NCBI GenBank assembly: GCA_963756875.1
Contig: CAVWPA010000002.1
Coordinates: 105,336-169,335, forward strand
Direction: 5' to 3'
Length of the DNA stretch: 64,000 bases
From: an uncultured Verrucomicrobiae bacterium
GTDB taxonomy: Bacteria > Verrucomicrobiota > Verrucomicrobiia > Chthoniobacterales > UBA10450
Positions 1 through 64,000 of this stretch are shown piece by piece. Each line of letters begins with the position of its first letter. Position 1 is the stretch's first letter. The position numbers and the translations under genes were made by a program. A model generated the notes under the pieces. It was not told where the DNA came from. It saw only the letters and a list, made by a program, of their open reading frames with translations, and made no database searches.

Positions 1-16
1 GTTACAGTTGAATCCC

Positions 17-104
17 GGAGGGGTGGCAGAGTGGTTGATCGCGCCGGTCTTGAAAACCGGAAGGCCGAAAGGCCTCGTGAGTTCGAATCTCACCCCCTCC
101 GCCA
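17..104 (+). tRNA. tRNA-Ser (anticodon TGA)
   Basis: Acceptor stem GGAGGGG/CCCCTCC plus GCCA end; anticodon arm CCGGT-CT-TGA-AA-ACCGG; long variable arm; GTTCGAATC T-loop. Confidence 0.97.
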
Positions 105-271
105 CTATCGATCGCACGCCTGCGAGCTGTGTCGGCCACTCCTGGTTGTGCGAGCAAGTGAAAATTCGACGTCGGACGAATCATGCGACGGTCATCCGCC
201 TTCGCGTGGCTCCGGCGCGACAAGTAGACCCCCCGCTACAGGAAAGAAGGATTCCACTCGACAGGCACGCA

Positions 272-285
272 TGTTCATATGAACT
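272..285. promoter_or_regulatory. Putative LexA (SOS) box, Verrucomicrobia type TGTTC-N4-GAACA
   Basis: TGTTC-ATAT-GAACT (one mismatch) lies 7 bp upstream of the ATG of a SplB-like radical SAM gene. Confidence 0.7.
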
Positions 286-292
286 TATTTGC

Positions 293-1438
293 ATGGTGAA
301 GCGGAAATTCGTGCCGATTGTTGAGGAAACGCCCCCGCCATCACCGGCGGTTCGCGGTCGAGGAGCGTCGTGGAGCCCAGCGAACCGATTTGAAAAACTT
401 CATGTCGATCTTGGCGATGTTGATGTCGTCCAGATCGATGGGGAGGACCCGTCTTCGCGCGGCTACGGCGTGTCAGGCGAACGGCCGGCTCGCCAAACAC
501 AATATTTTCGTGATGGCACGAAAACGATCATTACCCGCAACAACAGCCCGGACGTCGGATTCGAGACCAGCCTGAATCCATACCGGGGTTGCGAACACGG
601 CTGCATTTATTGTTACGCGCGGCCGACGCACGAGTATCTCGGCTTATCCGCCGGACTCGATTTCGAGAGCAAGATCATGGTGAAAACGAATGCTCCGGAA
701 CTGCTAAAGGCGGAACTGGAGTCGCCGCAGTGGCAGCCGCAAACGCTCGTGATGAGCGGCGTGACAGATCCCTATCAGCCGGTTGAAAGAAAATTGCGGA
801 TCACGCGGGGTTGCCTCGAAGTGTTGGCAAAATTTCGTAACCCGGTCGCGATCATCACCAAAAATCGCCTCGTAACGCGCGATATCGATCTCCTGCGCGA
901 GCTCGTAGATCATCATGCCACAGCGGTAAACATTTCGGTCACGTCGCTTGATCCGAAATTGCAGCGCGTCCTTGAACCGCGCACCTCTTCTCCCGATGCG
1001 CGACTGGATGCGATCAAGCAACTCCGGGACGCGCGCATTCCGGTCGGTGTCATGGTTGCGCCGATTATTCCCGGCCTGACTGATCACGAAGTTCCGAAAA
1101 TTCTTGATGCCTGCGCGAAAGCGGGCGCGCAGTTCGCCGGATACACGATTGTGCGTTTGCCCTGGGCCGTGGCGCCGCTGTTCGAGCATTGGCTCGAAGA
1201 ACATTTCCCTGATCGCAAAGAAAAGGTGCTCGGACGCATTCGGCACCTCCGCGGAAACGGCCGGCTCAACAATTCGAAATGGCACGCGCGCATGAAAGGC
1301 GAGGGGATCTTTGCGGAGCAAATCCGGTCTTTGTTCGAAGTCAGTTGCCATCGTTCCAGCATTGGTGCCCGGCCGACACTTTCGAACGCATCATTTCGCC
1401 GGACGAGAACACAGCTCGATCTCTTTGCAGGTGGTTAA
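293..1438 (+). CDS. PA0069/SplB-like radical SAM DNA-repair protein
   Basis: SLNPYRGCEHGCIYCYARPTH (CxxxCxxC), GVTDPYQP and LEPRTSSP motifs; start moved to ATG 293 because the longer ORF overlaps the tRNA. Confidence 0.9.
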   Translation: MVKRKFVPIVEETPPPSPAVRGRGASWSPANRFEKLHVDLGDVDVVQIDGEDPSSRGYGVSGERPARQTQYFRDGTKTIITRNNSPDVGFETSLNPYRGCEHGCIYCYARPTHEYLGLSAGLDFESKIMVKTNAPELLKAELESPQWQPQTLVMSGVTDPYQPVERKLRITRGCLEVLAKFRNPVAIITKNRLVTRDIDLLRELVDHHATAVNISVTSLDPKLQRVLEPRTSSPDARLDAIKQLRDARIPVGVMVAPIIPGLTDHEVPKILDACAKAGAQFAGYTIVRLPWAVAPLFEHWLEEHFPDRKEKVLGRIRHLRGNGRLNNSKWHARMKGEGIFAEQIRSLFEVSCHRSSIGARPTLSNASFRRTRTQLDLFAGG

Positions 1439-1455
1439 TCTGCTATGCGGAAAAT

Positions 1456-1511
1456 TGCAGGGCGTTTCTGTGAACCCCGAAAGCCTTCGGGGCTGACACA
1501 GACGCCCTACA
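1456..1511. repeat. Composite GTAG-type REP-like palindrome (GGGCGTCTGTG family) with central CCCCGAA...TTCGGGG hairpin
   Basis: Near-identical reverse-complement copy at 12811-12862; related arms at 41266-41290 and 46505-46529. Confidence 0.8.
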
Positions 1512-1524
1512 AAAGGCGATGATG

Positions 1525-2859
1525 CTACACCTCGCCTGGGTGTGGCTGCTTCGTTAGGCTGACCCGGCCAAAAATCGTCAGCATCAGCACTCCACCAATC
1601 AGACCGAATGGCGCCATGAAATAAAAATAATTGTTCCAGCTGCGGTCGAGAAGGGCGCCGAGGGCGATTCCCGCGAGGCTTCCGCCAAAGTATTGGAACG
1701 AATCGATTACGCCGGAAGCGAAGCCGGCCATTTTTGCGCCTCCAATGTCCATCGCTGCGGCTGTGCCCAGGATTGAGTGTGTGGAGTTGGCAGTCAGTGA
1801 AATCAGAACGAGAAACAAGACCGCGGCGTTGGCGCTGTGAAATTGCGCCGCACAAAGAATGATAATCGTTTCGAGAAAGTAAAGACCGGCGGCAACCGGC
1901 GCGCGCCGGCCTCTAAATATGGTATCCGAAATGTAACCAGACAGAAGCGAGCCGACTGACGCGACGAATGGAATCAAAAAGCCGAGGAATTGAAATTGTG
2001 CCGACTGAAAATCGACGTGATGCACTTCCTGCATGAATCGCGGAAACCATTGATCGATTCCCTGGCGTACTGCGCCGGTGCAGGCATATGCGCAGGCAAT
2101 GATCCAGATGACTGGATTGCTGACGATGATTTTAAAAACGTCGGACACTTTGGACCGGACCTGTCCGCGTGTTTCTTCGTGCGGATTTACCGGCGGGAAA
2201 TTCAGTTCCTCGGGCGTGTCCTTCACGATGAGCGCCATGCAGGTCCCAACGACCACGGCGATTCCTGCGGGGATCCAGAACAGCCAGCGCCAGTGAAGGG
2301 GCGGGATTCGAATGAGGCCAAGAAAAGTAAATCCGGCGAGCAATGCCGGACCGAGTTTAAAAATCCCGAAACGGCCGAGATTGATCATGAAGCCAAAGAT
2401 TCCTGCGAAACGCCCGCGTTCCGTATGACGAAACCAGGCGGCATTGATCTTGACCATGCCGGGCGCGCCAAAGGATTGCATGTAACCGTCGATTCCGCGG
2501 ATAACGACAAAGAGCCACAGCAAACCCCAAAAGGACGCGGCGCCGAAAAGAATGTTCATGACGACGGTCCCGACCGTGCCGATGAGCATTGCGCGCTTTC
2601 CGCCAAGCCGGTCCGTGAGCAATCCGTTAACGATTTGACCGCAGGCGTACGCAAACAGCGCGGTGGTGATGATCGCGCCCATCTGCTCTTTACTGAAACC
2701 GAACTGATTGCTGATGTTCTTGTTCGCCAGCGACAGGTTATACCGGCACATGTAGAACGACGTGTACAGCAGACCCACAAACGCCCAGTTCAATCCGCGG
2801 CGTGGCCGAAAGCCGGGCGGATGTGGAATGGAAACAGAAGCGCGCGTCGATTCGGGCAT
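1525..2859 (-). CDS. MFS transporter (OPA/GlpT-like)
   Basis: About 12 hydrophobic segments; GLLTDRLGGKR MFS motif A; WFRHTERGR. Confidence 0.85.
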   Translation of the reverse strand: MPESTRASVSIPHPPGFRPRRGLNWAFVGLLYTSFYMCRYNLSLANKNISNQFGFSKEQMGAIITTALFAYACGQIVNGLLTDRLGGKRAMLIGTVGTVVMNILFGAASFWGLLWLFVVIRGIDGYMQSFGAPGMVKINAAWFRHTERGRFAGIFGFMINLGRFGIFKLGPALLAGFTFLGLIRIPPLHWRWLFWIPAGIAVVVGTCMALIVKDTPEELNFPPVNPHEETRGQVRSKVSDVFKIIVSNPVIWIIACAYACTGAVRQGIDQWFPRFMQEVHHVDFQSAQFQFLGFLIPFVASVGSLLSGYISDTIFRGRRAPVAAGLYFLETIIILCAAQFHSANAAVLFLVLISLTANSTHSILGTAAAMDIGGAKMAGFASGVIDSFQYFGGSLAGIALGALLDRSWNNYFYFMAPFGLIGGVLMLTIFGRVSLTKQPHPGEV

Positions 2860-3001
2860 GGTTGAAGAGGATGCGTTAAAACCGCGAGTCGGCGCAATGG
2901 GAAATCAAAAGCGGCGGATTTCCAGAATGCTACCGCCGCTACAAAAGAGCTGTATGAACGCCATGCTCGTGTTCATTCGTGGTCGGCGATCGCCAAATGT
3001 C

Positions 3002-4366
3002 TCACCCGATGCAGATCGTCTTTGCGTTTACGAACTCGCGGATGCCATGGCCGCCGAGTTCTCTTCCAAAACCGGAGCGTTTGACTCCTCCAAACGGCAG
3101 TCTCGGATCGGACGCGACCATCGCATTGATGAAAACCATTCCGGTTTCAAGCTCAGACTCGAATAATTCTCGTTCGGCCGGGTCGTTTGTCCATGCGCTT
3201 GCTCCCAGACCAAAGCTGCTGTCGTTTGCTGCGGCCACCGCTTCGGCAGCGTTGCTCACGCGGAAAATAGATGCAACCGGGCCAAAAACCTCTTCCCGCC
3301 AGGCAGGCGCCGTTTTCGGAACGTCGACGAGCACGGTCGGTTCATAAAAAAATCCCGGGCCGTGAATCCGGTTTCCACCGGTCAGCAACTTCGCGCCGGC
3401 GGCAATCGATTTTTGAACCTGTTCGTTCAAACCGTTCAGGATCTGTTCCGTGGCAAGCGGCCCAATATCGGTCGCTTCGTCGAGCGGGTCGCCGACTTTC
3501 AGCCAGCGCATGCGCTCGACAAATTCGCGAACGAATCGGTCGTAAAGTTTGTCGGCGACAAGAAATCGCTTTGCAGCAATGCACGACTGACCGGTGTTGA
3601 GAGTGCGGGCCTTCACGGCGGTGGAGATGGCGTTCTCGAAATCCGCGCTCGGCATCACGATAAATGCGTCGCTGCCACCCAGTTCGAGAACAGCTTTCTT
3701 TATTTCGCGTCCAGCCACGCTGGCCACCGCGCTTCCTGCACGCTCGCTGCCGGTAAGGGTGACGGCTTTGATTCGTGGATCGACGAGTACCCCTTCCACT
3801 TGCTCCGCTTCGATCAACAAGGTTTGAAAAACGCCTTCCTCGAAACCGGCACGGCAAAAGATCTGTTCAATATCGAGCGCACACTGCGGAACATTCGCCG
3901 CATGTTTGAGCAATCCGACGTTTCCCGCCATCAAGGCAGGCACGGCGAACCGGAACACCTGCCAGAACGGAAAATTCCATGGCATGATTGCGAGGACCGG
4001 CCCGAGCGGCTCGTAGTGCACATAACTGCGGGCGGCGTCGGTTTGCACCGCTTCGTCCTCCAGAAATCGATCTGCGTTCTCCGCATAATAACGGCAGGCA
4101 CGCGCGCATTTTTCTACTTCTTCGACCGCTGCCCGAAGAAGTTTGCCCATTTCGAGCGTCATCGTGCGCGCAAACTTTTCCTTTTCCTGGTGCAACAATG
4201 CAGCTGTCGCCGTCATCAATTCCGCGCGCTCGGCGAACGGCTTTTTTCGATAGCGCGCAAATGCCTGCTCGGCACAATCGAGACGCTTGCCGATCTCCTT
4301 ATCGTCGAAGGTCGGAAATTTCTTCAGCGTTTTGCCGGTAGCTGGATTAATCGAAGCGATGGCCAT
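3002..4366 (-). CDS. NAD(P)-dependent succinate-semialdehyde dehydrogenase (ALDH family)
   Basis: IMPWNFPFWQ, LELGGSD, GQSCIAAKR, EEVFGPV, PFGGVKRSGFGRE. Confidence 0.9.
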   Translation of the reverse strand: MAIASINPATGKTLKKFPTFDDKEIGKRLDCAEQAFARYRKKPFAERAELMTATAALLHQEKEKFARTMTLEMGKLLRAAVEEVEKCARACRYYAENADRFLEDEAVQTDAARSYVHYEPLGPVLAIMPWNFPFWQVFRFAVPALMAGNVGLLKHAANVPQCALDIEQIFCRAGFEEGVFQTLLIEAEQVEGVLVDPRIKAVTLTGSERAGSAVASVAGREIKKAVLELGGSDAFIVMPSADFENAISTAVKARTLNTGQSCIAAKRFLVADKLYDRFVREFVERMRWLKVGDPLDEATDIGPLATEQILNGLNEQVQKSIAAGAKLLTGGNRIHGPGFFYEPTVLVDVPKTAPAWREEVFGPVASIFRVSNAAEAVAAANDSSFGLGASAWTNDPAERELFESELETGMVFINAMVASDPRLPFGGVKRSGFGRELGGHGIREFVNAKTICIG

Positions 4367-4372
4367 TTCTTA

Positions 4373-4434
4373 CTGTAGCGGCGCTCTATGACCGTCGCAT
4401 TTATTAGTCCGACGCTCATAGAGCGCCGCTACAG
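4373..4434. repeat. GTAG-type REP doublet (REPIN-like)
   Basis: 19-bp perfect inverted repeat CTGTAGCGGCGCTCTATGA...TCATAGAGCGCCGCTACAG; a single arm recurs at about 29329-29353; contains the stop codon of the ABC permease. Confidence 0.85.
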
Positions 4435-6075
4435 CCGAAGTCCTTTTGGAATCAAAACGCGGTCGAGAAGATCGAAAAGCCACTGAACCAGCAACGCCAG
4501 AAGCGCCGCTGGAATCGCGCCTTCCAGAATAGTGACGTGATCGTTCAGGTTCAGTCCGCTCAAGATCGGTTCGCCCAACCCGCCGGCGCCGATCAAGGCG
4601 GCGAGAGTGGCCGTGCCGATGCTGATTACCGCGCTGGTTTTGATTCCTGCCAGAATGGATCGCGAAGCGAGTGGCAAATAAATCTTTCGTAGACGCGCTC
4701 CCGGTCCCAGGCCAAGCGCGATCGCCGAGTCGCGAACCGGTTGAGCGATGTCCTGCAAGCCGCTGGCCGTGTTGCGCACGATCGGCAGAAGCCCGTAAAG
4801 AAAAAGCGCGACGATAGCAGTCCGCGTGCTGATTCCAAAAAACGGCAGCGGCACGAGCAACGCCAGCAACGCCAGCGCTGGAATCGTTTGCACCATCCCC
4901 GTAAAGCCGAGGATCACGTGGCCGACCGCGCCGCCGCGACTGGCGAAGATGCCGAGCGGAATTCCGATCAGCACCGACAGGAGGAGGGCGGCCCCGGCAA
5001 GTTCGAGGTGGCGCAAAGTCCAGCGCGCGAGTTTATGCCAAAATGTTTCGCCGAAAGCGGCTGTCTTTCCGGCAGCGGTTCCAAAATACAAGCTCGCCGC
5101 TCGCGAGTAATTTTTCGTTCGCTCGGCTTCCGCGTTCAATCGAATCATCCGTTGCTCATCGATTGTTCCCTCCAGTTTGTGCAGTACGTCGATCGCTGGC
5201 ATTGGAAGCGCGAGGCGATATAGAAACACGGCATCGTAACGCGGAAAAAACTTCAGATTATCCTCGAGCGTGACCAGATCGTATTCGGCAAGTTTGGCAT
5301 CGGTTGAGTAGGCGTCCTTTACATCAATAGAACCGCTCTTCAGCGCGGCATAACCAAGCGCGTGATCGATCCCGATTACGGTCTGCGGATGCAATTGATA
5401 ATCCTCCGCGAGCGGCCGCCAGCCGTCGTTTCGATCCAGAAATTCGTGCGTAAGCCCGAATCTGAGCTCGGGATGCGCCCGCAGGTCGCTGATGGTGTGA
5501 ATGCCAAGTTGCTGCGCCTGATTTCGCCGCATGACCAGCGCGTAGGTGTTGTTGAAGCCAAGCGGCTTTGTCATGCCCACGCCAAATTTTTGAAGCGCGT
5601 CGCGAATTTCGCGGTTCGACAACCGGTTATTCGTTTTCAAGATCTCCTGTGTGATCGTTCCCGTGTATTCGGGATAGGTGTCGATCTGTGCGCCGCGCAA
5701 CGCTTCCCAGAGAATGATCGTGCCGCCCATTCCTTGACGATGTTCCGCGGGAATACCGGCGTTGATAAGTGCGTGTTTCGCTACTTCTCCAAGCACGTAA
5801 GACTCAGTGAATTTTTTTGAGCCAATTGTAATGGGCTTCGCATGCGCGCTATGCAAACCGATCAGAAGATTTGCAACGATTAGCACGTGGTAACGAACAG
5901 ATCGACGGATGAGCGCGATTTCCGGGGAGCGCACGCTCCCTCGCGTGCGGCGCTTGGCGCCCTCGCCAGGCGCATACCCGGTGCGTGGCGTTACCGCGCA
6001 CGAGGTTTTCGGCGGGGGCGCCGAAAACGGCACGCGAGGCGCGCGCGCTCCCCGGAGCTCTCGCGTCGCCGTCAT
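4429..6075 (-). CDS. Betaine/ergothioneine-type ABC transporter, fused substrate-binding domain plus permease
   Basis: IGSKKFTESY, IDTYPEYTGT, GFNNTYAL (OpuAC/OsmF-like SBP) followed by a TM domain (TIPALALLAL, GAGGLG); start overlaps the ATPase stop (ATGA); start uncertain because a repeat follows it. Confidence 0.85.
   Translation of the reverse strand: MTATRELRGARAPRVPFSAPPPKTSCAVTPRTGYAPGEGAKRRTRGSVRSPEIALIRRSVRYHVLIVANLLIGLHSAHAKPITIGSKKFTESYVLGEVAKHALINAGIPAEHRQGMGGTIILWEALRGAQIDTYPEYTGTITQEILKTNNRLSNREIRDALQKFGVGMTKPLGFNNTYALVMRRNQAQQLGIHTISDLRAHPELRFGLTHEFLDRNDGWRPLAEDYQLHPQTVIGIDHALGYAALKSGSIDVKDAYSTDAKLAEYDLVTLEDNLKFFPRYDAVFLYRLALPMPAIDVLHKLEGTIDEQRMIRLNAEAERTKNYSRAASLYFGTAAGKTAAFGETFWHKLARWTLRHLELAGAALLLSVLIGIPLGIFASRGGAVGHVILGFTGMVQTIPALALLALLVPLPFFGISTRTAIVALFLYGLLPIVRNTASGLQDIAQPVRDSAIALGLGPGARLRKIYLPLASRSILAGIKTSAVISIGTATLAALIGAGGLGEPILSGLNLNDHVTILEGAIPAALLALLVQWLFDLLDRVLIPKGLRL
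5921..6056. repeat. GGGGAGCGCAC-family long inverted repeat element
   Basis: TCCGGGGAGCGCACGCTCCCTCGCGTGC...GCACGCGAGGCGCGCGCGCTCCCCGGA; related copies at about 48134-48177, 49828-49875 and 62892-62956. Confidence 0.8.
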
Positions 6076-6815
6076 ATGGTTACGATGCTGCGCTGCGCGT
6101 TGATGAATTCAGACACGAAAGCGTTCGCCGGCCTTTCGCGAAGGTCGGCAATCGAGCCTTGTTGCACGATCCGGCCTTCGTTCATCAGCACGATTCCATC
6201 GCCGAGATAAACGGCCTCGGCGAGATCGTGTGTGACCAGCAACGCCGTTTGCTGCAAGCGCGCGAAGATTTCTTTCAGGTCCTGTTGCAATGATGCGCGC
6301 ACAAGTGGATCGAGCGCGCCGAGAGGTTCGTCGAGCAGCAACAGTTCGGGCGAAAGCATGAGCGCGCGCATCAGACCGACGCGCTGGCGCTGGCCGCCGG
6401 AAAGTTCAACTGGATAACGCGCCAGCAAATTTTCGGAAAAGCGCGTTAATTCGCACAGTTCCGATAGACGTGGCTTGGTTTCATTTTCGGATTTCCCGAG
6501 GTGCCGCGCCAAAAGCAATATGTTGGCGTGCGCGGTCAGATGTGGAAACAGACCGCCTTCCTGAATGACGTATCCTATTCGGTGCCGCAACATTTCGACG
6601 TTTTCCTGTGTGATCTGAACGCCGTCGAAAGCGACAGTCCCGGTGTCGGGCGCGATTAATCGGATGATCAGCCTGAGGAGCGTCGACTTTCCGCAGCCAC
6701 TGGGGCCGATCAAGACGGTTGTCTTGCCACGCTCGACGGAAAGATTGGTCGGATGCAACGCAGGCTGATCCGCGTAGCGCTTCGAAACATCGGCAATTTC
6801 AACCAGGGGATTCAT
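6072..6815 (-). CDS. ABC transporter ATP-binding protein (OpuBA/ProV-like)
   Basis: Walker A GPSGCGKST; LSGGQRQR; LLLDEP; IGYVIQEGGLFPH. Confidence 0.92.
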   Translation of the reverse strand: MNPLVEIADVSKRYADQPALHPTNLSVERGKTTVLIGPSGCGKSTLLRLIIRLIAPDTGTVAFDGVQITQENVEMLRHRIGYVIQEGGLFPHLTAHANILLLARHLGKSENETKPRLSELCELTRFSENLLARYPVELSGGQRQRVGLMRALMLSPELLLLDEPLGALDPLVRASLQQDLKEIFARLQQTALLVTHDLAEAVYLGDGIVLMNEGRIVQQGSIADLRERPANAFVSEFINAQRSIVTI

Positions 6816-6820
6816 GGCGT

Positions 6821-6901
6821 TGTAGACGCTTTCCTCCGGGAAGCGCGAAGCTGTAGTATCAAGGACGCGCGGGTCGCGCCTCGCAGAGCGAAGCGGCTAC
6901 A
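6821..6901. repeat. Pair of inverted GTAG-led REP-like hairpins
   Basis: TGTAGACGCTTTCC-TCC-GGGAAGCG on + and TGTAGCCGCTTCGC-TCT-GCGAGGCG on -; the second supplies the egtD TAG. Confidence 0.6.
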
Positions 6902-7868
6902 GGGTTGTAAAATAAAAGACGCCAAACAAGCGTGAATCGTCGGTCCACAGTTTTTGAAAGTCGAATCCGGCACTGTGGGCAAGCGCCGCGAAGCTATCCG
7001 GCGTGTATTTGTAGGAATACTCGGTAAGAATTCTTTCGCCGGCTGCGAAATGAAATTTCCGGTCCTGGATATGGACCGCCTGGTCGTCGTTACTAACCAG
7101 ATAAATCTCGATCCGGCCCTCGCTCGAATTGTAAACGGCCGAATGGTGCCAATGTTTTAAGTCGAAATCCGCATCGAGCTCGCGGTTTGCGCGAGCAAGC
7201 AGATTTAGATTGAACTGCGCCGTCACACCGGCGCTGTCGTTGTAAGCGCTTTCCAGAACGTGTCTCTCCTTTTGCAGATCGACACCAATCAAAAGCCCGC
7301 CGCCGTGCCCGCAATGCTGGGCGACGCGCTTTAAAAACGCCGCCGCGGCCCCGAGCTCAAAGTTGCCGACGGTAGACCCTGGAAAGTAAACAACTTTGCG
7401 CGCGGGTTTTCGTGTCGGGGAAGGCAAATCGAATGGTTCCAGGTAATCGGCGCAAACGGGCAGAACTTCCAGGTCCGCAAACCTTTTCCGAAACCAGACG
7501 GTGGATTCTTCCAGTTGCTCCTTCGAAATATCCACCGGGATATAGGCGACCGGTTTCTCCAGCCCTTCAAGAAGCAGGCGGGTCTTTGTTCCTGCGCCAG
7601 TGCCGAGTCCGATTAGCTCCACGCCGCGGCCGAGCAGCGCTGAGATTTCATCAGAATAACGGTCGAGAATCTGCAACTCGGTCCGGGTTGGATAATATTC
7701 CGGCAGCTCGCAAATTTTTTGAAACAGGGCTGCGCCAGTGGCGTCGTAAAAATATTTGCACGGCAGGCTGCGGGGCCGGCTGAAAAGACCGTCAACGACT
7801 TCGGAAAGGAAATCCGATTTCGCCGGCTCGAGATCGAGAACAGCCGTTCGATTTAAGTTGCGGTTCAT
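6897..7868 (-). CDS. egtD: L-histidine N-alpha-methyltransferase
   Basis: LPCKYFYDATGAALFQKICELPEYYPTRTE, FPGSTVGNF, AYNDSAGVTAQFNLN, TEYSYKY; directly downstream of egtB. Confidence 0.93.
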   Translation of the reverse strand: MNRNLNRTAVLDLEPAKSDFLSEVVDGLFSRPRSLPCKYFYDATGAALFQKICELPEYYPTRTELQILDRYSDEISALLGRGVELIGLGTGAGTKTRLLLEGLEKPVAYIPVDISKEQLEESTVWFRKRFADLEVLPVCADYLEPFDLPSPTRKPARKVVYFPGSTVGNFELGAAAAFLKRVAQHCGHGGGLLIGVDLQKERHVLESAYNDSAGVTAQFNLNLLARANRELDADFDLKHWHHSAVYNSSEGRIEIYLVSNDDQAVHIQDRKFHFAAGERILTEYSYKYTPDSFAALAHSAGFDFQKLWTDDSRLFGVFYFTTL

Positions 7869-9244
7869 GCGACATCGTGTCCGAGCCGGATCCCGCTGAA
7901 TTGCCAGCGCTTGTCCGGTTGGAAGAAATTGCGATAGGTTTTACGGATGTGCGTGCGCGATGTTGCGCAGGAACCGCCGCGCAACACGTACTGATTGCAC
8001 ATAAACTTTCCATTGTATTCACCGAGCGCCCCCGGCGCCGCGCGATAACCGGGATAGGGCGAATAGGCGCTGCGGGTCCATTCCCAAACATCCCCAAAGA
8101 GCTGGTGCAGCTTGTTAGAGCCGGTTCCATGCGTGTTGTTTCCCTCACCTGGCGCTTTGCGTCCTCCTCTCCCTGAGGGAGAGGATTGAGGTGAGGGCGT
8201 GCCGGAACTGGCGGCCGGGTGGAACCGCTCGGTCTCGACGAAATTTCCATCAAGCGGAACGTTTGCGGCCGCGCGCTCCCATTCGAACTCGGTGGGAAGC
8301 CGCGCTTTCGCCCAATTGGCGTAGGCATCGGCTTCGAAATAACTCACGTGGGTGACAGGCTCGTTTTCGTCGACAGGACGAAATCCGGAGAGCGTGAAGT
8401 TCCACCAGGCGTCGTCGCGTTTCGTCCAATAAAGTGGCGCCTGCCAGCGCTGTTCGTTCACTGTCGTCCAGCCTAACGAAAGCCAAAATTCGGAACGCGC
8501 GTAGCCGTTGTCCTCGATGAACCGAAGAAACTCTCCGTTGGTCACGAGTCGCGGAGCAAGCGAGAAAGCCGGCACCAGGGCGCGATGACGGGGACCTTCG
8601 TTATCATAGGAAAATCCACGGCCGTCGTGACCGATCTCAAGCGTCGCTTCGTCGAACTCGACAAAGCTTACTGGCGAAACGTTACCAGATTCCTTGTCGA
8701 CATTGCGTTTGCGATAAACCGGATGAAGCGGGTTTTGCGCGAAGACATGCTTGATATCGGTGACCAGCAACTCCTGATGTTGCTGCTCATGATGGATGCC
8801 GAGAATGACAATCGGCTCGATTTCGCGGAACAGTTTTTCGTCTGCGCCGGAGAGAAGTTTATTAATGGACGAATCGACCGACGAACGGTAGCGCCGCGTT
8901 TCGTCGACCGTAGGTCGCGAGATCAACCCGCGAAGGTCGCGCCGGTGCATGTCACCGGCCGCATTATAATAGGAATTAAAAAGATAAGCGTACTCCGGAA
9001 CCTCCGGCTTATAGCCGGGCAGCCATTTTTTTAAGAGGAACGTTTCAAAGAACCAGGTGGTATGCGCGAGATGCCACTTCGTGGGGCTGACTTCCGGCAT
9101 CGATTGAACGACACAATCCTCCGGCGCCAGTCCCTGGCAGAGTTCTGTCGTAAGGTTTCGGACGTCATGAAATCGGTTGAGTAGAGACGGAAGGCGCGAC
9201 GAGGCGGCCGGCGAGCGCGACGGCGCGGCCGTTGCCTTTTCCAT
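7865..9244 (-). CDS. egtB: Ergothioneine biosynthesis sulfoxide synthase
   Basis: QSMPEVSPTKWHLAHTTWFFETF, HHEQQHQELL iron motif, FGE-sulfatase-like C-terminus (GDVWEWT, GEYNGKFM); start set at ATG 9244. Confidence 0.93.
   Translation of the reverse strand: MEKATAAPSRSPAASSRLPSLLNRFHDVRNLTTELCQGLAPEDCVVQSMPEVSPTKWHLAHTTWFFETFLLKKWLPGYKPEVPEYAYLFNSYYNAAGDMHRRDLRGLISRPTVDETRRYRSSVDSSINKLLSGADEKLFREIEPIVILGIHHEQQHQELLVTDIKHVFAQNPLHPVYRKRNVDKESGNVSPVSFVEFDEATLEIGHDGRGFSYDNEGPRHRALVPAFSLAPRLVTNGEFLRFIEDNGYARSEFWLSLGWTTVNEQRWQAPLYWTKRDDAWWNFTLSGFRPVDENEPVTHVSYFEADAYANWAKARLPTEFEWERAAANVPLDGNFVETERFHPAASSGTPSPQSSPSGRGGRKAPGEGNNTHGTGSNKLHQLFGDVWEWTRSAYSPYPGYRAAPGALGEYNGKFMCNQYVLRGGSCATSRTHIRKTYRNFFQPDKRWQFSGIRLGHDVA
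8142..8197. repeat. CCCTCACC...CTCTCCC/GGGAGAG...GGTGAGGG palindromic element inside egtB
   Basis: Nested hairpins; same family at 21639-21701. Confidence 0.8.
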
Positions 9245-9264
9245 TGTTGCAGCTCCCGTCGAAC

Positions 9265-9666
9265 TCAAGTGATTTCGCCTTCTTGTTCCAGTTCTTCCCT
9301 TCGCGCCTCGACCATTTGATCGTGCTCGGCTTCTTCCAATCCGTCGTTCACCAGATGTTCGCCAAGCGTTTCTTCTTCCTCTGCTCCCGGTCGAGGGGCA
9401 CGGTGACCCTTGGAACCGGCAACCACGTTCCATTCCTCGGTCACGTCTGCATTGCTGGGCGTTTCCTCCGGCGGGGTGTTAAATTCCGCGCCCATCAGCT
9501 CCTGTCGGGCCTGGTTCCAGTCCTGGTCCGTGAAATCGTCGGGGTTGCGCTCGTCGATTAACGCAATTTCCCGGGCGCGTTTTTCTACTTCTTCCGGCGA
9601 CGGCACGCCCATCCCGCTGCCATGCAGGAAAATTTTGCCGCTGGGCGGTTCTGATTGGTCGTTCAT
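9265..9666 (-). CDS. Hypothetical acidic protein (DUF2934-like N-terminal motif)
   Basis: 133-aa ORF co-oriented with egtB; EVEKRAREIA...DWNQARQEL. Confidence 0.7.
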   Translation of the reverse strand: MNDQSEPPSGKIFLHGSGMGVPSPEEVEKRAREIALIDERNPDDFTDQDWNQARQELMGAEFNTPPEETPSNADVTEEWNVVAGSKGHRAPRPGAEEEETLGEHLVNDGLEEAEHDQMVEARREELEQEGEIT

Positions 9667-9731
9667 AATCGTTTAATACAAGAAAATAAGATGCAGAATG
9701 TGGAGGTAGTCGAGGAGATTTAGAAATTAAA

Positions 9732-10607
9732 GTGACGTCGGAAACGAGATCGGTTCCACTGAAACGAGGCGGTCACCTTGCGTACGGCGAGTACGGCGTC
9801 CCCCAAGGGATTCCCACATTTTTTTTCCACGGCTGGCCCAGTTCGCGAACAATGGCCGAATTGACGGATGCGGCGGCGCGCGATCTCGGTGTGCGAATCA
9901 TTTCGCCCGATCGTCCCGGGATCTGCGAGTCGGCATTTCAAATGAATCGCATGTTGCTCGATTGGCCTGAGGTTTTGGAGACGTTGGCCGATCATTTGCA
10001 GATCGACCGGTTTCACTTGCTCGCGATCTCAGGCGGCGCGCCGTACGCTTATGCGAGCGCGTGGCGAATGCCGGAGCGCGTGCGTGCGATCGCAATCGTC
10101 AGCGGCGCTCCGCCGATTGCAGATCTGAGCGATCATAGTGGACTGCTGCCGCTTTATCGGCGCATGCTGGCGCTGGATCGCAAGCATCCGAAACTATTGC
10201 GCACGCTTTTCTATATGGTGCGCCCATTCGCCATGTTTCGGATGCCATTTCGTTATATGCGAGTGCTCCTGAACATGTTGCAACCTTGCGACAGGGAAGC
10301 GTTGAGTGATTCGGTCGCGTTTGATGCATGTTTCGAAAGCCAGCGACGAGCATGGCGGGGGTCGGGTGAAGGTGTCTTGGCCGATGCGCAAATTTACGCC
10401 CAGCCGTGGGGTTTTCGATTGGAGGACGTCAAAGTGCCCGTCCGGCTTTGGCATGGGAAGCAGGACCGCGCGTTTTCATTTCACGTCGCGGAGGAAGTCG
10501 CCGGGCGGCTGCCGAATTGCACAGCGCGTTACGTCGATAGCGAAGGCCATTACTCGTTGCCGATCCGCCACATGCACGAAATTCTGGCCGATTTGGTCGC
10601 CATATAA
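9732..10607 (+). CDS. Alpha/beta fold hydrolase
   Basis: FFHGWPSSR, PDRPGI, AISGGAPY nucleophile elbow, LWHGKQD, EGHYS. Confidence 0.88.
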   Translation: MTSETRSVPLKRGGHLAYGEYGVPQGIPTFFFHGWPSSRTMAELTDAAARDLGVRIISPDRPGICESAFQMNRMLLDWPEVLETLADHLQIDRFHLLAISGGAPYAYASAWRMPERVRAIAIVSGAPPIADLSDHSGLLPLYRRMLALDRKHPKLLRTLFYMVRPFAMFRMPFRYMRVLLNMLQPCDREALSDSVAFDACFESQRRAWRGSGEGVLADAQIYAQPWGFRLEDVKVPVRLWHGKQDRAFSFHVAEEVAGRLPNCTARYVDSEGHYSLPIRHMHEILADLVAI

Positions 10608-10646
10608 CTTGCCGCGGGTCATTTTAGCGCTCAGTGGCGATAGGAA

Positions 10647-11750
10647 TTGCAGCCGGCACAGCTCCCTCTACAGTTCGGCGTGGAAGATTTCACAGCAGGC
10701 GCGATTCAAGCGCAACCGGCCCGAAGACAATGGAGCGTCGAACCGCCGTTCGATGCGCGTATTCAGGAATTGGTGCGTGAATGGGGAGCGGAAACGCCCG
10801 AACTGATCGAAGAAATCATCGTGACTGCGTTAAAAATGGCGCGGGACGAGATGAGCGTGGCGGACCTGAAGCTGATCAACCGTTCGGTAAAGGAGATGCG
10901 GTACGCGGCCAAGGTTTTCGCGCCCTATGCCCACTTTCGGAAAGTGGCGATCTTTGGATCGGCAAGAATTCCCCCCGAAGCGCCGGAGTTCCGGGTGGCG
11001 GAAGATTTCGCGCGGGAGATGGTCGCGCACAATTACATGATCATTACCGGCGGCGGTGATGGAATCATGGGCGCGGCGCAGCGCGGCGCCGGTCGCGATC
11101 GCAGTTTCGGCCTGAACATCCGGCTGCCGTTCGAACAGCGGGCGAACGAAGTGATCGATGGCGATCGAAAGCTGATCAACTTCAATTATTTTTTCACACG
11201 CAAACTGAATTTTGTGAAAGAGACCCATGCCTTCGCGCTCTTTCCCGGCGGCTTCGGGACGATGGATGAGACATTCGAAGCGCTCACTTTGATGCAGACG
11301 GGCAAGGCGCGCGTTATTCCGGTCGTGCTGCTCGACCAACCGAACGGACATTACTGGAAAACATGGATGAAATTTGTTACCGAGCATTTGCTGAAGTTAA
11401 ATCTGGTTTCTCCGGAGGATTTTTCCCTGTTCAAGACCGCCAATAGCGTGAACGAAGCGGTGGAAGAAATCCTGCGATTTTACCGTATTTATCACTCTTC
11501 GCGCTGGGTGGGCCAGCAGCTCGTTATTCGCATCAACGAGCCGTTGGCAAATAAAGCGGTTGCAGCTCTGAATGAAAACTTCTCAGACTTCCTTCGCAAA
11601 GGCCGGATCGTGCAGAGCGGCGCATTGCCTCAAGAGGAGAACGAACCTGAGATATTGAATTTGCCGCGACTTGTTTTCACGCCGCATCGGTCGAGGTTTG
11701 GGCGTTTGCGGCAGTTAATCGACGCGATCAATTCGTCCTCTCAAGCCTAA
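10647..11750 (+). CDS. LOG family (TIGR00730) Rossmann-fold protein
   Basis: VAIFGSAR, ITGGGDGIM, PGGFGTMDE; exact start uncertain. Confidence 0.88.
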   Translation: MQPAQLPLQFGVEDFTAGAIQAQPARRQWSVEPPFDARIQELVREWGAETPELIEEIIVTALKMARDEMSVADLKLINRSVKEMRYAAKVFAPYAHFRKVAIFGSARIPPEAPEFRVAEDFAREMVAHNYMIITGGGDGIMGAAQRGAGRDRSFGLNIRLPFEQRANEVIDGDRKLINFNYFFTRKLNFVKETHAFALFPGGFGTMDETFEALTLMQTGKARVIPVVLLDQPNGHYWKTWMKFVTEHLLKLNLVSPEDFSLFKTANSVNEAVEEILRFYRIYHSSRWVGQQLVIRINEPLANKAVAALNENFSDFLRKGRIVQSGALPQEENEPEILNLPRLVFTPHRSRFGRLRQLIDAINSSSQA

Positions 11751-11768
11751 TCGGATCAATTCTCGCCT

Positions 11769-11882
11769 GTCATCCCGAACGGAGTGAGGGACCTCACCCA
11801 AGGCGACGGATACGCTAGCGGCCGCTAGTATGACCTTTCACGCAATGAGGGGTTCCTCGCCGTCTTCGCGGCTCGGGATGAC
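11769..11882. repeat. GTCATCCCGA...TCGGGATGAC long palindromic element
   Basis: Terminal inverted repeat with internal GGACCTCA/TGAGGGGTTCC stem; degenerate relative at about 14973-15070. Confidence 0.75.
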
Positions 11883-11971
11883 CGCGTCAACGCGTCGACG
11901 TTCGTTGCCATATGACCGGTGCGATGGTCGCGCGCCGCGCCTTGCCAAAAACTTAATGCCGACCTGGCGCC

Positions 11972-12247
11972 TCAGTTCTGATCGAGTGCCGCGCGTTTCT
12001 CGAGAATGTAATCGTGTATCGTGTTGACCGTCTGCAACGCTTTGCCCGCGACTTCGGAATTGGGCACGCTGACTCCGAACGTTTTTTCCATGCTCACGGC
12101 AATTTCCAAGGCGTCAATCGAATCGAGGCCGAGGCCGTTTGGGCCGAAAAGCGGCAGATCGTCTCCGATCTGATCCGCGGTGGTTTGCAGCATCAAATTT
12201 TTGACCAGCATCTCTTTGATGCGCGCGCGTAGGTCGGAGTCGGACAT
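11972..12247 (-). CDS. Acyl carrier / phosphopantetheine-binding protein
   Basis: LGLDSIDALEI Ppant attachment motif; 91 aa. Confidence 0.9.
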   Translation of the reverse strand: MSDSDLRARIKEMLVKNLMLQTTADQIGDDLPLFGPNGLGLDSIDALEIAVSMEKTFGVSVPNSEVAGKALQTVNTIHDYILEKRAALDQN

Positions 12248-12361
12248 AAAACGAATGCGGAAATTGCCGCATCAAATCGAACAGGTCAATCGAAACAGAT
12301 GAGGAAACCGATCGCCCAGTGCTCTGGCCAATTTTTTCTTTGCGTCCCGCAGAGCCCGCGG

Positions 12362-12688
12362 CTACGCCTGACCGGCCGTGTCGCTGGGGGCGGCCGTTTG
12401 GGTTGGATTGGCCTGCGGCGCATCGCTGGCCGAGGAATTGTCGATTCGCGGGACGGTTGATTGGGCGGGTTGCGCAGTCGGTTTAGCGGCAGTGGTGTCG
12501 GTTTGGCCTGCCTTGTGCAGTTCGTCCGTGAACTCATCCTTGGCCTTTTGGAACTCACGAATGGCCTGGCCCATTCCCCGCGCCAGCTCGGGCAACTTCT
12601 TGGCGCCGAAGAGCAGCAAAATGACCAGGAGAATGAGAAACAAATCCCCTCCCGAGAAGAGGTTCGTTAGGCTGGCAACCAGGCTCAT
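12362..12688 (-). CDS. tatA: Twin-arginine translocase subunit TatA
   Basis: TM followed by LLFGAKKLPELARGMGQAIREFQKA. Confidence 0.9.
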   Translation of the reverse strand: MSLVASLTNLFSGGDLFLILLVILLLFGAKKLPELARGMGQAIREFQKAKDEFTDELHKAGQTDTTAAKPTAQPAQSTVPRIDNSSASDAPQANPTQTAAPSDTAGQA

Positions 12689-12779
12689 ATACAGCTGAAA
12701 AGATCAGGCCGTTTCCGCAAGTTGCAAGGCATTTTCCAGGAACCATCCCTGTAGACGCTTAGATCTGCGCCGTCGCCGA

Positions 12780-12862
12780 ACCCCAAAAGCTTTCGGGGAA
12801 GGAGACTGCCAGGCGTCTGTGCCAGCCCCGAAAGCATTCGGGGTTCACAGAAACGCCCTACA
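12780..12862. repeat. REP-like composite plus CCCC-AAAAGCTTTC-GGGG hairpin
   Basis: 12811-12862 is a reverse-complement copy of 1456-1511. Confidence 0.75.
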
Positions 12863-12919
12863 ATGCTGCAATCAGCGGATCCAACGAGTCCTGGCCTGTC
12901 CACTTCTGCATCCGGCATG

Positions 12920-14341
12920 TCACACGTCGTAATACATGCTGAATTCGTACGGGTGCGGCCTCAGGCGCAAGGCATCGTATTCCTTCTGTTTCATGTCGAT
13001 CCAGTTGGCGATGAAGTCGGCGTTGAAGACGTCGCCGCGCAGCAGGAAGGAATGATCGTTGCGCAGGGCTTCGATTGCGCCGCTGAGCGAATCGGGCACG
13101 CTGGCGATTTGCGCGAGCTCTTCCGGCGGGAGTTCGTAAAGGTTCTTGTCCAACGGATCGCCGGGGTCGATTCGATTCTGGACTCCATCGAGGCCAGCGA
13201 GGAGCATCGCGGAAAACGCGAGATACGGATTGGCTGCCGCGTCCGGTGTGCGGAACTCGATTCGTTTTGCTTTGGGGCTGGGCGAATAAGTCGGGATGCG
13301 AATTGCAGCGGACCGGTTGCGCGCGGAGTACGCCAGATTGACCGGCGCTTCGAATCCGGGCACGAGGCGTTTGTAGCTGTTCGTGATCGGGTTCGTCAGG
13401 CAGGTCAGCGCGGGCGCGTGTTTCAAAATTCCGCCGATAAAAAAGAGCGCCATGTCGCTTAACCCGGCGTAGCCGTTTCCGGCGAAAAGCGGCTTATCGC
13501 CGTTCCAGAGAGATATGTGGGTGTGCATGCCCGAGCCGTTATCGCCGAAGAGCGGCTTGGGCATGAAGGTTACGCTTTTGTTATGTTTTTTGCCGACGTT
13601 GCGCAGGATGTATTTGTAATACTGCAAATTGTCGGCCATGCGTTTGAGCGGCGCGAAACGGATATCGATTTCGGCCTGGCCGGCGGTGGCGACTTCGTGG
13701 TGCTGACGTTCGATGGGTATGCCGGCGCGCTCCAGCTCCAGGCACATCTCGTTGCGTATGTCCTGCAAACTGTCCAGTGGCGCAGCCGGGAAGTAACCTT
13801 CCTTTGCGCGGATTTTATAACCAAGGTTTGGAAATTCCTCGCGCGCGCTGTTCCAATGCCCCTCGACGCTGTCGACGTGATGGAATGACGAGTTGCCGTT
13901 GTAACTGAAACGCACGTCGTCAAAAATGAAAAACTCCGCTTCCGGCCCGAAGAACGCCGTGTCCGCGATACCGGTGCTTTTCAAATAAGCCTCCGCTTTT
14001 TCGGCAACGCCGCGGGGGTCGCGATCGTAAGGCTCGCGGGTGATTGGATCGACAATCGTGCAGATGAGGCTCAGCGTCGGTTCGGCGTTGAAGATGTCGA
14101 TCCACGCGGTCGACGCATCGGGAATAACGAGCATGTCCGAGGCGTTGATCACTCTCCAGCCGCGGATACTGGAACCGTCGAATCCGAGACCGTCTGTAAA
14201 GATTTCCTCGTTGTATTCGGTCAGTGTGGTCGTGAAATGCTGCCAGGCGCCGAGAAGGTCCGTGAACTTGAAGTCGATCAATTTCACGTTGTGGTCTTTG
14301 ATCAATTTACTGACGTCAGATGGGGTTTTGTCTTTAGCCAT
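12920..14341 (-). CDS. glnA: Glutamine synthetase type I
   Basis: [50 protein letters not shown]; adenylylation site NLYELP. Confidence 0.97.
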
Positions 14342-14386
14342 GGGGTTTTGAGTCGCGGGTTGCTGATTGAGAACTTGGAAACAAGA

Positions 14387-14510
14387 AATGACGAAATCCG
14401 AATGGCGAATGCCGAAAGAATGACTGAATGACGAATAGCGCGGTGGCGCGGAATTGCGTCATTCGAATTTGGTCATTGGTTCTGGCTTCGCAATTCGAGC
14501 TTCGTCACTA
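14387..14510. repeat. Inverted pair of heptamer tracts (AATGACG-like / CGTCATT-like)
   Basis: AATGACG AAATCCG AATGGCG AATGCCG..., then the complementary tract; same type at 22441-22530. Confidence 0.75.
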
Positions 14511-14520
14511 AAGTCACACG

Positions 14521-14895
<375 letters not shown>

Positions 14896-15093
14896 TCAAA
14901 AGCTGAGCGCAGCACGCGCTCTCTTAGCAATGTCCCGTTGCAAATGCAATCACGATTTTTTGCAAAAGCTTCTGTCATCCTGAGCGGGGTGAAGGACTTC
15001 GCAGTCGAAGCACCGGCTTCCGGCGAAGCCGAGACCGCGCAAGGTGTTTGTGTGAGGTTCCGTCCTGCCTGCTTGCTCGCTCGCCTCGTAAAT

Positions 15094-15124
15094 TTGACGC
15101 CGCCCCCTTGACCGGTTTTATAAT
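15094..15124 (+). promoter_or_regulatory. Putative sigma70 promoter giving a leaderless dnaE mRNA
   Basis: TTGACG-N19-TATAAT-N6-ATG; no Shine-Dalgarno sequence. Confidence 0.55.
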
Positions 15125-15130
15125 CGTTCA

Positions 15131-18100
15131 ATGCCCCGCGACTCGTTCGTCCACCTGCACCTGCATACCGAGTACTCGCTGCTCGACGGTGCGATTCGGA
15201 TGAAGCAGCTGATGAAAAAGGCGGCGGAATTCAAGATGCCGGCGGTGGCGATGACCGATCACGGCAATCTTTTCGGGGCGATTGAATTTTATCAGGAAGC
15301 GAAGCGCGCGGGCATCAAGCCGATCATCGGTTGCGAGGCTTATATCGCGCCCGGTTCGCACCGGGAGCATGCCAACTCGCGGCGAGGCGCGGCTTATCAT
15401 TTCACTTTGCTGGCGCAAGACGAGACCGGCTATCGAAACCTGGTCAAGTTGATCACGACTGCGCATCTCGATGGATTTCATTACGCGCCGAGGATCGACA
15501 AGGAGCTTCTCGCCCAGCACTCGAAGGGACTGATCGGTCTGAGCGGTTGTCTTGCCGGCGAGATCAATTCGGCGATTCAATCGAATAATCTCGAGAAGGC
15601 GAAGCAGGCCGCGGCCCAGTATCGCGACATCCTGGGCCCTGAAAATTTCTTTATCGAACTGCACAACCACGGCCTGGAGGAGCAGCAATGGTGCAACGCC
15701 GTCCTGCCGAAAATTGCGAAGGACCTGGGCCTCGGACTGGTTGCGGCGAACGACGTTCATTTTCTCCGGCGGAGCGATCATGACGCGCACGATGTCATGC
15801 TTTGCATCGGCACCGGCAAGATGGTGCAGGACGAACACCGGATGCACTACGCGCCGGAACTTTACTTCAAATCGCCTGCGGAAATGCAGGAGTTGTTTCG
15901 CGATTTTCCGGAAGCGCTGACCAATACGCTTGAGATCGCCGAGCGTTGTAATCTCACGATCGAATTCGGCAAGTCGAAGTATCCGCAGTATCCGGCTCCG
16001 GAAGGCAAAACGCGGGAGGGCTACCTGCGCGACCTTTGTTGCCGGGGTTTGGAGGAACGCTACGGTGAACGCGCGCGGAACGACGATCATCTTCGGCAAC
16101 GTCTCGATTACGAACTGAGCGTGCTCGAAAAAACCGGTTTCGTCAGTTACATCCTGATCGTCTGGGATTTCATCCGCTTTGCGAAGGACAGAAAAATCCC
16201 GGTTGGACCGGGGCGCGGTTCCGCGGCGGGATCGCTGGTGGCCTATGTGCTTGGGATCACGGACATCGATCCGCTGCAATATGGGCTCATCTTCGAACGC
16301 TTTCTGAATCCGGACCGCGTTTCGCCCCCGGATATCGATGTCGATTTTTGCGAAACCCGCCGCAGCGAAGTCCTTGAGTACGTTCGCCAAAAATACGGCG
16401 AACGCCGGGTCGCGCAGATCATCACGTTTGGAAAATTGAAGGCCAAGAGCGTGGTGCGCGACGTGGGCCGTGTCATGGGCCTGAGTTATCGCGACGCCGA
16501 CCGCATCGCGAAGATGATTCCAAACGAACTGAATATCACGCTCGAGTCCGCCGCGAAAAAAAATGTGGAACTGGAGCGTGCGATCGCGAATGAGCCGCAA
16601 ACGAAGCAACTTTTCGAATACGGAAAAACGCTGGAAGGCTTGTCGCGCAATGCCGGCGTTCATGCGGCCGGTGTCGTGATCGCCGATCGCGACCTGACGG
16701 ATTACATCCCGCTTTGCCGCGACGTCAAAGGCAACGACGTCATCAGCCAGTATTCGATGGGGCCGCTCAACGATCTCGGGTTGCTGAAAATGGATTTTCT
16801 GGGGCTAAAAACGCTCACTGTAATCGAAGACACACTCACGTTGATTCGCGAGCACGAGGCCGATTTTTCGCTCAAAGGCATTCCGCTCGACGATGCGGCT
16901 TCCTTCGGGCTCTACAATCGCGGCGAGACCACCGGACTGTTCCAGATGGAATCAGGCGGCATGACTTCGGTTTCCAAGCAATTCGACGTCGGGAAAATCG
17001 ATGACATCATTGCGCTGATTGCGCTTTATCGTCCCGGCCCCATGGATCTCATCGGCGACTATATCCAGCGCAAGAAAGGCCTCACAAAAATCCGGTACGA
17101 GCATCCCTTGCTGGAAGAAATTTGTGCCGATACCTGCGGCGTGATGATTTATCAGGAACAAGTAATGGCGGCCGCCAGCAAGCTGGGCGGCTACTCACTC
17201 GCGCAAGCCGATCTTCTTCGCCGGGCGATGGGGAAGAAAGACAAGGAAAAGATGGCGAAAGAGCGCAAGAATTTCATCGAAGGCTGCGCGCGCACGAACA
17301 AGATCCCTGAAAAAAAGGCGAATGCGATTTTCGATTTGCTCGAGAAATTCGCCGGGTACGGATTCAATAAGAGCCACAGCGCGGCGTACGGACTGATCAG
17401 CTACCAGACTGCGTATTTGAAGGCGCATTTTCCGGTCGAGTTCATGGCCGGTTTGCTCAGCAACGAAATCAGCAACACCGAAAAAATTTCGGTGTTCGTC
17501 GCCGAATGCAAACGGATGGGCATCTCGATCCTGGCGCCGGACATCAATCGAAGCGGGTTGAAGTTTGTTCCGGAAAAACGTGGCGCCTGCATCCTCCCCG
17601 TGAAACCGGAAGATCATCGGCAAGATGCCGATGCCACATTCAATGCGATTCGTTACGGGCTGGCCGCGATCAAGAACGTTGGCCAGGCGGCGATGGAAAT
17701 GTCGATCCAGGAACGCGAACGGGGAGGGGATTACACGTCGCTGGAAGATTTTTGCGGGCGGCTCGGAACGCGCGTCGCGAACCGCAAAATGCTGGAGAGC
17801 CTGATCAAAGCGGGCGCATTCGATTTTCTCGGACGCGATCGCGCGGAACTTTCCGCCTGTATCGACGAAGCACTGGCGGCCGCGGCGGCAGCCCATCGCG
17901 ATCGAGCCGCGGGCCAGGTCTCATTGTTCGACGAAGCGATGCATGCGGCGACAACGACCACGCGCAAGCAGGTGAAACCGTGGAGCGATCATGAAAAGCT
18001 CTCTTACGAGAAAGAGCTGCTCGGGTTTTACGTGAGCGGCCATCCGCTCGATGCTTATGCCGATCTTCTCGCGGCGAAAAATTATCAATCGGTCGGTTCG

Positions 18101-18673
18101 TTAGGTGAGCTGAGCGATCGCGCGCTCTTCAAGACCGCCGGCGCCATCGCCCAGGTCGACAAAAAGTTTACGCGAAGGGATGGCAAACCGTTCGCGGTCA
18201 TGTGGCTCGAAGACTTGAGCGGCACGCTTGAGGTAGTGGTTTGGAACGATCTTTACGTGAAGGTTGCGGAGACGCTTGCGCCCGGACGCGTCGTGGAAGT
18301 ACAGGGAACAATCGACGCACGCGGCGACTCGCTGCGCGCAACGGCGCAACGGGTGAAGGTGCTCAGCTCGGAAAGACCAAACGGATCGGCTCGCGGGAAT
18401 GGAGAGTCGGCGAGTGGGTCGAAGGAATCGGTCGTGCTTCTGCAATTTTCGCCCGCGGCCACCGGCGATGAGCTGCGCGAGGTGCGCGAAATTCTGGCGA
18501 GTTCTCCGGGAGATCGTCGCGTGCAATTGCTGTTTGCGCGCGCCGGCGACGATCCGCTGCGGGTCGACGCCGGTGATGACGTTCGAGTGGATTTGACGCG
18601 TGACCTTGAAGCGAAGCTCGCCCGCTGGCTGGTAAGTACCAAGTCGGAGCGGCGCAGCGCAATGAACGCCTAA
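15131..18673 (+). CDS. dnaE: DNA polymerase III subunit alpha
   Basis: FVHLHLHTEYSLLDG PHP domain, GPGRGSAAGS, PDIDVDF, KMDFLGL, GYGFNKSH, C-terminal OB fold. Confidence 0.98.
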   Translation: MPRDSFVHLHLHTEYSLLDGAIRMKQLMKKAAEFKMPAVAMTDHGNLFGAIEFYQEAKRAGIKPIIGCEAYIAPGSHREHANSRRGAAYHFTLLAQDETGYRNLVKLITTAHLDGFHYAPRIDKELLAQHSKGLIGLSGCLAGEINSAIQSNNLEKAKQAAAQYRDILGPENFFIELHNHGLEEQQWCNAVLPKIAKDLGLGLVAANDVHFLRRSDHDAHDVMLCIGTGKMVQDEHRMHYAPELYFKSPAEMQELFRDFPEALTNTLEIAERCNLTIEFGKSKYPQYPAPEGKTREGYLRDLCCRGLEERYGERARNDDHLRQRLDYELSVLEKTGFVSYILIVWDFIRFAKDRKIPVGPGRGSAAGSLVAYVLGITDIDPLQYGLIFERFLNPDRVSPPDIDVDFCETRRSEVLEYVRQKYGERRVAQIITFGKLKAKSVVRDVGRVMGLSYRDADRIAKMIPNELNITLESAAKKNVELERAIANEPQTKQLFEYGKTLEGLSRNAGVHAAGVVIADRDLTDYIPLCRDVKGNDVISQYSMGPLNDLGLLKMDFLGLKTLTVIEDTLTLIREHEADFSLKGIPLDDAASFGLYNRGETTGLFQMESGGMTSVSKQFDVGKIDDIIALIALYRPGPMDLIGDYIQRKKGLTKIRYEHPLLEEICADTCGVMIYQEQVMAAASKLGGYSLAQADLLRRAMGKKDKEKMAKERKNFIEGCARTNKIPEKKANAIFDLLEKFAGYGFNKSHSAAYGLISYQTAYLKAHFPVEFMAGLLSNEISNTEKISVFVAECKRMGISILAPDINRSGLKFVPEKRGACILPVKPEDHRQDADATFNAIRYGLAAIKNVGQAAMEMSIQERERGGDYTSLEDFCGRLGTRVANRKMLESLIKAGAFDFLGRDRAELSACIDEALAAAAAAHRDRAAGQVSLFDEAMHAATTTTRKQVKPWSDHEKLSYEKELLGFYVSGHPLDAYADLLAAKNYQSVGSLGELSDRALFKTAGAIAQVDKKFTRRDGKPFAVMWLEDLSGTLEVVVWNDLYVKVAETLAPGRVVEVQGTIDARGDSLRATAQRVKVLSSERPNGSARGNGESASGSKESVVLLQFSPAATGDELREVREILASSPGDRRVQLLFARAGDDPLRVDAGDDVRVDLTRDLEAKLARWLVSTKSERRSAMNA
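17580..17637. repeat. GTGGCATCGGCATCTTGCCGATGA-type palindromic element inserted in-frame in dnaE
   Basis: 24-bp imperfect inverted repeat (17/24 matches by hand); encodes RGACILPVKPEDHRQDADAT. Confidence 0.7.
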
Positions 18674-21504
18674 CGACGGTGTCTGGCGCGTCGTCGATGG
18701 CGCGTCGTCGCCGTCTGCGCTCGTGTTTCGCATCCGATAAGCAGGGTCTGGGATCCTTCTCCCGAACAAACCCGCAAGATCCGTGTCGCCCCGGCCTCGT
18801 CCATCGCGCCGAACGGATGGCCGTTGCGGCTTTCGGTCAACATCAGGAACCAATCCGGATGAAATGCGTTCCCGTGCAGCTCGATTCGATCGATTTTGGG
18901 GAACGTCGTTTCATCCACGGAAACCGGCAGCAATTGGAAACCATTTACACAATTTGCCGACTGGGCCGGCATCGCGTCGATAATCGGCTCGATCCCGGTT
19001 AGCTTTATTGAAACATCGTCCGAATCATGGAAATCGATTGTGCCGCGGACAAAGAGATCGGCCTCCCTGGTAATTAGACGCGCGAAATCGAGAGATGCCG
19101 TTTCGCCATGGAAGCGAATCAGGCTGGACACGCCGCTTGCATGGAGCGGTGTTGCGCCCAGTTTCCCGTCGATCAATTGCAGGTCGCCGGAGATTTTCGG
19201 ATGACGCAACGTTTCGGTAAAAAGCATTTTCCCGCTCAAAATTCCACCTCGCATCCAATCGTGGATGAGATAGCGCGGAACGCGCGCCAGAAAGACCGCC
19301 GGGAAATCGAGCTGGGCTGAAATCGGTTCCAGAGCGGCCCGGCCGCGTTCCTTGCCGAGAAGAAGCTGCGAAGTAAAACCGAGCGAAATCGGGTCGCAGT
19401 CGCGGAAGGTGAGATCGGCATTGGCGCTCAGTTTCCCGGAAGCGAAGCGCGTATGTGCGTCGGCAGACCAAGGCGCTTCATCGGAAATGGTAAAGTCACG
19501 GAGCCGCATTTCGGACCAGCCCTGCAACGCGTCAAGACCGCCGAAGATCGACAGCCGCGCCGTCAAATTTCCGCTCAGAGAAGTGCGGCCGGTGATCGCT
19601 TGTGAGAGCTCGGTAAGGTCGGTCGGCTCGACAGCCAGATCGACATCGGCGTTTTGTTCCGGATCGACCGCATCCAGCAGATGGCTTCCGTGGAGGACCT
19701 TGGAAATTGAAAGTGGAATAAAAAAATTGCCGCGCAGTTTCGGTTTGGCGTTTAGATCGAAAGCGACGGCCTGACCTTGCAGGTAATTGGCCGCGACGGT
19801 GAGAAAACCATTGAGCGACGCGTGCTGATTGGAGAAATGGAGTTGCTGAAAGAAGACCTTCCCGGGCGAATAATCGGCACTCAGTTCGACGTCGAACGGA
19901 AGAAGGTCTGAGCCTATGGTAGCGCGTATTCCGCGGCCGCCTACATGGAGCGTGCCGGAGTGCGCGCCGGCATTTCCCTTTCCCGACCATTCGCCATGGA
20001 GAAGCCCGGCGTGGAGAAAACTCCAGGAAGCCGGGATCATCTTCGCATAATCGGCAATGTTCTTAATCGCGGCGTTCGCCGTGCCGGAGTAATTGTGCTC
20101 GTTGGAGACGTCCACCGTACCCTGCGCATGTAACGAATCTTCCTTGCGCTTTAACTCCAGCTGCTCGATTTCGAGCTCGCTCGCCTTCAAATTCAATTTT
20201 GCCGCGCAACTGTCGATCTTTGTCCGGAAGATCGACAACGAACTGCCGCTCACCGTGAGACGACCGCCTATTTTTCGGTTCCCCGCGTTCACGGTTCCTT
20301 CGATTGCTACTGCGCCTGCAAAATCGCCTGGCTGCGCACCGAAAAGGCGAGCGAAGGAGCCAAGATCGTCGATTGACCCGGAAACGTTTGCCCGGAAATC
20401 GGGATTCCACCAATCGGTCGGCTTCGCATGCAACGAGCCTTCGCCGCTGAGCGTCAGCTCATTTTGCCGCTGTTTTACGTAAAGCTGCTGAAGCTGAATC
20501 TGGCGATTGTAGAGCGCAGCGCCCAGCATGATTAGCTCAGCGGAACGGTTTTCCCAACTCAGGTCTGTCACTTCGGTCCAAACAGAAGCGGTCGCGTGGC
20601 TCAGATCGCGAGGGTCGCCGTGAAAAGTGAATTTGCCCGCGTGAAGCGAGCCTCCGAGTTGATCGTTGAACCCGAGGGCTTTGGACGTTTGCGCCAGAGA
20701 GATATCGTTGGCCGATGCGACGAAATCCCAGATCGACTGCCCATGCTGCCATTCATTGGAAAAGCTGGCGCGCAGCTTTCCGCCAAACGTATCGAGGTCG
20801 AATTGCAGATCGGCTTGTCGCTTGCCGAGGCGCGAGAGATCCATGGTCATCCATTGAAGGTCGAGCCCGCGGCTGAGAGTGATTCCTGCAAGAGTGAGAC
20901 TGGCCTCCTGCCATTTCGTTGCGCCGCGAAGGTGGGAGAACGTTTGATGAAACAAGAGCGACGCAACCGTGAACTCATCGGCACTAAAGCGGCCGCTTTC
21001 GACTTCGCTGCCCGAGAGCGATGCGTTTCGAAGCAGGATTACCGTGCTCCCGTCTTCAAGTCGCAGGTTGAGATTCGCGAAATTGAAGTTTTCCGGAAGC
21101 AACCTTTCCAGCATTGGCCAGGCAAGATCCAGCTTGCCGGATTTGCTCTGGGAATTGCTGCTGACCCGGACGCTGAGCTTTTCAACCGATAACGACCGGA
21201 TGGCACGTCCGCGAACCCCGATTAAAATCCGCGCCATGTTCAGGCCGAGAACGGCCCGATCGGCATCGATCTCGATACGAAATGGCGCGTTCTGCGCGTC
21301 GGTGATGCGCAGGTGATGAATTACGATCGGCCTCAAGAACGGCGCATCGATTTTTCCAAGCTCCACATGCAGCCCTTGTTTCCGTCCCTCCCACCAGGAC
21401 CAAACGCGAAAGCCGGTCGAAAGAGTAATGGGCGCAAAAAGAACAGCGACCAGCGCGACGAGCAAAAGCACCGAACCAAGGATGACAAGACGCTTTTTCC
21501 GCAT
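18670..21504 (-). CDS. Large AsmA/TamB-like beta-rich envelope protein
   Basis: N-terminal TM anchor, 944 aa of alternating beta-strand pattern, GTxxxPxxxG-like HPKISGDL. Confidence 0.6.
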   Translation of the reverse strand: MRKKRLVILGSVLLLVALVAVLFAPITLSTGFRVWSWWEGRKQGLHVELGKIDAPFLRPIVIHHLRITDAQNAPFRIEIDADRAVLGLNMARILIGVRGRAIRSLSVEKLSVRVSSNSQSKSGKLDLAWPMLERLLPENFNFANLNLRLEDGSTVILLRNASLSGSEVESGRFSADEFTVASLLFHQTFSHLRGATKWQEASLTLAGITLSRGLDLQWMTMDLSRLGKRQADLQFDLDTFGGKLRASFSNEWQHGQSIWDFVASANDISLAQTSKALGFNDQLGGSLHAGKFTFHGDPRDLSHATASVWTEVTDLSWENRSAELIMLGAALYNRQIQLQQLYVKQRQNELTLSGEGSLHAKPTDWWNPDFRANVSGSIDDLGSFARLFGAQPGDFAGAVAIEGTVNAGNRKIGGRLTVSGSSLSIFRTKIDSCAAKLNLKASELEIEQLELKRKEDSLHAQGTVDVSNEHNYSGTANAAIKNIADYAKMIPASWSFLHAGLLHGEWSGKGNAGAHSGTLHVGGRGIRATIGSDLLPFDVELSADYSPGKVFFQQLHFSNQHASLNGFLTVAANYLQGQAVAFDLNAKPKLRGNFFIPLSISKVLHGSHLLDAVDPEQNADVDLAVEPTDLTELSQAITGRTSLSGNLTARLSIFGGLDALQGWSEMRLRDFTISDEAPWSADAHTRFASGKLSANADLTFRDCDPISLGFTSQLLLGKERGRAALEPISAQLDFPAVFLARVPRYLIHDWMRGGILSGKMLFTETLRHPKISGDLQLIDGKLGATPLHASGVSSLIRFHGETASLDFARLITREADLFVRGTIDFHDSDDVSIKLTGIEPIIDAMPAQSANCVNGFQLLPVSVDETTFPKIDRIELHGNAFHPDWFLMLTESRNGHPFGAMDEAGATRILRVCSGEGSQTLLIGCETRAQTATTRHRRRARHRR

Positions 21505-21677
21505 GGACCCCTACTGGTTTAATGGCAAAGCGCCTCCGCGGAAAGCCGCTTTCTCGTCGAGGACGCTTCTTTGGGGATAGGCGAGATTTTGCGGATTCGG
21601 CTGCTCGCGAGCAAGCTTTGCGACAATTTTCGTAACAACCCTCACCCGGTCCGGCGGCTGCCGGATTTTCCTCACCC

Positions 21678-22439
21678 TCAAGGAGAGGAGGGAGGTGAGG
21701 GCGAGCCCACTTGCAAATCAACACCCTGCTGCTTCTGCTCTTTGGCCACCGGGACCTCGTCTGTTGTTTTGGCGGTAAACACCAGCCGAATGGGCTGCGT
21801 TGCATGAACTCTCGCCTCGAGTTGCTGCTTTAACGCGCGCTCGGCTTCGGCAGGCAATTTGGCTTCCGTGGCTTTTTCCCGAGCTAACCTGGGCAGGACC
21901 GCCAGTTCGCTTTGCACATCGTCTGCCGATATCCGGTTCCAATATCCATTTTCAAAAGAAAGCACATCCAGGTGCTCCTGTTCGACTCCGAGAACCCTGG
22001 CATGCGGGAGGTGCACCACAATTTCATTCGGGTTCACATCGACGGCCACATTCTGCCGTAAATCGAAACCGGCTTTCACAAGGAACGTTCCATGCAGCTT
22101 TACTCGCTTCGAGCTGCCGGCCCATGTGTTTTGAAATTCGTGTTCGATTTCGATTCGTCGCGAGACCATCGCCAACTCGGTCGTCGGCATTGTTTGTTCC
22201 AGATAGACGCGATTATCGATCGTGATGCGCGGTTGTAGATGTGCAACGTCAACGAACGCCGAGCGGAGGTCTCTGCCGATCCGTTCCAGATCTCCAGTTC
22301 CCTGTTCGGCAGTGCGGGCCGGCCAGCTCTCCAGGCGCAGAAAAATGACGAGGATAACCGCCGCGATGATGAGCGCGACCAGCGTCAGGGCGACCGGCCA
22401 GGATATTCGTCCCGACCTTGAAGTGGAATAACGAAGCAC
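21678..22439 (-). CDS. DUF4230-like membrane-anchored protein
   Basis: N-terminal TM; GTFLVKAGFDL and IVVHLPHARVL resemble DUF4230; C-terminus runs into the repeat at 21639-21701. Confidence 0.7.
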   Translation of the reverse strand: MLRYSTSRSGRISWPVALTLVALIIAAVILVIFLRLESWPARTAEQGTGDLERIGRDLRSAFVDVAHLQPRITIDNRVYLEQTMPTTELAMVSRRIEIEHEFQNTWAGSSKRVKLHGTFLVKAGFDLRQNVAVDVNPNEIVVHLPHARVLGVEQEHLDVLSFENGYWNRISADDVQSELAVLPRLAREKATEAKLPAEAERALKQQLEARVHATQPIRLVFTAKTTDEVPVAKEQKQQGVDLQVGSPSPPSSP

Positions 22440-22540
22440 GAATGACGAATGCCGAATTAATGACGAATGACAAATGACGAATGAACAGACGAAGCGATTT
22501 TCTTTGGCTATTCCCGCTTTGTCATTCGGATTTCGCCACC

Positions 22541-22583
22541 AAAAAAGTACCGCCCCCCACGCCCGATGGACGTGAAGGGCGGC
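22541..22583 (-). terminator. Intrinsic terminator
   Basis: 15-bp stem CCGCCCTTCACGTCC/GGGCGTGGGGGGCGG (3 G-U pairs) followed by TACTTTTTT on the minus strand. Confidence 0.7.
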
Positions 22584-22828
22584 TGTTCCCCCCAGAACAA
22601 TCTACAAAGCTGCGCTGGTAGTAGCCGAGCTTAAACGATGCCGCAACAAAATTCTGCGTGAATTATGAGGAGCCGCAACTTTCGTGGATGAGCAGGCTGC
22701 TGCGAAGAGGGCCGCCTCGGTTTTTAGGGGTGCGGCGGACGCGACACATCGTTGATTTCGATTCATGGGACTGGGTACGGTTAAATGTGAAACTTGCGCA
22801 AACAAACGAGGCGCGTTCTAATTTTCAC

Positions 22829-23389
22829 ATGCGCAGCATGGGTAAGGAAGAGGAGCCGAGCCTGGCAGGCTCGTTGCTTGTGGCTCATCCGAGCATGATT
22901 GACCCGAATTTTCGCCGGACGGTTCTCTTCATTTCAACACACGACCCGGAGGAAGGCGCGCTCGGAGTGATCATCAACCGGCCGCTGGACAAGAGAGTGG
23001 CCGATCTGGTGACTGAAACGCCGCCGGAAGGTTTGGCCGGCGTTCCAGTATTTTTTGGGGGACCGGTCGGAAACAATCAGTTGATGTTCGCAGCGTTCGA
23101 ATGGCACAAGGGCCTGGGACTGAAGTTGAATCATAGCGTCGGTTTGGATGAAGCAAGCGCGCGTGCCGGCGACGATCCGATGGCCATCCGCGCTTTCGTC
23201 GGTTACGCCGGATGGGATGGGGGGCAATTGGAGGCCGAAATGAAACAAAAAGCGTGGATTGTTCGCAAACCGAGCCGGTCCGCACTCCGTCCAGAGAGAT
23301 TGCCGAAGCTTTGGTTCGATATCATGCGCGGCCTCGGGCCATGGTATAAAATGCTGGCCGCGGCGCCGGATGATCCGTCGTTGAATTAG
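22829..23389 (+). CDS. YqgE/AlgH family protein
   Basis: LLVAHPSMIDPNFRRTV, GALGVIINRP, FFGGPV, FVGYAGWDGGQLEAE, DPSLN C-terminus. Confidence 0.9.
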   Translation: MRSMGKEEEPSLAGSLLVAHPSMIDPNFRRTVLFISTHDPEEGALGVIINRPLDKRVADLVTETPPEGLAGVPVFFGGPVGNNQLMFAAFEWHKGLGLKLNHSVGLDEASARAGDDPMAIRAFVGYAGWDGGQLEAEMKQKAWIVRKPSRSALRPERLPKLWFDIMRGLGPWYKMLAAAPDDPSLN

Positions 23390-23472
23390 ATGCGCGAATA
23401 ACGAGCGGCCCGCGGCGGCCGCAATTCGTTCTTGTCTTGTCGCCTATCACTCGTCACTTATCACTCTCCTAA

Positions 23473-24570
23473 ATGATCATCGGGGTCCCGAAAGAAATTA
23501 AAGAGCAGGAACAACGCGTCGCGCTCGTTCCCTCAGCGGTGGGACAACTGACGCGCCACAGCCATTCGGTGCTTGTTGAGAAGAATGCCGGCGTCGGTTC
23601 CGGGTACCCGGACGAAGATTACGCAAAGGCGGGCGCAAAGATCGTGGATACGCCTCAGGATGTTTTTGGCAGTGCCGACCTAATCGTGAAAGTGAAAGAG
23701 CCGCTGAAGACGGAGTTTCCGCTTCTGCGCAAAGGCCAGATTCTTTTTACGTATCTCCACCTGGCCGCGAGCAAATCGCTCACTGAAGCGTTGCTCAAAT
23801 CCGGCGTGACAGCCGTTGCCTACGAAACGATCCAGGTCGGCCACCGTTTACCCCTCCTTGAACCGATGAGCGAGATCGCCGGTCGCATGTCGGCGGTGAT
23901 GGGCGCGTATTTTTTGGCAAAACATAACGGCGGAAGCGGCGTCCTGCTTGGCGGTGTTCCAGGTGTGCTGCCGGGCCGCGTTGTCGTTATCGGCGGCGGG
24001 ACCGCCGGCGTAAACGCAGCCCGCATGGCCTCCGGTCTCGGGGCGGATGTCACCATTCTCGAGGTCGATCTGGAGCGGATGCGTTTTCTCGATATCACCA
24101 TGGGCGGAGCGCACACCCTCTATTCGAGCGAGGCGCATCTGCAGGAACTGATGCCGAATGTTGATCTTTTGATCGGCGCCGTTCTTCTCCCCGGAGCGAA
24201 AGCGCCGAAATTGATCACGCGAGCCATGTTAAAACGGATGAAGCCGGGCAGCGTGCTGGTGGACATTGCGATTGACCAGGGCGGCTGCGCCGAGACATCG
24301 CGCCCTACAACGCATCTTAATCCGACGTACGTTGAAGAGGGAGTCACGCATTATTGCGTGGCCAATATGCCGGCGGCCTATGCGCGGACGGCCACCCAGG
24401 CGCTGACCAACATTACGTATCGCTACGTCCGGCTGCTGGCCGATCTCGGTTTGAAGGGCGCTTGCCAGAAGCAACCCGCTCTCACTGGAGGAATTAACAC
24501 CCGTGACGGCAGGTTAACCTGCGAGGCGGTGGCCGAAGCGCACGGGCTCCCGTACTCGCCGCCTTTCTGA
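23473..24570 (+). CDS. ald: Alanine dehydrogenase
   Basis: [45 protein letters not shown]. Confidence 0.96.
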
Positions 24571-24648
24571 CGACCTTTTCCCCGGCGAAAAACTTGCCTT
24601 GCCGTAAGCGATGATTTGACCGTAGTATCAGCCTTCGACTTAAAACCT

Positions 24649-24867
24649 ATGAAAAAATATATCTGCATCCTAGCTGGTGCCGCGCTACTCGTGGCTTGCG
24701 AACAAAAGACCGAAAACGTGACCCCGGCCGAAAGTCCAACAGCCGCTCCCGAAGCAACCATGAGCGCAGCTGAGTCCCCGGCGATGAGCCCGGCTGAGGC
24801 CCCCGCCATGAGCCCGATGGAATCACCGGCGATGAGCCCAGCCGAATCCGCGTCGCCTACACCGTAA
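24649..24867 (+). CDS. Small lipoprotein with ESPAMSP repeats
   Basis: MKK, hydrophobic stretch and LVAC lipobox, then a low-complexity Ser/Pro/Ala/Met tail. Confidence 0.7.
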   Translation: MKKYICILAGAALLVACEQKTENVTPAESPTAAPEATMSAAESPAMSPAEAPAMSPMESPAMSPAESASPTP

Positions 24868-24950
24868 GGAAAATCTCGAGGCGAAGTCGTAACGGCGCTT
24901 CAACGCAGCCGTCTCTTGGCCTGCTCAGGAGGTTCGAAAAAAGCATTCAT

Positions 24951-24987
24951 AAAATTTTCCCCCGAAGCTTCTTCGGGGGAAAATTTT
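24951..24987. repeat. Perfect 17-bp hairpin AAAATTTTCCCCCGAAG-CTT-CTTCGGGGGAAAATTTT
   Basis: Read directly; core resembles the CCCCGAA...TTCGGGG hairpins at about 1475, 12781 and 12826; may act as a bidirectional terminator. Confidence 0.7.
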
Positions 24988-25083
24988 TCTGTACTGGTCC
25001 GGCGATCAGGCAACGGAGAGTTCTCTCTCTAATGTCGCTCTGGCGGAGATGTTCGGTTAAATTTCGATGCATCAAAAATCGAC

Positions 25084-25446
25084 ATGCCCGCGGCAAGTTT
25101 TTCCTTTCCGAAAACGCGCCGATTGACGCACCCAACGGAGTTCGGGCAAGTAAAAGAAAATGGGAGGACGCAACGTGGCGCGCTGCTTATTCTCGGCGTG
25201 CTTCGGGTTGAAGGGAGTGGGGTTTTTCGAGCCGGCTTCGTTACCAGCCGCCGCATCGGCATTGCCGCTGTGCGCAATCGCGTGCGTCGTCGTCTGCGGG
25301 AAATCGTGCGCAAACACCAGCACGAGATTGCGGGCGGGATCTGGCTGGTGACAATCGCGCGACCCATGGCTGCGGCCGCGACGTACCGCGAGATGGAAGA
25401 TGAGTGGTTGCGTCTGGCCACGCGCGCTTCTATTCTAGCGCCTTGA
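25084..25446 (+). CDS. rnpA: Ribonuclease P protein component
   Basis: [32 protein letters not shown] (RNR motif); synteny. Confidence 0.93.
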
Positions 25447-25724
25447 TGCTGAAAATCCTGCGCGTTTGCATCTTTATTTATCAACGGACAATCTCGCCGC
25501 TCCTCTCATCGATCGCGGGACCAGGTTCCGGTTGCCGATTCCACCCGACCTGTTCCCAATATTTTCTCGAAGCGGTCGAGACCCATGGTTTCTTGCGAGG
25601 AACCTGGCTGGGACTGAAGCGGCTGGCGCGTTGTCAACCGTGGGGAGGCTCGGGCGAGGATCCGGTCCCGCCACGAAGCGAATTTCAAGGCCGTCGAGCA
25701 CCTGAATCTTTTGTTTGTGAATAA
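25446..25724 (+). CDS. yidD: Membrane protein insertion efficiency factor
   Basis: [34 protein letters not shown]. Confidence 0.93.
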
Positions 25725-25741
25725 CGGCCGCTCCCGATTTT

Positions 25742-27460
25742 ATGGATCGAACCGCATGGATCGTTGTCATACTTTGCGTCATCGGATTGGTGGCGTGGGA
25801 ATGGTGGATCGCCAAGCAAATGCCGCCGCGTCCATTGACGGGCTCTCCTTCACCGGCGGCCACATCGCCCGCCTCCGGCTTTAACGCGTCACCGACGCCG
25901 CTGGCGTCGCCCATTCCAACGGCAACGCCGCAAGTTGCCGAAACGGCGCCGGCTTTTCCCGAGAAAATCGAGACGCTGCGCAACAATGATATCGAATTAC
26001 ACCTGACGAATCGCGGCGGCGGGATTCGGGAAGCGATTTTACTGCATCAAATCGCCGAGGACCACAAGCAAGTCATTCTGAATTCGCCGCGCCAGATGCC
26101 TATCGGCGCGATCGTTGACGAGCCAGCCGCTCCAACTCTTCCTGAATTCAAGGCGTCGCGCGGGACGGATGGCAGCGTGACATTTGAGCGCACTACCGCC
26201 AAGGGGATCGCTGTGCATAAGAAGTTCTTTTTTCCGGAATCAAATAAGACGAAGGAAAACTTCATCGCGGAGCTCGACGTGGACATGGTGAACGGCGGAA
26301 CCGCGCCGTACGCGAAGACCGGTTACTTTGTCGCGCTCGGCTCGGCGGTTCCGATTCACCCGAAGGATTATCCTTATTACACGCGCCTTGTCTGGTGCAT
26401 CCAGGGAAAGGCGAAAGGAGTCGATGTAAACTGGTTTGGCGGAAGCGGCGGCATTCTGGGTCTCGGCCAGCATGCTGCGCGGCCCTTTTATCAGGAGGAC
26501 CTCGGAAACGCCGAATGGGTTGCCGTAACCGATCAGTTTTTCACGACGCTTCTTGCGCCGCTCACTGCGAAGTCGAACGGAGCCTGGGGCCGGCGGTTCG
26601 AAATTTCAGCGGAGAATAAGACGTTCGGCATTGAGGGAGCCATGCGGATGCCGGGATTTCAATTGCCACCGGGACAAACGTACCGCGCGCGATTTCAGAT
26701 TTACGCCGGCCCGAAACTTTACCATCGCCTTGCGCAACTCGAACACAACGAGGCCGAAATCATGGATTTCGGAATGTTCAAGATCGTCAGCCAATTCCTG
26801 CTCAATTTCATGAACTTTTTGCACGGATTGCTCTGGCACAGTTATGCCGCCGCCATCCTTGCACTGACCACGGTGATCCGCCTCGTCCTTTGGCCGCTTC
26901 AGACCAAGGCCAACCAGTCGATGCGGAAGACTGCCGTCCTCGCGCCGAAGATGCAGGAGTTGCGCGAAAAATATAAGGACGATCCGACGCGCATGAACCA
27001 GGAGGTCATGAAGCTTTACAAACAATACGGCATCAATCCGGTGGGCGGTTGTTTGCCGATGGTGATCCAAATCCCGATTTTTTTCGGCCTCTACAAGATG
27101 CTCGCGCAGGCAGTCGAGTTGCGGGGCCAAAAATTTCTCTGGGTGCACGATCTTTCGCAACCGGACACCGTGGCCCACCTGCCGATTCTCGGCTGGCCCA
27201 TCAATATCATCCCCCTTTGCATGGCTGCGACCCAGATCTGGCTCATGCAGATGACGCCGAAGACCGGCGATTCCACGCAGCGGCGCATCATGATGTTCAC
27301 GCCGCTCATCTTTTTATTTATCTGCTACAATTTTGCGGCGGCTCTGGCATTGTATTACACAACACAAAATCTGTTTAGCATTCTCCAATTTTATCTTAAC
27401 AAAAAGCAACCGATGCCGACGCTCGAAAAAGTCACGTCCAGCAAGAAACGAAGCCGATGA
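25742..27460 (+). CDS. yidC: Membrane protein insertase
   Basis: YAGPK, INPVGGCLPMVIQIPIFF, LWVHDLSQPD. Confidence 0.96.
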   Translation: MDRTAWIVVILCVIGLVAWEWWIAKQMPPRPLTGSPSPAATSPASGFNASPTPLASPIPTATPQVAETAPAFPEKIETLRNNDIELHLTNRGGGIREAILLHQIAEDHKQVILNSPRQMPIGAIVDEPAAPTLPEFKASRGTDGSVTFERTTAKGIAVHKKFFFPESNKTKENFIAELDVDMVNGGTAPYAKTGYFVALGSAVPIHPKDYPYYTRLVWCIQGKAKGVDVNWFGGSGGILGLGQHAARPFYQEDLGNAEWVAVTDQFFTTLLAPLTAKSNGAWGRRFEISAENKTFGIEGAMRMPGFQLPPGQTYRARFQIYAGPKLYHRLAQLEHNEAEIMDFGMFKIVSQFLLNFMNFLHGLLWHSYAAAILALTTVIRLVLWPLQTKANQSMRKTAVLAPKMQELREKYKDDPTRMNQEVMKLYKQYGINPVGGCLPMVIQIPIFFGLYKMLAQAVELRGQKFLWVHDLSQPDTVAHLPILGWPINIIPLCMAATQIWLMQMTPKTGDSTQRRIMMFTPLIFLFICYNFAAALALYYTTQNLFSILQFYLNKKQPMPTLEKVTSSKKRSR

Positions 27461-27927
27461 CTCCGAGAGAATTACTCGACACCATTCTCGGTTATCTCGG
27501 CTTCGTTGTGCAGATCGCGGAGTCGCGTAACGAGGCAGGCAACCTCGTATTGCAAATCTATACCGAGGAAAGCCGGCGACTCATCGGAAGAGACGGCGAA
27601 ACGCTGGAAGCAATACAGTTTCTTCTCAATCGCCTGTTGCAGACAAAAGATAGGGACGCGTCCAAAGTGGTTGTCGATTGCGAGCTCTATCGCTCGATGC
27701 GCGAGGACAAGATCGTCCAGCGCGTGCGGGAGCTCGCGGAACGCGTTCGTGCTACCGGACGTTCGCTGCAGTTGGAGCCAATGAATTCCTACGAACGGCG
27801 CATTGTCCACAATGCTTTCAAAGATGACCCGGATATTGCGACCTGGAGCCCGTCCGATTCCGCGCGCATCAAGCAAATCACGCTTCTCAAGCGCCAGGCC
27901 AAAATAGAACCCGCCCAAAAAGAATAG
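27457..27927 (+). CDS. jag: Jag/KhpB-like KH plus R3H RNA-binding protein
   Basis: LIGRDGETLEAIQ (KH); PMNSYERRIVH (R3H); synteny after yidC. Confidence 0.85.
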   Translation: MTPRELLDTILGYLGFVVQIAESRNEAGNLVLQIYTEESRRLIGRDGETLEAIQFLLNRLLQTKDRDASKVVVDCELYRSMREDKIVQRVRELAERVRATGRSLQLEPMNSYERRIVHNAFKDDPDIATWSPSDSARIKQITLLKRQAKIEPAQKE

Positions 27928-28132
27928 GCTGGGGCGCAGGGCGTCCGCCGCGGCGGACGCCGACCTCAAGATGGCGTTTCACAGAATGGAGCCGACGGGC
28001 CTCGAGCGACATGGACGGGCAGGTCGAGAGACCGAGTGAGCGGGAGCGAGCGAGTCAAACGCCCTACAAATGCTCTGCCGTTCCTTTGTGTCTGCGAAGA
28101 CACCACGCCTATGTTCGCCCGGAGGTCGACGT

Positions 28133-29317
28133 CTACAGGCCCGGCTCGAATCTCGCGGCTTCCTTGCTGATGCCTGCCTTCACTTCCGGCCGCCACCGGA
28201 ATTTTTGCAACAGCGGATTGGATCTGCCTTCAACCGCGTCGGCAATGATCTCGCCCAGAACCGGCGCAAATTTGAATCCATGTCCGCTGTCGCCCGCTGC
28301 CAGAATCAAACCCGCCCGCTCGGGATCGGGCGCGATCCAAAAATCTCCGTCCGCGGTGTCGCAGTACATGCAAATGCGCGTGTAAACAATCGGCGCGTCC
28401 GCCAGCGCGGTCAGCGAAGTGGACAAAAACTCGCGCAGACTATTTTCTTCTTCCTGGGTGACGCCTCGTTCGGGGGATTCAGGCGACATCTCGCGGCCCG
28501 GACCGTGCCTGGCAATTTTTACCACTCCTTGATTGAGCGGAAAACCGTAGAAGCCGGTGGTCGAGATATCCGCGCCAAAAAACGGGAAGCGTTCGGGCAA
28601 GAAAAGATCCGGCTGGCGTGGCTTTAGATGAAAGATCGGGTGTCCCGTTGAGCGAAGGAACTTGCTTGTGGATGGCAGCACGTACGGAGTCCACGCGCCA
28701 ACAGCAAGAACGACGGCATCCCCGGCAACCCTGCGCCCGTTTTCAACTACGATTCCTCGCACCGCGTTATCGCTTTCATCCAGAGCAATGAATCTGGTGT
28801 GTTCGCTCAATTCCACACCAAGCGATTTCGCATGCTCCGCGAGAGTCGCCACCACGCGGCCGCTTTCGACATAACCGCCCTTGGGATCGAAAAGGCCGTC
28901 GTGAAAAAGCTCTGCATTAAACGCAGGAAATTTTTCGCGCAGAGTCGCCGGATCGATTCGCTCAAATTTGTGGCCGTATCTTTCGAGTGCCTTGCAGCTT
29001 TCATATTCGAAATCGCCGGGCTGCATGGCTTGTCGCCGGAGGAACAGACCGCCCGTTTCGTGGTACAACTCGGTTCCAAATTCCCGGTTCCATTTCGGCC
29101 AGATCGCAATGGAGCGCTCGGCCAGCGCCGTGTATTGTTCGTCCGGGCCGTACGCCGCGCGCACGGCCTTGCTAATATCGGTGGACGCCGCCAGCGGATG
29201 CGGGATCGGGCCCGGGTCGACAAGCGTAACGTGGTGGCCGCGTTTTTTTAATTCGATCGCCGCGGTAACGCCGTTAATCCCCGCGCCGACTACAATAATC
29301 TTGAGGGTCGCTTTCAC
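28133..29317 (-). CDS. FAD-dependent oxidoreductase (sarcosine/fructosyl-amino-acid oxidase-like)
   Basis: VVGAGING, AASTDISKAVR, CMYCDT, GDSGHGFKFAP. Confidence 0.88.
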   Translation of the reverse strand: MKATLKIIVVGAGINGVTAAIELKKRGHHVTLVDPGPIPHPLAASTDISKAVRAAYGPDEQYTALAERSIAIWPKWNREFGTELYHETGGLFLRRQAMQPGDFEYESCKALERYGHKFERIDPATLREKFPAFNAELFHDGLFDPKGGYVESGRVVATLAEHAKSLGVELSEHTRFIALDESDNAVRGIVVENGRRVAGDAVVLAVGAWTPYVLPSTSKFLRSTGHPIFHLKPRQPDLFLPERFPFFGADISTTGFYGFPLNQGVVKIARHGPGREMSPESPERGVTQEEENSLREFLSTSLTALADAPIVYTRICMYCDTADGDFWIAPDPERAGLILAAGDSGHGFKFAPVLGEIIADAVEGRSNPLLQKFRWRPEVKAGISKEAARFEPGL

Positions 29318-29397
29318 CAGTACGCGTGTTGTAGCAGCGCTCTATGAGCGCTGCACGAATTTGCAGTTTATTCGCGTCATTTCGCGTGTTTCGCGGG

Positions 29398-30396
29398 CTA
29401 ATTCCCGAATTCGAAAATGATTTTGCCGCCGCGCTTTCCTTGCGCGGCGTGCGCGACCGCAGCTTTCGCCTCGCTCAATGGATACGCTCTTTCGACTTTC
29501 GGCTTCAGTAAACCGCGCTTTGCCATTTCGAATAGCGCCTGGAAAGCTTCCATGCGCTGCTGCATCGTCGCGTTGTCGTACCATTTGTTGATCCAGATTC
29601 CGCGGAAACGCAGGTCTTTGAAAATCAGCAGGCCATTTGGAATTTTTAGCGGCTGCAGACTCATTGCACCAAACGTGACCATCGTCGCTTCCGGTGCGAG
29701 ACAGTTCGCCAGTCGCAGCGCGCTCTCGCCGCCCACGGCATTCAATCCCAGCCGGATCGGCGCGCCACCGATCGCATTCCTCACTTCTTCGCGAATATTT
29801 TCGCCGTCAACAAGAACGACGTCGCCGCCTTGTGCGCGCAATTCGTCGATCAACTCGGTCCGTCTGACCAGGTTCACCGTTTTGAAACCGAGATCGTGCG
29901 CAATCTCGATCACTGCCCGGCCGGCCGCGGAATTCGCCGCGTTTTGGATCAACCAATCGCCCCGCCTTAGATCGGCATAATCGTGCAGCAGCCGCCACGC
30001 AGTCATCGGATTGATTTTTAACATGGCGGCCTCCAGCGGTCCGATCTCAGGCGGGACAGGAATTAGCGCAGCCGCTTTGACCGTGAGCGCGTCTCGCCAG
30101 GTGCCGATGTTGTGCGGAAGGATCACAAGAGTGCCGGCGGCCAGGCTTTTAACGTCGCTGCCGGCATCGGCAATCATTCCTGCCCCTTCAAATCCGGGGG
30201 TCGCCGGAAGCTGCGGCCGAACCGGGTATTTTCCTTCGATCGCGTTCAAGTCCGCCGGATTGATCGGAGCCGCGCGCATTTGCACGACGACTTCGTCTGC
30301 TGCCGGCTCGGGCCACGGTCGGTTTTCGACGCGCAAAACGTCCGCTGGATTTCCGTGCCTTTCGTAAACGACCGCGCTTATAGTTTGTTTCTTCAT
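29398..30396 (-). CDS. MDR family 2-enoyl-thioester reductase-like protein
   Basis: AAPINPADL, PGFEGAG, INPMTAWRLL, IQNAANSAAG. Confidence 0.88.
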   Translation of the reverse strand: MKKQTISAVVYERHGNPADVLRVENRPWPEPAADEVVVQMRAAPINPADLNAIEGKYPVRPQLPATPGFEGAGMIADAGSDVKSLAAGTLVILPHNIGTWRDALTVKAAALIPVPPEIGPLEAAMLKINPMTAWRLLHDYADLRRGDWLIQNAANSAAGRAVIEIAHDLGFKTVNLVRRTELIDELRAQGGDVVLVDGENIREEVRNAIGGAPIRLGLNAVGGESALRLANCLAPEATMVTFGAMSLQPLKIPNGLLIFKDLRFRGIWINKWYDNATMQQRMEAFQALFEMAKRGLLKPKVERAYPLSEAKAAVAHAAQGKRGGKIIFEFGN

Positions 30397-30399
30397 CCG

Positions 30400-31302
30400 A
30401 TGGCTTCGGCGACTCATCCTACATCGAACGTCCCGGCCGGCAATCTGCAAGCCGGCGCGCGCGTGGTAATGCTCGGTCTCGTCATCAATGCTCTGCTGGC
30501 ATTCGCAAAGATTTCGGCCGGCTTTTTTGGCAATGCCTACGTTCTGATCGCCGACGGCATTGAATCGGCGCTCGATATCGGCGGCTCGATTGTGATTTGG
30601 GGCGGGCTAAAATTCGCGGCGCGTCCTCCCGATGCAACCCATCCTTACGGACATGGAAAAGCGGAGCCTGTGGCGGCGGCTGCTGTTGCCGTAGGTGTGC
30701 TGGCCGCCGGGCTTGGACTCGCAGTCCAAAGTGTTCGCGGACTCTTTTGGCCGCACCATGCGCCAGCGCCGTTCACGCTTATTGTTTTGATCGTTGCCGT
30801 CATCGCGAAGGAAACTTTGTATCGCTACGTCAATCGGTTCGGCCGCGACGTCGAGAGCATAGCCGTAAAAACCGACGCGTGGCACCATCGCATTGATGCC
30901 ATGACGTCCATTGCGGCTTTCGTTGGGATCTCGGTTTCGCTGATTGGCGGCGAAGCGTGGCGTAGTGCTGATGAATGGGCCACCCTCTTCGCATGCGCGC
31001 TCATTGGCGCAAATGGATATCGCCTGCTGCGTCCGGCGCTTTACGAAATTCTGGATACCGCGCCGCGTGGACAAATTGTAGATGCTGTTCGCGATGCCGC
31101 GCGTTCTGTGCCGGGCGTGGTCGAAATTGAAAAGCCGTTGATTCGCAAGATGGGTTTAAGTTTCTATGTCGATCTGCACGTCAGCGTGAATGGAGACATC
31201 TCCGTGCGCGACGGACATGAAATTGCGCACGAGGTAAAACGCGCGATCCAGGCGAGCGACCCGCGTATCGCCAACGTGCTGATTCACATCGAGCCGGCAT
31301 AA
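30400..31302 (+). CDS. Cation diffusion facilitator (CDF) transporter
   Basis: ADGIESALD, HPYGHGKAE, DAWHHRID, C-terminal VLIHIEP. Confidence 0.92.
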   Translation: MASATHPTSNVPAGNLQAGARVVMLGLVINALLAFAKISAGFFGNAYVLIADGIESALDIGGSIVIWGGLKFAARPPDATHPYGHGKAEPVAAAAVAVGVLAAGLGLAVQSVRGLFWPHHAPAPFTLIVLIVAVIAKETLYRYVNRFGRDVESIAVKTDAWHHRIDAMTSIAAFVGISVSLIGGEAWRSADEWATLFACALIGANGYRLLRPALYEILDTAPRGQIVDAVRDAARSVPGVVEIEKPLIRKMGLSFYVDLHVSVNGDISVRDGHEIAHEVKRAIQASDPRIANVLIHIEPA

Positions 31303-31405
31303 GATTAAAATCCCAAATCCCAGGCATCAACATCCGAAGAAACTGGTGCTTGGGGTTTGGTGCTTTGTGTTCTGCCTGGCTACAGCGCTGGTGCGCTCGG
31401 TCTTC

Positions 31406-31480
31406 CTGTAGCCACCGGCCTATGGCCGGTCGGACAACCAAAAACCAAGAGCTCGACGGCTCACAGAGCCGTGGCTACAG
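31406..31480. repeat. GTAG REP doublet flanking the RAYT (left)
   Basis: CTGTAGCCACCGGCCTATGGCCGGTC...GACGGCTCACAGAGCCGTGGCTACAG. Confidence 0.9.
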
Positions 31481-31501
31481 ATTGAATGAGAATATTTTCT
31501 T

Positions 31502-31972
31502 GTGACACAGCGCTTTCAGCGGCGGCCTTTACGTCTCCATCGAGTTTTTGACGCGAGCCCACTTTACTTCGTTACCTTTTGCACGCATCGCCGAAAGCCA
31601 TGTCTGGCCCGCGCTGACGTTCACACGGTTTTCATTCGCTTTGGCGAGCGTGCGGAGAGCGAATTTAATATCGCGATTGGCCGATACGTGATAATGCCCG
31701 ACCACATTCATCTCTTCGTCCGCGGAGGCCCGACTTTTGTCCTGGGTCTTTGGGTGGGCACGCTCAAGCAATCGCTGGCCAAAGTGCCCAACTTCTCAAA
31801 GGTGGGCGAACAAGTTTGGAAAGAGGGATTCTTCGATCACGTCTTGCGGAACGATGAGAGTTATGCACAGAAATGGAATTACGTTCGGGAGAATCCCGTG
31901 CGGGCTGGATTTGTAGAAACGGCCGAAGACTGGCCCTTTCAGGGAGAAATCGTTTACATCGATCGCGCGTGA
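31502..31972 (+). mobile_element. REP-associated tyrosine transposase (RAYT, Y1 HUH family)
   Basis: YFVTFCT, YVIMPDHIH (HUH), WKEGFFDHVLR, YVRENPVRAG (catalytic Tyr), WP; flanked on both sides by REP doublets. Confidence 0.92.
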
Positions 31973-31986
31973 CGATGCTTTGCAAG

Positions 31987-32071
31987 CTGTAGCCACCGGG
32001 CCTATGGCCGGTCAGATCCGAGGCTTGAAAACACAACCGCCAGGGGACGGCTCACAAAGCCGTGGCTACAG
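31987..32071. repeat. GTAG REP doublet flanking the RAYT (right)
   Basis: Near-identical arms to 31406-31480; overlaps the 3' end of the next gene. Confidence 0.9.
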
Positions 32072-32753
32072 CCACAATTGCCTCGGTCAACGTTTTACGT
32101 GCCCGCGAAATCTGGCGCGCAAAACGCATCAGACCAAAAATCGCAGTCGGTCGCCTAACGAGATAACTTAGCAAGCGAACGTAGTTCGTTCGCTGTTGCG
32201 CGATGTTGAACAGAATGCCTGGCGGCGCTGGAAATGTCGCGGCTGGTGTGTCGCTGATTACCCGTAACGACAGCATTGGAATGGAACGAGCGGCGCAGGC
32301 GTCCGCTATGGCCGCTGTCTCCATGTCCACAGCCGCAGCGCCCGCTCTCCGAGCAATCTCGTTCCTTTCAGCGACAGAATCGACAATCGATGCCGATGTC
32401 AAAAGTGTTCCGGGGCGCGGGTCTCGGTTCGTCAGGCTTTGCAAAGCGCTCGCGAGCAGTTGCTGATCGGAAAAATTCTCGCCCAGCAACAGGTCTCCCA
32501 CCTGTAGATTGTCACTGACCGCTCCCGCGAAACCGGAGCTGATCAAAAAGGCCGGAGTTTCACTGCTAAGAAAATTTTGCATTCGTGAGGCCGAAATCTT
32601 CGGCCCAACGCCGGTATGAAAGATTTTCACGTCCCGGTCGTCGAGTTTGCCAGCGATGATTTCGGAATCGCCGCACGCGATCCTTTTTCCGCCGCGTAAT
32701 CTTGCGACGAGACCTGCGCTCTCCGCCGGCAGGGCGAACGTGATTGCAATCAT
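32052..32753 (-). CDS. Nucleoside phosphorylase/MTA-SAH nucleosidase-like protein
   Basis: FALPAE, HTGVG, ISSGFAGA, AVDMETAAI, LRVISD. Confidence 0.85.
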   Translation of the reverse strand: MIAITFALPAESAGLVARLRGGKRIACGDSEIIAGKLDDRDVKIFHTGVGPKISASRMQNFLSSETPAFLISSGFAGAVSDNLQVGDLLLGENFSDQQLLASALQSLTNRDPRPGTLLTSASIVDSVAERNEIARRAGAAAVDMETAAIADACAARSIPMLSLRVISDTPAATFPAPPGILFNIAQQRTNYVRLLSYLVRRPTAIFGLMRFARQISRARKTLTEAIVAVATAL

Positions 32754-32775
32754 CCAGCCGAAGATGGCCTCGACA

Positions 32776-33432
32776 TCATGGCTTCGATTCCACGACTCGA
32801 ATTTGAATGATTCTCTTCTCGCCGGGCGATGAGGGCTCCGGTTGCGACGGTTGCGCGCCCAACTTCGTCAGCTTCTGACGGAATTCGTTCTCTCGCGCTG
32901 CCGGAATTTCGGCAAATACCAGGGTCCCATTTTCATTACTTAGATTTTTCGCGGCTGATCCGCCGCATTGTGCCGCATCCGCGATGATTTGGTTAACGAC
33001 TACGTCTCGCTGACCAGTCGGCGCCGGGACCTTGATTTCACCGACGTCGAGCTTGGGTGTCGGCATGACGGCGGCGGCAGTGTTTTCCAGCGCCTGGACC
33101 ACTTGTTGGCGATTGTTTTCGCTTGGTCGAACGTTGTGCCGCTTTTTCTCCAGAAAGGCGATCGCGTAAAGCCCGAAGAGCACATTGAAAAAAACAAGGG
33201 CGCCAAAGATGATTGCAATCCGGCGGCCAAGGACTGCGCCGCGCGTAGAAGCAGCCGGAGCGTCCAGCGTTGCCAAAACCTCTCGAGAGTCGCGCGTTTC
33301 GCTGTGAATCCGGCGCGCGATGTTCAGTTCACGCCGCAACTGCGGGTCGGAAATGAGCAACTCCTCCAGTTCCGCTCGCTCGTTCGCGGGTAACTTGCCC
33401 TCCAGGTAATCGAAAAGCTTGTCCGGACTCAT
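32776..33432 (-). CDS. Hypothetical membrane protein with anti-sigma-like N-terminus
   Basis: LFDYLEGKLPANERAELEELL followed by one TM segment. Confidence 0.55.
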   Translation of the reverse strand: MSPDKLFDYLEGKLPANERAELEELLISDPQLRRELNIARRIHSETRDSREVLATLDAPAASTRGAVLGRRIAIIFGALVFFNVLFGLYAIAFLEKKRHNVRPSENNRQQVVQALENTAAAVMPTPKLDVGEIKVPAPTGQRDVVVNQIIADAAQCGGSAAKNLSNENGTLVFAEIPAARENEFRQKLTKLGAQPSQPEPSSPGEKRIIQIRVVESKP

Positions 33433-33597
33433 TGCGCGTTTCGACAAGAGTGACGCCGGACACGTTCATGCGCAACGGGGAACTGAACCACCATTTTGTC
33501 GATGCCGAACGTCGCCCAGTCCCTATTTATGAGATGGGATCCTAATTCGACAGGGTTGGTTGCTCTTTGGGACTGAGGCAAATAGAGTAATTGCTTC

Positions 33598-36500
33598 GTG
33601 GGTGATGAAGATCAGGCAACCTCCAAAGGGCGCGGAGGATGGCGGCGTCGCGCAATCGTGGCGGCGCTATTGTTCTGTGCGCTGCTCGTAATTTTTCATC
33701 GCCCGATCCTTCTCGGTATTGGCCGGGTCGTCATCCGCCATTATGCGGCCAAACAAAATCTCCGGGCCGAATTTCGGTTGGAGGGGAGCGTTTTCACTTA
33801 TCTGACATTGCGAAATCTGCATGTCGCCCCGACCGGCCCGAGCGACATCGAATCAATCGATGCCGGCCGAGTGCGTGCCGATTACAATCTGCTGGGCCTG
33901 TTGCGGCATGGCATGTCCGATTTTTTACAAAACGTCGAGCTGCATTCAGCTCGGGTCGTTCTTAACCCAGCCAATGCGCCCAAGCATCCGCCCAAAAAAG
34001 CGGCCGGCAAAAGAACGAAGCTCCCCGGAATTTTCCCGGAAAAATTGCAGCTCTCCGATGTGACCTTCATCGTGCGCGATTCGCCGCACGATTTTAAGAT
34101 TGAGCACCTGGATCTTGATTTGAATCCGCGCGCGCCGGGCGAATTGCGCATCGGACAGTTGCAATTTCCAACCGGGCAGAGTTGGTCGAAAATCTCGGCG
34201 CAAACATCCTACGCCCGTCGCAATCTGGTCCTGCGCGATTTGGCGCTGACTGATTCGGACCGGATTCGCCTGCTTAATATCGATGCATCGCGCATCGATG
34301 AGAATCAATTATTGATGACGCTGGATGCGGCGATCGGTGGCGGGACCGTTTCGGCCTCAGTGGCGTTGCAGGAAAATGGTTCGTCGTTAAGCTCGAAAAT
34401 TCATTTGATCGGCCAGCAGGTAGGAATCGACGATTTTAACAAGTATGCGGGGTTGCCCGACGGATTTCTGGGCGGCAACATCGAGAAACTGACAATCGAT
34501 GGCACGGGTGTGTTGAACGCGCCACGCACATGGAACGCCACGATCGCGGCGAGTATAAACGATTTTCATTCGGGCGAGGTCGCGTTCGACCGCTGCGTGA
34601 TGCTGGTTTCTGCAAACGACGGAAAAGCGACGCTGCAGTCCGCGGAGATCGTTCAGGGTGGAAACGACATCCATCTGCACGGATCGGGTGAGTTGCCGGC
34701 CAAACTGGACCAATGGTCACGCAGTCAGGCAACCCTGGCCATTTCCGCGAAGGCGCCGAACCTGGAGCAGGTGGCGATGTTTTCGAAAGACAAAATCTCA
34801 GGTTCGGGGGAAGCGAGCGGCAAGGTCGAACTCGTGAATGGCAAATTGACAGCGGCCTTCAATCTCGACGCCGGTCCGCTGGGATTTGCCGACGGGTCGA
34901 TCGAAAAGCTAAACGCCAGTGTAAGGGCAGTTAAAAGAATGCCATTTAACGAAGCCGGAACAGCGGGAGCTGCGGCAGCAAAAGAAGCCGTGGTTCGCAA
35001 ATCTAATGTCTAACATAAACTTGGATGTATCTAATGTACAATTTCGCGATTATGCGATCGATTCGATTAGCGGACCCTGGCCGGCGTGGATGACACCCTG
35101 AAGATTGAAAAAGCTCGATGTTCAGCGGAAGGAGAATCATCTGGCACTTCATGGCCGATATCGGTTGCCGGAAAAGTTCAAACGGCAAACGCCAACCGGC
35201 GAGCTCTACTTTTCGTTGAACGCACCCGATGTCGCGGATTTGTGGGTTTCCGATTCGCCGGATAAATGGAGCGGACCGTTGCAAGGGAACGGACAAATCG
35301 AATGGAAAAACGGGATTGCCAATGGCGAGTGGTCCGTCTCCGCGTCGAACCTTCAGACGCGTGATCTGGTGGTGGAGCAGCTTAGCTCACAAGGCGTAAT
35401 TACAAATGACGTTGCTTATGTAAACGATTTCAGTGCGAGGCTTAACGCGCAGGACTTTGTCAGTGCAAATGGAACAGTCGACTTCCATTCTCCGTATCGC
35501 TACTCCGGAAAACTCTCGGCGCACCTTTCGGACCTGTCCAAACTGCAGCCGTTACTTCGCGCTTTGGGAAATCAAAACGAGCTGGCAGGCTCGCTGATGG
35601 TCGATTGGCAGGGGCGGGGCGTAGGCGCGAAATTCAAAAATAGCGGAGATCTCAAGCTGACGCTCAAGAACGGGCGTTACGGTGGTTTGAAGTCGCTGCA
35701 GGCAAACGTGAATGCGACGTATTCGCCGGACGAGCTGGATATTCCGACGGTTTTTGTGAGCAGCGACCGGATGGATTTTCAAGCCATCGTTCAGGCGAAA
35801 GATCAAAAGCTCGAAATCACGAAGATTCAGCTCGATCAGGGCCAGGCAAAATATGCGTCGGGATATCTCTCGATTCCGCTTATCTGGAAAAATATCGGCA
35901 CGAACGCGCCTCTTTTCGCATCGAACGGACAGGTCATTGCGAATTTCCAGTCGGAGGATCTGGACATCAAAAAACTTTTTGAAGACATGGGCGCGAACCC
36001 GATCGCTGCCGGCACGTTGAACGTGAAATTTGACGCGCGAGGTGCGTTTGAAGATATGAATGCGAGTCTGGACATCGAAATGCGCGACTTGCGCAATGAG
36101 AAGTTGCCAAAACTCGAGCCGGCGACCTTTACCCTGAGCGCGCAATTGCAGCACAATCAGCTCGCAATCCTGGGCAAATTCGAGCAGGCCAAGATCCAGC
36201 CGATCGAGTTGACCGCAAAGTTGCCGTTCGATCCTCAGAAAATCGCGCGGCAAAGAGGATTGCCGGATGACACCCCGGTCACTGCAAAGGTAGAACTGCC
36301 GCGAAGCTCGGTTAATTTCATCGGCCAGTTTGTTCCGGCAGTTCGGCAGGTGGACGGCAGCGTTGCATTTTATGCCCAGATAGGCGGAACCGTCGCGCGG
36401 CCGGTTTTAACCGGCGCCGCCGATATGAACATCAATTACGCCCGGGCCAATGACACCACGCTTCCGGCTCTGCAAAATTTTAAGGCAAACCTCAAATTCG

Positions 36501-37498
36501 AGAACAACGCACTGATCCTGAAACAATTCGGCGGGGAACTTTCCGCCGGCCACTTTACGGTAAGCGGTCGCATTACTTTTCCGAAGCTGACGACCGCCAA
36601 TCTGGATTTGCACCTGAATGCAAACAGCGCGCTTATTGCTCGCAACGACACGTTGACCATGCGCACGGATGCCGATGTCAAGGTGGAGGGCCCAATCAAC
36701 AAAGCCAGCGTGACCGGCACTGTTGAACTAACGAACAGTCGATTTCTAAAAAATATCGATCTCATTCCCATTGGTTTGCCGGGCCGGCCTGCGCCCCAGC
36801 CGCCGGCTTCCTATCCGAATCTTTCTTTTCCGCCTCCGTTTAGGGGTTGGAAATTCGACGTTGCGATCAAAACCAAGGACCCGGTCTTGATTCGTGGCAA
36901 TCTGGCTGCCGGCAAGGCGGTGGTCGACCTGCACCTCACCGGGCAAGGATCCAGGCCCGCATTAGACGGCCTGGTTCGCCTGGAGAATGCGGAAGCGACG
37001 CTTCCATTCAGCCGGCTTGAAGTTTCCCAGGGTTTTCTTTATTTCGATCCGGACGACCCGTTGAATCCAAGAATCGATCTGCACGGAACATCTTTGATCC
37101 AGAATTACACTATCCGCGTGTACGTCTACGGTACCATGCTTTCGCAGGAAGCCGTATTCACCAGCGAACCCCCTTTGCCGCAGGAGGATATCATTTCGTT
37201 GCTGGCAACCGGCACTACCAGGCAGGAGCTGACCGGCAGCAACAGCGCGCTGGCCGGGCGCGCAGCCCTGCTGCTGATCCAGCAACTCTATCATAAAGTT
37301 TTCAAGAAAGGCCAGCCGGCGCAAAGCAGTTCGGTCTTCGATCGCTTGTCGGTGGATTTTGGCCAGGTGGACCCGCGGACCGGCCAGCAAAAAGCGACGG
37401 CGCGATTCAAAGTCAACGATCAATTTGTTTTAGTTGGCGATGTGGGCGTCGGCGGCGATTATCGCGGCATGGTGAAATACCTGATCCGTTTCTACTAA
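33598..37498 (+). CDS. tamB: Translocation/assembly module TamB-like protein, interrupted by apparent frameshifts at about 34981-35110
   Basis: Two ORFs (33598-35013 and 35105-37498) joinable through three 1-bp indels; C-terminal DUF490-like region (GTVARPVLTG, SEPPLPQEDIISLL); adjacent to the Omp85 gene. Confidence 0.75.
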
Positions 37499-39669
37499 TG
37501 CGGCGCGCCTGGTCGACTCTTCTTTGCATGGCTGTTCTTGCGGGCGAAGCCGCCGCGCAAAGCGCAGTCGACGTGTCGCGACCTGAAGAGAAGGCGAAAC
37601 AACAAAACGCGATTGAGAAGAAACAGGAAAAACAGGCGCAACATGCGGGCGCGGTCGAGTTCGCCGGCGAGCAGGCTTTCGGCGAAAAGGAATTGCGCTC
37701 CGTGGTGAAGGAACAGCTGGCGAACATCGACAAATACGGGCTGAGCCCGGCCCGCGCGGACGATCTCGCCTTTTTTATCGAGCTCTTTTACCGCAAACAC
37801 GGCTACGCGAAAGTGAACGTGAAGTACACCATCGAGAACGGGAATCGATTGCGCCTCGATATCAACGAAGGAGCGTTGATGACGCTGGGTACGGTGGTTT
37901 TTGAAGGGAACGAGTCCGAGCCGGCGGATAAATTGTTTGAATACGCGGCGGGACCGACGCGCCAGCGGTACTCGAGGTTGCAACGCACTCTGCCCTTCGT
38001 TGCTAACGACATTAAGGAAGGGATCGATCTGTTGTACCGCTATTATGTGGCCGAGGGCTTTCTCGACGCCAAGGTGGATCCGCCACAATACACGTATCAC
38101 AACGCCGAGAATCGAGTGGATGTGACCATCCCGATCCACGAAGGGCGCCAGTATTTCTTTGGCCAGGTTGCTTTCACCGGCCAGAGAATTTATCCGGCGG
38201 AAACATTGCGCGGCCAGATCAAGGACCTTCTCAAACAGCCGTACACGGAGGCGCGCCTGGACGATATCCCCCGGCGCTTGGAAGCGTACTTTAAGGCGCG
38301 CGGTTACTACGACATCAAAGTGTCGGCCACCGGTAATCCTGAGGCGGCGGGAAACGGCCACGTGCCGGTCGAAGTGATGGTCGTGCCCGGTCCGGTATAT
38401 CATTTCGGTGAAGTCAGTGTAACCGGACTCACCCGGCTGCACTCGAGCTTCGTCCGCAATCGCTTCACCAGGCTCGCCGGAAAAACGTACAGCCCCGACG
38501 TGCTCGATGAAAAATTCCGCGCCCTCATGAAAACCGGGCTTTTCAACGTCCTGCAGATCAAGCCGGTGCCTGCCGGTGAAAGTTTGCTGCATCTGGATAT
38601 CTCGGCGGAGGAGGCAAAAAGCAAGGAGTTTGGTATTTCTCTCGGCTACGGCACGTACGAGGGCTTGATTGGAGGCTTGCAATTTCAGGAGCGCGATCTG
38701 TTTGGGACGGGTCGCCCGATCACCTTTTCGGTGGAGGTGTCGCAGCGCGGCTACAAAGGCGAGATTTTGTACGAAGATCCGTTTTTTCTTGATACCGACA
38801 TCGATTTCACAAACCGGCTCTCCGCGCTCACCTTCGACTACGATGGTTACTCAAAGTTCGAGATCGGCGACCGCATACAGCTTCTCCGCAAGCTTACAAA
38901 GCAATACGAAGTGGGGTTGGTATTTGCCGCCCGGCATGTAAAGATCATCAGCGCCTCGATCCGGAACGATCTGCTCGGCGACACCAATTATTTCATAGAC
39001 TCGATTGGGTTCACACAGACGCTCGATTTGCGCACGAATCCACTTGTTTCGCCGCGCGGTTTCGTCGCCAAGAACACGTTCGATGCGGCTACGAGCGCGC
39101 TCGGGAGCGAAGTGCAGCTGGTGCGCAGCACAATCGGCCTCGCTTATTTTCTCCCGTTTGGCCCGAAGACTTTCGAGCCTGGCACCACCGTCGACGCGAC
39201 GGTCTCGCCGTTGCGGCGCTGGTTTCGACTCTCCAGTCTCGCATTCGGCGCGCGTGCGGGCGTGGTTCACTCCCTTGATAACTCCGGCTCCGACGAGCCG
39301 ACCACCATACCGATTGACGAGCGTTTCTTTAATGGCGGCTCCAACTCAGTGCGAAGTTTTGGCGAGCGCGACCTCGGGCCGCTCGATCCCAAGGGAAATC
39401 CGGTCGGCGGCGAATTCTATACCATTTACAATGTGGAATACACGTTTCCGCTCTACGGCGAACTCGAAGGCGCGACGTTCTTCGACGCTGGAAATCTTCT
39501 GCACAGATCCGAGGATCCGAGCCTTGATAAGATGCGTTATGCGCTCGGCCTTGGTTTGCGTTACAAATTGCCGATCGGTCCCATCCGGCTCGATTACGGG
39601 TTTAACCCCGACCCAAGGCCGCACGACGCCATGGGTGCGTTTCATTTCAGCTTCGGCTTCGCGTTCTGA
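37498..39669 (+). CDS. BamA/TamA (Omp85) outer membrane assembly protein
   Basis: POTRA-like repeats, RFFNGGSNSVRSF, PIGPIRLDYG, C-terminal FSFGFAF. Confidence 0.92.
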   Translation: MRRAWSTLLCMAVLAGEAAAQSAVDVSRPEEKAKQQNAIEKKQEKQAQHAGAVEFAGEQAFGEKELRSVVKEQLANIDKYGLSPARADDLAFFIELFYRKHGYAKVNVKYTIENGNRLRLDINEGALMTLGTVVFEGNESEPADKLFEYAAGPTRQRYSRLQRTLPFVANDIKEGIDLLYRYYVAEGFLDAKVDPPQYTYHNAENRVDVTIPIHEGRQYFFGQVAFTGQRIYPAETLRGQIKDLLKQPYTEARLDDIPRRLEAYFKARGYYDIKVSATGNPEAAGNGHVPVEVMVVPGPVYHFGEVSVTGLTRLHSSFVRNRFTRLAGKTYSPDVLDEKFRALMKTGLFNVLQIKPVPAGESLLHLDISAEEAKSKEFGISLGYGTYEGLIGGLQFQERDLFGTGRPITFSVEVSQRGYKGEILYEDPFFLDTDIDFTNRLSALTFDYDGYSKFEIGDRIQLLRKLTKQYEVGLVFAARHVKIISASIRNDLLGDTNYFIDSIGFTQTLDLRTNPLVSPRGFVAKNTFDAATSALGSEVQLVRSTIGLAYFLPFGPKTFEPGTTVDATVSPLRRWFRLSSLAFGARAGVVHSLDNSGSDEPTTIPIDERFFNGGSNSVRSFGERDLGPLDPKGNPVGGEFYTIYNVEYTFPLYGELEGATFFDAGNLLHRSEDPSLDKMRYALGLGLRYKLPIGPIRLDYGFNPDPRPHDAMGAFHFSFGFAF

Positions 39670-39676
39670 TGAGAGT

Positions 39677-39765
39677 CCGCTAAACACGCTAAAAAACGCC
39701 AAAGAGTTTTGTTCCCTCAAAAGATCTTCTTTGATTTTTAGCGTTCTTTAGCGTGTTTGGCGGAT
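39677..39765. repeat. CCGCTAAACACGCTAAA-type inverted short-period repeat
   Basis: Left arm recurs at 41221-41250, where it overlaps the decarboxylase stop codon. Confidence 0.7.
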
Positions 39766-39782
39766 AAGTCTTTGCCTCGAAA

Positions 39783-41228
39783 ATGAAAGATCGCCCCTCG
39801 CTCGGTGATACGCCGCTGGATGAATTTCGAAAACAGCTGCGCGAACTGGCAGAATGGGTCGCCGATTATCGGGAACAGATCGAGACGCTGCGCATTTCGC
39901 CTGACGATAAACCAGGCGCGATTCTGGCCGCGCTTCCGGCGCAGCCGCCGGAACAGGGCGAACCGTTCGAAAAAATTCTCGCCGACATCGATCGGCTCAT
40001 TGTTCCCGGACTTGTGCATTGGGCGCATCCGGAGTTCATGAGCTACTTCGGTTGCACAACGACGAATCCGGGCGTCCTGGCCGAGATGATCACCGGCGCG
40101 CTCAATGTGAATGCGATGACATGGCGCACGGCGCCGGCGGCCACGGAGCTGGAAACACTCGTTCTCGACTGGCTGCGACAATGGCTCGGGCTGCCCGAAG
40201 AGTTTCGTGGCGTCGTTTACGACACTGCCTCCATGTCCACCATGCACGCGCTCGCGACGGCTCGTGAAGCAGCGGCGCCAAATACCCGCAAACTGGGGCT
40301 GAGCGGGCGCGACTTGCCTGTCTTTCGGATCTACGCTTCCGATCAGGCGCATAGCTCGGTTGAAAAAGGGGCCATCGCCATTGGCGTTGGAGAAAATAAT
40401 GTGCGGCGCGTTCCAAGCGATTCGTCATTTTGCATGAACGTGGCGGAATTACGCGAAACGATCGTGAAAGACCGGCAGTCAGGTTTTCACCCGATGGCGG
40501 TTGTCGCCACGGTCGGAACAACGTCGACGGCCAGCGTCGATCCGGTCGCGGAGATCGCGCAGGTTTGTCGTGAGGAGAAAATGTGGCTGCACATTGACGG
40601 CGCTTACGGAGCGGGGCTGGCGTTGTTGCCGGAATGCAAATGGATCACCGCCGGCTGGAGCGAGGCCGACTCGATCGTGATCAATCCGCACAAGATGCTT
40701 TTTGTGCCTCTCGATTTCAGCGCGCTCTACCTGCGCGATATCGAGCATTTGCGCCGGCTCTTCACACTTACGCCGGAGTATTTGCATCTGCGCGATCCTG
40801 TTGGCGCCGAAATCAATTACATGGATTACGGCGTGCAACTTGGACGAAGATTTCGTGCGCTAAAAGCGTGGGTTGTCTGGCGGTCATTCGGCCGGGAAGG
40901 AATCGCCGCGCGGATTCGCGAGCATCTGCGACTGGCGCACCTTCTTGCCGATTGGATCAAAGCCGACCAGCGCTTTGAACTGGCTGCGCCCGTAGTGATG
41001 CCGGTCGTTTGTTTCCGGTTTACAGCCGCCGGGAAAGGGAACATCGACCAAATCAACAGCGAAATCGTCGAGCGGATTAACGCCAGCGGTCGCGCGTATC
41101 TGACTCAGACAAAACTGAATGGGCGCACGGCGATGCGGATCGGCCTGGGCAACATTCTTACGACCGGGGAGCATGTGCGGAAAATGTGGGAGCTGATTGG
41201 GAAAACGGCGGATTCAATCGTCCGCTAA
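39783..41228 (+). CDS. PLP-dependent aromatic amino acid decarboxylase family protein
   Basis: HWAHPEFMSYF, QAHSSVEK, TVGTTST, WLHIDGAYG, INPHKM (PLP lysine), LGRRFRALK. Confidence 0.92.
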   Translation: MKDRPSLGDTPLDEFRKQLRELAEWVADYREQIETLRISPDDKPGAILAALPAQPPEQGEPFEKILADIDRLIVPGLVHWAHPEFMSYFGCTTTNPGVLAEMITGALNVNAMTWRTAPAATELETLVLDWLRQWLGLPEEFRGVVYDTASMSTMHALATAREAAAPNTRKLGLSGRDLPVFRIYASDQAHSSVEKGAIAIGVGENNVRRVPSDSSFCMNVAELRETIVKDRQSGFHPMAVVATVGTTSTASVDPVAEIAQVCREEKMWLHIDGAYGAGLALLPECKWITAGWSEADSIVINPHKMLFVPLDFSALYLRDIEHLRRLFTLTPEYLHLRDPVGAEINYMDYGVQLGRRFRALKAWVVWRSFGREGIAARIREHLRLAHLLADWIKADQRFELAAPVVMPVVCFRFTAAGKGNIDQINSEIVERINASGRAYLTQTKLNGRTAMRIGLGNILTTGEHVRKMWELIGKTADSIVR

Positions 41229-41370
41229 ACACGCCAAATAACGCTAAAAGGACTTCCGATCCGGATTGTAGGGCGTCTGTGTCAGACGCCAAAACCCTCT
41301 TCTCTTCCGATTGATTTGCGACGGGACCCGGTCGCCCGTAGAATCCGTCCTTCGAAAGGACCCAAATTTT

Positions 41371-42900
41371 ATGATGAGACTTCTGCGCAAGCACCGGCAA
41401 TGGCTGATGATTGTCATCGCCGTCCTCGCGCTGCCGTTCGTTTTTTATTTTGTTCAAAAACCCGACTACAGCCAGATCGGGCGCGACCAGGCCGGGCAAA
41501 TTTACGGCCACGGTATCTCTTTCATTGATGTGGGGCGCGCGGGCCGTTTGCTAAGCCTGGGCTTGGACCTTGGGATGGAGGATTTTGTGAGGCAGATGAC
41601 GCTCGGCGTGCAGAAGCAGGACCGTGATGAATTCAGCCGCTATTTTGCGGGCAACCTGCTGATCCTTCAACATGAGGCGGACCGCCTCGGCATCCATCCG
41701 GCTTCGGCTGAAATTGTGAATTTCGTCCGCAATCTGCCGGTATTCCGTGGACCTTCCGGATTCGACGCCAAAAAGTACGAAGAGTTCGCCGCGAACGCGC
41801 TCGCACCGAATGGTTTCACCGAGGCGCAGATCGAAGAACTCGTGAGCGCGGACCTTTGTTTCCAACGAATCAAGGAGCTGCTCGCCGCCGGGGTCGCGAT
41901 CCCGCAAGCCCAGGTGAAATCGGATTTCGAAGACTTTTATGGCAGGAATTTTGTAAGTCTGATTCGATTGCACGCGTCCGATATGGCGAAGGAGGTGAAG
42001 GTGACCGATGACGAGGTGCAGAACTATTACGACGCGCACAAGGTCGAGTTGAAGACCGAGGAGAAGCGAAAGGTCGACCTGGCTAAATTTACGCTAAACG
42101 ACGCCGAGAAAAAGTTGACCGGCAGGGAGCGTGTCGATGTCCTGCAAAAATTGCAGGACCGCGCGAGCGATTTTACGCAGGCATTGACGCAAAAAGGGGC
42201 CGATTTCCGCCAGCTCGCCGCGAAGTTCCAGGCGTCTGTTGAAGAGACCGGCGAATTCACGGCGAGTTCTCCCGATCCCAAGCTTAAGGGGAACCCCAAG
42301 CTGAGCGCCGCTGCGTTCCAATTAGCAGAGCAACAATCCAACAGCGATATCATTGAGGAAGAAAACGGATACTACGTTTTGCATCTGGCAGGCATCGCCG
42401 AAGCGCGGCCGCTTACTCTTGCCGAAGCGAAACCGAAGATTGTCGATACTTTGAAGGCCGATCGGGAGCGGCAACTGATTGTGAGCAAAGGCATGAAAGC
42501 GGCGCACGATTTGCGCGAAGGGCTGAAAGCCGGGGAACCGCTCTCGTTCGCCATGGAACAGGTCAATGTGAAGGGCGAAAAAATGGAACCGTTTATCGTC
42601 GCGGACAATTCCGATGCGAAAACTGCCGCGGAGAAAGCGAAAAACGAACCGCCGGAAATGAACGAGATCAAAAACGTAACCGCACAGCTTCAGGCGGGCG
42701 AGGTCAGCGACTTCCTTTCAACGCCCGATGGCGGCATGATCATTTACCTGGAAAAGCGCGAACCGCCGGACAAGGCGACATACGCGCAGAACAAGGCGGA
42801 ATTCGACCAGAAATATCTGCGCAACAAGCGCCAGATTGTTTTCTACGAATGGCTGCATAGCCGGCAGGTTGCGGCCAACCTGCAGTTCGTGAAAAGCTAA
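41371..42900 (+). CDS. SurA N-terminal domain / PpiD-like periplasmic chaperone
   Basis: MMRLLRKH plus TM anchor; PVFRGPSGFDAKKY; VTDDEVQNYYDAHK pattern typical of PpiD. Confidence 0.75.
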   Translation: MMRLLRKHRQWLMIVIAVLALPFVFYFVQKPDYSQIGRDQAGQIYGHGISFIDVGRAGRLLSLGLDLGMEDFVRQMTLGVQKQDRDEFSRYFAGNLLILQHEADRLGIHPASAEIVNFVRNLPVFRGPSGFDAKKYEEFAANALAPNGFTEAQIEELVSADLCFQRIKELLAAGVAIPQAQVKSDFEDFYGRNFVSLIRLHASDMAKEVKVTDDEVQNYYDAHKVELKTEEKRKVDLAKFTLNDAEKKLTGRERVDVLQKLQDRASDFTQALTQKGADFRQLAAKFQASVEETGEFTASSPDPKLKGNPKLSAAAFQLAEQQSNSDIIEEENGYYVLHLAGIAEARPLTLAEAKPKIVDTLKADRERQLIVSKGMKAAHDLREGLKAGEPLSFAMEQVNVKGEKMEPFIVADNSDAKTAAEKAKNEPPEMNEIKNVTAQLQAGEVSDFLSTPDGGMIIYLEKREPPDKATYAQNKAEFDQKYLRNKRQIVFYEWLHSRQVAANLQFVKS

Positions 42901-42924
42901 AGATCGCGCAGGAGCGCGATTTTA

Positions 42925-43050
42925 AACCCAAAATCCCAAACCCCAAGCACCAAAGAATTACCAATCACCAAATTCCAATCCACGCGTGCACCTTTGGGGA
43001 TTGGTGTTTAAAGTTTGGAGCTTCCCTGGGGTTTGGTGCTTGGGGTTTTA
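42925..43050. repeat. Inverted heptamer tracts (CCAAATC/CCAAGCA and TTGGAGC/TTGGTGC)
   Basis: Same type at about 31310-31365, 43468-43522, 45673-45845 and 47040-47197. Confidence 0.75.
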
Positions 43051-43057
43051 AAGAAAT

Positions 43058-43387
43058 ATGCCTTCCCTCGATGAAATTTTCGACGACGCCAACGGCGACC
43101 TTGCGATTGGCGAATTGGAAAGCGCTGTGGAAAAATACCGGCGCTGCGTCGAATTGGATCCGGACTTTTTCGACGGCTGGCACGCACTCGGCATGGCGCT
43201 GATGAAGGTCGGCCGATTTCCGGAAGCGATCGATGCCGGCAAAAAAGCCACCGAGCTCCGGCCTAACGATCAAATTGCCTGGACCAGTCTGTCCCTATTC
43301 TACAATCGTGCCGGCGACATCAAGGAAGCCGAAGCCGCAGGGACAAAAGCGAAGATCCTTGGTTGGGGAGGGAAAATCGCGCAGTAG
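43058..43387 (+). CDS. Tetratricopeptide repeat protein
   Basis: TPR pattern (ELDPDFFDGWHALGMAL, ELRPNDQIAW). Confidence 0.85.
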   Translation: MPSLDEIFDDANGDLAIGELESAVEKYRRCVELDPDFFDGWHALGMALMKVGRFPEAIDAGKKATELRPNDQIAWTSLSLFYNRAGDIKEAEAAGTKAKILGWGGKIAQ

Positions 43388-43406
43388 CGCGACTTAAGCA
43401 GCAAAA

Positions 43407-43467
43407 TTGTAGGGCAGGCGCGTCGCCTGCCGACGTCTAACGGGCAACCGGAGCGGTCGCCCTACAA
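43407..43467. repeat. GTAG REP doublet TTGTAGGGCAGGCG...GCGGTCGCCCTACAA
   Basis: Second copy at 45705-45767; the two copies flank the M13 peptidase gene. Confidence 0.85.
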
Positions 43468-43550
43468 TTGGAGCTTGGGTATGGGTGATTCTCTGGAGCT
43501 TGGATGTTGGTGCCTGGTGCTTCCGATCGGCGTACCGCCGATCGGTTTGG

Positions 43551-45614
43551 TCACCAGATATTCACCCGCTTGTCCGCTGCGCGCACCATCGCTGCGCCAT
43601 CAGGAATGTTAAACGCCTTTTGAAATTCAGGCAGATTCGAGAGCGGCCCGTCCACGCGGTAACGCGCGGGCGAATGCGGGTCGGTGTTCAAACGCAATTT
43701 CAAATCTTCGTCGCGCTGCTTCGATTTCCAGATGGTCGCGAACGATAGAAAGAAGCGCTGATCTTCGGTAAAGCCGTTAATTTTTTTGTCACGCTCCTGT
43801 GGATTTTTATCGAGCGCTTTTTGCAACGCGGCGTAGGCGAGTTTCAGGCCGCCGAGATCGGCGATATTTTCACCTTGAGTCAGCTTGCCGTTGATGTGCA
43901 GCCCCGGCAGCGGCTCGTAGGCATTGTATTGGTCCACGACTTTCTGCGCGCGCTTCTTGAACTCGGCCGCCGATTTCGGCGTCCACCAGTCTCGCAGATT
44001 GCCGGCGGCATCGTATTGCCGGCCCTCATCGTCGAACCCGTGCGTCATTTCATGACCAATGACCGCACCGATTCCACCGTAGTTCACGGCGTCGTCCGCG
44101 TTGGCGTAGAAAAACGGCGGCTGCAAAATGCCGGCCGGGAAAACGATTTCGTTTCTGGTGGGATTGTAATAGGCGTTCACTGTCGGTGGCGTCATTCCCC
44201 AGTCGGTGGGATCGACCGGTTGGCCGATCTTGTTGAAATCTCGTGTGACCGCGAATTTCGCCGCGCGTACTGCATTCAGCACGAATGGGCCGCGATCGAT
44301 CTCCAGCATCGAATAATCGATCCACTTGCTCGGATAACCGATTTTCACCTGCATGGCGGCCAGTTTCTTTAGCGCTTCCTGTTTCGTCGGCTCGTCCATC
44401 CAGTCGAGCGTCTTGATGCGGTCGCGGAGCGCATCCCTCACGTTGTTGACCAGCTCCAGCGCGCGCGCCTTTGCCTGCGGCGGAAAATCATACGCGACAT
44501 ACAATTTGCCCAATGCCTGGCCGACGGACCCATCGGTGGAGGCGATCACGCGTTTCCAGCGCGGCTTAATTTTCTTCGTGCCGTGCATGATCGTCCCGTT
44601 GAAGTGGAAATCTTCGTCCACAAATGCCTTCGACAGCTGGTCGGCGGTCGCGTCGATCAGGTGCCAGCGCAAATACGCTTTCCAATCGTCGAGTGGCGTC
44701 TCTTTGAAGACGGTATCGGCGGTCTTTAAAAATTCCGGCTGATGCACATTGATGTCGGCCGGCTCGTGCACATCGAGGTTCTTGAAGTAATCGCTCCAAT
44801 TCCAGCCCGGCGTGAGGCCTTGGAGCTGGCTCATCGGGATCTTATTGTAGTTCTTTTGCGGATCTCGAAGCTCCACGCGTGTCCGTGAGGCTTCCGCGAG
44901 TTTGGTCTCGAGTGCGAGAATCTTTTTCGCTTCGTCCGTAGCGCTCGCGGACGCGTCGCCCAGGAGCGTCAGCATTTTCGCCACGTGCGCGACGTATTCG
45001 TCGCGCAATTTTTTCGAGGCCTCGTCCGTCTTCGTGTAATAATCGCGGTCCGGCATGCCAAGTCCACCCTGGACGGCTTGCGCGATCTCGCGCGTGCTGT
45101 TCTTGTCGTCCGCTCCGGAGCCGAACCCGAAAAGCACGTCTACACCGATGCCATGCAGGTGCGCGATTTCCTTGAGCAAATCGTTGCGGTCCTTGATCGC
45201 GGCGATGCTTTTGAATTCGTCCGCCAGTGGCTTGGCGCCCGCGGCCTCGACCGTTTTCTCGTCCATCCCGCTCGTGTAATAATTCCCGACCTTCTCCACA
45301 TCCGGCGCCAGTCTCGGGTCGATCTTCGTGGCGGCGGCTTTTTCCGCGACCGCATGCAACGCATCGTTATTTCTCTCGATCAACTGATTGAAACTTCCCC
45401 AGCGCGAGTATTCGGGCGGGATCACCGTCCGTTTGACCCAGCCGCCGTCCGCGTAGGTGAAGAAATCGGTCCCCGGCTTTACGGACGGATCCATATTTGT
45501 TGGATCGAGCGGTTTCGGATGTTTCTCGAACGCGGATGCCGCGGAAGGCGTGTCGGCGCGCAAAGCCAACGCGCCAAAAAGAGCGATTGCGAAAATGGAG
45601 AACGTCTTAATCAT
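43551..45614 (-). CDS. M13 family metallopeptidase (neprilysin/PepO-like), secreted
   Basis: Signal peptide; VNAYYNP, VIGHEMTHGFDD (HExxH), GENIADLGG, DPHSP. Confidence 0.95.
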   Translation of the reverse strand: MIKTFSIFAIALFGALALRADTPSAASAFEKHPKPLDPTNMDPSVKPGTDFFTYADGGWVKRTVIPPEYSRWGSFNQLIERNNDALHAVAEKAAATKIDPRLAPDVEKVGNYYTSGMDEKTVEAAGAKPLADEFKSIAAIKDRNDLLKEIAHLHGIGVDVLFGFGSGADDKNSTREIAQAVQGGLGMPDRDYYTKTDEASKKLRDEYVAHVAKMLTLLGDASASATDEAKKILALETKLAEASRTRVELRDPQKNYNKIPMSQLQGLTPGWNWSDYFKNLDVHEPADINVHQPEFLKTADTVFKETPLDDWKAYLRWHLIDATADQLSKAFVDEDFHFNGTIMHGTKKIKPRWKRVIASTDGSVGQALGKLYVAYDFPPQAKARALELVNNVRDALRDRIKTLDWMDEPTKQEALKKLAAMQVKIGYPSKWIDYSMLEIDRGPFVLNAVRAAKFAVTRDFNKIGQPVDPTDWGMTPPTVNAYYNPTRNEIVFPAGILQPPFFYANADDAVNYGGIGAVIGHEMTHGFDDEGRQYDAAGNLRDWWTPKSAAEFKKRAQKVVDQYNAYEPLPGLHINGKLTQGENIADLGGLKLAYAALQKALDKNPQERDKKINGFTEDQRFFLSFATIWKSKQRDEDLKLRLNTDPHSPARYRVDGPLSNLPEFQKAFNIPDGAAMVRAADKRVNIW

Positions 45615-45904
45615 GAGTAATAAAACTCGAAGGTCGCGCGCTTGTCCAATCATTGCGCGGCAGCGCGATGAAAGCTCCAAATTCCAAGCTCCAACATCCC
45701 AAAATTGTAGGGCGGGCGCTCCGCCTGCCTAATTAGTTACATGGCAACCGAAGCGGTCGCCCTACAACCGGACGTTGATGCTTGGTGATTCTCTGGTGTC
45801 CGCCACAGGACGGATTCGCCATGGCGAACTTGAAAGTTGGTGCTTCCCATCAGCCTGGGGATGGGCTTCCGCCTGCCGAATCAATCTAATTGCCCTATAA
45901 ATAC

Positions 45905-45933
45905 TTGAGCCCGTCTCCCGTAGCACCTAGTCT
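45905..45933 (+). promoter_or_regulatory. Putative leaderless promoter
   Basis: TTGAGC-N17-TAGTCT-N6-ATG; duplicated as TTGAGC-N17-TAGTTT-N7-ATG at 46559-46587. Confidence 0.6.
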
Positions 45934-45939
45934 GTATCC

Positions 45940-46380
45940 ATGACAAAACTAATCAGTTACACAATGACAGCTCTTCTGGCGACGGTAGCCATTTCATTCG
46001 CTGCGCCGGACAAGGCCGCGCTGGAAGCAAAAGAAAAAGCTGCCTGGCAGGCCTTCAAAGACAAGAAGACCGACGACTTCAAAAAGATCATAAACACAGA
46101 GTTTTGCGGCGTCTACGACAGCGGCATCTACAACATGCAAAAAGAGGTGGACGACATGCAAAAGTGGGACATGAAATCCTTTGCGTTGAGCGATTACCAG
46201 ATGGTCGCCGCCGGACGAGGTACAGTCATGACGACTTACACGGTAAAAATCGAGGGCACCTTTAATGGGAAAGACGCCTCCGGTACTTTCAATTGCGGCT
46301 CGGTCTGGAAAAAACAGAAGGACGGGGAATGGCAGCCCATTTTCCATACGAACGTGAAGCAGGCCGCCCCCACCAGCTAA
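45940..46380 (+). CDS. Secreted NTF2-like (DUF4440) protein
   Basis: Signal peptide; EKAAWQAFKDK; SVWKK...WQPIFH. Confidence 0.8.
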   Translation: MTKLISYTMTALLATVAISFAAPDKAALEAKEKAAWQAFKDKKTDDFKKIINTEFCGVYDSGIYNMQKEVDDMQKWDMKSFALSDYQMVAAGRGTVMTTYTVKIEGTFNGKDASGTFNCGSVWKKQKDGEWQPIFHTNVKQAAPTS

Positions 46381-46401
46381 TCACGTCGAGGTAACCGTAT
46401 C

Positions 46402-46529
46402 CTGTAGAGGCCGCCGTCCCGGCGGCAATGGTAGGGACGCCGCGCCGCGGCGTCCCGCAACCTGTGGCTTGGACAGCGCGGCGCACTGTCCCTACCTTGG
46501 GTTTGGCGTCTGACACAGACGCCCTGCAA
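46402..46529. repeat. Cluster of three different GTAG-type REP elements
   Basis: GTAGAGGCCGCCGTCCCGGCGGC; GGTAGGGACGCCGCG...GTCCCTACC; GGCGTCTGACACAGACGCCCTGCAA. Confidence 0.75.
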
Positions 46530-46594
46530 CTGAGATCGGTCGCGTCACCCAATAATGCTTGAGCCCTTCTCCCGTCGGGCATAGTTTTGCGTCT

Positions 46595-47032
46595 ATGACA
46601 AAACTGATCAGTTACACAATGACAGCTCTCCTTGCGACAGTCGCCATTTCATTCGCGGCGCCGAACAAGGATGCCGTTATCGCCAAGGAAAAAGCCGCCT
46701 GGCAGGCCTTCAAAGACAAGAAAGCCGATGAGGTCAAAAAGCTCCTTTCCCCGGAGTTGATGGCGGTTTACTCCGATGGAATCAATACCTTCCAACAGGA
46801 ACTGGATGCGATGGCAAAGACGGACATGAAATCGTTCAGCTTTAGCGATGTGAACGTAGTGTTTCCGGATCCCGCGACTGCCGTCATTACTTATAAGGTG
46901 ACGGTCGAGTCCACTCAGGAAGGAAAAGACATCGGCGGCACGTTCAACGCCGGTTCCATCTGGCGGATGGTCAAGGGCAAATGGTTGGGCGTCTTTCACA
47001 CCGAAGCCAAGGTGGAAGCCGCGACCAAATAG
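46595..47032 (+). CDS. Secreted NTF2-like (DUF4440) protein, paralog of 45940-46380
   Basis: Identical first 23 aa (MTKLISYTMTALLATVAISFAAP). Confidence 0.8.
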   Translation: MTKLISYTMTALLATVAISFAAPNKDAVIAKEKAAWQAFKDKKADEVKKLLSPELMAVYSDGINTFQQELDAMAKTDMKSFSFSDVNVVFPDPATAVITYKVTVESTQEGKDIGGTFNAGSIWRMVKGKWLGVFHTEAKVEAATK

Positions 47033-47292
47033 GATAAAAGCTCCAAATCCCAACTCCGAAATACTTCGCGAGCAGGGCTCCAACATCCAGAGAAGCACCA
47101 AACTTCAAACACCAATCTTCAAAGCTGCGCGCGCGTAAATATTGGGATTTGGTGATTGAAGTTTCATTGGAGCTTGGATGTTGGTGCTTGGTGCTTCCGA
47201 TCGGCGCCTCGCCGATCGGGTCATTCACTTCATTAGACGCGGGTCTTTTGTCCACTTGTCACATGTCACTCGCCACTTTAACGTAGTGCCGT

Positions 47293-47375
47293 AGTGCGGG
47301 GGAGCCGCTATTGGCTGAGACGTCTTGGACGAACCCCTTGAACCTGATGCGGGTAATGCCGCCGAAGGGAGGTCC
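47293..47375 (+). ncRNA. TPP riboswitch aptamer
   Basis: GGGGAGC...GCTGAGA...ACCC-TTGAACCTGATGCGGGTAATGCCGCCGAAGGGA upstream of thiC. Confidence 0.93.
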
Positions 47376-47381
47376 GAGCTC

Positions 47382-47414
47382 GGCCATGCCATGTCCCGCA
47401 TGGCCTTTTTGTTT
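47382..47414 (+). terminator. Riboswitch expression-platform terminator
   Basis: GGCCATGC/GCATGGCC stem followed by TTTTTGTTT. Confidence 0.75.
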
Positions 47415-47419
47415 GTTAG

Positions 47420-47502
47420 CCACAGATGAACACAGATTTTCACAGATCAATGAACCGAATTGCTTCCTGTCTTATCTGTGTTTCATCTGTGTAAATCTGT
47501 GG
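47420..47502. repeat. CACAGAT/ATCTGTG inverted short-period repeat in the thiC leader
   Basis: CCACAGATGAACACAGATTTTCACAGAT...ATCTGTGTTTCATCTGTGTAAATCTGTGG. Confidence 0.8.
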
Positions 47503-47509
47503 CCTGGAT

Positions 47510-49592
<2,083 letters not shown>

Positions 49593-49690
49593 TGCGCATG
49601 TCCATGAATACGGCTTTGAGCGGGAGCGGCCGGATAGATGACATCAAAAGTCACCCGCAGGGCGAGCGTCGCGGGGAGACAAAGCTCGTC

Positions 49691-49822
49691 AAGATCACGG
49701 AGGACGTGAGGAAATACGCAGCCGAACAAGGCTTGTCCGAGGAAGAGGCATTAAAAGCAGGCATGGAACAGAAATCTCGGGAATTCGTAAGTGCCGGCGC
49801 CAAGGTCTACGCAAAAACCTAA
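49691..49822 (+). pseudogene. Duplicated thiC C-terminal tail
   Basis: [32 protein letters not shown]...VYAKT versus [32 protein letters not shown]...VYQKV in thiC. Confidence 0.85.
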
Positions 49823-49978
49823 TGTCTGGGGAGCACAGGCTGCCAGCCTGTTGGTCGCGGCGACTCGCCGCGACGAGCTTTCATCAGAACCAATTCGCGA
49901 AATCCGCGAATTTATGCGAAAGAAATTTTTGCGGCACCGGTTTGTAACCGCGGGAGCCGACGAAATTCCTTCGCCTCA

Positions 49979-50589
49979 ATGACACGCAAACTACTTCTTT
50001 GGGCGCTGATCGCGGTCCCCATCTGTTATTACTTTGGGCTAATCGTTGGTGCGGCGACTTATCCCGGTTACAGCCACATCACCCGTTATGCGAGTGAGCT
50101 CGGCGCTGCCGGCGCGCCATATCCGGCACTGTTCAATGTCTCGATTATGATCGGCGGCGCGTTAGCCGTACTTGCATCGATCGGTCTCGCGATTGCGCTT
50201 CACGATCAAGTGACGGCGGCGGCTGGCTATGGGCCGTTCTGGCTGGAGTCGCTCTGGCCTGCTGGGGCGCCTCCATGGTAATGGGCGGAATGTTTCCGAT
50301 GCCCGACCCGCGTCACGGCGGGCTTGGGCTCGGTCTTTCGGCACCTCTTGTGCCGTTGTTCGCGTTGCTGGCAATTCGAAAACTTCCGAACGCGACCGGA
50401 ATGAAGCTCTTTCTCGCCTTTATCTTTCTCGGGTCGTTGATCGTGCTGGCGATCATGTTCGGCGTGGGACACCTGGTCACGCGTCACAACGTCGGAATTT
50501 GGCAGCGGATCAACTCCGGAATCTCCATTCCCTGGTTCGCGGTGCTCGGGTGTTGGCTGCTCACTCGCGCGCGAAAGAAATGGGTGTAG
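49979..50589 (+). CDS. DUF998-like membrane protein (apparent frameshift at about 50209)
   Basis: YPGYSHITRYASELGA...FN in the first ORF; GMFP and GIWQRI in the second. Confidence 0.7.
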
Positions 50590-50768
50590 AGGCGCCCGTC
50601 TCGGGTGCAATGCCAGTCCGGCCTCGGGCTCGCGGGTGTCTCACCGCGACGAACGTTCCGATGTTCTGCAGAAGGGTCCTAAAGGATTCTTTCAGACCCC
50701 ATTTTCCCGCGCATCGTGGACGATCTCTATCGTTCGCGGTCATTTTTCTGATAGATTAAGGTACGCCC

Positions 50769-51437
50769 ATGGCTGATTCATCAGTTACAGAAAAACGACG
50801 ACTGGCTGCACCGTGCGTGACGCCGCAGGCGCTGGCCTGGGACGGGAAACAGCTTTGGCTCAGCTCGCGCGATCTAGGCACGCTCTATCGAACCAACAAC
50901 GGTGACGGATTGAAGATTGTCGAGGAAATCGATCCGCCGGGAACGGTATGGGCGGCGGTGCTGACAAACCGCGGCTGGCGGTTCACGATCGGCAAAGGAT
51001 TAAATGACGACCGCTACGTCTATAGTTATACTGCGGCCGACGGGTTCAGGAAGTTGTTTGCCTGCCCGGAATTTACCGGCTCCTATCTCAGCTTCGACGG
51101 CGAACATCTGTACCTGAGCCAATGGTACAAAGGACAGATCCATCGGATGGACGATTCAGGAACCATTTCGCGCACGATTGACGTCGGCGCGGAAATATGC
51201 GGGCACACATTCGTCGATGGGACGCTCTATGTGCTGCGTGGGCGCGAGAACAAGGACATTCCAAACAGAGGAGAGGAATGGCACATCGCCCGCCTCGATC
51301 CTGAGAAAGAAACACCGGAGGTAAAAGACCTCGCGGAGATTCCATTCGCATCGCGGTCGCTAGCGTTCGACGGCGAGTTCTTCTGGTCGAATCATCGCGC
51401 CGGAAACGAGACGATCGCGTTTGCCATCCCTGACTAA
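50769..51437 (+). CDS. Hypothetical beta-propeller protein (glutamine cyclotransferase-like repeats)
   Basis: Repeated LAWDGKQLW / LSFDGEHLY / LAFDGEFFW blades; TAAGGT-N6-ATG upstream. Confidence 0.7.
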   Translation: MADSSVTEKRRLAAPCVTPQALAWDGKQLWLSSRDLGTLYRTNNGDGLKIVEEIDPPGTVWAAVLTNRGWRFTIGKGLNDDRYVYSYTAADGFRKLFACPEFTGSYLSFDGEHLYLSQWYKGQIHRMDDSGTISRTIDVGAEICGHTFVDGTLYVLRGRENKDIPNRGEEWHIARLDPEKETPEVKDLAEIPFASRSLAFDGEFFWSNHRAGNETIAFAIPD

Positions 51438-51545
51438 CGAATGGCAAGATCCCCAGGTTCACAAAGGCCGAATTCGATGCGATGAAAAAAAGGAAAAGAA
51501 GAAATGAATTTGGAGCAATCTTCTCGATGCCTCTCGCGTCCTCCA

Positions 51546-51571
51546 AATGTCAAAAATATAGATGCGACCCC
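51546..51571 (-). repeat. GGGGTC-type terminal inverted repeat (right-end orientation)
   Basis: AATGTCAAAAATATAGATGCGACCCC; 25 bp identical to 53778-53802. Confidence 0.85.
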
Positions 51572-51629
51572 ATTATTTTCCATTTTCCTAACGACCTGAT
51601 GTCAGGAGAGGGGACCGATTATCGAAGAG

Positions 51630-52013
51630 ATGGACGAGCATAATATTCGCGCGGCGATAGATCGACATTGGGCCGCCTCCGCCGCGGGCGATCAAGTGGG
51701 CGAACACGAAATCTATCACGATGACGTTGTCTGCGAGTACCCACAGTCAGGCGAGATAATTTATGGTCGCCAAAATCTGCAGGCGTTGCGTAGCCACCAC
51801 CCTGATAAGCCATCTGAGTTTACCGTCAGGCGGATCGTAGGAGAAGGTAAGCTCTGGGTTAGCGAGTACGTGATTAACTACGGCGGCAAACGTCTCTTTA
51901 CCGTGAGTGTCATGGAGTTTCGAGACGGAAGAGTGTCGCACGAGACACAATATTTCGCCGATTCATTTGATGCTCCTGCCTGGCGCGCCCAATGGGTCGG
52001 GCGCGCGCTATGA
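51630..52013 (+). CDS. SnoaL-like / NTF2 family protein
   Basis: EIYHDDVVCEYPQSGE, FRDGRVSHETQYF. Confidence 0.85.
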   Translation: MDEHNIRAAIDRHWAASAAGDQVGEHEIYHDDVVCEYPQSGEIIYGRQNLQALRSHHPDKPSEFTVRRIVGEGKLWVSEYVINYGGKRLFTVSVMEFRDGRVSHETQYFADSFDAPAWRAQWVGRAL

Positions 52014-52180
52014 TTCACCGAGACATTCCCGCAATGCTAGGACCGACGAGCGATGAGCGGAGGCGAACCGGTTCGCGGCTTCCTGCAGCACAGTTGTAAC
52101 TTTACTTTCCTGCCAAGGTCTGAATAATTTACTCAGCGCGAGGTTCGTCAGGCGTCTCCGCAAATCACTCCGCTAATTCG

Positions 52181-52909
52181 ATGGATCACAACCGGAAGAC
52201 AGTGATAGTTACGGGAGCGTCGCAAGGTATCGGTGCCGGCATCGCCCAGGCATTTCTCGCCCGCGGCTACGATGTGGTAGCAACCGCGCGAAGCGCGACG
52301 AAATCCAAGGAACTTTCAGCTTCCGACCATCTCGCACTGGTCGACGGCGACATCGGTCAATTTGAGACGGCGCAGAAAGTGGCCGAACTCGCGACCAGTA
52401 AGTTCGGCTCGATCGATGCCGTGGTCGCGAACGCCGGCATCTTCATAGTGAAGCCGTTCACGGAATACACAGCGGACGACTTTCGCGCCCTCGTCTCGAC
52501 CAACCTTGCAGGCTTCGTTTACATCACGCAGCTGGCGGTTAAACAGATGCAGGCGCAGAAGAGAGGCGGCAGCATCGTGAGCATCACCGCCGCGTTGGTG
52601 GACAATCCAATTGTCGGCGAGCCGGCTTCCGTGGCCATGATCACTAAGGGTGGCCTGAACGCGGTGGTGAGAAGTTTGGCTTTGGAATACGCGAAAGAGC
52701 GTATTCGATTCAACGCCGTCGCGCCGGGCGTCGTCGACACCCCGCTGCACGCCGATGCTCCGAAGGACTCGCTGAAAAGAGCTTCGCCGATGGGCTCAAT
52801 CACGACGGTGGAAGACATCGCCAGCGCGGTCGTTTATCTGACAGAAGCTCGTCAAATCACAGGAGAGGTGTTGCACGTCGACGGTGGTGCGCACATTGGC
52901 AAATGGTAG
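52181..52909 (+). CDS. SDR family oxidoreductase
   Basis: TGASQGIG, NAG, NAVAPG, TGEVLHVDGG; active site reads MITKG rather than YxxxK. Confidence 0.9.
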   Translation: MDHNRKTVIVTGASQGIGAGIAQAFLARGYDVVATARSATKSKELSASDHLALVDGDIGQFETAQKVAELATSKFGSIDAVVANAGIFIVKPFTEYTADDFRALVSTNLAGFVYITQLAVKQMQAQKRGGSIVSITAALVDNPIVGEPASVAMITKGGLNAVVRSLALEYAKERIRFNAVAPGVVDTPLHADAPKDSLKRASPMGSITTVEDIASAVVYLTEARQITGEVLHVDGGAHIGKW

Positions 52910-52981
52910 AAAATTCCAATTCGACCGGCGCCGAGCAGCGTTTGCGGGAACTCGCCATCAAACTTCCGGAGGGAAAAAAAT

Positions 52982-53803
52982 GCGGTCGCGTCTAAATATT
53001 TGACATTCGCGCGAGCTAAGGCCACGCAGTTCTTGGTTAATTGTTATTCGTCGGCGACGAAGCCCGGAGCATGGTGATTGCGATAACCATTGGCAGGAAG
53101 CGGGCGGATGGACATAAAGTAAGTGCATGAGCAAGGCTGGTAGCGAAAAGCAGAAGCTGTCGGCGGAACAGCGTGACGAATTATTAAAGACCGTGAAGGC
53201 CCGTTTCGAAAAGAACATGAGCCGCCATAAAGGGGTCGAGTGGGCCAAAGTAGAAGCCAGGCTAAAGGCTAATGCCGACAAACTCTGGTCACTCCATGAG
53301 ATGGAAAGAACCGGCGGTGAACCGGATGTGGTGGGTCAGGATAAGAAGACGGGCGAATACGTCTTCTTCGACTGTTCAGCACAAACTCCCGGTGACCGGG
53401 TAAGCCTTTGCTACGACGATGAGGCGCTGGCGGCGAGGAAAGAGCACAAGCCCAAAGGTAGCGCTGTCGGCATGGCCGCGGCCATGGGTGTTGAACTCCT
53501 GACTGAGGAGCAATATTTCGAGCTGCAGAAGCTGGGAGAATTCGATACGAAAAGATCGAGCTGGATCAAGACGCCTGCGGAGATCAGAAAGCTCGGCGGT
53601 GCGCTTTATTGTGATCGCCGCTACGGCCGCGTCTTCGTGGGGCACAACGGCGCGGACTCCTACTATAGCGGCCGGGCTTTCCGTGGCTCGCTCAGGGTCT
53701 GACTTTTCGCGGGTCGCGAATCGAATTCAAAGAAATGAATTTTGAGCGGCTCCCTCGACGGTCCTCGGAGTCATGGAAATGTCAAAAATATAGATGCGAC
53801 CCA
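52982..53803. mobile_element. TIR-bounded non-autonomous cassette carrying a DUF4256 gene
   Basis: Left 52982-53007 GCGGTCGCGTCTAAATATTTGACATT and right 53778-53803 are inverted repeats (21/26); no transposase inside. Confidence 0.65.
53127..53702 (+). CDS. DUF4256 domain protein
   Basis: RFEKNMSRH, MERTGGEPDVV, SLCYD, HNGADSYYSGRAFRGSLRV. Confidence 0.85.
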   Translation: MSKAGSEKQKLSAEQRDELLKTVKARFEKNMSRHKGVEWAKVEARLKANADKLWSLHEMERTGGEPDVVGQDKKTGEYVFFDCSAQTPGDRVSLCYDDEALAARKEHKPKGSAVGMAAAMGVELLTEEQYFELQKLGEFDTKRSSWIKTPAEIRKLGGALYCDRRYGRVFVGHNGADSYYSGRAFRGSLRV

Positions 53804-53880
53804 TCCACCACTTTACGGACCTCGGCATCGATAAAACTTTCACCCTCGCATGTCGATCCGTAGCCGGTTAGGCTCGATCT

Positions 53881-54689
53881 ATGTTGTCAAACAGCGGCAG
53901 AGTGCTTCTCGAAGATCAAAGAGTGGATCAGGACCTCGTAGATGCTAAGTTCTGCAATCACCAGCTTGTTCGACTGGTCGCGAAGAAACATCGATTTAAG
54001 GAGGTTGACTTCAGATATTCGACATTCGACGCCTGTTATCTTCGAAAGTGTGCGTTTGAGTCGTGCGACTTTACGGGTTGCCGCTTCGTCGCCAGCAACT
54101 TTTATGGGTCAACATTTGAAGGATGCATCTTTGATTATGCGATATTCGAGAGAACCATAATAGCTAGCGACCTTCTCCTAACATGCTGCCCCGCGCACGA
54201 GAATTTGAAAATGAGTTTCGCTCGGACGTTGCGTACAGTTCTGAACAACTTGGCGACGCTCATGCCACGAACGTGGCAATTAAAATTGAACTGGAGGCTA
54301 CCGAGGAACATCTATACAAGGCATGGCATTCGAAAGATTACTATTATCGGTCGAAATATCCGAAGTGGAAGCGAGCCGTTGCGTTCTGGAATTGGCTCAA
54401 GTTCAAATTTCTAGATTGGATTTGGGGGAACGGCGAAAGCGCGCTAAAGCTCTTGTATGCGGTTCTCGCCGTACTCGCGCTAATAGCGGTACGCGATGTT
54501 TTTCTGCGCCGGGACCCATCGCAACTTCTTGATTATTTCGCCGCGGCTGTCGACGCGCCGCAGATATTTCTCGGAACGCTTGTGCCTTCGGGCTACTCCG
54601 CTGGATATCTAGCTGTTATCGTTTTTTTCAGATTGGTGGCTTTCGCGTTCTTGATGTCTATCGTTATTAAACGATTCAGCCGGCGTTAG
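53881..54689 (+). CDS. Pentapeptide-repeat protein with C-terminal TM segments (apparent frameshift at about 54238)
   Basis: FKEVD FRYST FDACY LRKCA FESCD FTGCR repeats; second ORF has WGNGES plus 2-3 hydrophobic helices. Confidence 0.75.
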
Positions 54690-54692
54690 CGC

Positions 54693-55372
54693 ATGCATAT
54701 CTATGCTTTTGGATCTGTCTGCCGGGGAGATGTTCGCGTAGGTTCAGATGTCGATCTTCTCGCTTTGGTTGATGGATACGATCCCCGTTTCGATCCGGAC
54801 ACGTTTTCAGTGTATTCGTATGATCGCGCGCGCGAATTATGGCGAGAAGGAAATCCGTTTGCATGGCATCTGTTTCTCGAGTCAACGCTCGTCTTCGCTT
54901 CTGACGATGGCGATTTTCTGGCATCCTTGGGCTCACCAGGAGAATACAGGAACTGTGTTCGGGACTGTGAAAAATTCCACGATGTATTTTGTGAAGCATA
55001 TGATTCGATCAGGGCCGGGTCGCATAGCAACGTGTTCGAATTATCCACTCTTTTTTTGAGTATCCGGAATATTGCGAGACGTGCTTTTCGCTTGGAGCGA
55101 CGAACGAACCGACGTTTTCAAGAGACTCTGCTCGACGGTTGGGCAAGGAGAGTGTGCCGATTCCTGAAGGCGCATACGCGATCGTGGAGCGAGCCCGTGT
55201 TCTATCGACACGTGGAAAGGGCAGGCGAATCGCGGAAAAAGAAGTTGCCGAAGCAATTGCGGGACTGCACCCTGTAAAGGAATGGATGGAGGGCTTGATT
55301 ACTCGAGCGCGAAATTATGAACCAGTTCCAAAATCGAATGTCCGCGCAACGGCAGATCCTCGGCTTGGTTAA
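54693..55372 (+). CDS. Nucleotidyltransferase domain protein (apparent 2-bp insertion at about 55077)
   Basis: IYAFGSVCRGD...SDVDLL Pol-beta-type GS/DxD motif; GNPFAWHL; helical C-terminal domain after frame correction. Confidence 0.8.
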
Positions 55373-55649
55373 CGGCAAGCATTGGCACGCAGAGGAATTG
55401 TGTGGCCTATCAAATAAGGCGATTGAGCGATGGACTGCTGTTAACGCTATCGAGTCTAATTCAAATCTGGTAGAGTTGATTAAAATTGCTTCCGGGAAGC
55501 TCTTCTTTCTCGCGAACAAGAGTCAGGAACAAATTTCCGAAGACTATCAGACCGCTTCGCGTGAAGTTGCTGAACTCACGAATGCCATTGCTACGGAACT
55601 CAAAGGAGGATCGGAAAATAGGGGTCAGTCAACAAATCTTGAATGTTAA
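55317..55649 (+). CDS. Small helical hypothetical protein
   Basis: 110-aa ORF overlapping the NTase end; last residues are encoded by the TIR at 55621. Confidence 0.65.
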   Translation: MNQFQNRMSAQRQILGLVNGKHWHAEELCGLSNKAIERWTAVNAIESNSNLVELIKIASGKLFFLANKSQEQISEDYQTASREVAELTNAIATELKGGSENRGQSTNLEC

Positions 55650-56604
55650 CCACGCACCGAACCTTAGTCGTATTGCTGTGCTGCATGCTCTTTTCGAATT
55701 GCAGCAAGGCTCCTCCAGCGCAGCCCCAGACAGACACAGAGAAGCGCATACGAGGAGGCCGCGAAAATCGCAGCGGAACGTGAGCATCTTTCAGAACTTC
55801 AGCAGGAGCAGCGCGAAAAAGTTGCGACGGATCTTGCCTCGCGAACCGATACCAGAGAGGCTAGACGAGCAGCAACTCTGGAGCACGCAGCTGCCGAGCA
55901 AGCGCGACGCGAAGGAATTACCGCAGAGTTGAAGACGTTCGTCGACAGCGTGTGGGTTGAGCGCAGCCAAATTAATGACACGCAGACGCTGCGTATGAAC
56001 GGTCAAAAGGTGAAGCCCGGCTCCATTTTAGTATCTCCCGCTGGGTACTCCGTGAAGTACATAAAGGAAGATGGCCGTTCTTTTTTGGTTCACCTATGAC
56101 GAAGACGCCTTTTCAGTGACGCTCAAAAAGACCTCGCGGTGTCTCAATAGCTGAAACTAAATCCAAGCAGCCGGCTGGCCGAAGGATTCGAAGTCGATCA
56201 GAAACTTCCGGAAGTGCCTTCCGGAGAAACGGTTTCTACGACTCTAGCAGCCTCGCGAGGTCTTCTTGTGTTGAAAGCCAGTTATGGTGCCGGGCAAGTT
56301 CAGCGTGATGTGAAAGATCTTGTGAGGTCAAAAATTCAGAATGGCCGACTCGATTTCAGCGCAAACAGCGGAGAGCTCGGAGGAGATCCTATCTTTGGGC
56401 AGGTGAAGACGTTTTATATAGAGTATGTCGCCAACGGCAGAGTTATGAAAAAGAGTTTCAGGGAAGGCGAACACGTATCTTTGCCATAAGCCGTCTAAAC
56501 GAGGGAAGTGGGAACAGAAAAGCGGTCAGCCAATCGCGTGGATCCAACGCCAGCCTCATTCGCTTGCAAGCGGCTCCGCTAGTCAAGATATGTTGACTGA
56601 CCCC
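55621..56604. mobile_element. TIR-bounded non-autonomous cassette carrying a lipoprotein-like gene
   Basis: GGGGTCAGTCAACAAATCTTGAA ... GTCAAGATATGTTGACTGACCCC (21/23 inverted match). Confidence 0.75.
55643..56489 (+). pseudogene. Frameshifted lipoprotein: lipobox, coiled coil and DUF3395/lectin-like C-terminal domain
   Basis: MLTTHRTLVVLLCCMLFSNC at 55643; E/R/A-rich coiled-coil frame from about 55752; VLKASYGAG...GGDPIFGQVKTFYIEY in 56214-56489; several frame breaks. Confidence 0.5.
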
Positions 56605-56715
56605 AATTCTGTTGCACCGGCGCTTATTGCAATCGTCATTGAATCAAAAGCTGAAACGCTGAAAACTGAAAGGCTCAAAGCAGAAGTCAGAGCAGAGTCG
56701 CGGCAAAAGGAAATC

Positions 56716-56741
56716 GGGGTCAAATCTAAACTTTTGACATT
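56716..56741 (+). repeat. GGGGTC-type TIR (left-end orientation)
   Basis: GGGGTCAAATCTAAACTTTTGACATT. Confidence 0.8.
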
Positions 56742-56907
56742 TGAACAGCGAAACTTCGCCCTAGGCTCGGCCAACAATTCTCATCGCTAGCCGGCTTCGA
56801 AAAAGATAGACAGTATTCATGGCGGAGTATGATCCCAGTGAGTTGATCACGCTTTGCGCTTCGTCCTGGGCGACGGTGAAGTAACGTCCGATAGTGCAGG
56901 GAGAGCT

Positions 56908-56933
56908 GGGGTCGTGTCTAAACATTCAACATT
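56908..56933 (+). repeat. GGGGTC-type TIR (left-end orientation)
   Basis: GGGGTCGTGTCTAAACATTCAACATT. Confidence 0.8.
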
Positions 56934-57114
56934 TGAGCGCGCGGCCTGCGCGTTATTCGTTATTGGTTATTGGTTAGCGGCCGCCGACCCGGGGTGGCGA
57001 ATTGGATTGATCGATCCAGACGAGCATTTGTTTGCAGGCGTTTTGGTTCGGCGCGAAGAAAAGGCTTGCCCGGCGATCGGCGGTGAAATACAAACGAAAA
57101 TCGACTTAAAAGCC

Positions 57115-57594
57115 ATGAAATTCGCATCAATCATCCCAGCACCGTTGCTTGCACTATTGTTTCTCGGTGGGTTTGCCTCACCCGGCGTTGCGCAGGAATC
57201 CCGCTGGGGATCGCCGGGGGAGGATACGGTGAAGTTCATCATTGCGGCCGAGGCGAAGTGGGCGAACTCGGCCTGTAGCCCGCAGCCGGATCTTAAGGAC
57301 GTGATTGCGGATGACTTCCAGGGGACATCGCCAAGCGGACGGCGCTACGGCAAGAACGAAGCGATCAGCACAGATACCAAGTCGCTTTCGCGCGATTGCC
57401 AACTGGGTGAGGTAAAGGTGAGATTTTTCGGCGACTCCATCGCGATCGTGTATGGAGCGGAAAGCGCGGTCTCCAAGGCTAAAGATGGCAAGGAGACAAA
57501 GCATTGTCTGATCTGGACCGACACGTGGCTCAAACGCGCCGGAAAATGGCAGATCGTGGCTGCGCAGGATACGAACATCCCTTGTAAGCCTTAG
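57115..57594 (+). CDS. Secreted NTF2-like (DUF4440) protein
   Basis: Signal peptide; IADDFQGTSPSG, VRFFGD, WTDTWLKRAGKWQIVAAQ. Confidence 0.85.
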   Translation: MKFASIIPAPLLALLFLGGFASPGVAQESRWGSPGEDTVKFIIAAEAKWANSACSPQPDLKDVIADDFQGTSPSGRRYGKNEAISTDTKSLSRDCQLGEVKVRFFGDSIAIVYGAESAVSKAKDGKETKHCLIWTDTWLKRAGKWQIVAAQDTNIPCKP

Positions 57595-57603
57595 GCGGTC
57601 GCG

Positions 57604-57709
57604 CTAGCTCTTGCGCCTCGGTCGTCTTTGGGAGCGCGGAAAACATGCGCACAACCCGGAGCGCGAACGCCTTCGTCCGATCGCGCAGATCCTCTTCTTC
57701 CTTGATCAC
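57604..57709 (-). pseudogene. Truncated four-helix-bundle protein (TIGR02436-like) N-terminus
   Basis: Own translation: VIKEEEDLRDRTKAFALRVVRMFSALPKTTEAQEL; similarity then stops before the expected Q-x-x-RSGTSIGANY segment. Confidence 0.7.
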
Positions 57710-57796
57710 TCGCGCCCCCGCTCTCGTGCCAGCAACCTAGCTGCGCCCCGTCCATGTCGCGGCTTCCATCGCCGCTCCATTCTGCATTCCTCCTTA

Positions 57797-58252
57797 TTAT
57801 TTTTTCAGCTTCGCCCTCGCCGCCCGGTAATTGGCCATGTGCTCCTCCGCGGACACGCGCGCAACGGTGCGGCCGACCACGTCGAGAGCCAGGTCGTCCA
57901 ACTTTTTGAACCGGACGCAACCTTTACCCATGTCGAGCTTCTTGCCGCTCTTCTTGTATTCGCTGGCGAACCAGGTGGAGAGAGTGGGATGACCGTAGAA
58001 GCACAGGAAATGCAGCACCATGCCGGACTTCTGCGATCCGAGCGCAACCAATGGCAGCGGCACTTTGGGATTCTCGCCATAGCCCGCTGGATACAGGGAG
58101 AGCGGGACGTACCAGCCGATCATCCCGAACTGCATGCCTTCCTCATATCCGTCAGGCAGGTTCTCATTGATCGCCTTGCGCACGGCGCTGAGCGCGGTGC
58201 GGCGCTCCGCGGGGAGTGCGGCGAGGTATTGGGCCACGGTGGAAGCTGGCAT
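57797..58252 (-). CDS. DUF1801 domain protein
   Basis: TVAQYLAALPAERR, GYEEGMQFGMIGW, KLDMGKGCVRFKK. Confidence 0.88.
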   Translation of the reverse strand: MPASTVAQYLAALPAERRTALSAVRKAINENLPDGYEEGMQFGMIGWYVPLSLYPAGYGENPKVPLPLVALGSQKSGMVLHFLCFYGHPTLSTWFASEYKKSGKKLDMGKGCVRFKKLDDLALDVVGRTVARVSAEEHMANYRAARAKLKK

Positions 58253-58480
58253 GTTGGCGACGATATCCGTCGAACTGTGCGGCGGACAAGCCTCATGCAC
58301 CGCACCGCCGCTCTCCCTCTCCTCACGACGATGCTGGACTGTGGCCGTCGCTCATCATCCGTTGGCCGGGCCACCGTGCGCAAAAACGCGTTCCAGCGCG
58401 GGTCGTTGTGAAGACTGCGGGTCGGCGGTGAAGTGCGATAGCGCTCGCTGTGAGAGCGCGCGGGCGTAGGTTGCAGGCCT

Positions 58481-59473
58481 ATGGCGCGCACAATTCGTTT
58501 TCATCAAACCGGCGGTCCGGAAGTTTTCCAGATCGAAGACCTTGACGTGCCAGCGCCGAAGCAAGGCGAAGTGCGCATTACGGTCAAGGCGCTCGGCTTG
58601 AACCGTGCGGAGTCGATGTTCCGCAACGGGCAGTATCTCGAGCAGCCGCAGTTTCCCGCGCGCAACGGCTACGAGGCTGCGGGCACGGTCGAGTCGGTCG
58701 GTGAAGCTGTGGAAGGCTTTCAGCCCGGCGACGCGGTCAGCACGATCCCCGGATTTTCGCTCAACCAATACGGGGTCTACGGCGAGGTCGTCCTCGCGCC
58801 TGCGGCGATGGTCGTGAAGCATCCGGCCTCGCTTTCATGGGAAGAGGCTGCCTCGGTTTGGATGCAATACGTGACCGCCTATGGCGCGCTGATCGAGCTC
58901 GGCAAAATGAAGAAGCGCGACACGGTCCTCATCCCGGCGGCCTCGAGTAGCGTCGGCCTTGCGGCCATTCAGATCACGAACCTGATTGGCGCGACCCCGA
59001 TCGCGCTCACGCGCACGAACGAAAAGCGGCAGGCCTTGCTCGACGCCGGCGCGAAGCATGTCATCGCCACCGAGGAAGAGGACCTGGTCGAGCGCGTGCA
59101 AAAGCTGACCCGCGGCAAAGGCGCGCGCCTCGTCTTCGATCCGGTCGCCGGACCTACGCTCGCGAAGCTGGCCGCAGCCACGAAGCAAAACGGGATCATT
59201 TTCGAATACGGCGCGCTCAGCACCGAGCCGACGCCGTTCCCGCTTTTCGAGGTGCTGGGTAAATTGCTGACCGTGCGCGGCTACGTGCTCTCGGCAGTGA
59301 CCGGCGACGCAAAACGACTGGCGCGCGCGAAGCAGTTCATCATCGACGGGCTCGCCTCCGGGAAGTTGAAGCCGATCATCTCGAAGGTTTTCAAAGGTCT
59401 CGACCAGATGGTGGAGGCACATCGCTACATGGAGAGCAACCAGCAGATCGGGAAGATCGTGCTCACGGTGTAG
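58481..59473 (+). CDS. MDR family NADPH:quinone reductase-like protein
   Basis: GGPEV, GLNRAE, GYEAAG, AASSSVGLAAIQ, AHRYMESNQQIGKIV. Confidence 0.9.
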   Translation: MARTIRFHQTGGPEVFQIEDLDVPAPKQGEVRITVKALGLNRAESMFRNGQYLEQPQFPARNGYEAAGTVESVGEAVEGFQPGDAVSTIPGFSLNQYGVYGEVVLAPAAMVVKHPASLSWEEAASVWMQYVTAYGALIELGKMKKRDTVLIPAASSSVGLAAIQITNLIGATPIALTRTNEKRQALLDAGAKHVIATEEEDLVERVQKLTRGKGARLVFDPVAGPTLAKLAAATKQNGIIFEYGALSTEPTPFPLFEVLGKLLTVRGYVLSAVTGDAKRLARAKQFIIDGLASGKLKPIISKVFKGLDQMVEAHRYMESNQQIGKIVLTV

Positions 59474-59513
59474 GCGGGCCTCGATTAGATGATCATTGCC
59501 TGGTTCGTCGGAT

Positions 59514-59539
59514 GGGGTCGCGTCTAAATATTCGACATT
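59514..59539 (+). repeat. GGGGTC-type TIR (left-end orientation)
   Basis: GGGGTCGCGTCTAAATATTCGACATTCGCGCGAG; near-identical to 52982-53015. Confidence 0.85.
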
Positions 59540-59580
59540 CGCGCGAGGTAGGGCTGGGGGAGTTGAGAGCTGAAAATCTG

Positions 59581-59616
59581 ATCCGCCTTCGTTGACTACG
59601 GCGTGACAGGAACGCT
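59581..59616. repeat. CCGCCTTCG-TTGA-CTACGGCGTGACAGG element
   Basis: 36 bp identical to 62686-62721; a diverged copy at 449-477 lies inside the radical SAM gene. Confidence 0.85.
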
Positions 59617-59711
59617 AAGAAGCGGAAAATGGCAAGCGTGGGCGCTTGCCCTACAATTCCGCCGCCGATATGATCCGCGCCATGCCAAAACTTCAACGGG
59701 AACAGCATTTT

Positions 59712-61064
59712 ATGATCAAGAATTTCATCTCTTTATTGACGGGGACGATCGCGCTGGCCGCGGCGACGCTGCTCGCGCAGGAGGGAACGACAAAACCCGC
59801 GGAGGGAACGCTGACGCTGAGCAAAAAGACGTTCAAGCTGGCGCATGCGGTGGCGTACGAGTCAGCGACCGCGGGAGAAGAGGAGGTCGCGGTGGTGTTG
59901 AGTGCACAGCCAGTCTCGAACGAGAAATTGAAGAAGGCGCTGGCAGCAGAAAAGGAGGGCGGATTCGGCGAGTTCCCAAAGCCGTTCCTCCAACTCGTCT
60001 TCAAGAAGACCGGTGAGTTGAAGCATTGGAGCGCGGTCGGCGGCGGCACGACGATCGGAGGGAGTAGTGACGGCACCGGTGAACTCAAACTTCAGGACGG
60101 GCGCGCCGTTGGGAAAGCGACCGCGGCGGTCGATCCAAGCGCGCTAATTCCGAAAGGGTTCGACGTGCGATTTAATGTTGCGCTGCTTAAGTCGGGCGAA
60201 GAGTTGCCGGCGTCAACGGCGAAAAAGTACGGTCCGGCGGCAAACGTGAAGCCGTCCGTGACCGGTATCTTCAAAGGAAACGGCAAGGAGGCCAGTCTCG
60301 CCCATGTGTCCGCGAGCTGGGGCGAGCCGTTTGATGGAAAACCCGGCATCGTGCTCGTGTTCACGGAGAAGGACCATTCCAAGGATAAAAAGCCCGACGT
60401 TGACGCGATGTTCGGAAAATTCGGCAGCGCATTGATCATCTCCCTTCACGAGGACGGCGACATCTATGGCTGTCAGGTGGTGCACAGCGCGCTTAAGAAC
60501 AAGGGCTTTAGCTCGACCGGGTCAATCGAGACGAGCGGATTCAGCTACGGCGATGGCAAGGTGGAAGGTGAACTCATGACCAACGGGCAGGTCGATACTT
60601 TTGGCGAGACATGGGAGGTGAAGCTCAAGTTCGTGGCGCCGCTGGGCGAGATCCCAAAGCAGTACCAGGTTGCCGAGTCGGCAAACGCGGAGACAAAGCC
60701 GGCGCCGCCAAAATCCGAACCTGATGAATCGGACAAGGAAGAGGCGGCGACAAAATCCGCCGCGCCGGGCGTAAACGTTAAGGATCTCGCCCTGACGAAA
60801 GATGCGAGCGATATCGAGTACAAGTCTCTGGTGCAGCAAATGAGCTTTAAGAGCAAGTTGCCGGTGAAGAGCGCGTGCGCGGAACTGGCCCAAAATCTGA
60901 AAGCGCAAGGGTGGGCTAAAGATGGCACCGACCTGATCACTCCGAACTCTTCCATTCTCAGGCGCAAACGCGATCAAGCGACGCTCACGATTTTCGTCAA
61001 ACCGGAGAATGGAGGGAGCGAAGTAAAAATGATGACTGAAGGCCTCTCCTGGGACGGAGAGTAG
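59712..61064 (+). CDS. Secreted hypothetical protein with two similar beta-rich domains
   Basis: Signal peptide; GTLTLSKKTFKLAHAVA versus GIFKGNGKEASLAHVSA internal similarity. Confidence 0.7.
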   Translation: MIKNFISLLTGTIALAAATLLAQEGTTKPAEGTLTLSKKTFKLAHAVAYESATAGEEEVAVVLSAQPVSNEKLKKALAAEKEGGFGEFPKPFLQLVFKKTGELKHWSAVGGGTTIGGSSDGTGELKLQDGRAVGKATAAVDPSALIPKGFDVRFNVALLKSGEELPASTAKKYGPAANVKPSVTGIFKGNGKEASLAHVSASWGEPFDGKPGIVLVFTEKDHSKDKKPDVDAMFGKFGSALIISLHEDGDIYGCQVVHSALKNKGFSSTGSIETSGFSYGDGKVEGELMTNGQVDTFGETWEVKLKFVAPLGEIPKQYQVAESANAETKPAPPKSEPDESDKEEAATKSAAPGVNVKDLALTKDASDIEYKSLVQQMSFKSKLPVKSACAELAQNLKAQGWAKDGTDLITPNSSILRRKRDQATLTIFVKPENGGSEVKMMTEGLSWDGE

Positions 61065-61109
61065 AGAAAGGGTAAGAGCTAAGAGGTAAGGGGTAAGGGC
61101 GAAGGGCGC

Positions 61110-61892
61110 TCACAGCAGCTCGACGACGTCCCCCTTGCGGATCATTCCTTCGACAAGGACAGCGGCGTAGACGCCGGCCTTGTTCTCGTGCGTTTGCGCG
61201 ACGGCTTTCAATATGGCCGGCGTTTTTTCGGCGGTGTCGGGATCGAGCGTGATCATCATGCAACGCGCGTCGCGCTGGAGAACGACGACGGTTACTTTTG
61301 AGCCGATGCGCAACGTGCGACCGACGAATTTGTCCTCCGCGAAACCTTCGGACGACGCGAGATCGACATAAACATTTGCGCGGAACCGACGCTTATCGAC
61401 GGTGGCGCCGGTTTCCTCGCCCAGTTTCTTCGCGGTTTGCACGGCGAAGATCGATAACGGACTGCAATCGGTGATCGCTTTGTCCGAACGAAGCAATGTG
61501 AGCTCGTGGTTTCCGTCGATGTTTAATCGCAAATGGTCGATCAACGCCGGGTCGTTAATCGCGAATGTTTTTCCGTCCGGCGTTTCGACATCGATGATCA
61601 AGTCGTTTGGGGCAGCGTAAAGAGGGGTAGCGTTATGTTTTTCAGCGTCGCGCAAATTGACCGGCCGCGCGGCTTTCTCCGGATTTCGGAAGCGCGCGCG
61701 GTAACGAATCATCTGACGTTGATCGCGCCCGGTGAAAAACGGGAAACCTTTTGGATTGGCCGAACTCATGAACGCAAAAAGGCGATCACCGTAAACTCCG
61801 GCGTAACCGGCGAACAGTTCCTGTAACTCTTCGCCGCGCATGCTTTTGACCGGATAACGCCAAAGGCTCTCGACTGTTCCGACGGTGCTCAT
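61110..61892 (-). CDS. MOSC domain protein
   Basis: LWRYPVKSMRGE, GDRLFA, RRFRANV, RCMMIT, GVYAAV. Confidence 0.92.
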   Translation of the reverse strand: MSTVGTVESLWRYPVKSMRGEELQELFAGYAGVYGDRLFAFMSSANPKGFPFFTGRDQRQMIRYRARFRNPEKAARPVNLRDAEKHNATPLYAAPNDLIIDVETPDGKTFAINDPALIDHLRLNIDGNHELTLLRSDKAITDCSPLSIFAVQTAKKLGEETGATVDKRRFRANVYVDLASSEGFAEDKFVGRTLRIGSKVTVVVLQRDARCMMITLDPDTAEKTPAILKAVAQTHENKAGVYAAVLVEGMIRKGDVVELL

Positions 61893-61906
61893 GGGGAGAA
61901 TTACAA

Positions 61907-61948
<42 letters not shown>

Positions 61949-62208
61949 TGGAACGATGGGAATTGCGACATAGAAGGGTCCGAGCTCTCCTCGCCACGGC
62001 GAGTTCGTCCCACGGCGAACACGGCGAGTCTTCGACCGGACTTGCGATTGCGGGCAGTGCGCGAGTTTCAAACGCTGCCTTATCTTTCTTGTATTCGCAA
62101 TTTTTTCGTCTCCGCTGAAAACCTTTGGAGCGGCAGATGATTTGCAATCAGCTGACGACGCTTACAAGGCAAACAGAGGGTACCTGTTCTGCTTATCGAC
62201 TTGCGGAT

Positions 62209-62676
62209 ATGCGCCGAAAACGAGCAATTTACTATACCGATCCCGAAAAGGTCGTCACTCTCGAGATTGACGTTCGCCCGGGCGACGCGGCTGCGGCCGG
62301 GCCGGCCAGGAGGGTTTTGCTCCTGGAAGATCGGGATGATTTCAGGGAAGTTCTCCGCGATCACCTGGTCTCCCGCCTTTTTCGGGTAACTTCGGTCCCG
62401 AGCGGCATCGAGGGCCTCCACGAGATCAGGAAGACCGCCTTCGATCTCATCATTTGCGACATGATGATGCCGCGGATGGGAGGCGAGATGTTTTACTGGG
62501 CGGTCACGCGGCTGCGGCCGGGCACTGCTCAGCGGTTCATTTTTTTTACCGGGCACCGAAACAATTCGGCGATCGAGTTTTTCTTTAAACGGGTGAACGC
62601 GACAGTGCTCAACAAACCGTTCAAGCTGTCGGCGCTCGACTCGGCGATCGATGATGTTTTTCGCAAGCTGATCTGA
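62209..62676 (+). CDS. Single-domain response regulator (receiver)
   Basis: VLLLEDR, FDLIICDMMMPRMGG, FFTG, KPF. Confidence 0.88.
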   Translation: MRRKRAIYYTDPEKVVTLEIDVRPGDAAAAGPARRVLLLEDRDDFREVLRDHLVSRLFRVTSVPSGIEGLHEIRKTAFDLIICDMMMPRMGGEMFYWAVTRLRPGTAQRFIFFTGHRNNSAIEFFFKRVNATVLNKPFKLSALDSAIDDVFRKLI

Positions 62677-63013
62677 ACAAAAAACATCCGCCTTCGTTGA
62701 CTACGGCGTGACAGGAACGCTGAAGAGCAGAGATCAGACGTCTCGCCACGGCGAGTAAACTGCGGTCGGAGGAAAGTCATGAATCCTACACGTTCACTTT
62801 CACTTACTCTGACACTCTGACTTTTTGCACCCTTCTGCAGAGGTGTAGGGGCAGGTGCAAGTGAAAGAGCAGGATTAAGGTCGAAAAGTTTTCGGCGAGG
62901 GCGCCGAAGACGACACGCGAGGGCGTCCACCACGGCGGGAAGGCAGTGTGCTCCCCTGAAATCTGAAATCAGAAATCAGGCAGACGATGGCTTGATGGAA
63001 GAAATGTCAGAGA

Positions 63014-64000
<987 letters not shown>

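Follow-up and report, generated by a model that had tools for sequence, protein, structure and literature searches.

Clustered GGGG-led repeats downstream of thiC in a verrucomicrobial genome are probably orphan ends of TIRtron-type transposons

Are the short repeats between small accessory genes downstream of thiC, in the genome of an uncultured Verrucomicrobiae bacterium (here G000), the sites of a gene-cassette system, or do they belong to something already known? The window (a 64-kb stretch of contig C2, analysed as a whole) contains about 9 kb in which related GGGGTC-type sequences occur in both orientations; a sequence-only reading had proposed an integron-like platform for the capture or shuffling of genes. 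We consider another answer likely, namely that the array consists of orphan ends of the TIRtron/TIRYT type, set in an accessory mosaic downstream of thiC, and that the intervening genes are ordinary, not captured cassettes. The comparison set comprised 201 genomes of the same verrucomicrobial family (G000 included; labelled G plus a number).

Repeats of the array

Both strands of the window were searched with the 26-mer GGGGTCNNNTCTAAANNTTNGACATT, up to three mismatches being allowed, which gave six matches, at 51546 (-), 52982 (+), 53778 (-), 56716 (+), 56908 (+), and 59514 (+), and none in the rest of the 64 kb; zero were expected and 100 shuffles gave none. Together with a divergent inverted pair (55617-55642 and 56583-56608; 26 nt, 92% complementary) they bear out the reported clustering within some 9 kb. 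Judged by sequence, the pair at 55621 and 56582 is a distinct subfamily 2 (GGGGTCAGTCAACAWATCTTGA), with its own transposase in relatives. According to an nhmmer profile and the pattern scan, the array holds six of the eight subfamily-1 copies and two of the four subfamily-2 copies of the genome (8 of 12 when pooled), which confirms clustering for G000 itself. The features between 50674 and 59539 are:

50674..50700, no strand: candidate degenerate site (GGGTCC...GACCCC), read by eye, missed by the nhmmer profile
50769..51437, +: 222-aa ORF without Pfam family; 51203-51437 covered by a metagenome contig
51546..51581, -: subfamily-1 TIRYT-type repeat, GGGG end rightward; 26-mer 51546-51571 plus outer flank, 1 mismatch, nhmmer E 2.5e-6
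51592..52969, +: SnoaL_2 (51630-52013), SDR (52181-52909), and 5' part of a RidA-like gene (first 22 codons, 52903-52969), by Pfam; block common to other genera
52970..53007, +: subfamily-1 repeat with outer flank (26-mer 52982-53007, GCGGTC start); breakpoint at the outer edge truncates the RidA-like gene
53127..53702, +: DUF4256 gene (Pfam, 286 bits)
53778..53803, -: subfamily-1 repeat, 2 mismatches, ends GACCCA
53881..55649, +: lower-GC segment with pentapeptide-repeat ORFs (53881-54414, 54183-54689), an NTP_transf_2 ORF (54693-55277), and a 110-aa ORF
55621..55642, +: subfamily-2 repeat GGGGTCAGTCAACAAATCTTGA, 0 mismatches, inverted repeat
55644..56489, +: lipoprotein-like frame split over three frames, and a 91-aa ORF (56214-56489)
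56583..56604, -: subfamily-2 repeat, inverted partner of 55621, 92% complementary
56716..56741, +: subfamily-1 repeat, AAA variant, 0 mismatches; sole window copy with a fair hairpin
56908..56933, +: subfamily-1 repeat, GTG...CAAC variant, also present unchanged in G056 and G016
57038..58360, no strand: DUF4440 (57115-57594, +) and DUF1801 (57797-58300, -) blocks, common to G059
58364..59467, +: Zn-dependent dehydrogenase block, gene 58481-59473, 94.9% identical to G067
59514..59539, +: subfamily-1 repeat, 28 nt identical to a G143 copy in a different context

The copies at 52982 and 53778 depart from the GGGGTC-led consensus proposed earlier. Conservation extends ~10 nt past the GGGG end (GGAAARNAAT) into a purine-rich outer flank. 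The longest inverted repeat of the region is formed by 51546 with 52982 (36 nt, 86%), exceeding that of 52982 with 53778 (24 nt, 88%); the rule that each left end best matches its own right end is therefore valid between the subfamilies only and fails within subfamily 1. About 73 nt on the inner side of the 53778 copy resemble the 51546 copy (78% over 73 nt; direct repeat 91%). The partial right end claimed near 50692 is no more than a candidate; the nhmmer profile gives no match there and GACCCC is all that it shows.

In folding, three of 11 sites outdo nearly all shuffles and eight do not (at the 56716 copy, 9 of 200 shuffles fold equally well); the dyad is 78% paired, two-sided compensatory change is absent from it, and no site carries a GTAG tag. 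Given the lack of better-than-shuffle hairpins in most sites and of compensatory change, the sequence does not support a hairpin-based HUH mechanism.

Transposase units in relatives

Relatives contain units of ~1040 bp that are bracketed by two inverted, usually perfect copies of the 26-mer; five were found in five genomes (L008 12-1051, L009 4043-5088, L010 745-1775, L011 2778-3830, and L019), so that a Y1 transposase with the same ends does exist elsewhere, as the sequence-only reading had envisaged. The product of 325-328 aa combines Y1_Tnp and Bac_DnaA_C (45.1 and 35.3 bits for the unit ORF), with HFH and YIHLNP motifs visible in the translation; for the C-terminal helix-turn-helix that marks subclass 2.1 (see below), four proteins scored 30-35 bits with Bac_DnaA_C, above or near the cut-off of 31.5 bits. 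The GGGG ends point outward, and the last codons of the gene (MSNV-stop) lie within the right repeat. Units of G016 and G116 share homology from TIR to TIR only, and among 17 PVC homologues at greater distance, 13 have GGGG-led inverted repeats on their flanks.

According to two publications, TIRtrons (Di Nocera, De Gregorio & Rocco 2013, BMC Genomics 14:522; PMC3733652; PMC6006769) consist of a Y1/HUH RAYT-like gene between long inverted repeats led by GGGGWSAS, and TIRYT is subclass 2.1 of TnpA_REP (Quentin et al. 2018, BMC Genomics 19:475; PMC6006769; PMC3733652), with Bac_DnaA_C, HTH_23 or HTH_28 as C-terminal helix-turn-helix (PMC6006769; PMC3733652). Taken with the units in relatives, these publications therefore make the earlier premise correct that GGGG-led terminal repeats flank Y1/HUH RAYT-like transposases. 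They also describe the overlap of the 3' repeat with the gene end, the Bac_DnaA_C-like domain, and the long inverted repeats seen in relatives, as well as moderately abundant repeat families occurring as singles, dimers, and clusters, and a presence in the PVC superphylum. Unlike the published TIRtrons, the G000 repeats have no cognate gene in the assembly, belong to two subfamilies side by side, and are concentrated (11 of 12 copies) in two accessory regions; some of them start GGGGTCG or GGGGTCAA, a partial fit to the published 8-mer. Tested against GGGGWSAS, the variants GGGGTCAC and GGGGTCAG fit fully, and GGGGTCGC, GGGGTCGT, and GGGGTCAA at 6-7 of 8 positions. Biochemical data on binding or cutting of the repeats by a TIRYT enzyme were not found in the literature searched.

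The family is also akin to REP/REPIN sequences with their RAYT (REPtrons), where a single-copy Y1 gene lies between inverted short repeats that are dispersed intergenically as singletons or inverted dimers and outlive the gene; it differs in that TIRYT sites lack a GTAG or CGTC tag and in eight of 11 cases show a weak or no self-hairpin, that the protein stays under the NCBIfam RAYT cut-off (NF047646, REP_Tyr_transpos; 49.8 and 48.4 bits, cut-off 80), and that site numbers do not exceed 25 per genome among the 201 searched. With IS200/IS605 it shares the Y1_Tnp HUH fold family and the lack of a visible target-site duplication; the ends of IS200/IS605, however, are subterminal hairpins in direct orientation, not inverted repeats, and these elements are not known to have a DnaA-like helix-turn-helix.

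Orphan ends in G000 and its family

No cognate TIRYT transposase was found in the 87.6%-complete assembly of G000; the missing ~12% could hold one. Contig C2 contains no transposase remnant at E up to 10, and reading of the flanking sequence revealed no direct repeats at the array sites, in agreement with the earlier statements that transposase and target-site duplication are lacking at the array. Six other Y1_Tnp matches in G000 are short RAYT-like genes, the one inspected having its own GTAG REPs, and a classical GTAG REPtron lies elsewhere in the window.

The inverted pairs enclose 0.8-1.0 kb, near the 1.04 kb of the transposase unit, the small unrelated genes lie mostly on one strand, and an integron integrase is present in the genome, all of which would suit decayed ordinary IS or mobile insertion cassettes, or an integrase-less integron cassette array. 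These readings are largely refuted and, in our judgement, highly improbable, since remnant and flanking direct repeats are lacking as described, and the genuine attC sites of G000 (~120 nt, RYCTAAC...GTTAGRY, single orientation) are unlike the array sites (26-38 nt, both orientations); moreover, contig C2 has no tyrosine recombinase match. An integron cassette array or CALIN was rejected on the latter grounds; for a mobile insertion cassette or decayed IS it also counted that the unit was not found elsewhere. Tn3-derived miniature elements, which have 38-bp GGGG-led repeats, were discarded because the genome encodes no DDE_Tnp_Tn3 and the cognate gene of relatives is Y1, not DDE. The likeness to integron arrays or CALINs and to the dif modules of Acinetobacter plasmids is one of layout only, with small accessory genes between short site-like repeats. 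Integron attC sites (R''-L''...L'-R', 57-141 nt) follow each cassette in one orientation; those of dif modules alternate, as do six successive sites of this array.

Across the family, subfamily 1 occurs in 98 and subfamily 2 in 39 of the 201 genomes (reversed-pattern controls, 0), spanning 25 and 17 of 36 genera, respectively. Copies in relatives are mostly scattered singletons or short dimers, some adjoining housekeeping genes. A close transposase (53% identity or more, or a 63% fragment in G104) is present in 24 genomes, 22 of which have at least one site, and six of the 11 genomes with at least nine sites have no close transposase; G184 (25 sites) and G056 (19 sites) give no transposase match at E<=1e-20.

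The host might also keep the sites for a function of their own, independent of any transposase, as protein-binding, insulating or transcript-end elements. Orthologous sites of G056 and G184 are identical over 30 nt within a flanking operon of 81.7% identity, 17-20 near-identical copies occur in genomes without a TIRYT match, and the purine-rich outer flank is conserved. We nevertheless regard this as improbable: a transposase unit begins and ends exactly with these sequences, 103 of the 201 genomes have no subfamily-1 sites, the position relative to gene starts and ends is inconsistent in the loci read, and a terminator-like hairpin is absent.

Some observations go against orphan ends as the best explanation. 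Eleven of the 12 sites of G000 are concentrated in two stretches of ~10 kb each, which plain REP-like dispersal does not predict; and relatives have same-strand arrays of modular appearance, spaced 2-3.6 kb, in their RHS, retron-like, and restriction/TIR-domain islands. The NCBIfam score under the cut-off, the scarcity of hairpins, and the chance that the missing ~12% of the genome encodes the transposase count on the same side.

Genes between the ends

The DUF4256 gene is present in 89 of 200 other family genomes; homology never reaches the repeats but stops before them, and no repeat is present within 1.5 kb of any of the nine best loci. Two repeats with inward GGGG ends (51546, 52982) enclose the SnoaL-SDR pair, and the same block occurs without repeats in G067, a member of another genus (89.3% identical over 51591-52969), and in two metagenomes. 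One gene per inverted pair, as originally described, holds for DUF4256 at 52982-53803 but not for the 'lipoprotein', which is broken over three frames (ORFs 55486-55932 and 55929-56099; the ATG at 55644 stops after 46 codons). The lower-GC segment 53881..55649 was not covered in any of four metagenome runs. With these genes occurring apart from repeats, scattered singletons, and a different attC, the integron-like capture or shuffling platform is not supported; likewise, a new gene-cassette system was rejected, the repeats being known TIRYT ends and the genes between them resident or exchanged.

Breakpoints downstream of thiC

The RidA-like gene, which G165 and G067 have in full, is truncated 3-13 nt outside the 52982 repeat; at this cut, an additional 1455 letters separate 52969 from 52976 in metagenome contig X6, and contigs X6 and X8 start at 51592. 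Inter-strain breakpoints exactly at the repeats, as the sequence-only reading would have them, are approached at two of eight (51546 and 52982; 3-20 nt from the GGGG end in G067, G165, X6, and X8), while the block edges 57812 and 58360 have no site and those at 57038 and 59467 are 105 and 46 nt away from one. Between G056 and G184, the position of a 400-nt indel coincides precisely with a site's outer edge.

Such edges would be expected if the ends were reusable exchange junctions, a TIRYT acting in trans cutting at the outer GGGG edge and accessory or anti-phage modules being inserted, deleted or swapped beside it, so that arrays of modules and sites would build up at hot spots like this one. 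Further points in its favour are the alternating orientation of the six consecutive sites, the same-orientation arrays in islands with RHS-repeat, reverse-transcriptase/KAP-NTPase, and methylase/TIR-domain genes, the second G000 cluster, which brackets a methylase-ParB_N operon, and cargo blocks that are closer between genera than thiC (Zn-dependent dehydrogenase block of G067, 94.9% vs 82%). Among the loci listed, at least six genera have a hypervariable accessory/defence locus downstream of thiC, and in at least 11 genomes of six genera the distance from thiC to a downstream site is 0.2-9.3 kb; these loci were picked by eye from related, non-independent genomes. However, exchange junctions seem rather unlikely to us: a unit with both ends was never found at a second locus, the edges mentioned are free of or distant from sites, and sites, mostly singletons, also flank housekeeping operons. 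Short 'skip' joints 55641-56582 in metagenomes match only 23-26 letters per side, so they represent other repeat copies and not excision of the 55621-56604 unit. Two points of the platform idea survive, namely the breakpoints close to two of the eight repeats and an excess of repeats in variable accessory/defence regions.

Model and implications

Under the orphan-end reading, the 26-38-bp sequences would be TIRs of TIRtrons, the DNA ends of TIRYT proteins, which are IS200/RAYT-superfamily transposases of the Y1 type (HUH, one catalytic tyrosine) with a C-terminal helix-turn-helix like DnaA domain IV. Extra copies of the ends would spread in trans as singletons or short inverted dimers and, as REPs do with RAYT, may persist after loss of the transposase. 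G000 would have retained 12 such ends of two subfamilies, orphan in the assembled part, eight of them in an accessory mosaic put together anew from blocks that genera have exchanged; some local rearrangements probably arose when the outer GGGG edge was cleaved or took part in recombination, such as the truncated RidA-like gene.

A tempting false lead is thereby removed, as the array would represent orphan ends of a little-studied transposon family already known from the 2013 paper, and not a new cassette system. To the knowledge of TIRYT is added that two subfamilies with distinct ends co-exist across one verrucomicrobial family, that the ends appear to outlive the transposase and stay identical at orthologous sites, and that they pile up in variable accessory/defence regions of several genomes, with some breakpoints exactly at the outer edge. 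If the ends did serve as exchange junctions, the locus downstream of thiC would act as a 'module dock' serviced by a transposase, and cassette-like arrays could then arise in a third way beside integrons and dif modules; the outer-edge breakpoints themselves hint at the way in which HUH enzymes that have inverted-repeat ends may remodel genomes.

Repeat copies in the window and the genome

The pattern GGGGTCNNNTCTAAANNTTNGACATT, derived from the consensus of the sequence-only reading and searched in the 64-kb window with up to three mismatches, has six matches, and none across 100 dinucleotide-preserving shuffles of the window; the clustered repeats that the reading had reported are thus real. 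By repeat finding, one more inverted pair appears, 26 nt long and divergent (92% complementary); it belongs to a second subfamily, GGGGTCAGTCAACAWATCTTGA, with four copies in the genome, two of them in the same 9-kb region.

Repeat copies (sites) in the window
51546, minus strand, subfamily 1
52982, plus strand, subfamily 1
53778, minus strand, subfamily 1
56716, plus strand, subfamily 1
56908, plus strand, subfamily 1
59514, plus strand, subfamily 1
55617-55642 and 56583-56608, inverted pair, subfamily 2

The assembly of the genome under study (G000; 2.69 Mb, three contigs, 87.6% complete, the window being the final 64 kb of contig C2) holds eight matches to the subfamily-1 pattern, six of them in the 9-kb region. 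A profile search recovered the identical eight copies (E up to 6.6e-5; next match at E 9.3), and with both subfamilies taken together 8 of 12 copies fall within 9 kb. The profile search has no match at the partial right end proposed near 50692, and the GGGGTC-led start ascribed to the repeats fails at 52982, where the copy begins GCGGTC. Outside the GGGG end, about 10 nt more are conserved (GGAAARNAAT). Left ends had been thought to match their own right ends best, which needs qualifying: the longest inverted repeat joins 51546 with 52982 (36 nt, 86%) and not 52982 with 53778 (24 nt, 88%). Flanks are alike past some 30–47 nt solely for 51546/53778 (73 nt, 78%) and 52982/59514 (43 nt, 91%).

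Other identities of the site were considered. It contains TTGACA as a promoter might, yet by eye the copies read have no -10 box at constant spacing; its hairpin is weak for a terminator; and Tn3-type ends were rejected, there being no Tn3 transposase in the genome.

Transposon units with the same ends

A Y1/HUH transposase unit has these sites as its ends. The 26-mer (up to two mismatches) is present in 98 of 201 genomes of the family, spread over 25 of 36 genera, while a reversed-pattern control has no match among the 201. In five genomes inverted 26-mers stand about 1.0 kb apart, identical within the pair in three, and each pair encloses one ORF of 324–328 aa, broken in one copy. Subfamily-2 sites flank a homologue of their own, 35–48% identical.

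Units in relatives
L008 12-1051, inverted 26-mers with enclosed ORF
L009 4043-5088, inverted 26-mers, ORF split in two (203 and 111 aa)
L010 745-1775, inverted 26-mers with enclosed ORF
L011 2778-3830, inverted 26-mers with enclosed ORF
L019 from 2984, inverted 26-mers with enclosed ORF
G036:C3 1013889/1014981, subfamily-2 sites around homologue
G021:C2 200953/202035, subfamily-2 sites around homologue
G088:C91 286/1366, subfamily-2 sites around homologue

The enclosed protein has H-F-H and YIHLNPVR motifs and, in translation, a C-terminus (MSNV-stop) that falls inside the right repeat; Pfam assigns Y1_Tnp (IS200-like, 45.1 bits) and Bac_DnaA_C (35.3 bits), and the score with the NCBIfam model of REP-associated tyrosine transposases, 49.8 bits, does not reach the cut-off of 80. 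The unit is discrete, since homology between the copies of genomes G016 and G116 runs exactly from repeat to repeat (query 1843-2891, unit 1844-2889) and leaves the flanks unmatched. RAYT-like genes between long inverted repeats, many with GGGGWSAS, were defined as TIRtrons and TIRYTs by Di Nocera et al. 2013 (PMC3733652), who describe "moderately abundant families of TIRs" arranged as singles, dimers or clusters; most TIRYTs belong to subclass 2.1 of TnpA_REP, with a C-terminus like Bac_DnaA_C, HTH_23 or HTH_28 (Quentin et al. 2018, PMC6006769). A literature search for the two terms returned nothing beyond these papers, and one for the Y1_Tnp and Bac_DnaA_C pair nothing further. The five units and the published family bear out the statement that GGGG-led ends flank a subgroup of Y1/HUH RAYT-like transposases, and in the five genomes the Y1 transposase with the same ends, which the sequence-only reading had proposed to look for elsewhere, is found.

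With each species represented by one genome, a scan found TIRYT homologues at 40 loci in MAGs of Verrucomicrobiota, Kiritimatiellia, Lentisphaerae and Planctomycetota, and GGGG-led inverted repeats flank 13 of 17 near full-length homologues examined on both sides. A search of genus g17 for an empty site of the complete TIRtron found none, solely the element and one flank being matched elsewhere. Beside the G116 TIRtron lies a 74-nt element (L009 ~5428-5501) with many copies in g17, at times arranged tandemly at a period of about 144 nt (e.g., G109:C1:2313302-2313666); it is a separate repeat family, not related to the TIRYT sites. In genome G165, a small antitoxin-like ORF directly 3′ of thiC (L030 2000-2260) enters a right-oriented site and ends in the site-encoded MSNV-stop, the C-terminus of TIRYT proteins. 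The family tallies (26-mer sites, thiC, TIRYT homologues, DUF4256, the g17 unit search) include the unpublished-flagged genomes G002, G007, G014, G135, G155, G172 and G202, on which no specific claim depends.

Orphan ends and their recognition

With the G016 TIRYT protein as query, the best match in the assembly of the genome under study has E 6.5e-5, and no match reaches E<=1e-20; the genome has six short Y1_Tnp matches, one of which lies in the window (ORF 31502-31972). On contig C2 the same query found no transposase remnant, in agreement with the earlier claim that the repeat region lacks a transposase, and a tyrosine recombinase gave no match on that contig either. Orphan ends are common in the family: a close TIRYT homologue is absent in 6 of the 11 genomes with at least nine subfamily-1 sites, among them G184 (25 sites, 94% complete) and G056 (19 sites, 95%), both without a match at E<=1e-20, and at least one site is present in 22 of the 24 genomes with a close homologue.

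The window also carries a classical REPtron (31398-32070), in which a 156-aa RAYT-like Y1 gene (31502-31972) with HIHLF and YVRENPVR motifs has inverted GTAG-tagged palindromes on either side (CTGTAGCCACCGGCC...GGCCGGT and ...CGTGGCTACAG). This is a different system from the TIRYT-type sites; REP/RAYT and orphan TIRYT ends therefore coexist in this genome. Elsewhere in its intergenic DNA a GTTATTGGTTAT-type motif occurs, also beside three TIRYT-type sites (52982, 56908 and one in locus L002).

The site contains a dyad, GTC-N14-GAC, which is paired in 78.3% against 20–49% for slid controls; there are no two-sided compensatory changes, the covariation score is reached by 14 of 500 shuffles, and just 3 of 11 sites have a fold that beats nearly all shuffles. 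Sequence does not bear out hairpin recognition, and the weak hairpin is in line with a published remark, according to which TIRYTs are associated with inverted repeats, not with secondary structures (PMC6006769). It is a reasonable guess that the duplex ends are recognised by the DnaA-like helix-turn-helix. The TIRYT would recognise the ends and cut them at the GGGG edge or close to it; copies of these ends may spread in trans, like REPs with RAYTs, and one-ended events at the GGGG edge could yield adjacent deletions and insertions.

Genes between the ends

The repeats had been read as an integron-like platform of gene cassettes, and the evidence is against this. Homologues of the DUF4256 gene (53127-53702) occur in 89 of 200 other genomes (69–91% nucleotide identity); no alignment among the matches listed extends to either repeat, and within 1.5 kb of the nine best loci there is no site of subfamily 1 or 2. 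Its position near thiC in several genera marks it as a resident gene. The SnoaL-SDR block (51592-52969), between two sites with GGGG ends inward, recurs in genome G067 as a single block, 89.3% identical, without sites; contigs of two metagenome runs start at 51592. Copies do cluster in the genome under study; sites in relatives are mostly singletons or dimers 60–170 nt apart, adjoining NAD kinase, OPT transporter, GH3 hydrolase or ABC-transport operon genes and also accessory genes.

The integron reading is rejected, since the true integrase lies on another contig (C3:1548413-1549354; 328.8 bits against TIGR02249, cut-off 265) and the classical attC sites (about 120 nt, RYCTAAC...GTTAGRY) are unlike those of the window. 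At least 10 small cassettes follow intI on the same strand, and the array extends beyond the extracted stretch; the complete chromosomal integron occupies C3:1540000-1549354 (L006 1-9394). Intergenic DNA of this genome, as at L006 10800-12250 and 14130-14480 and at L001 7100-7960, is rich in repeats of the short low-complexity words AACGCCGAACGCCCAACG, GGACAGAGGACAGAGG, AGCATGAGCAGGAGC and CCAGCATCTAGCATCCAG. In the window, the DUF998, pentapeptide-repeat and lipoprotein genes (49979-50589, 53881-54689, 55644-56099) are each split over overlapping frames, which could be gene decay or assembly indel errors.

Breakpoints in a mosaic region

The repeat region is a mosaic whose blocks recur in other genera at 84–95% identity and are rearranged in metagenome contigs; populations of soil and peat carry those of 51592-53900.

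Mosaic blocks recurring in other genera
51592-52969
57038-57607
57812-58360
58364-59467

The thiC genes of block-sharing genomes are 80–82% identical (the rows listed include G001 and G067). The Zn-dehydrogenase block (58364-59467) is 94.9% identical to locus L032 (G067:C17, another genus), the thiC of G067 just 82%; for G001 the values are 91% (SDR block) and 80% (thiC). That these blocks are more alike than thiC suggests that genera have recently exchanged accessory genes.

Two junctions fall at sites, 51546 and 52982. Between the left edge of the SnoaL-SDR block and the GGGG end of 51546 there are 20 nt. At the right edge of the block, G165 and G067 have a complete RidA-like gene (YjgF_endoribonc, 61.5 bits) after the SDR gene; in the genome under study this gene stops after 22 codons at 52969, 3–13 nt outside the 52982 site, reading into it. 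One 2300-nt contig of metagenome run X6 aligns with 52433-52969 and with 52976-53277, and has 1455 other letters between the two stretches; in a close relative, therefore, the 52982 site and DUF4256 occupy the same position, and the genome under study carries a deletion that stops at this site's outer edge. G056 and G184 have in common a 5.4-kb operon with inverted sites around it (81.7% identical). A difference of about 400 nt between them falls exactly where the left site has its outer edge, and 30 nt of site sequence match perfectly in the two loci. Other block edges, at 57812 and 58360, have no site, and those at 57038 and 59467 are 105 nt and 46 nt from the nearest one.

Public runs contain at most 13% of the words per run, and contigs of four were compared at 90% likeness; 53911-55415 and 55717-56318 are uncovered and hence uninformative. 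Skips of 929–939 nt at 55641-56582 were rejected as excision or empty sites, their sides of merely 23–26 letters being other copies of the repeat.

Sites in variable and defence regions

In relatives, same-strand arrays of sites at 2–3.6 kb spacing are found in three kinds of region.

Site arrays in relatives
L016, RHS-repeat region, large/small ORF pairs mostly without Pfam match
L017, reverse-transcriptase and KAP-NTPase island directly 3′ of thiC
L019, methylase/TIR-domain island

In 11 genomes of six genera a site lies 0.2–9.3 kb downstream of thiC, where the content differs even inside one genus; because these loci were chosen by eye out of incomplete lists, and in genomes related to one another, the association is a lead and not a statistic. 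The thiC-downstream loci L017, L023-L030 and L036 are hypervariable across six genera, each with different accessory or anti-phage-like genes; the gene sets comprise reverse transcriptase with KAP NTPase, AIPR, HD-CE, AAA_15/AAA_21 ATPase, zeta toxin with PIN, and RelA_SpoT. Three further TIRYT-type sites of the genome under study form another small cluster (C3:615737-625656; L091 7738-17657), with two subfamily-2 sites, GGGG ends inward, around an operon of DNA-methylase, ParB_N and 545-aa protein genes; nearby are a decayed SDR gene and a fragment of a Schlafen-like helicase.

It seems rather improbable that the sites serve as reusable junctions for the swapping of accessory and defence modules; they are an additional case of a known, scarcely studied transposon family.
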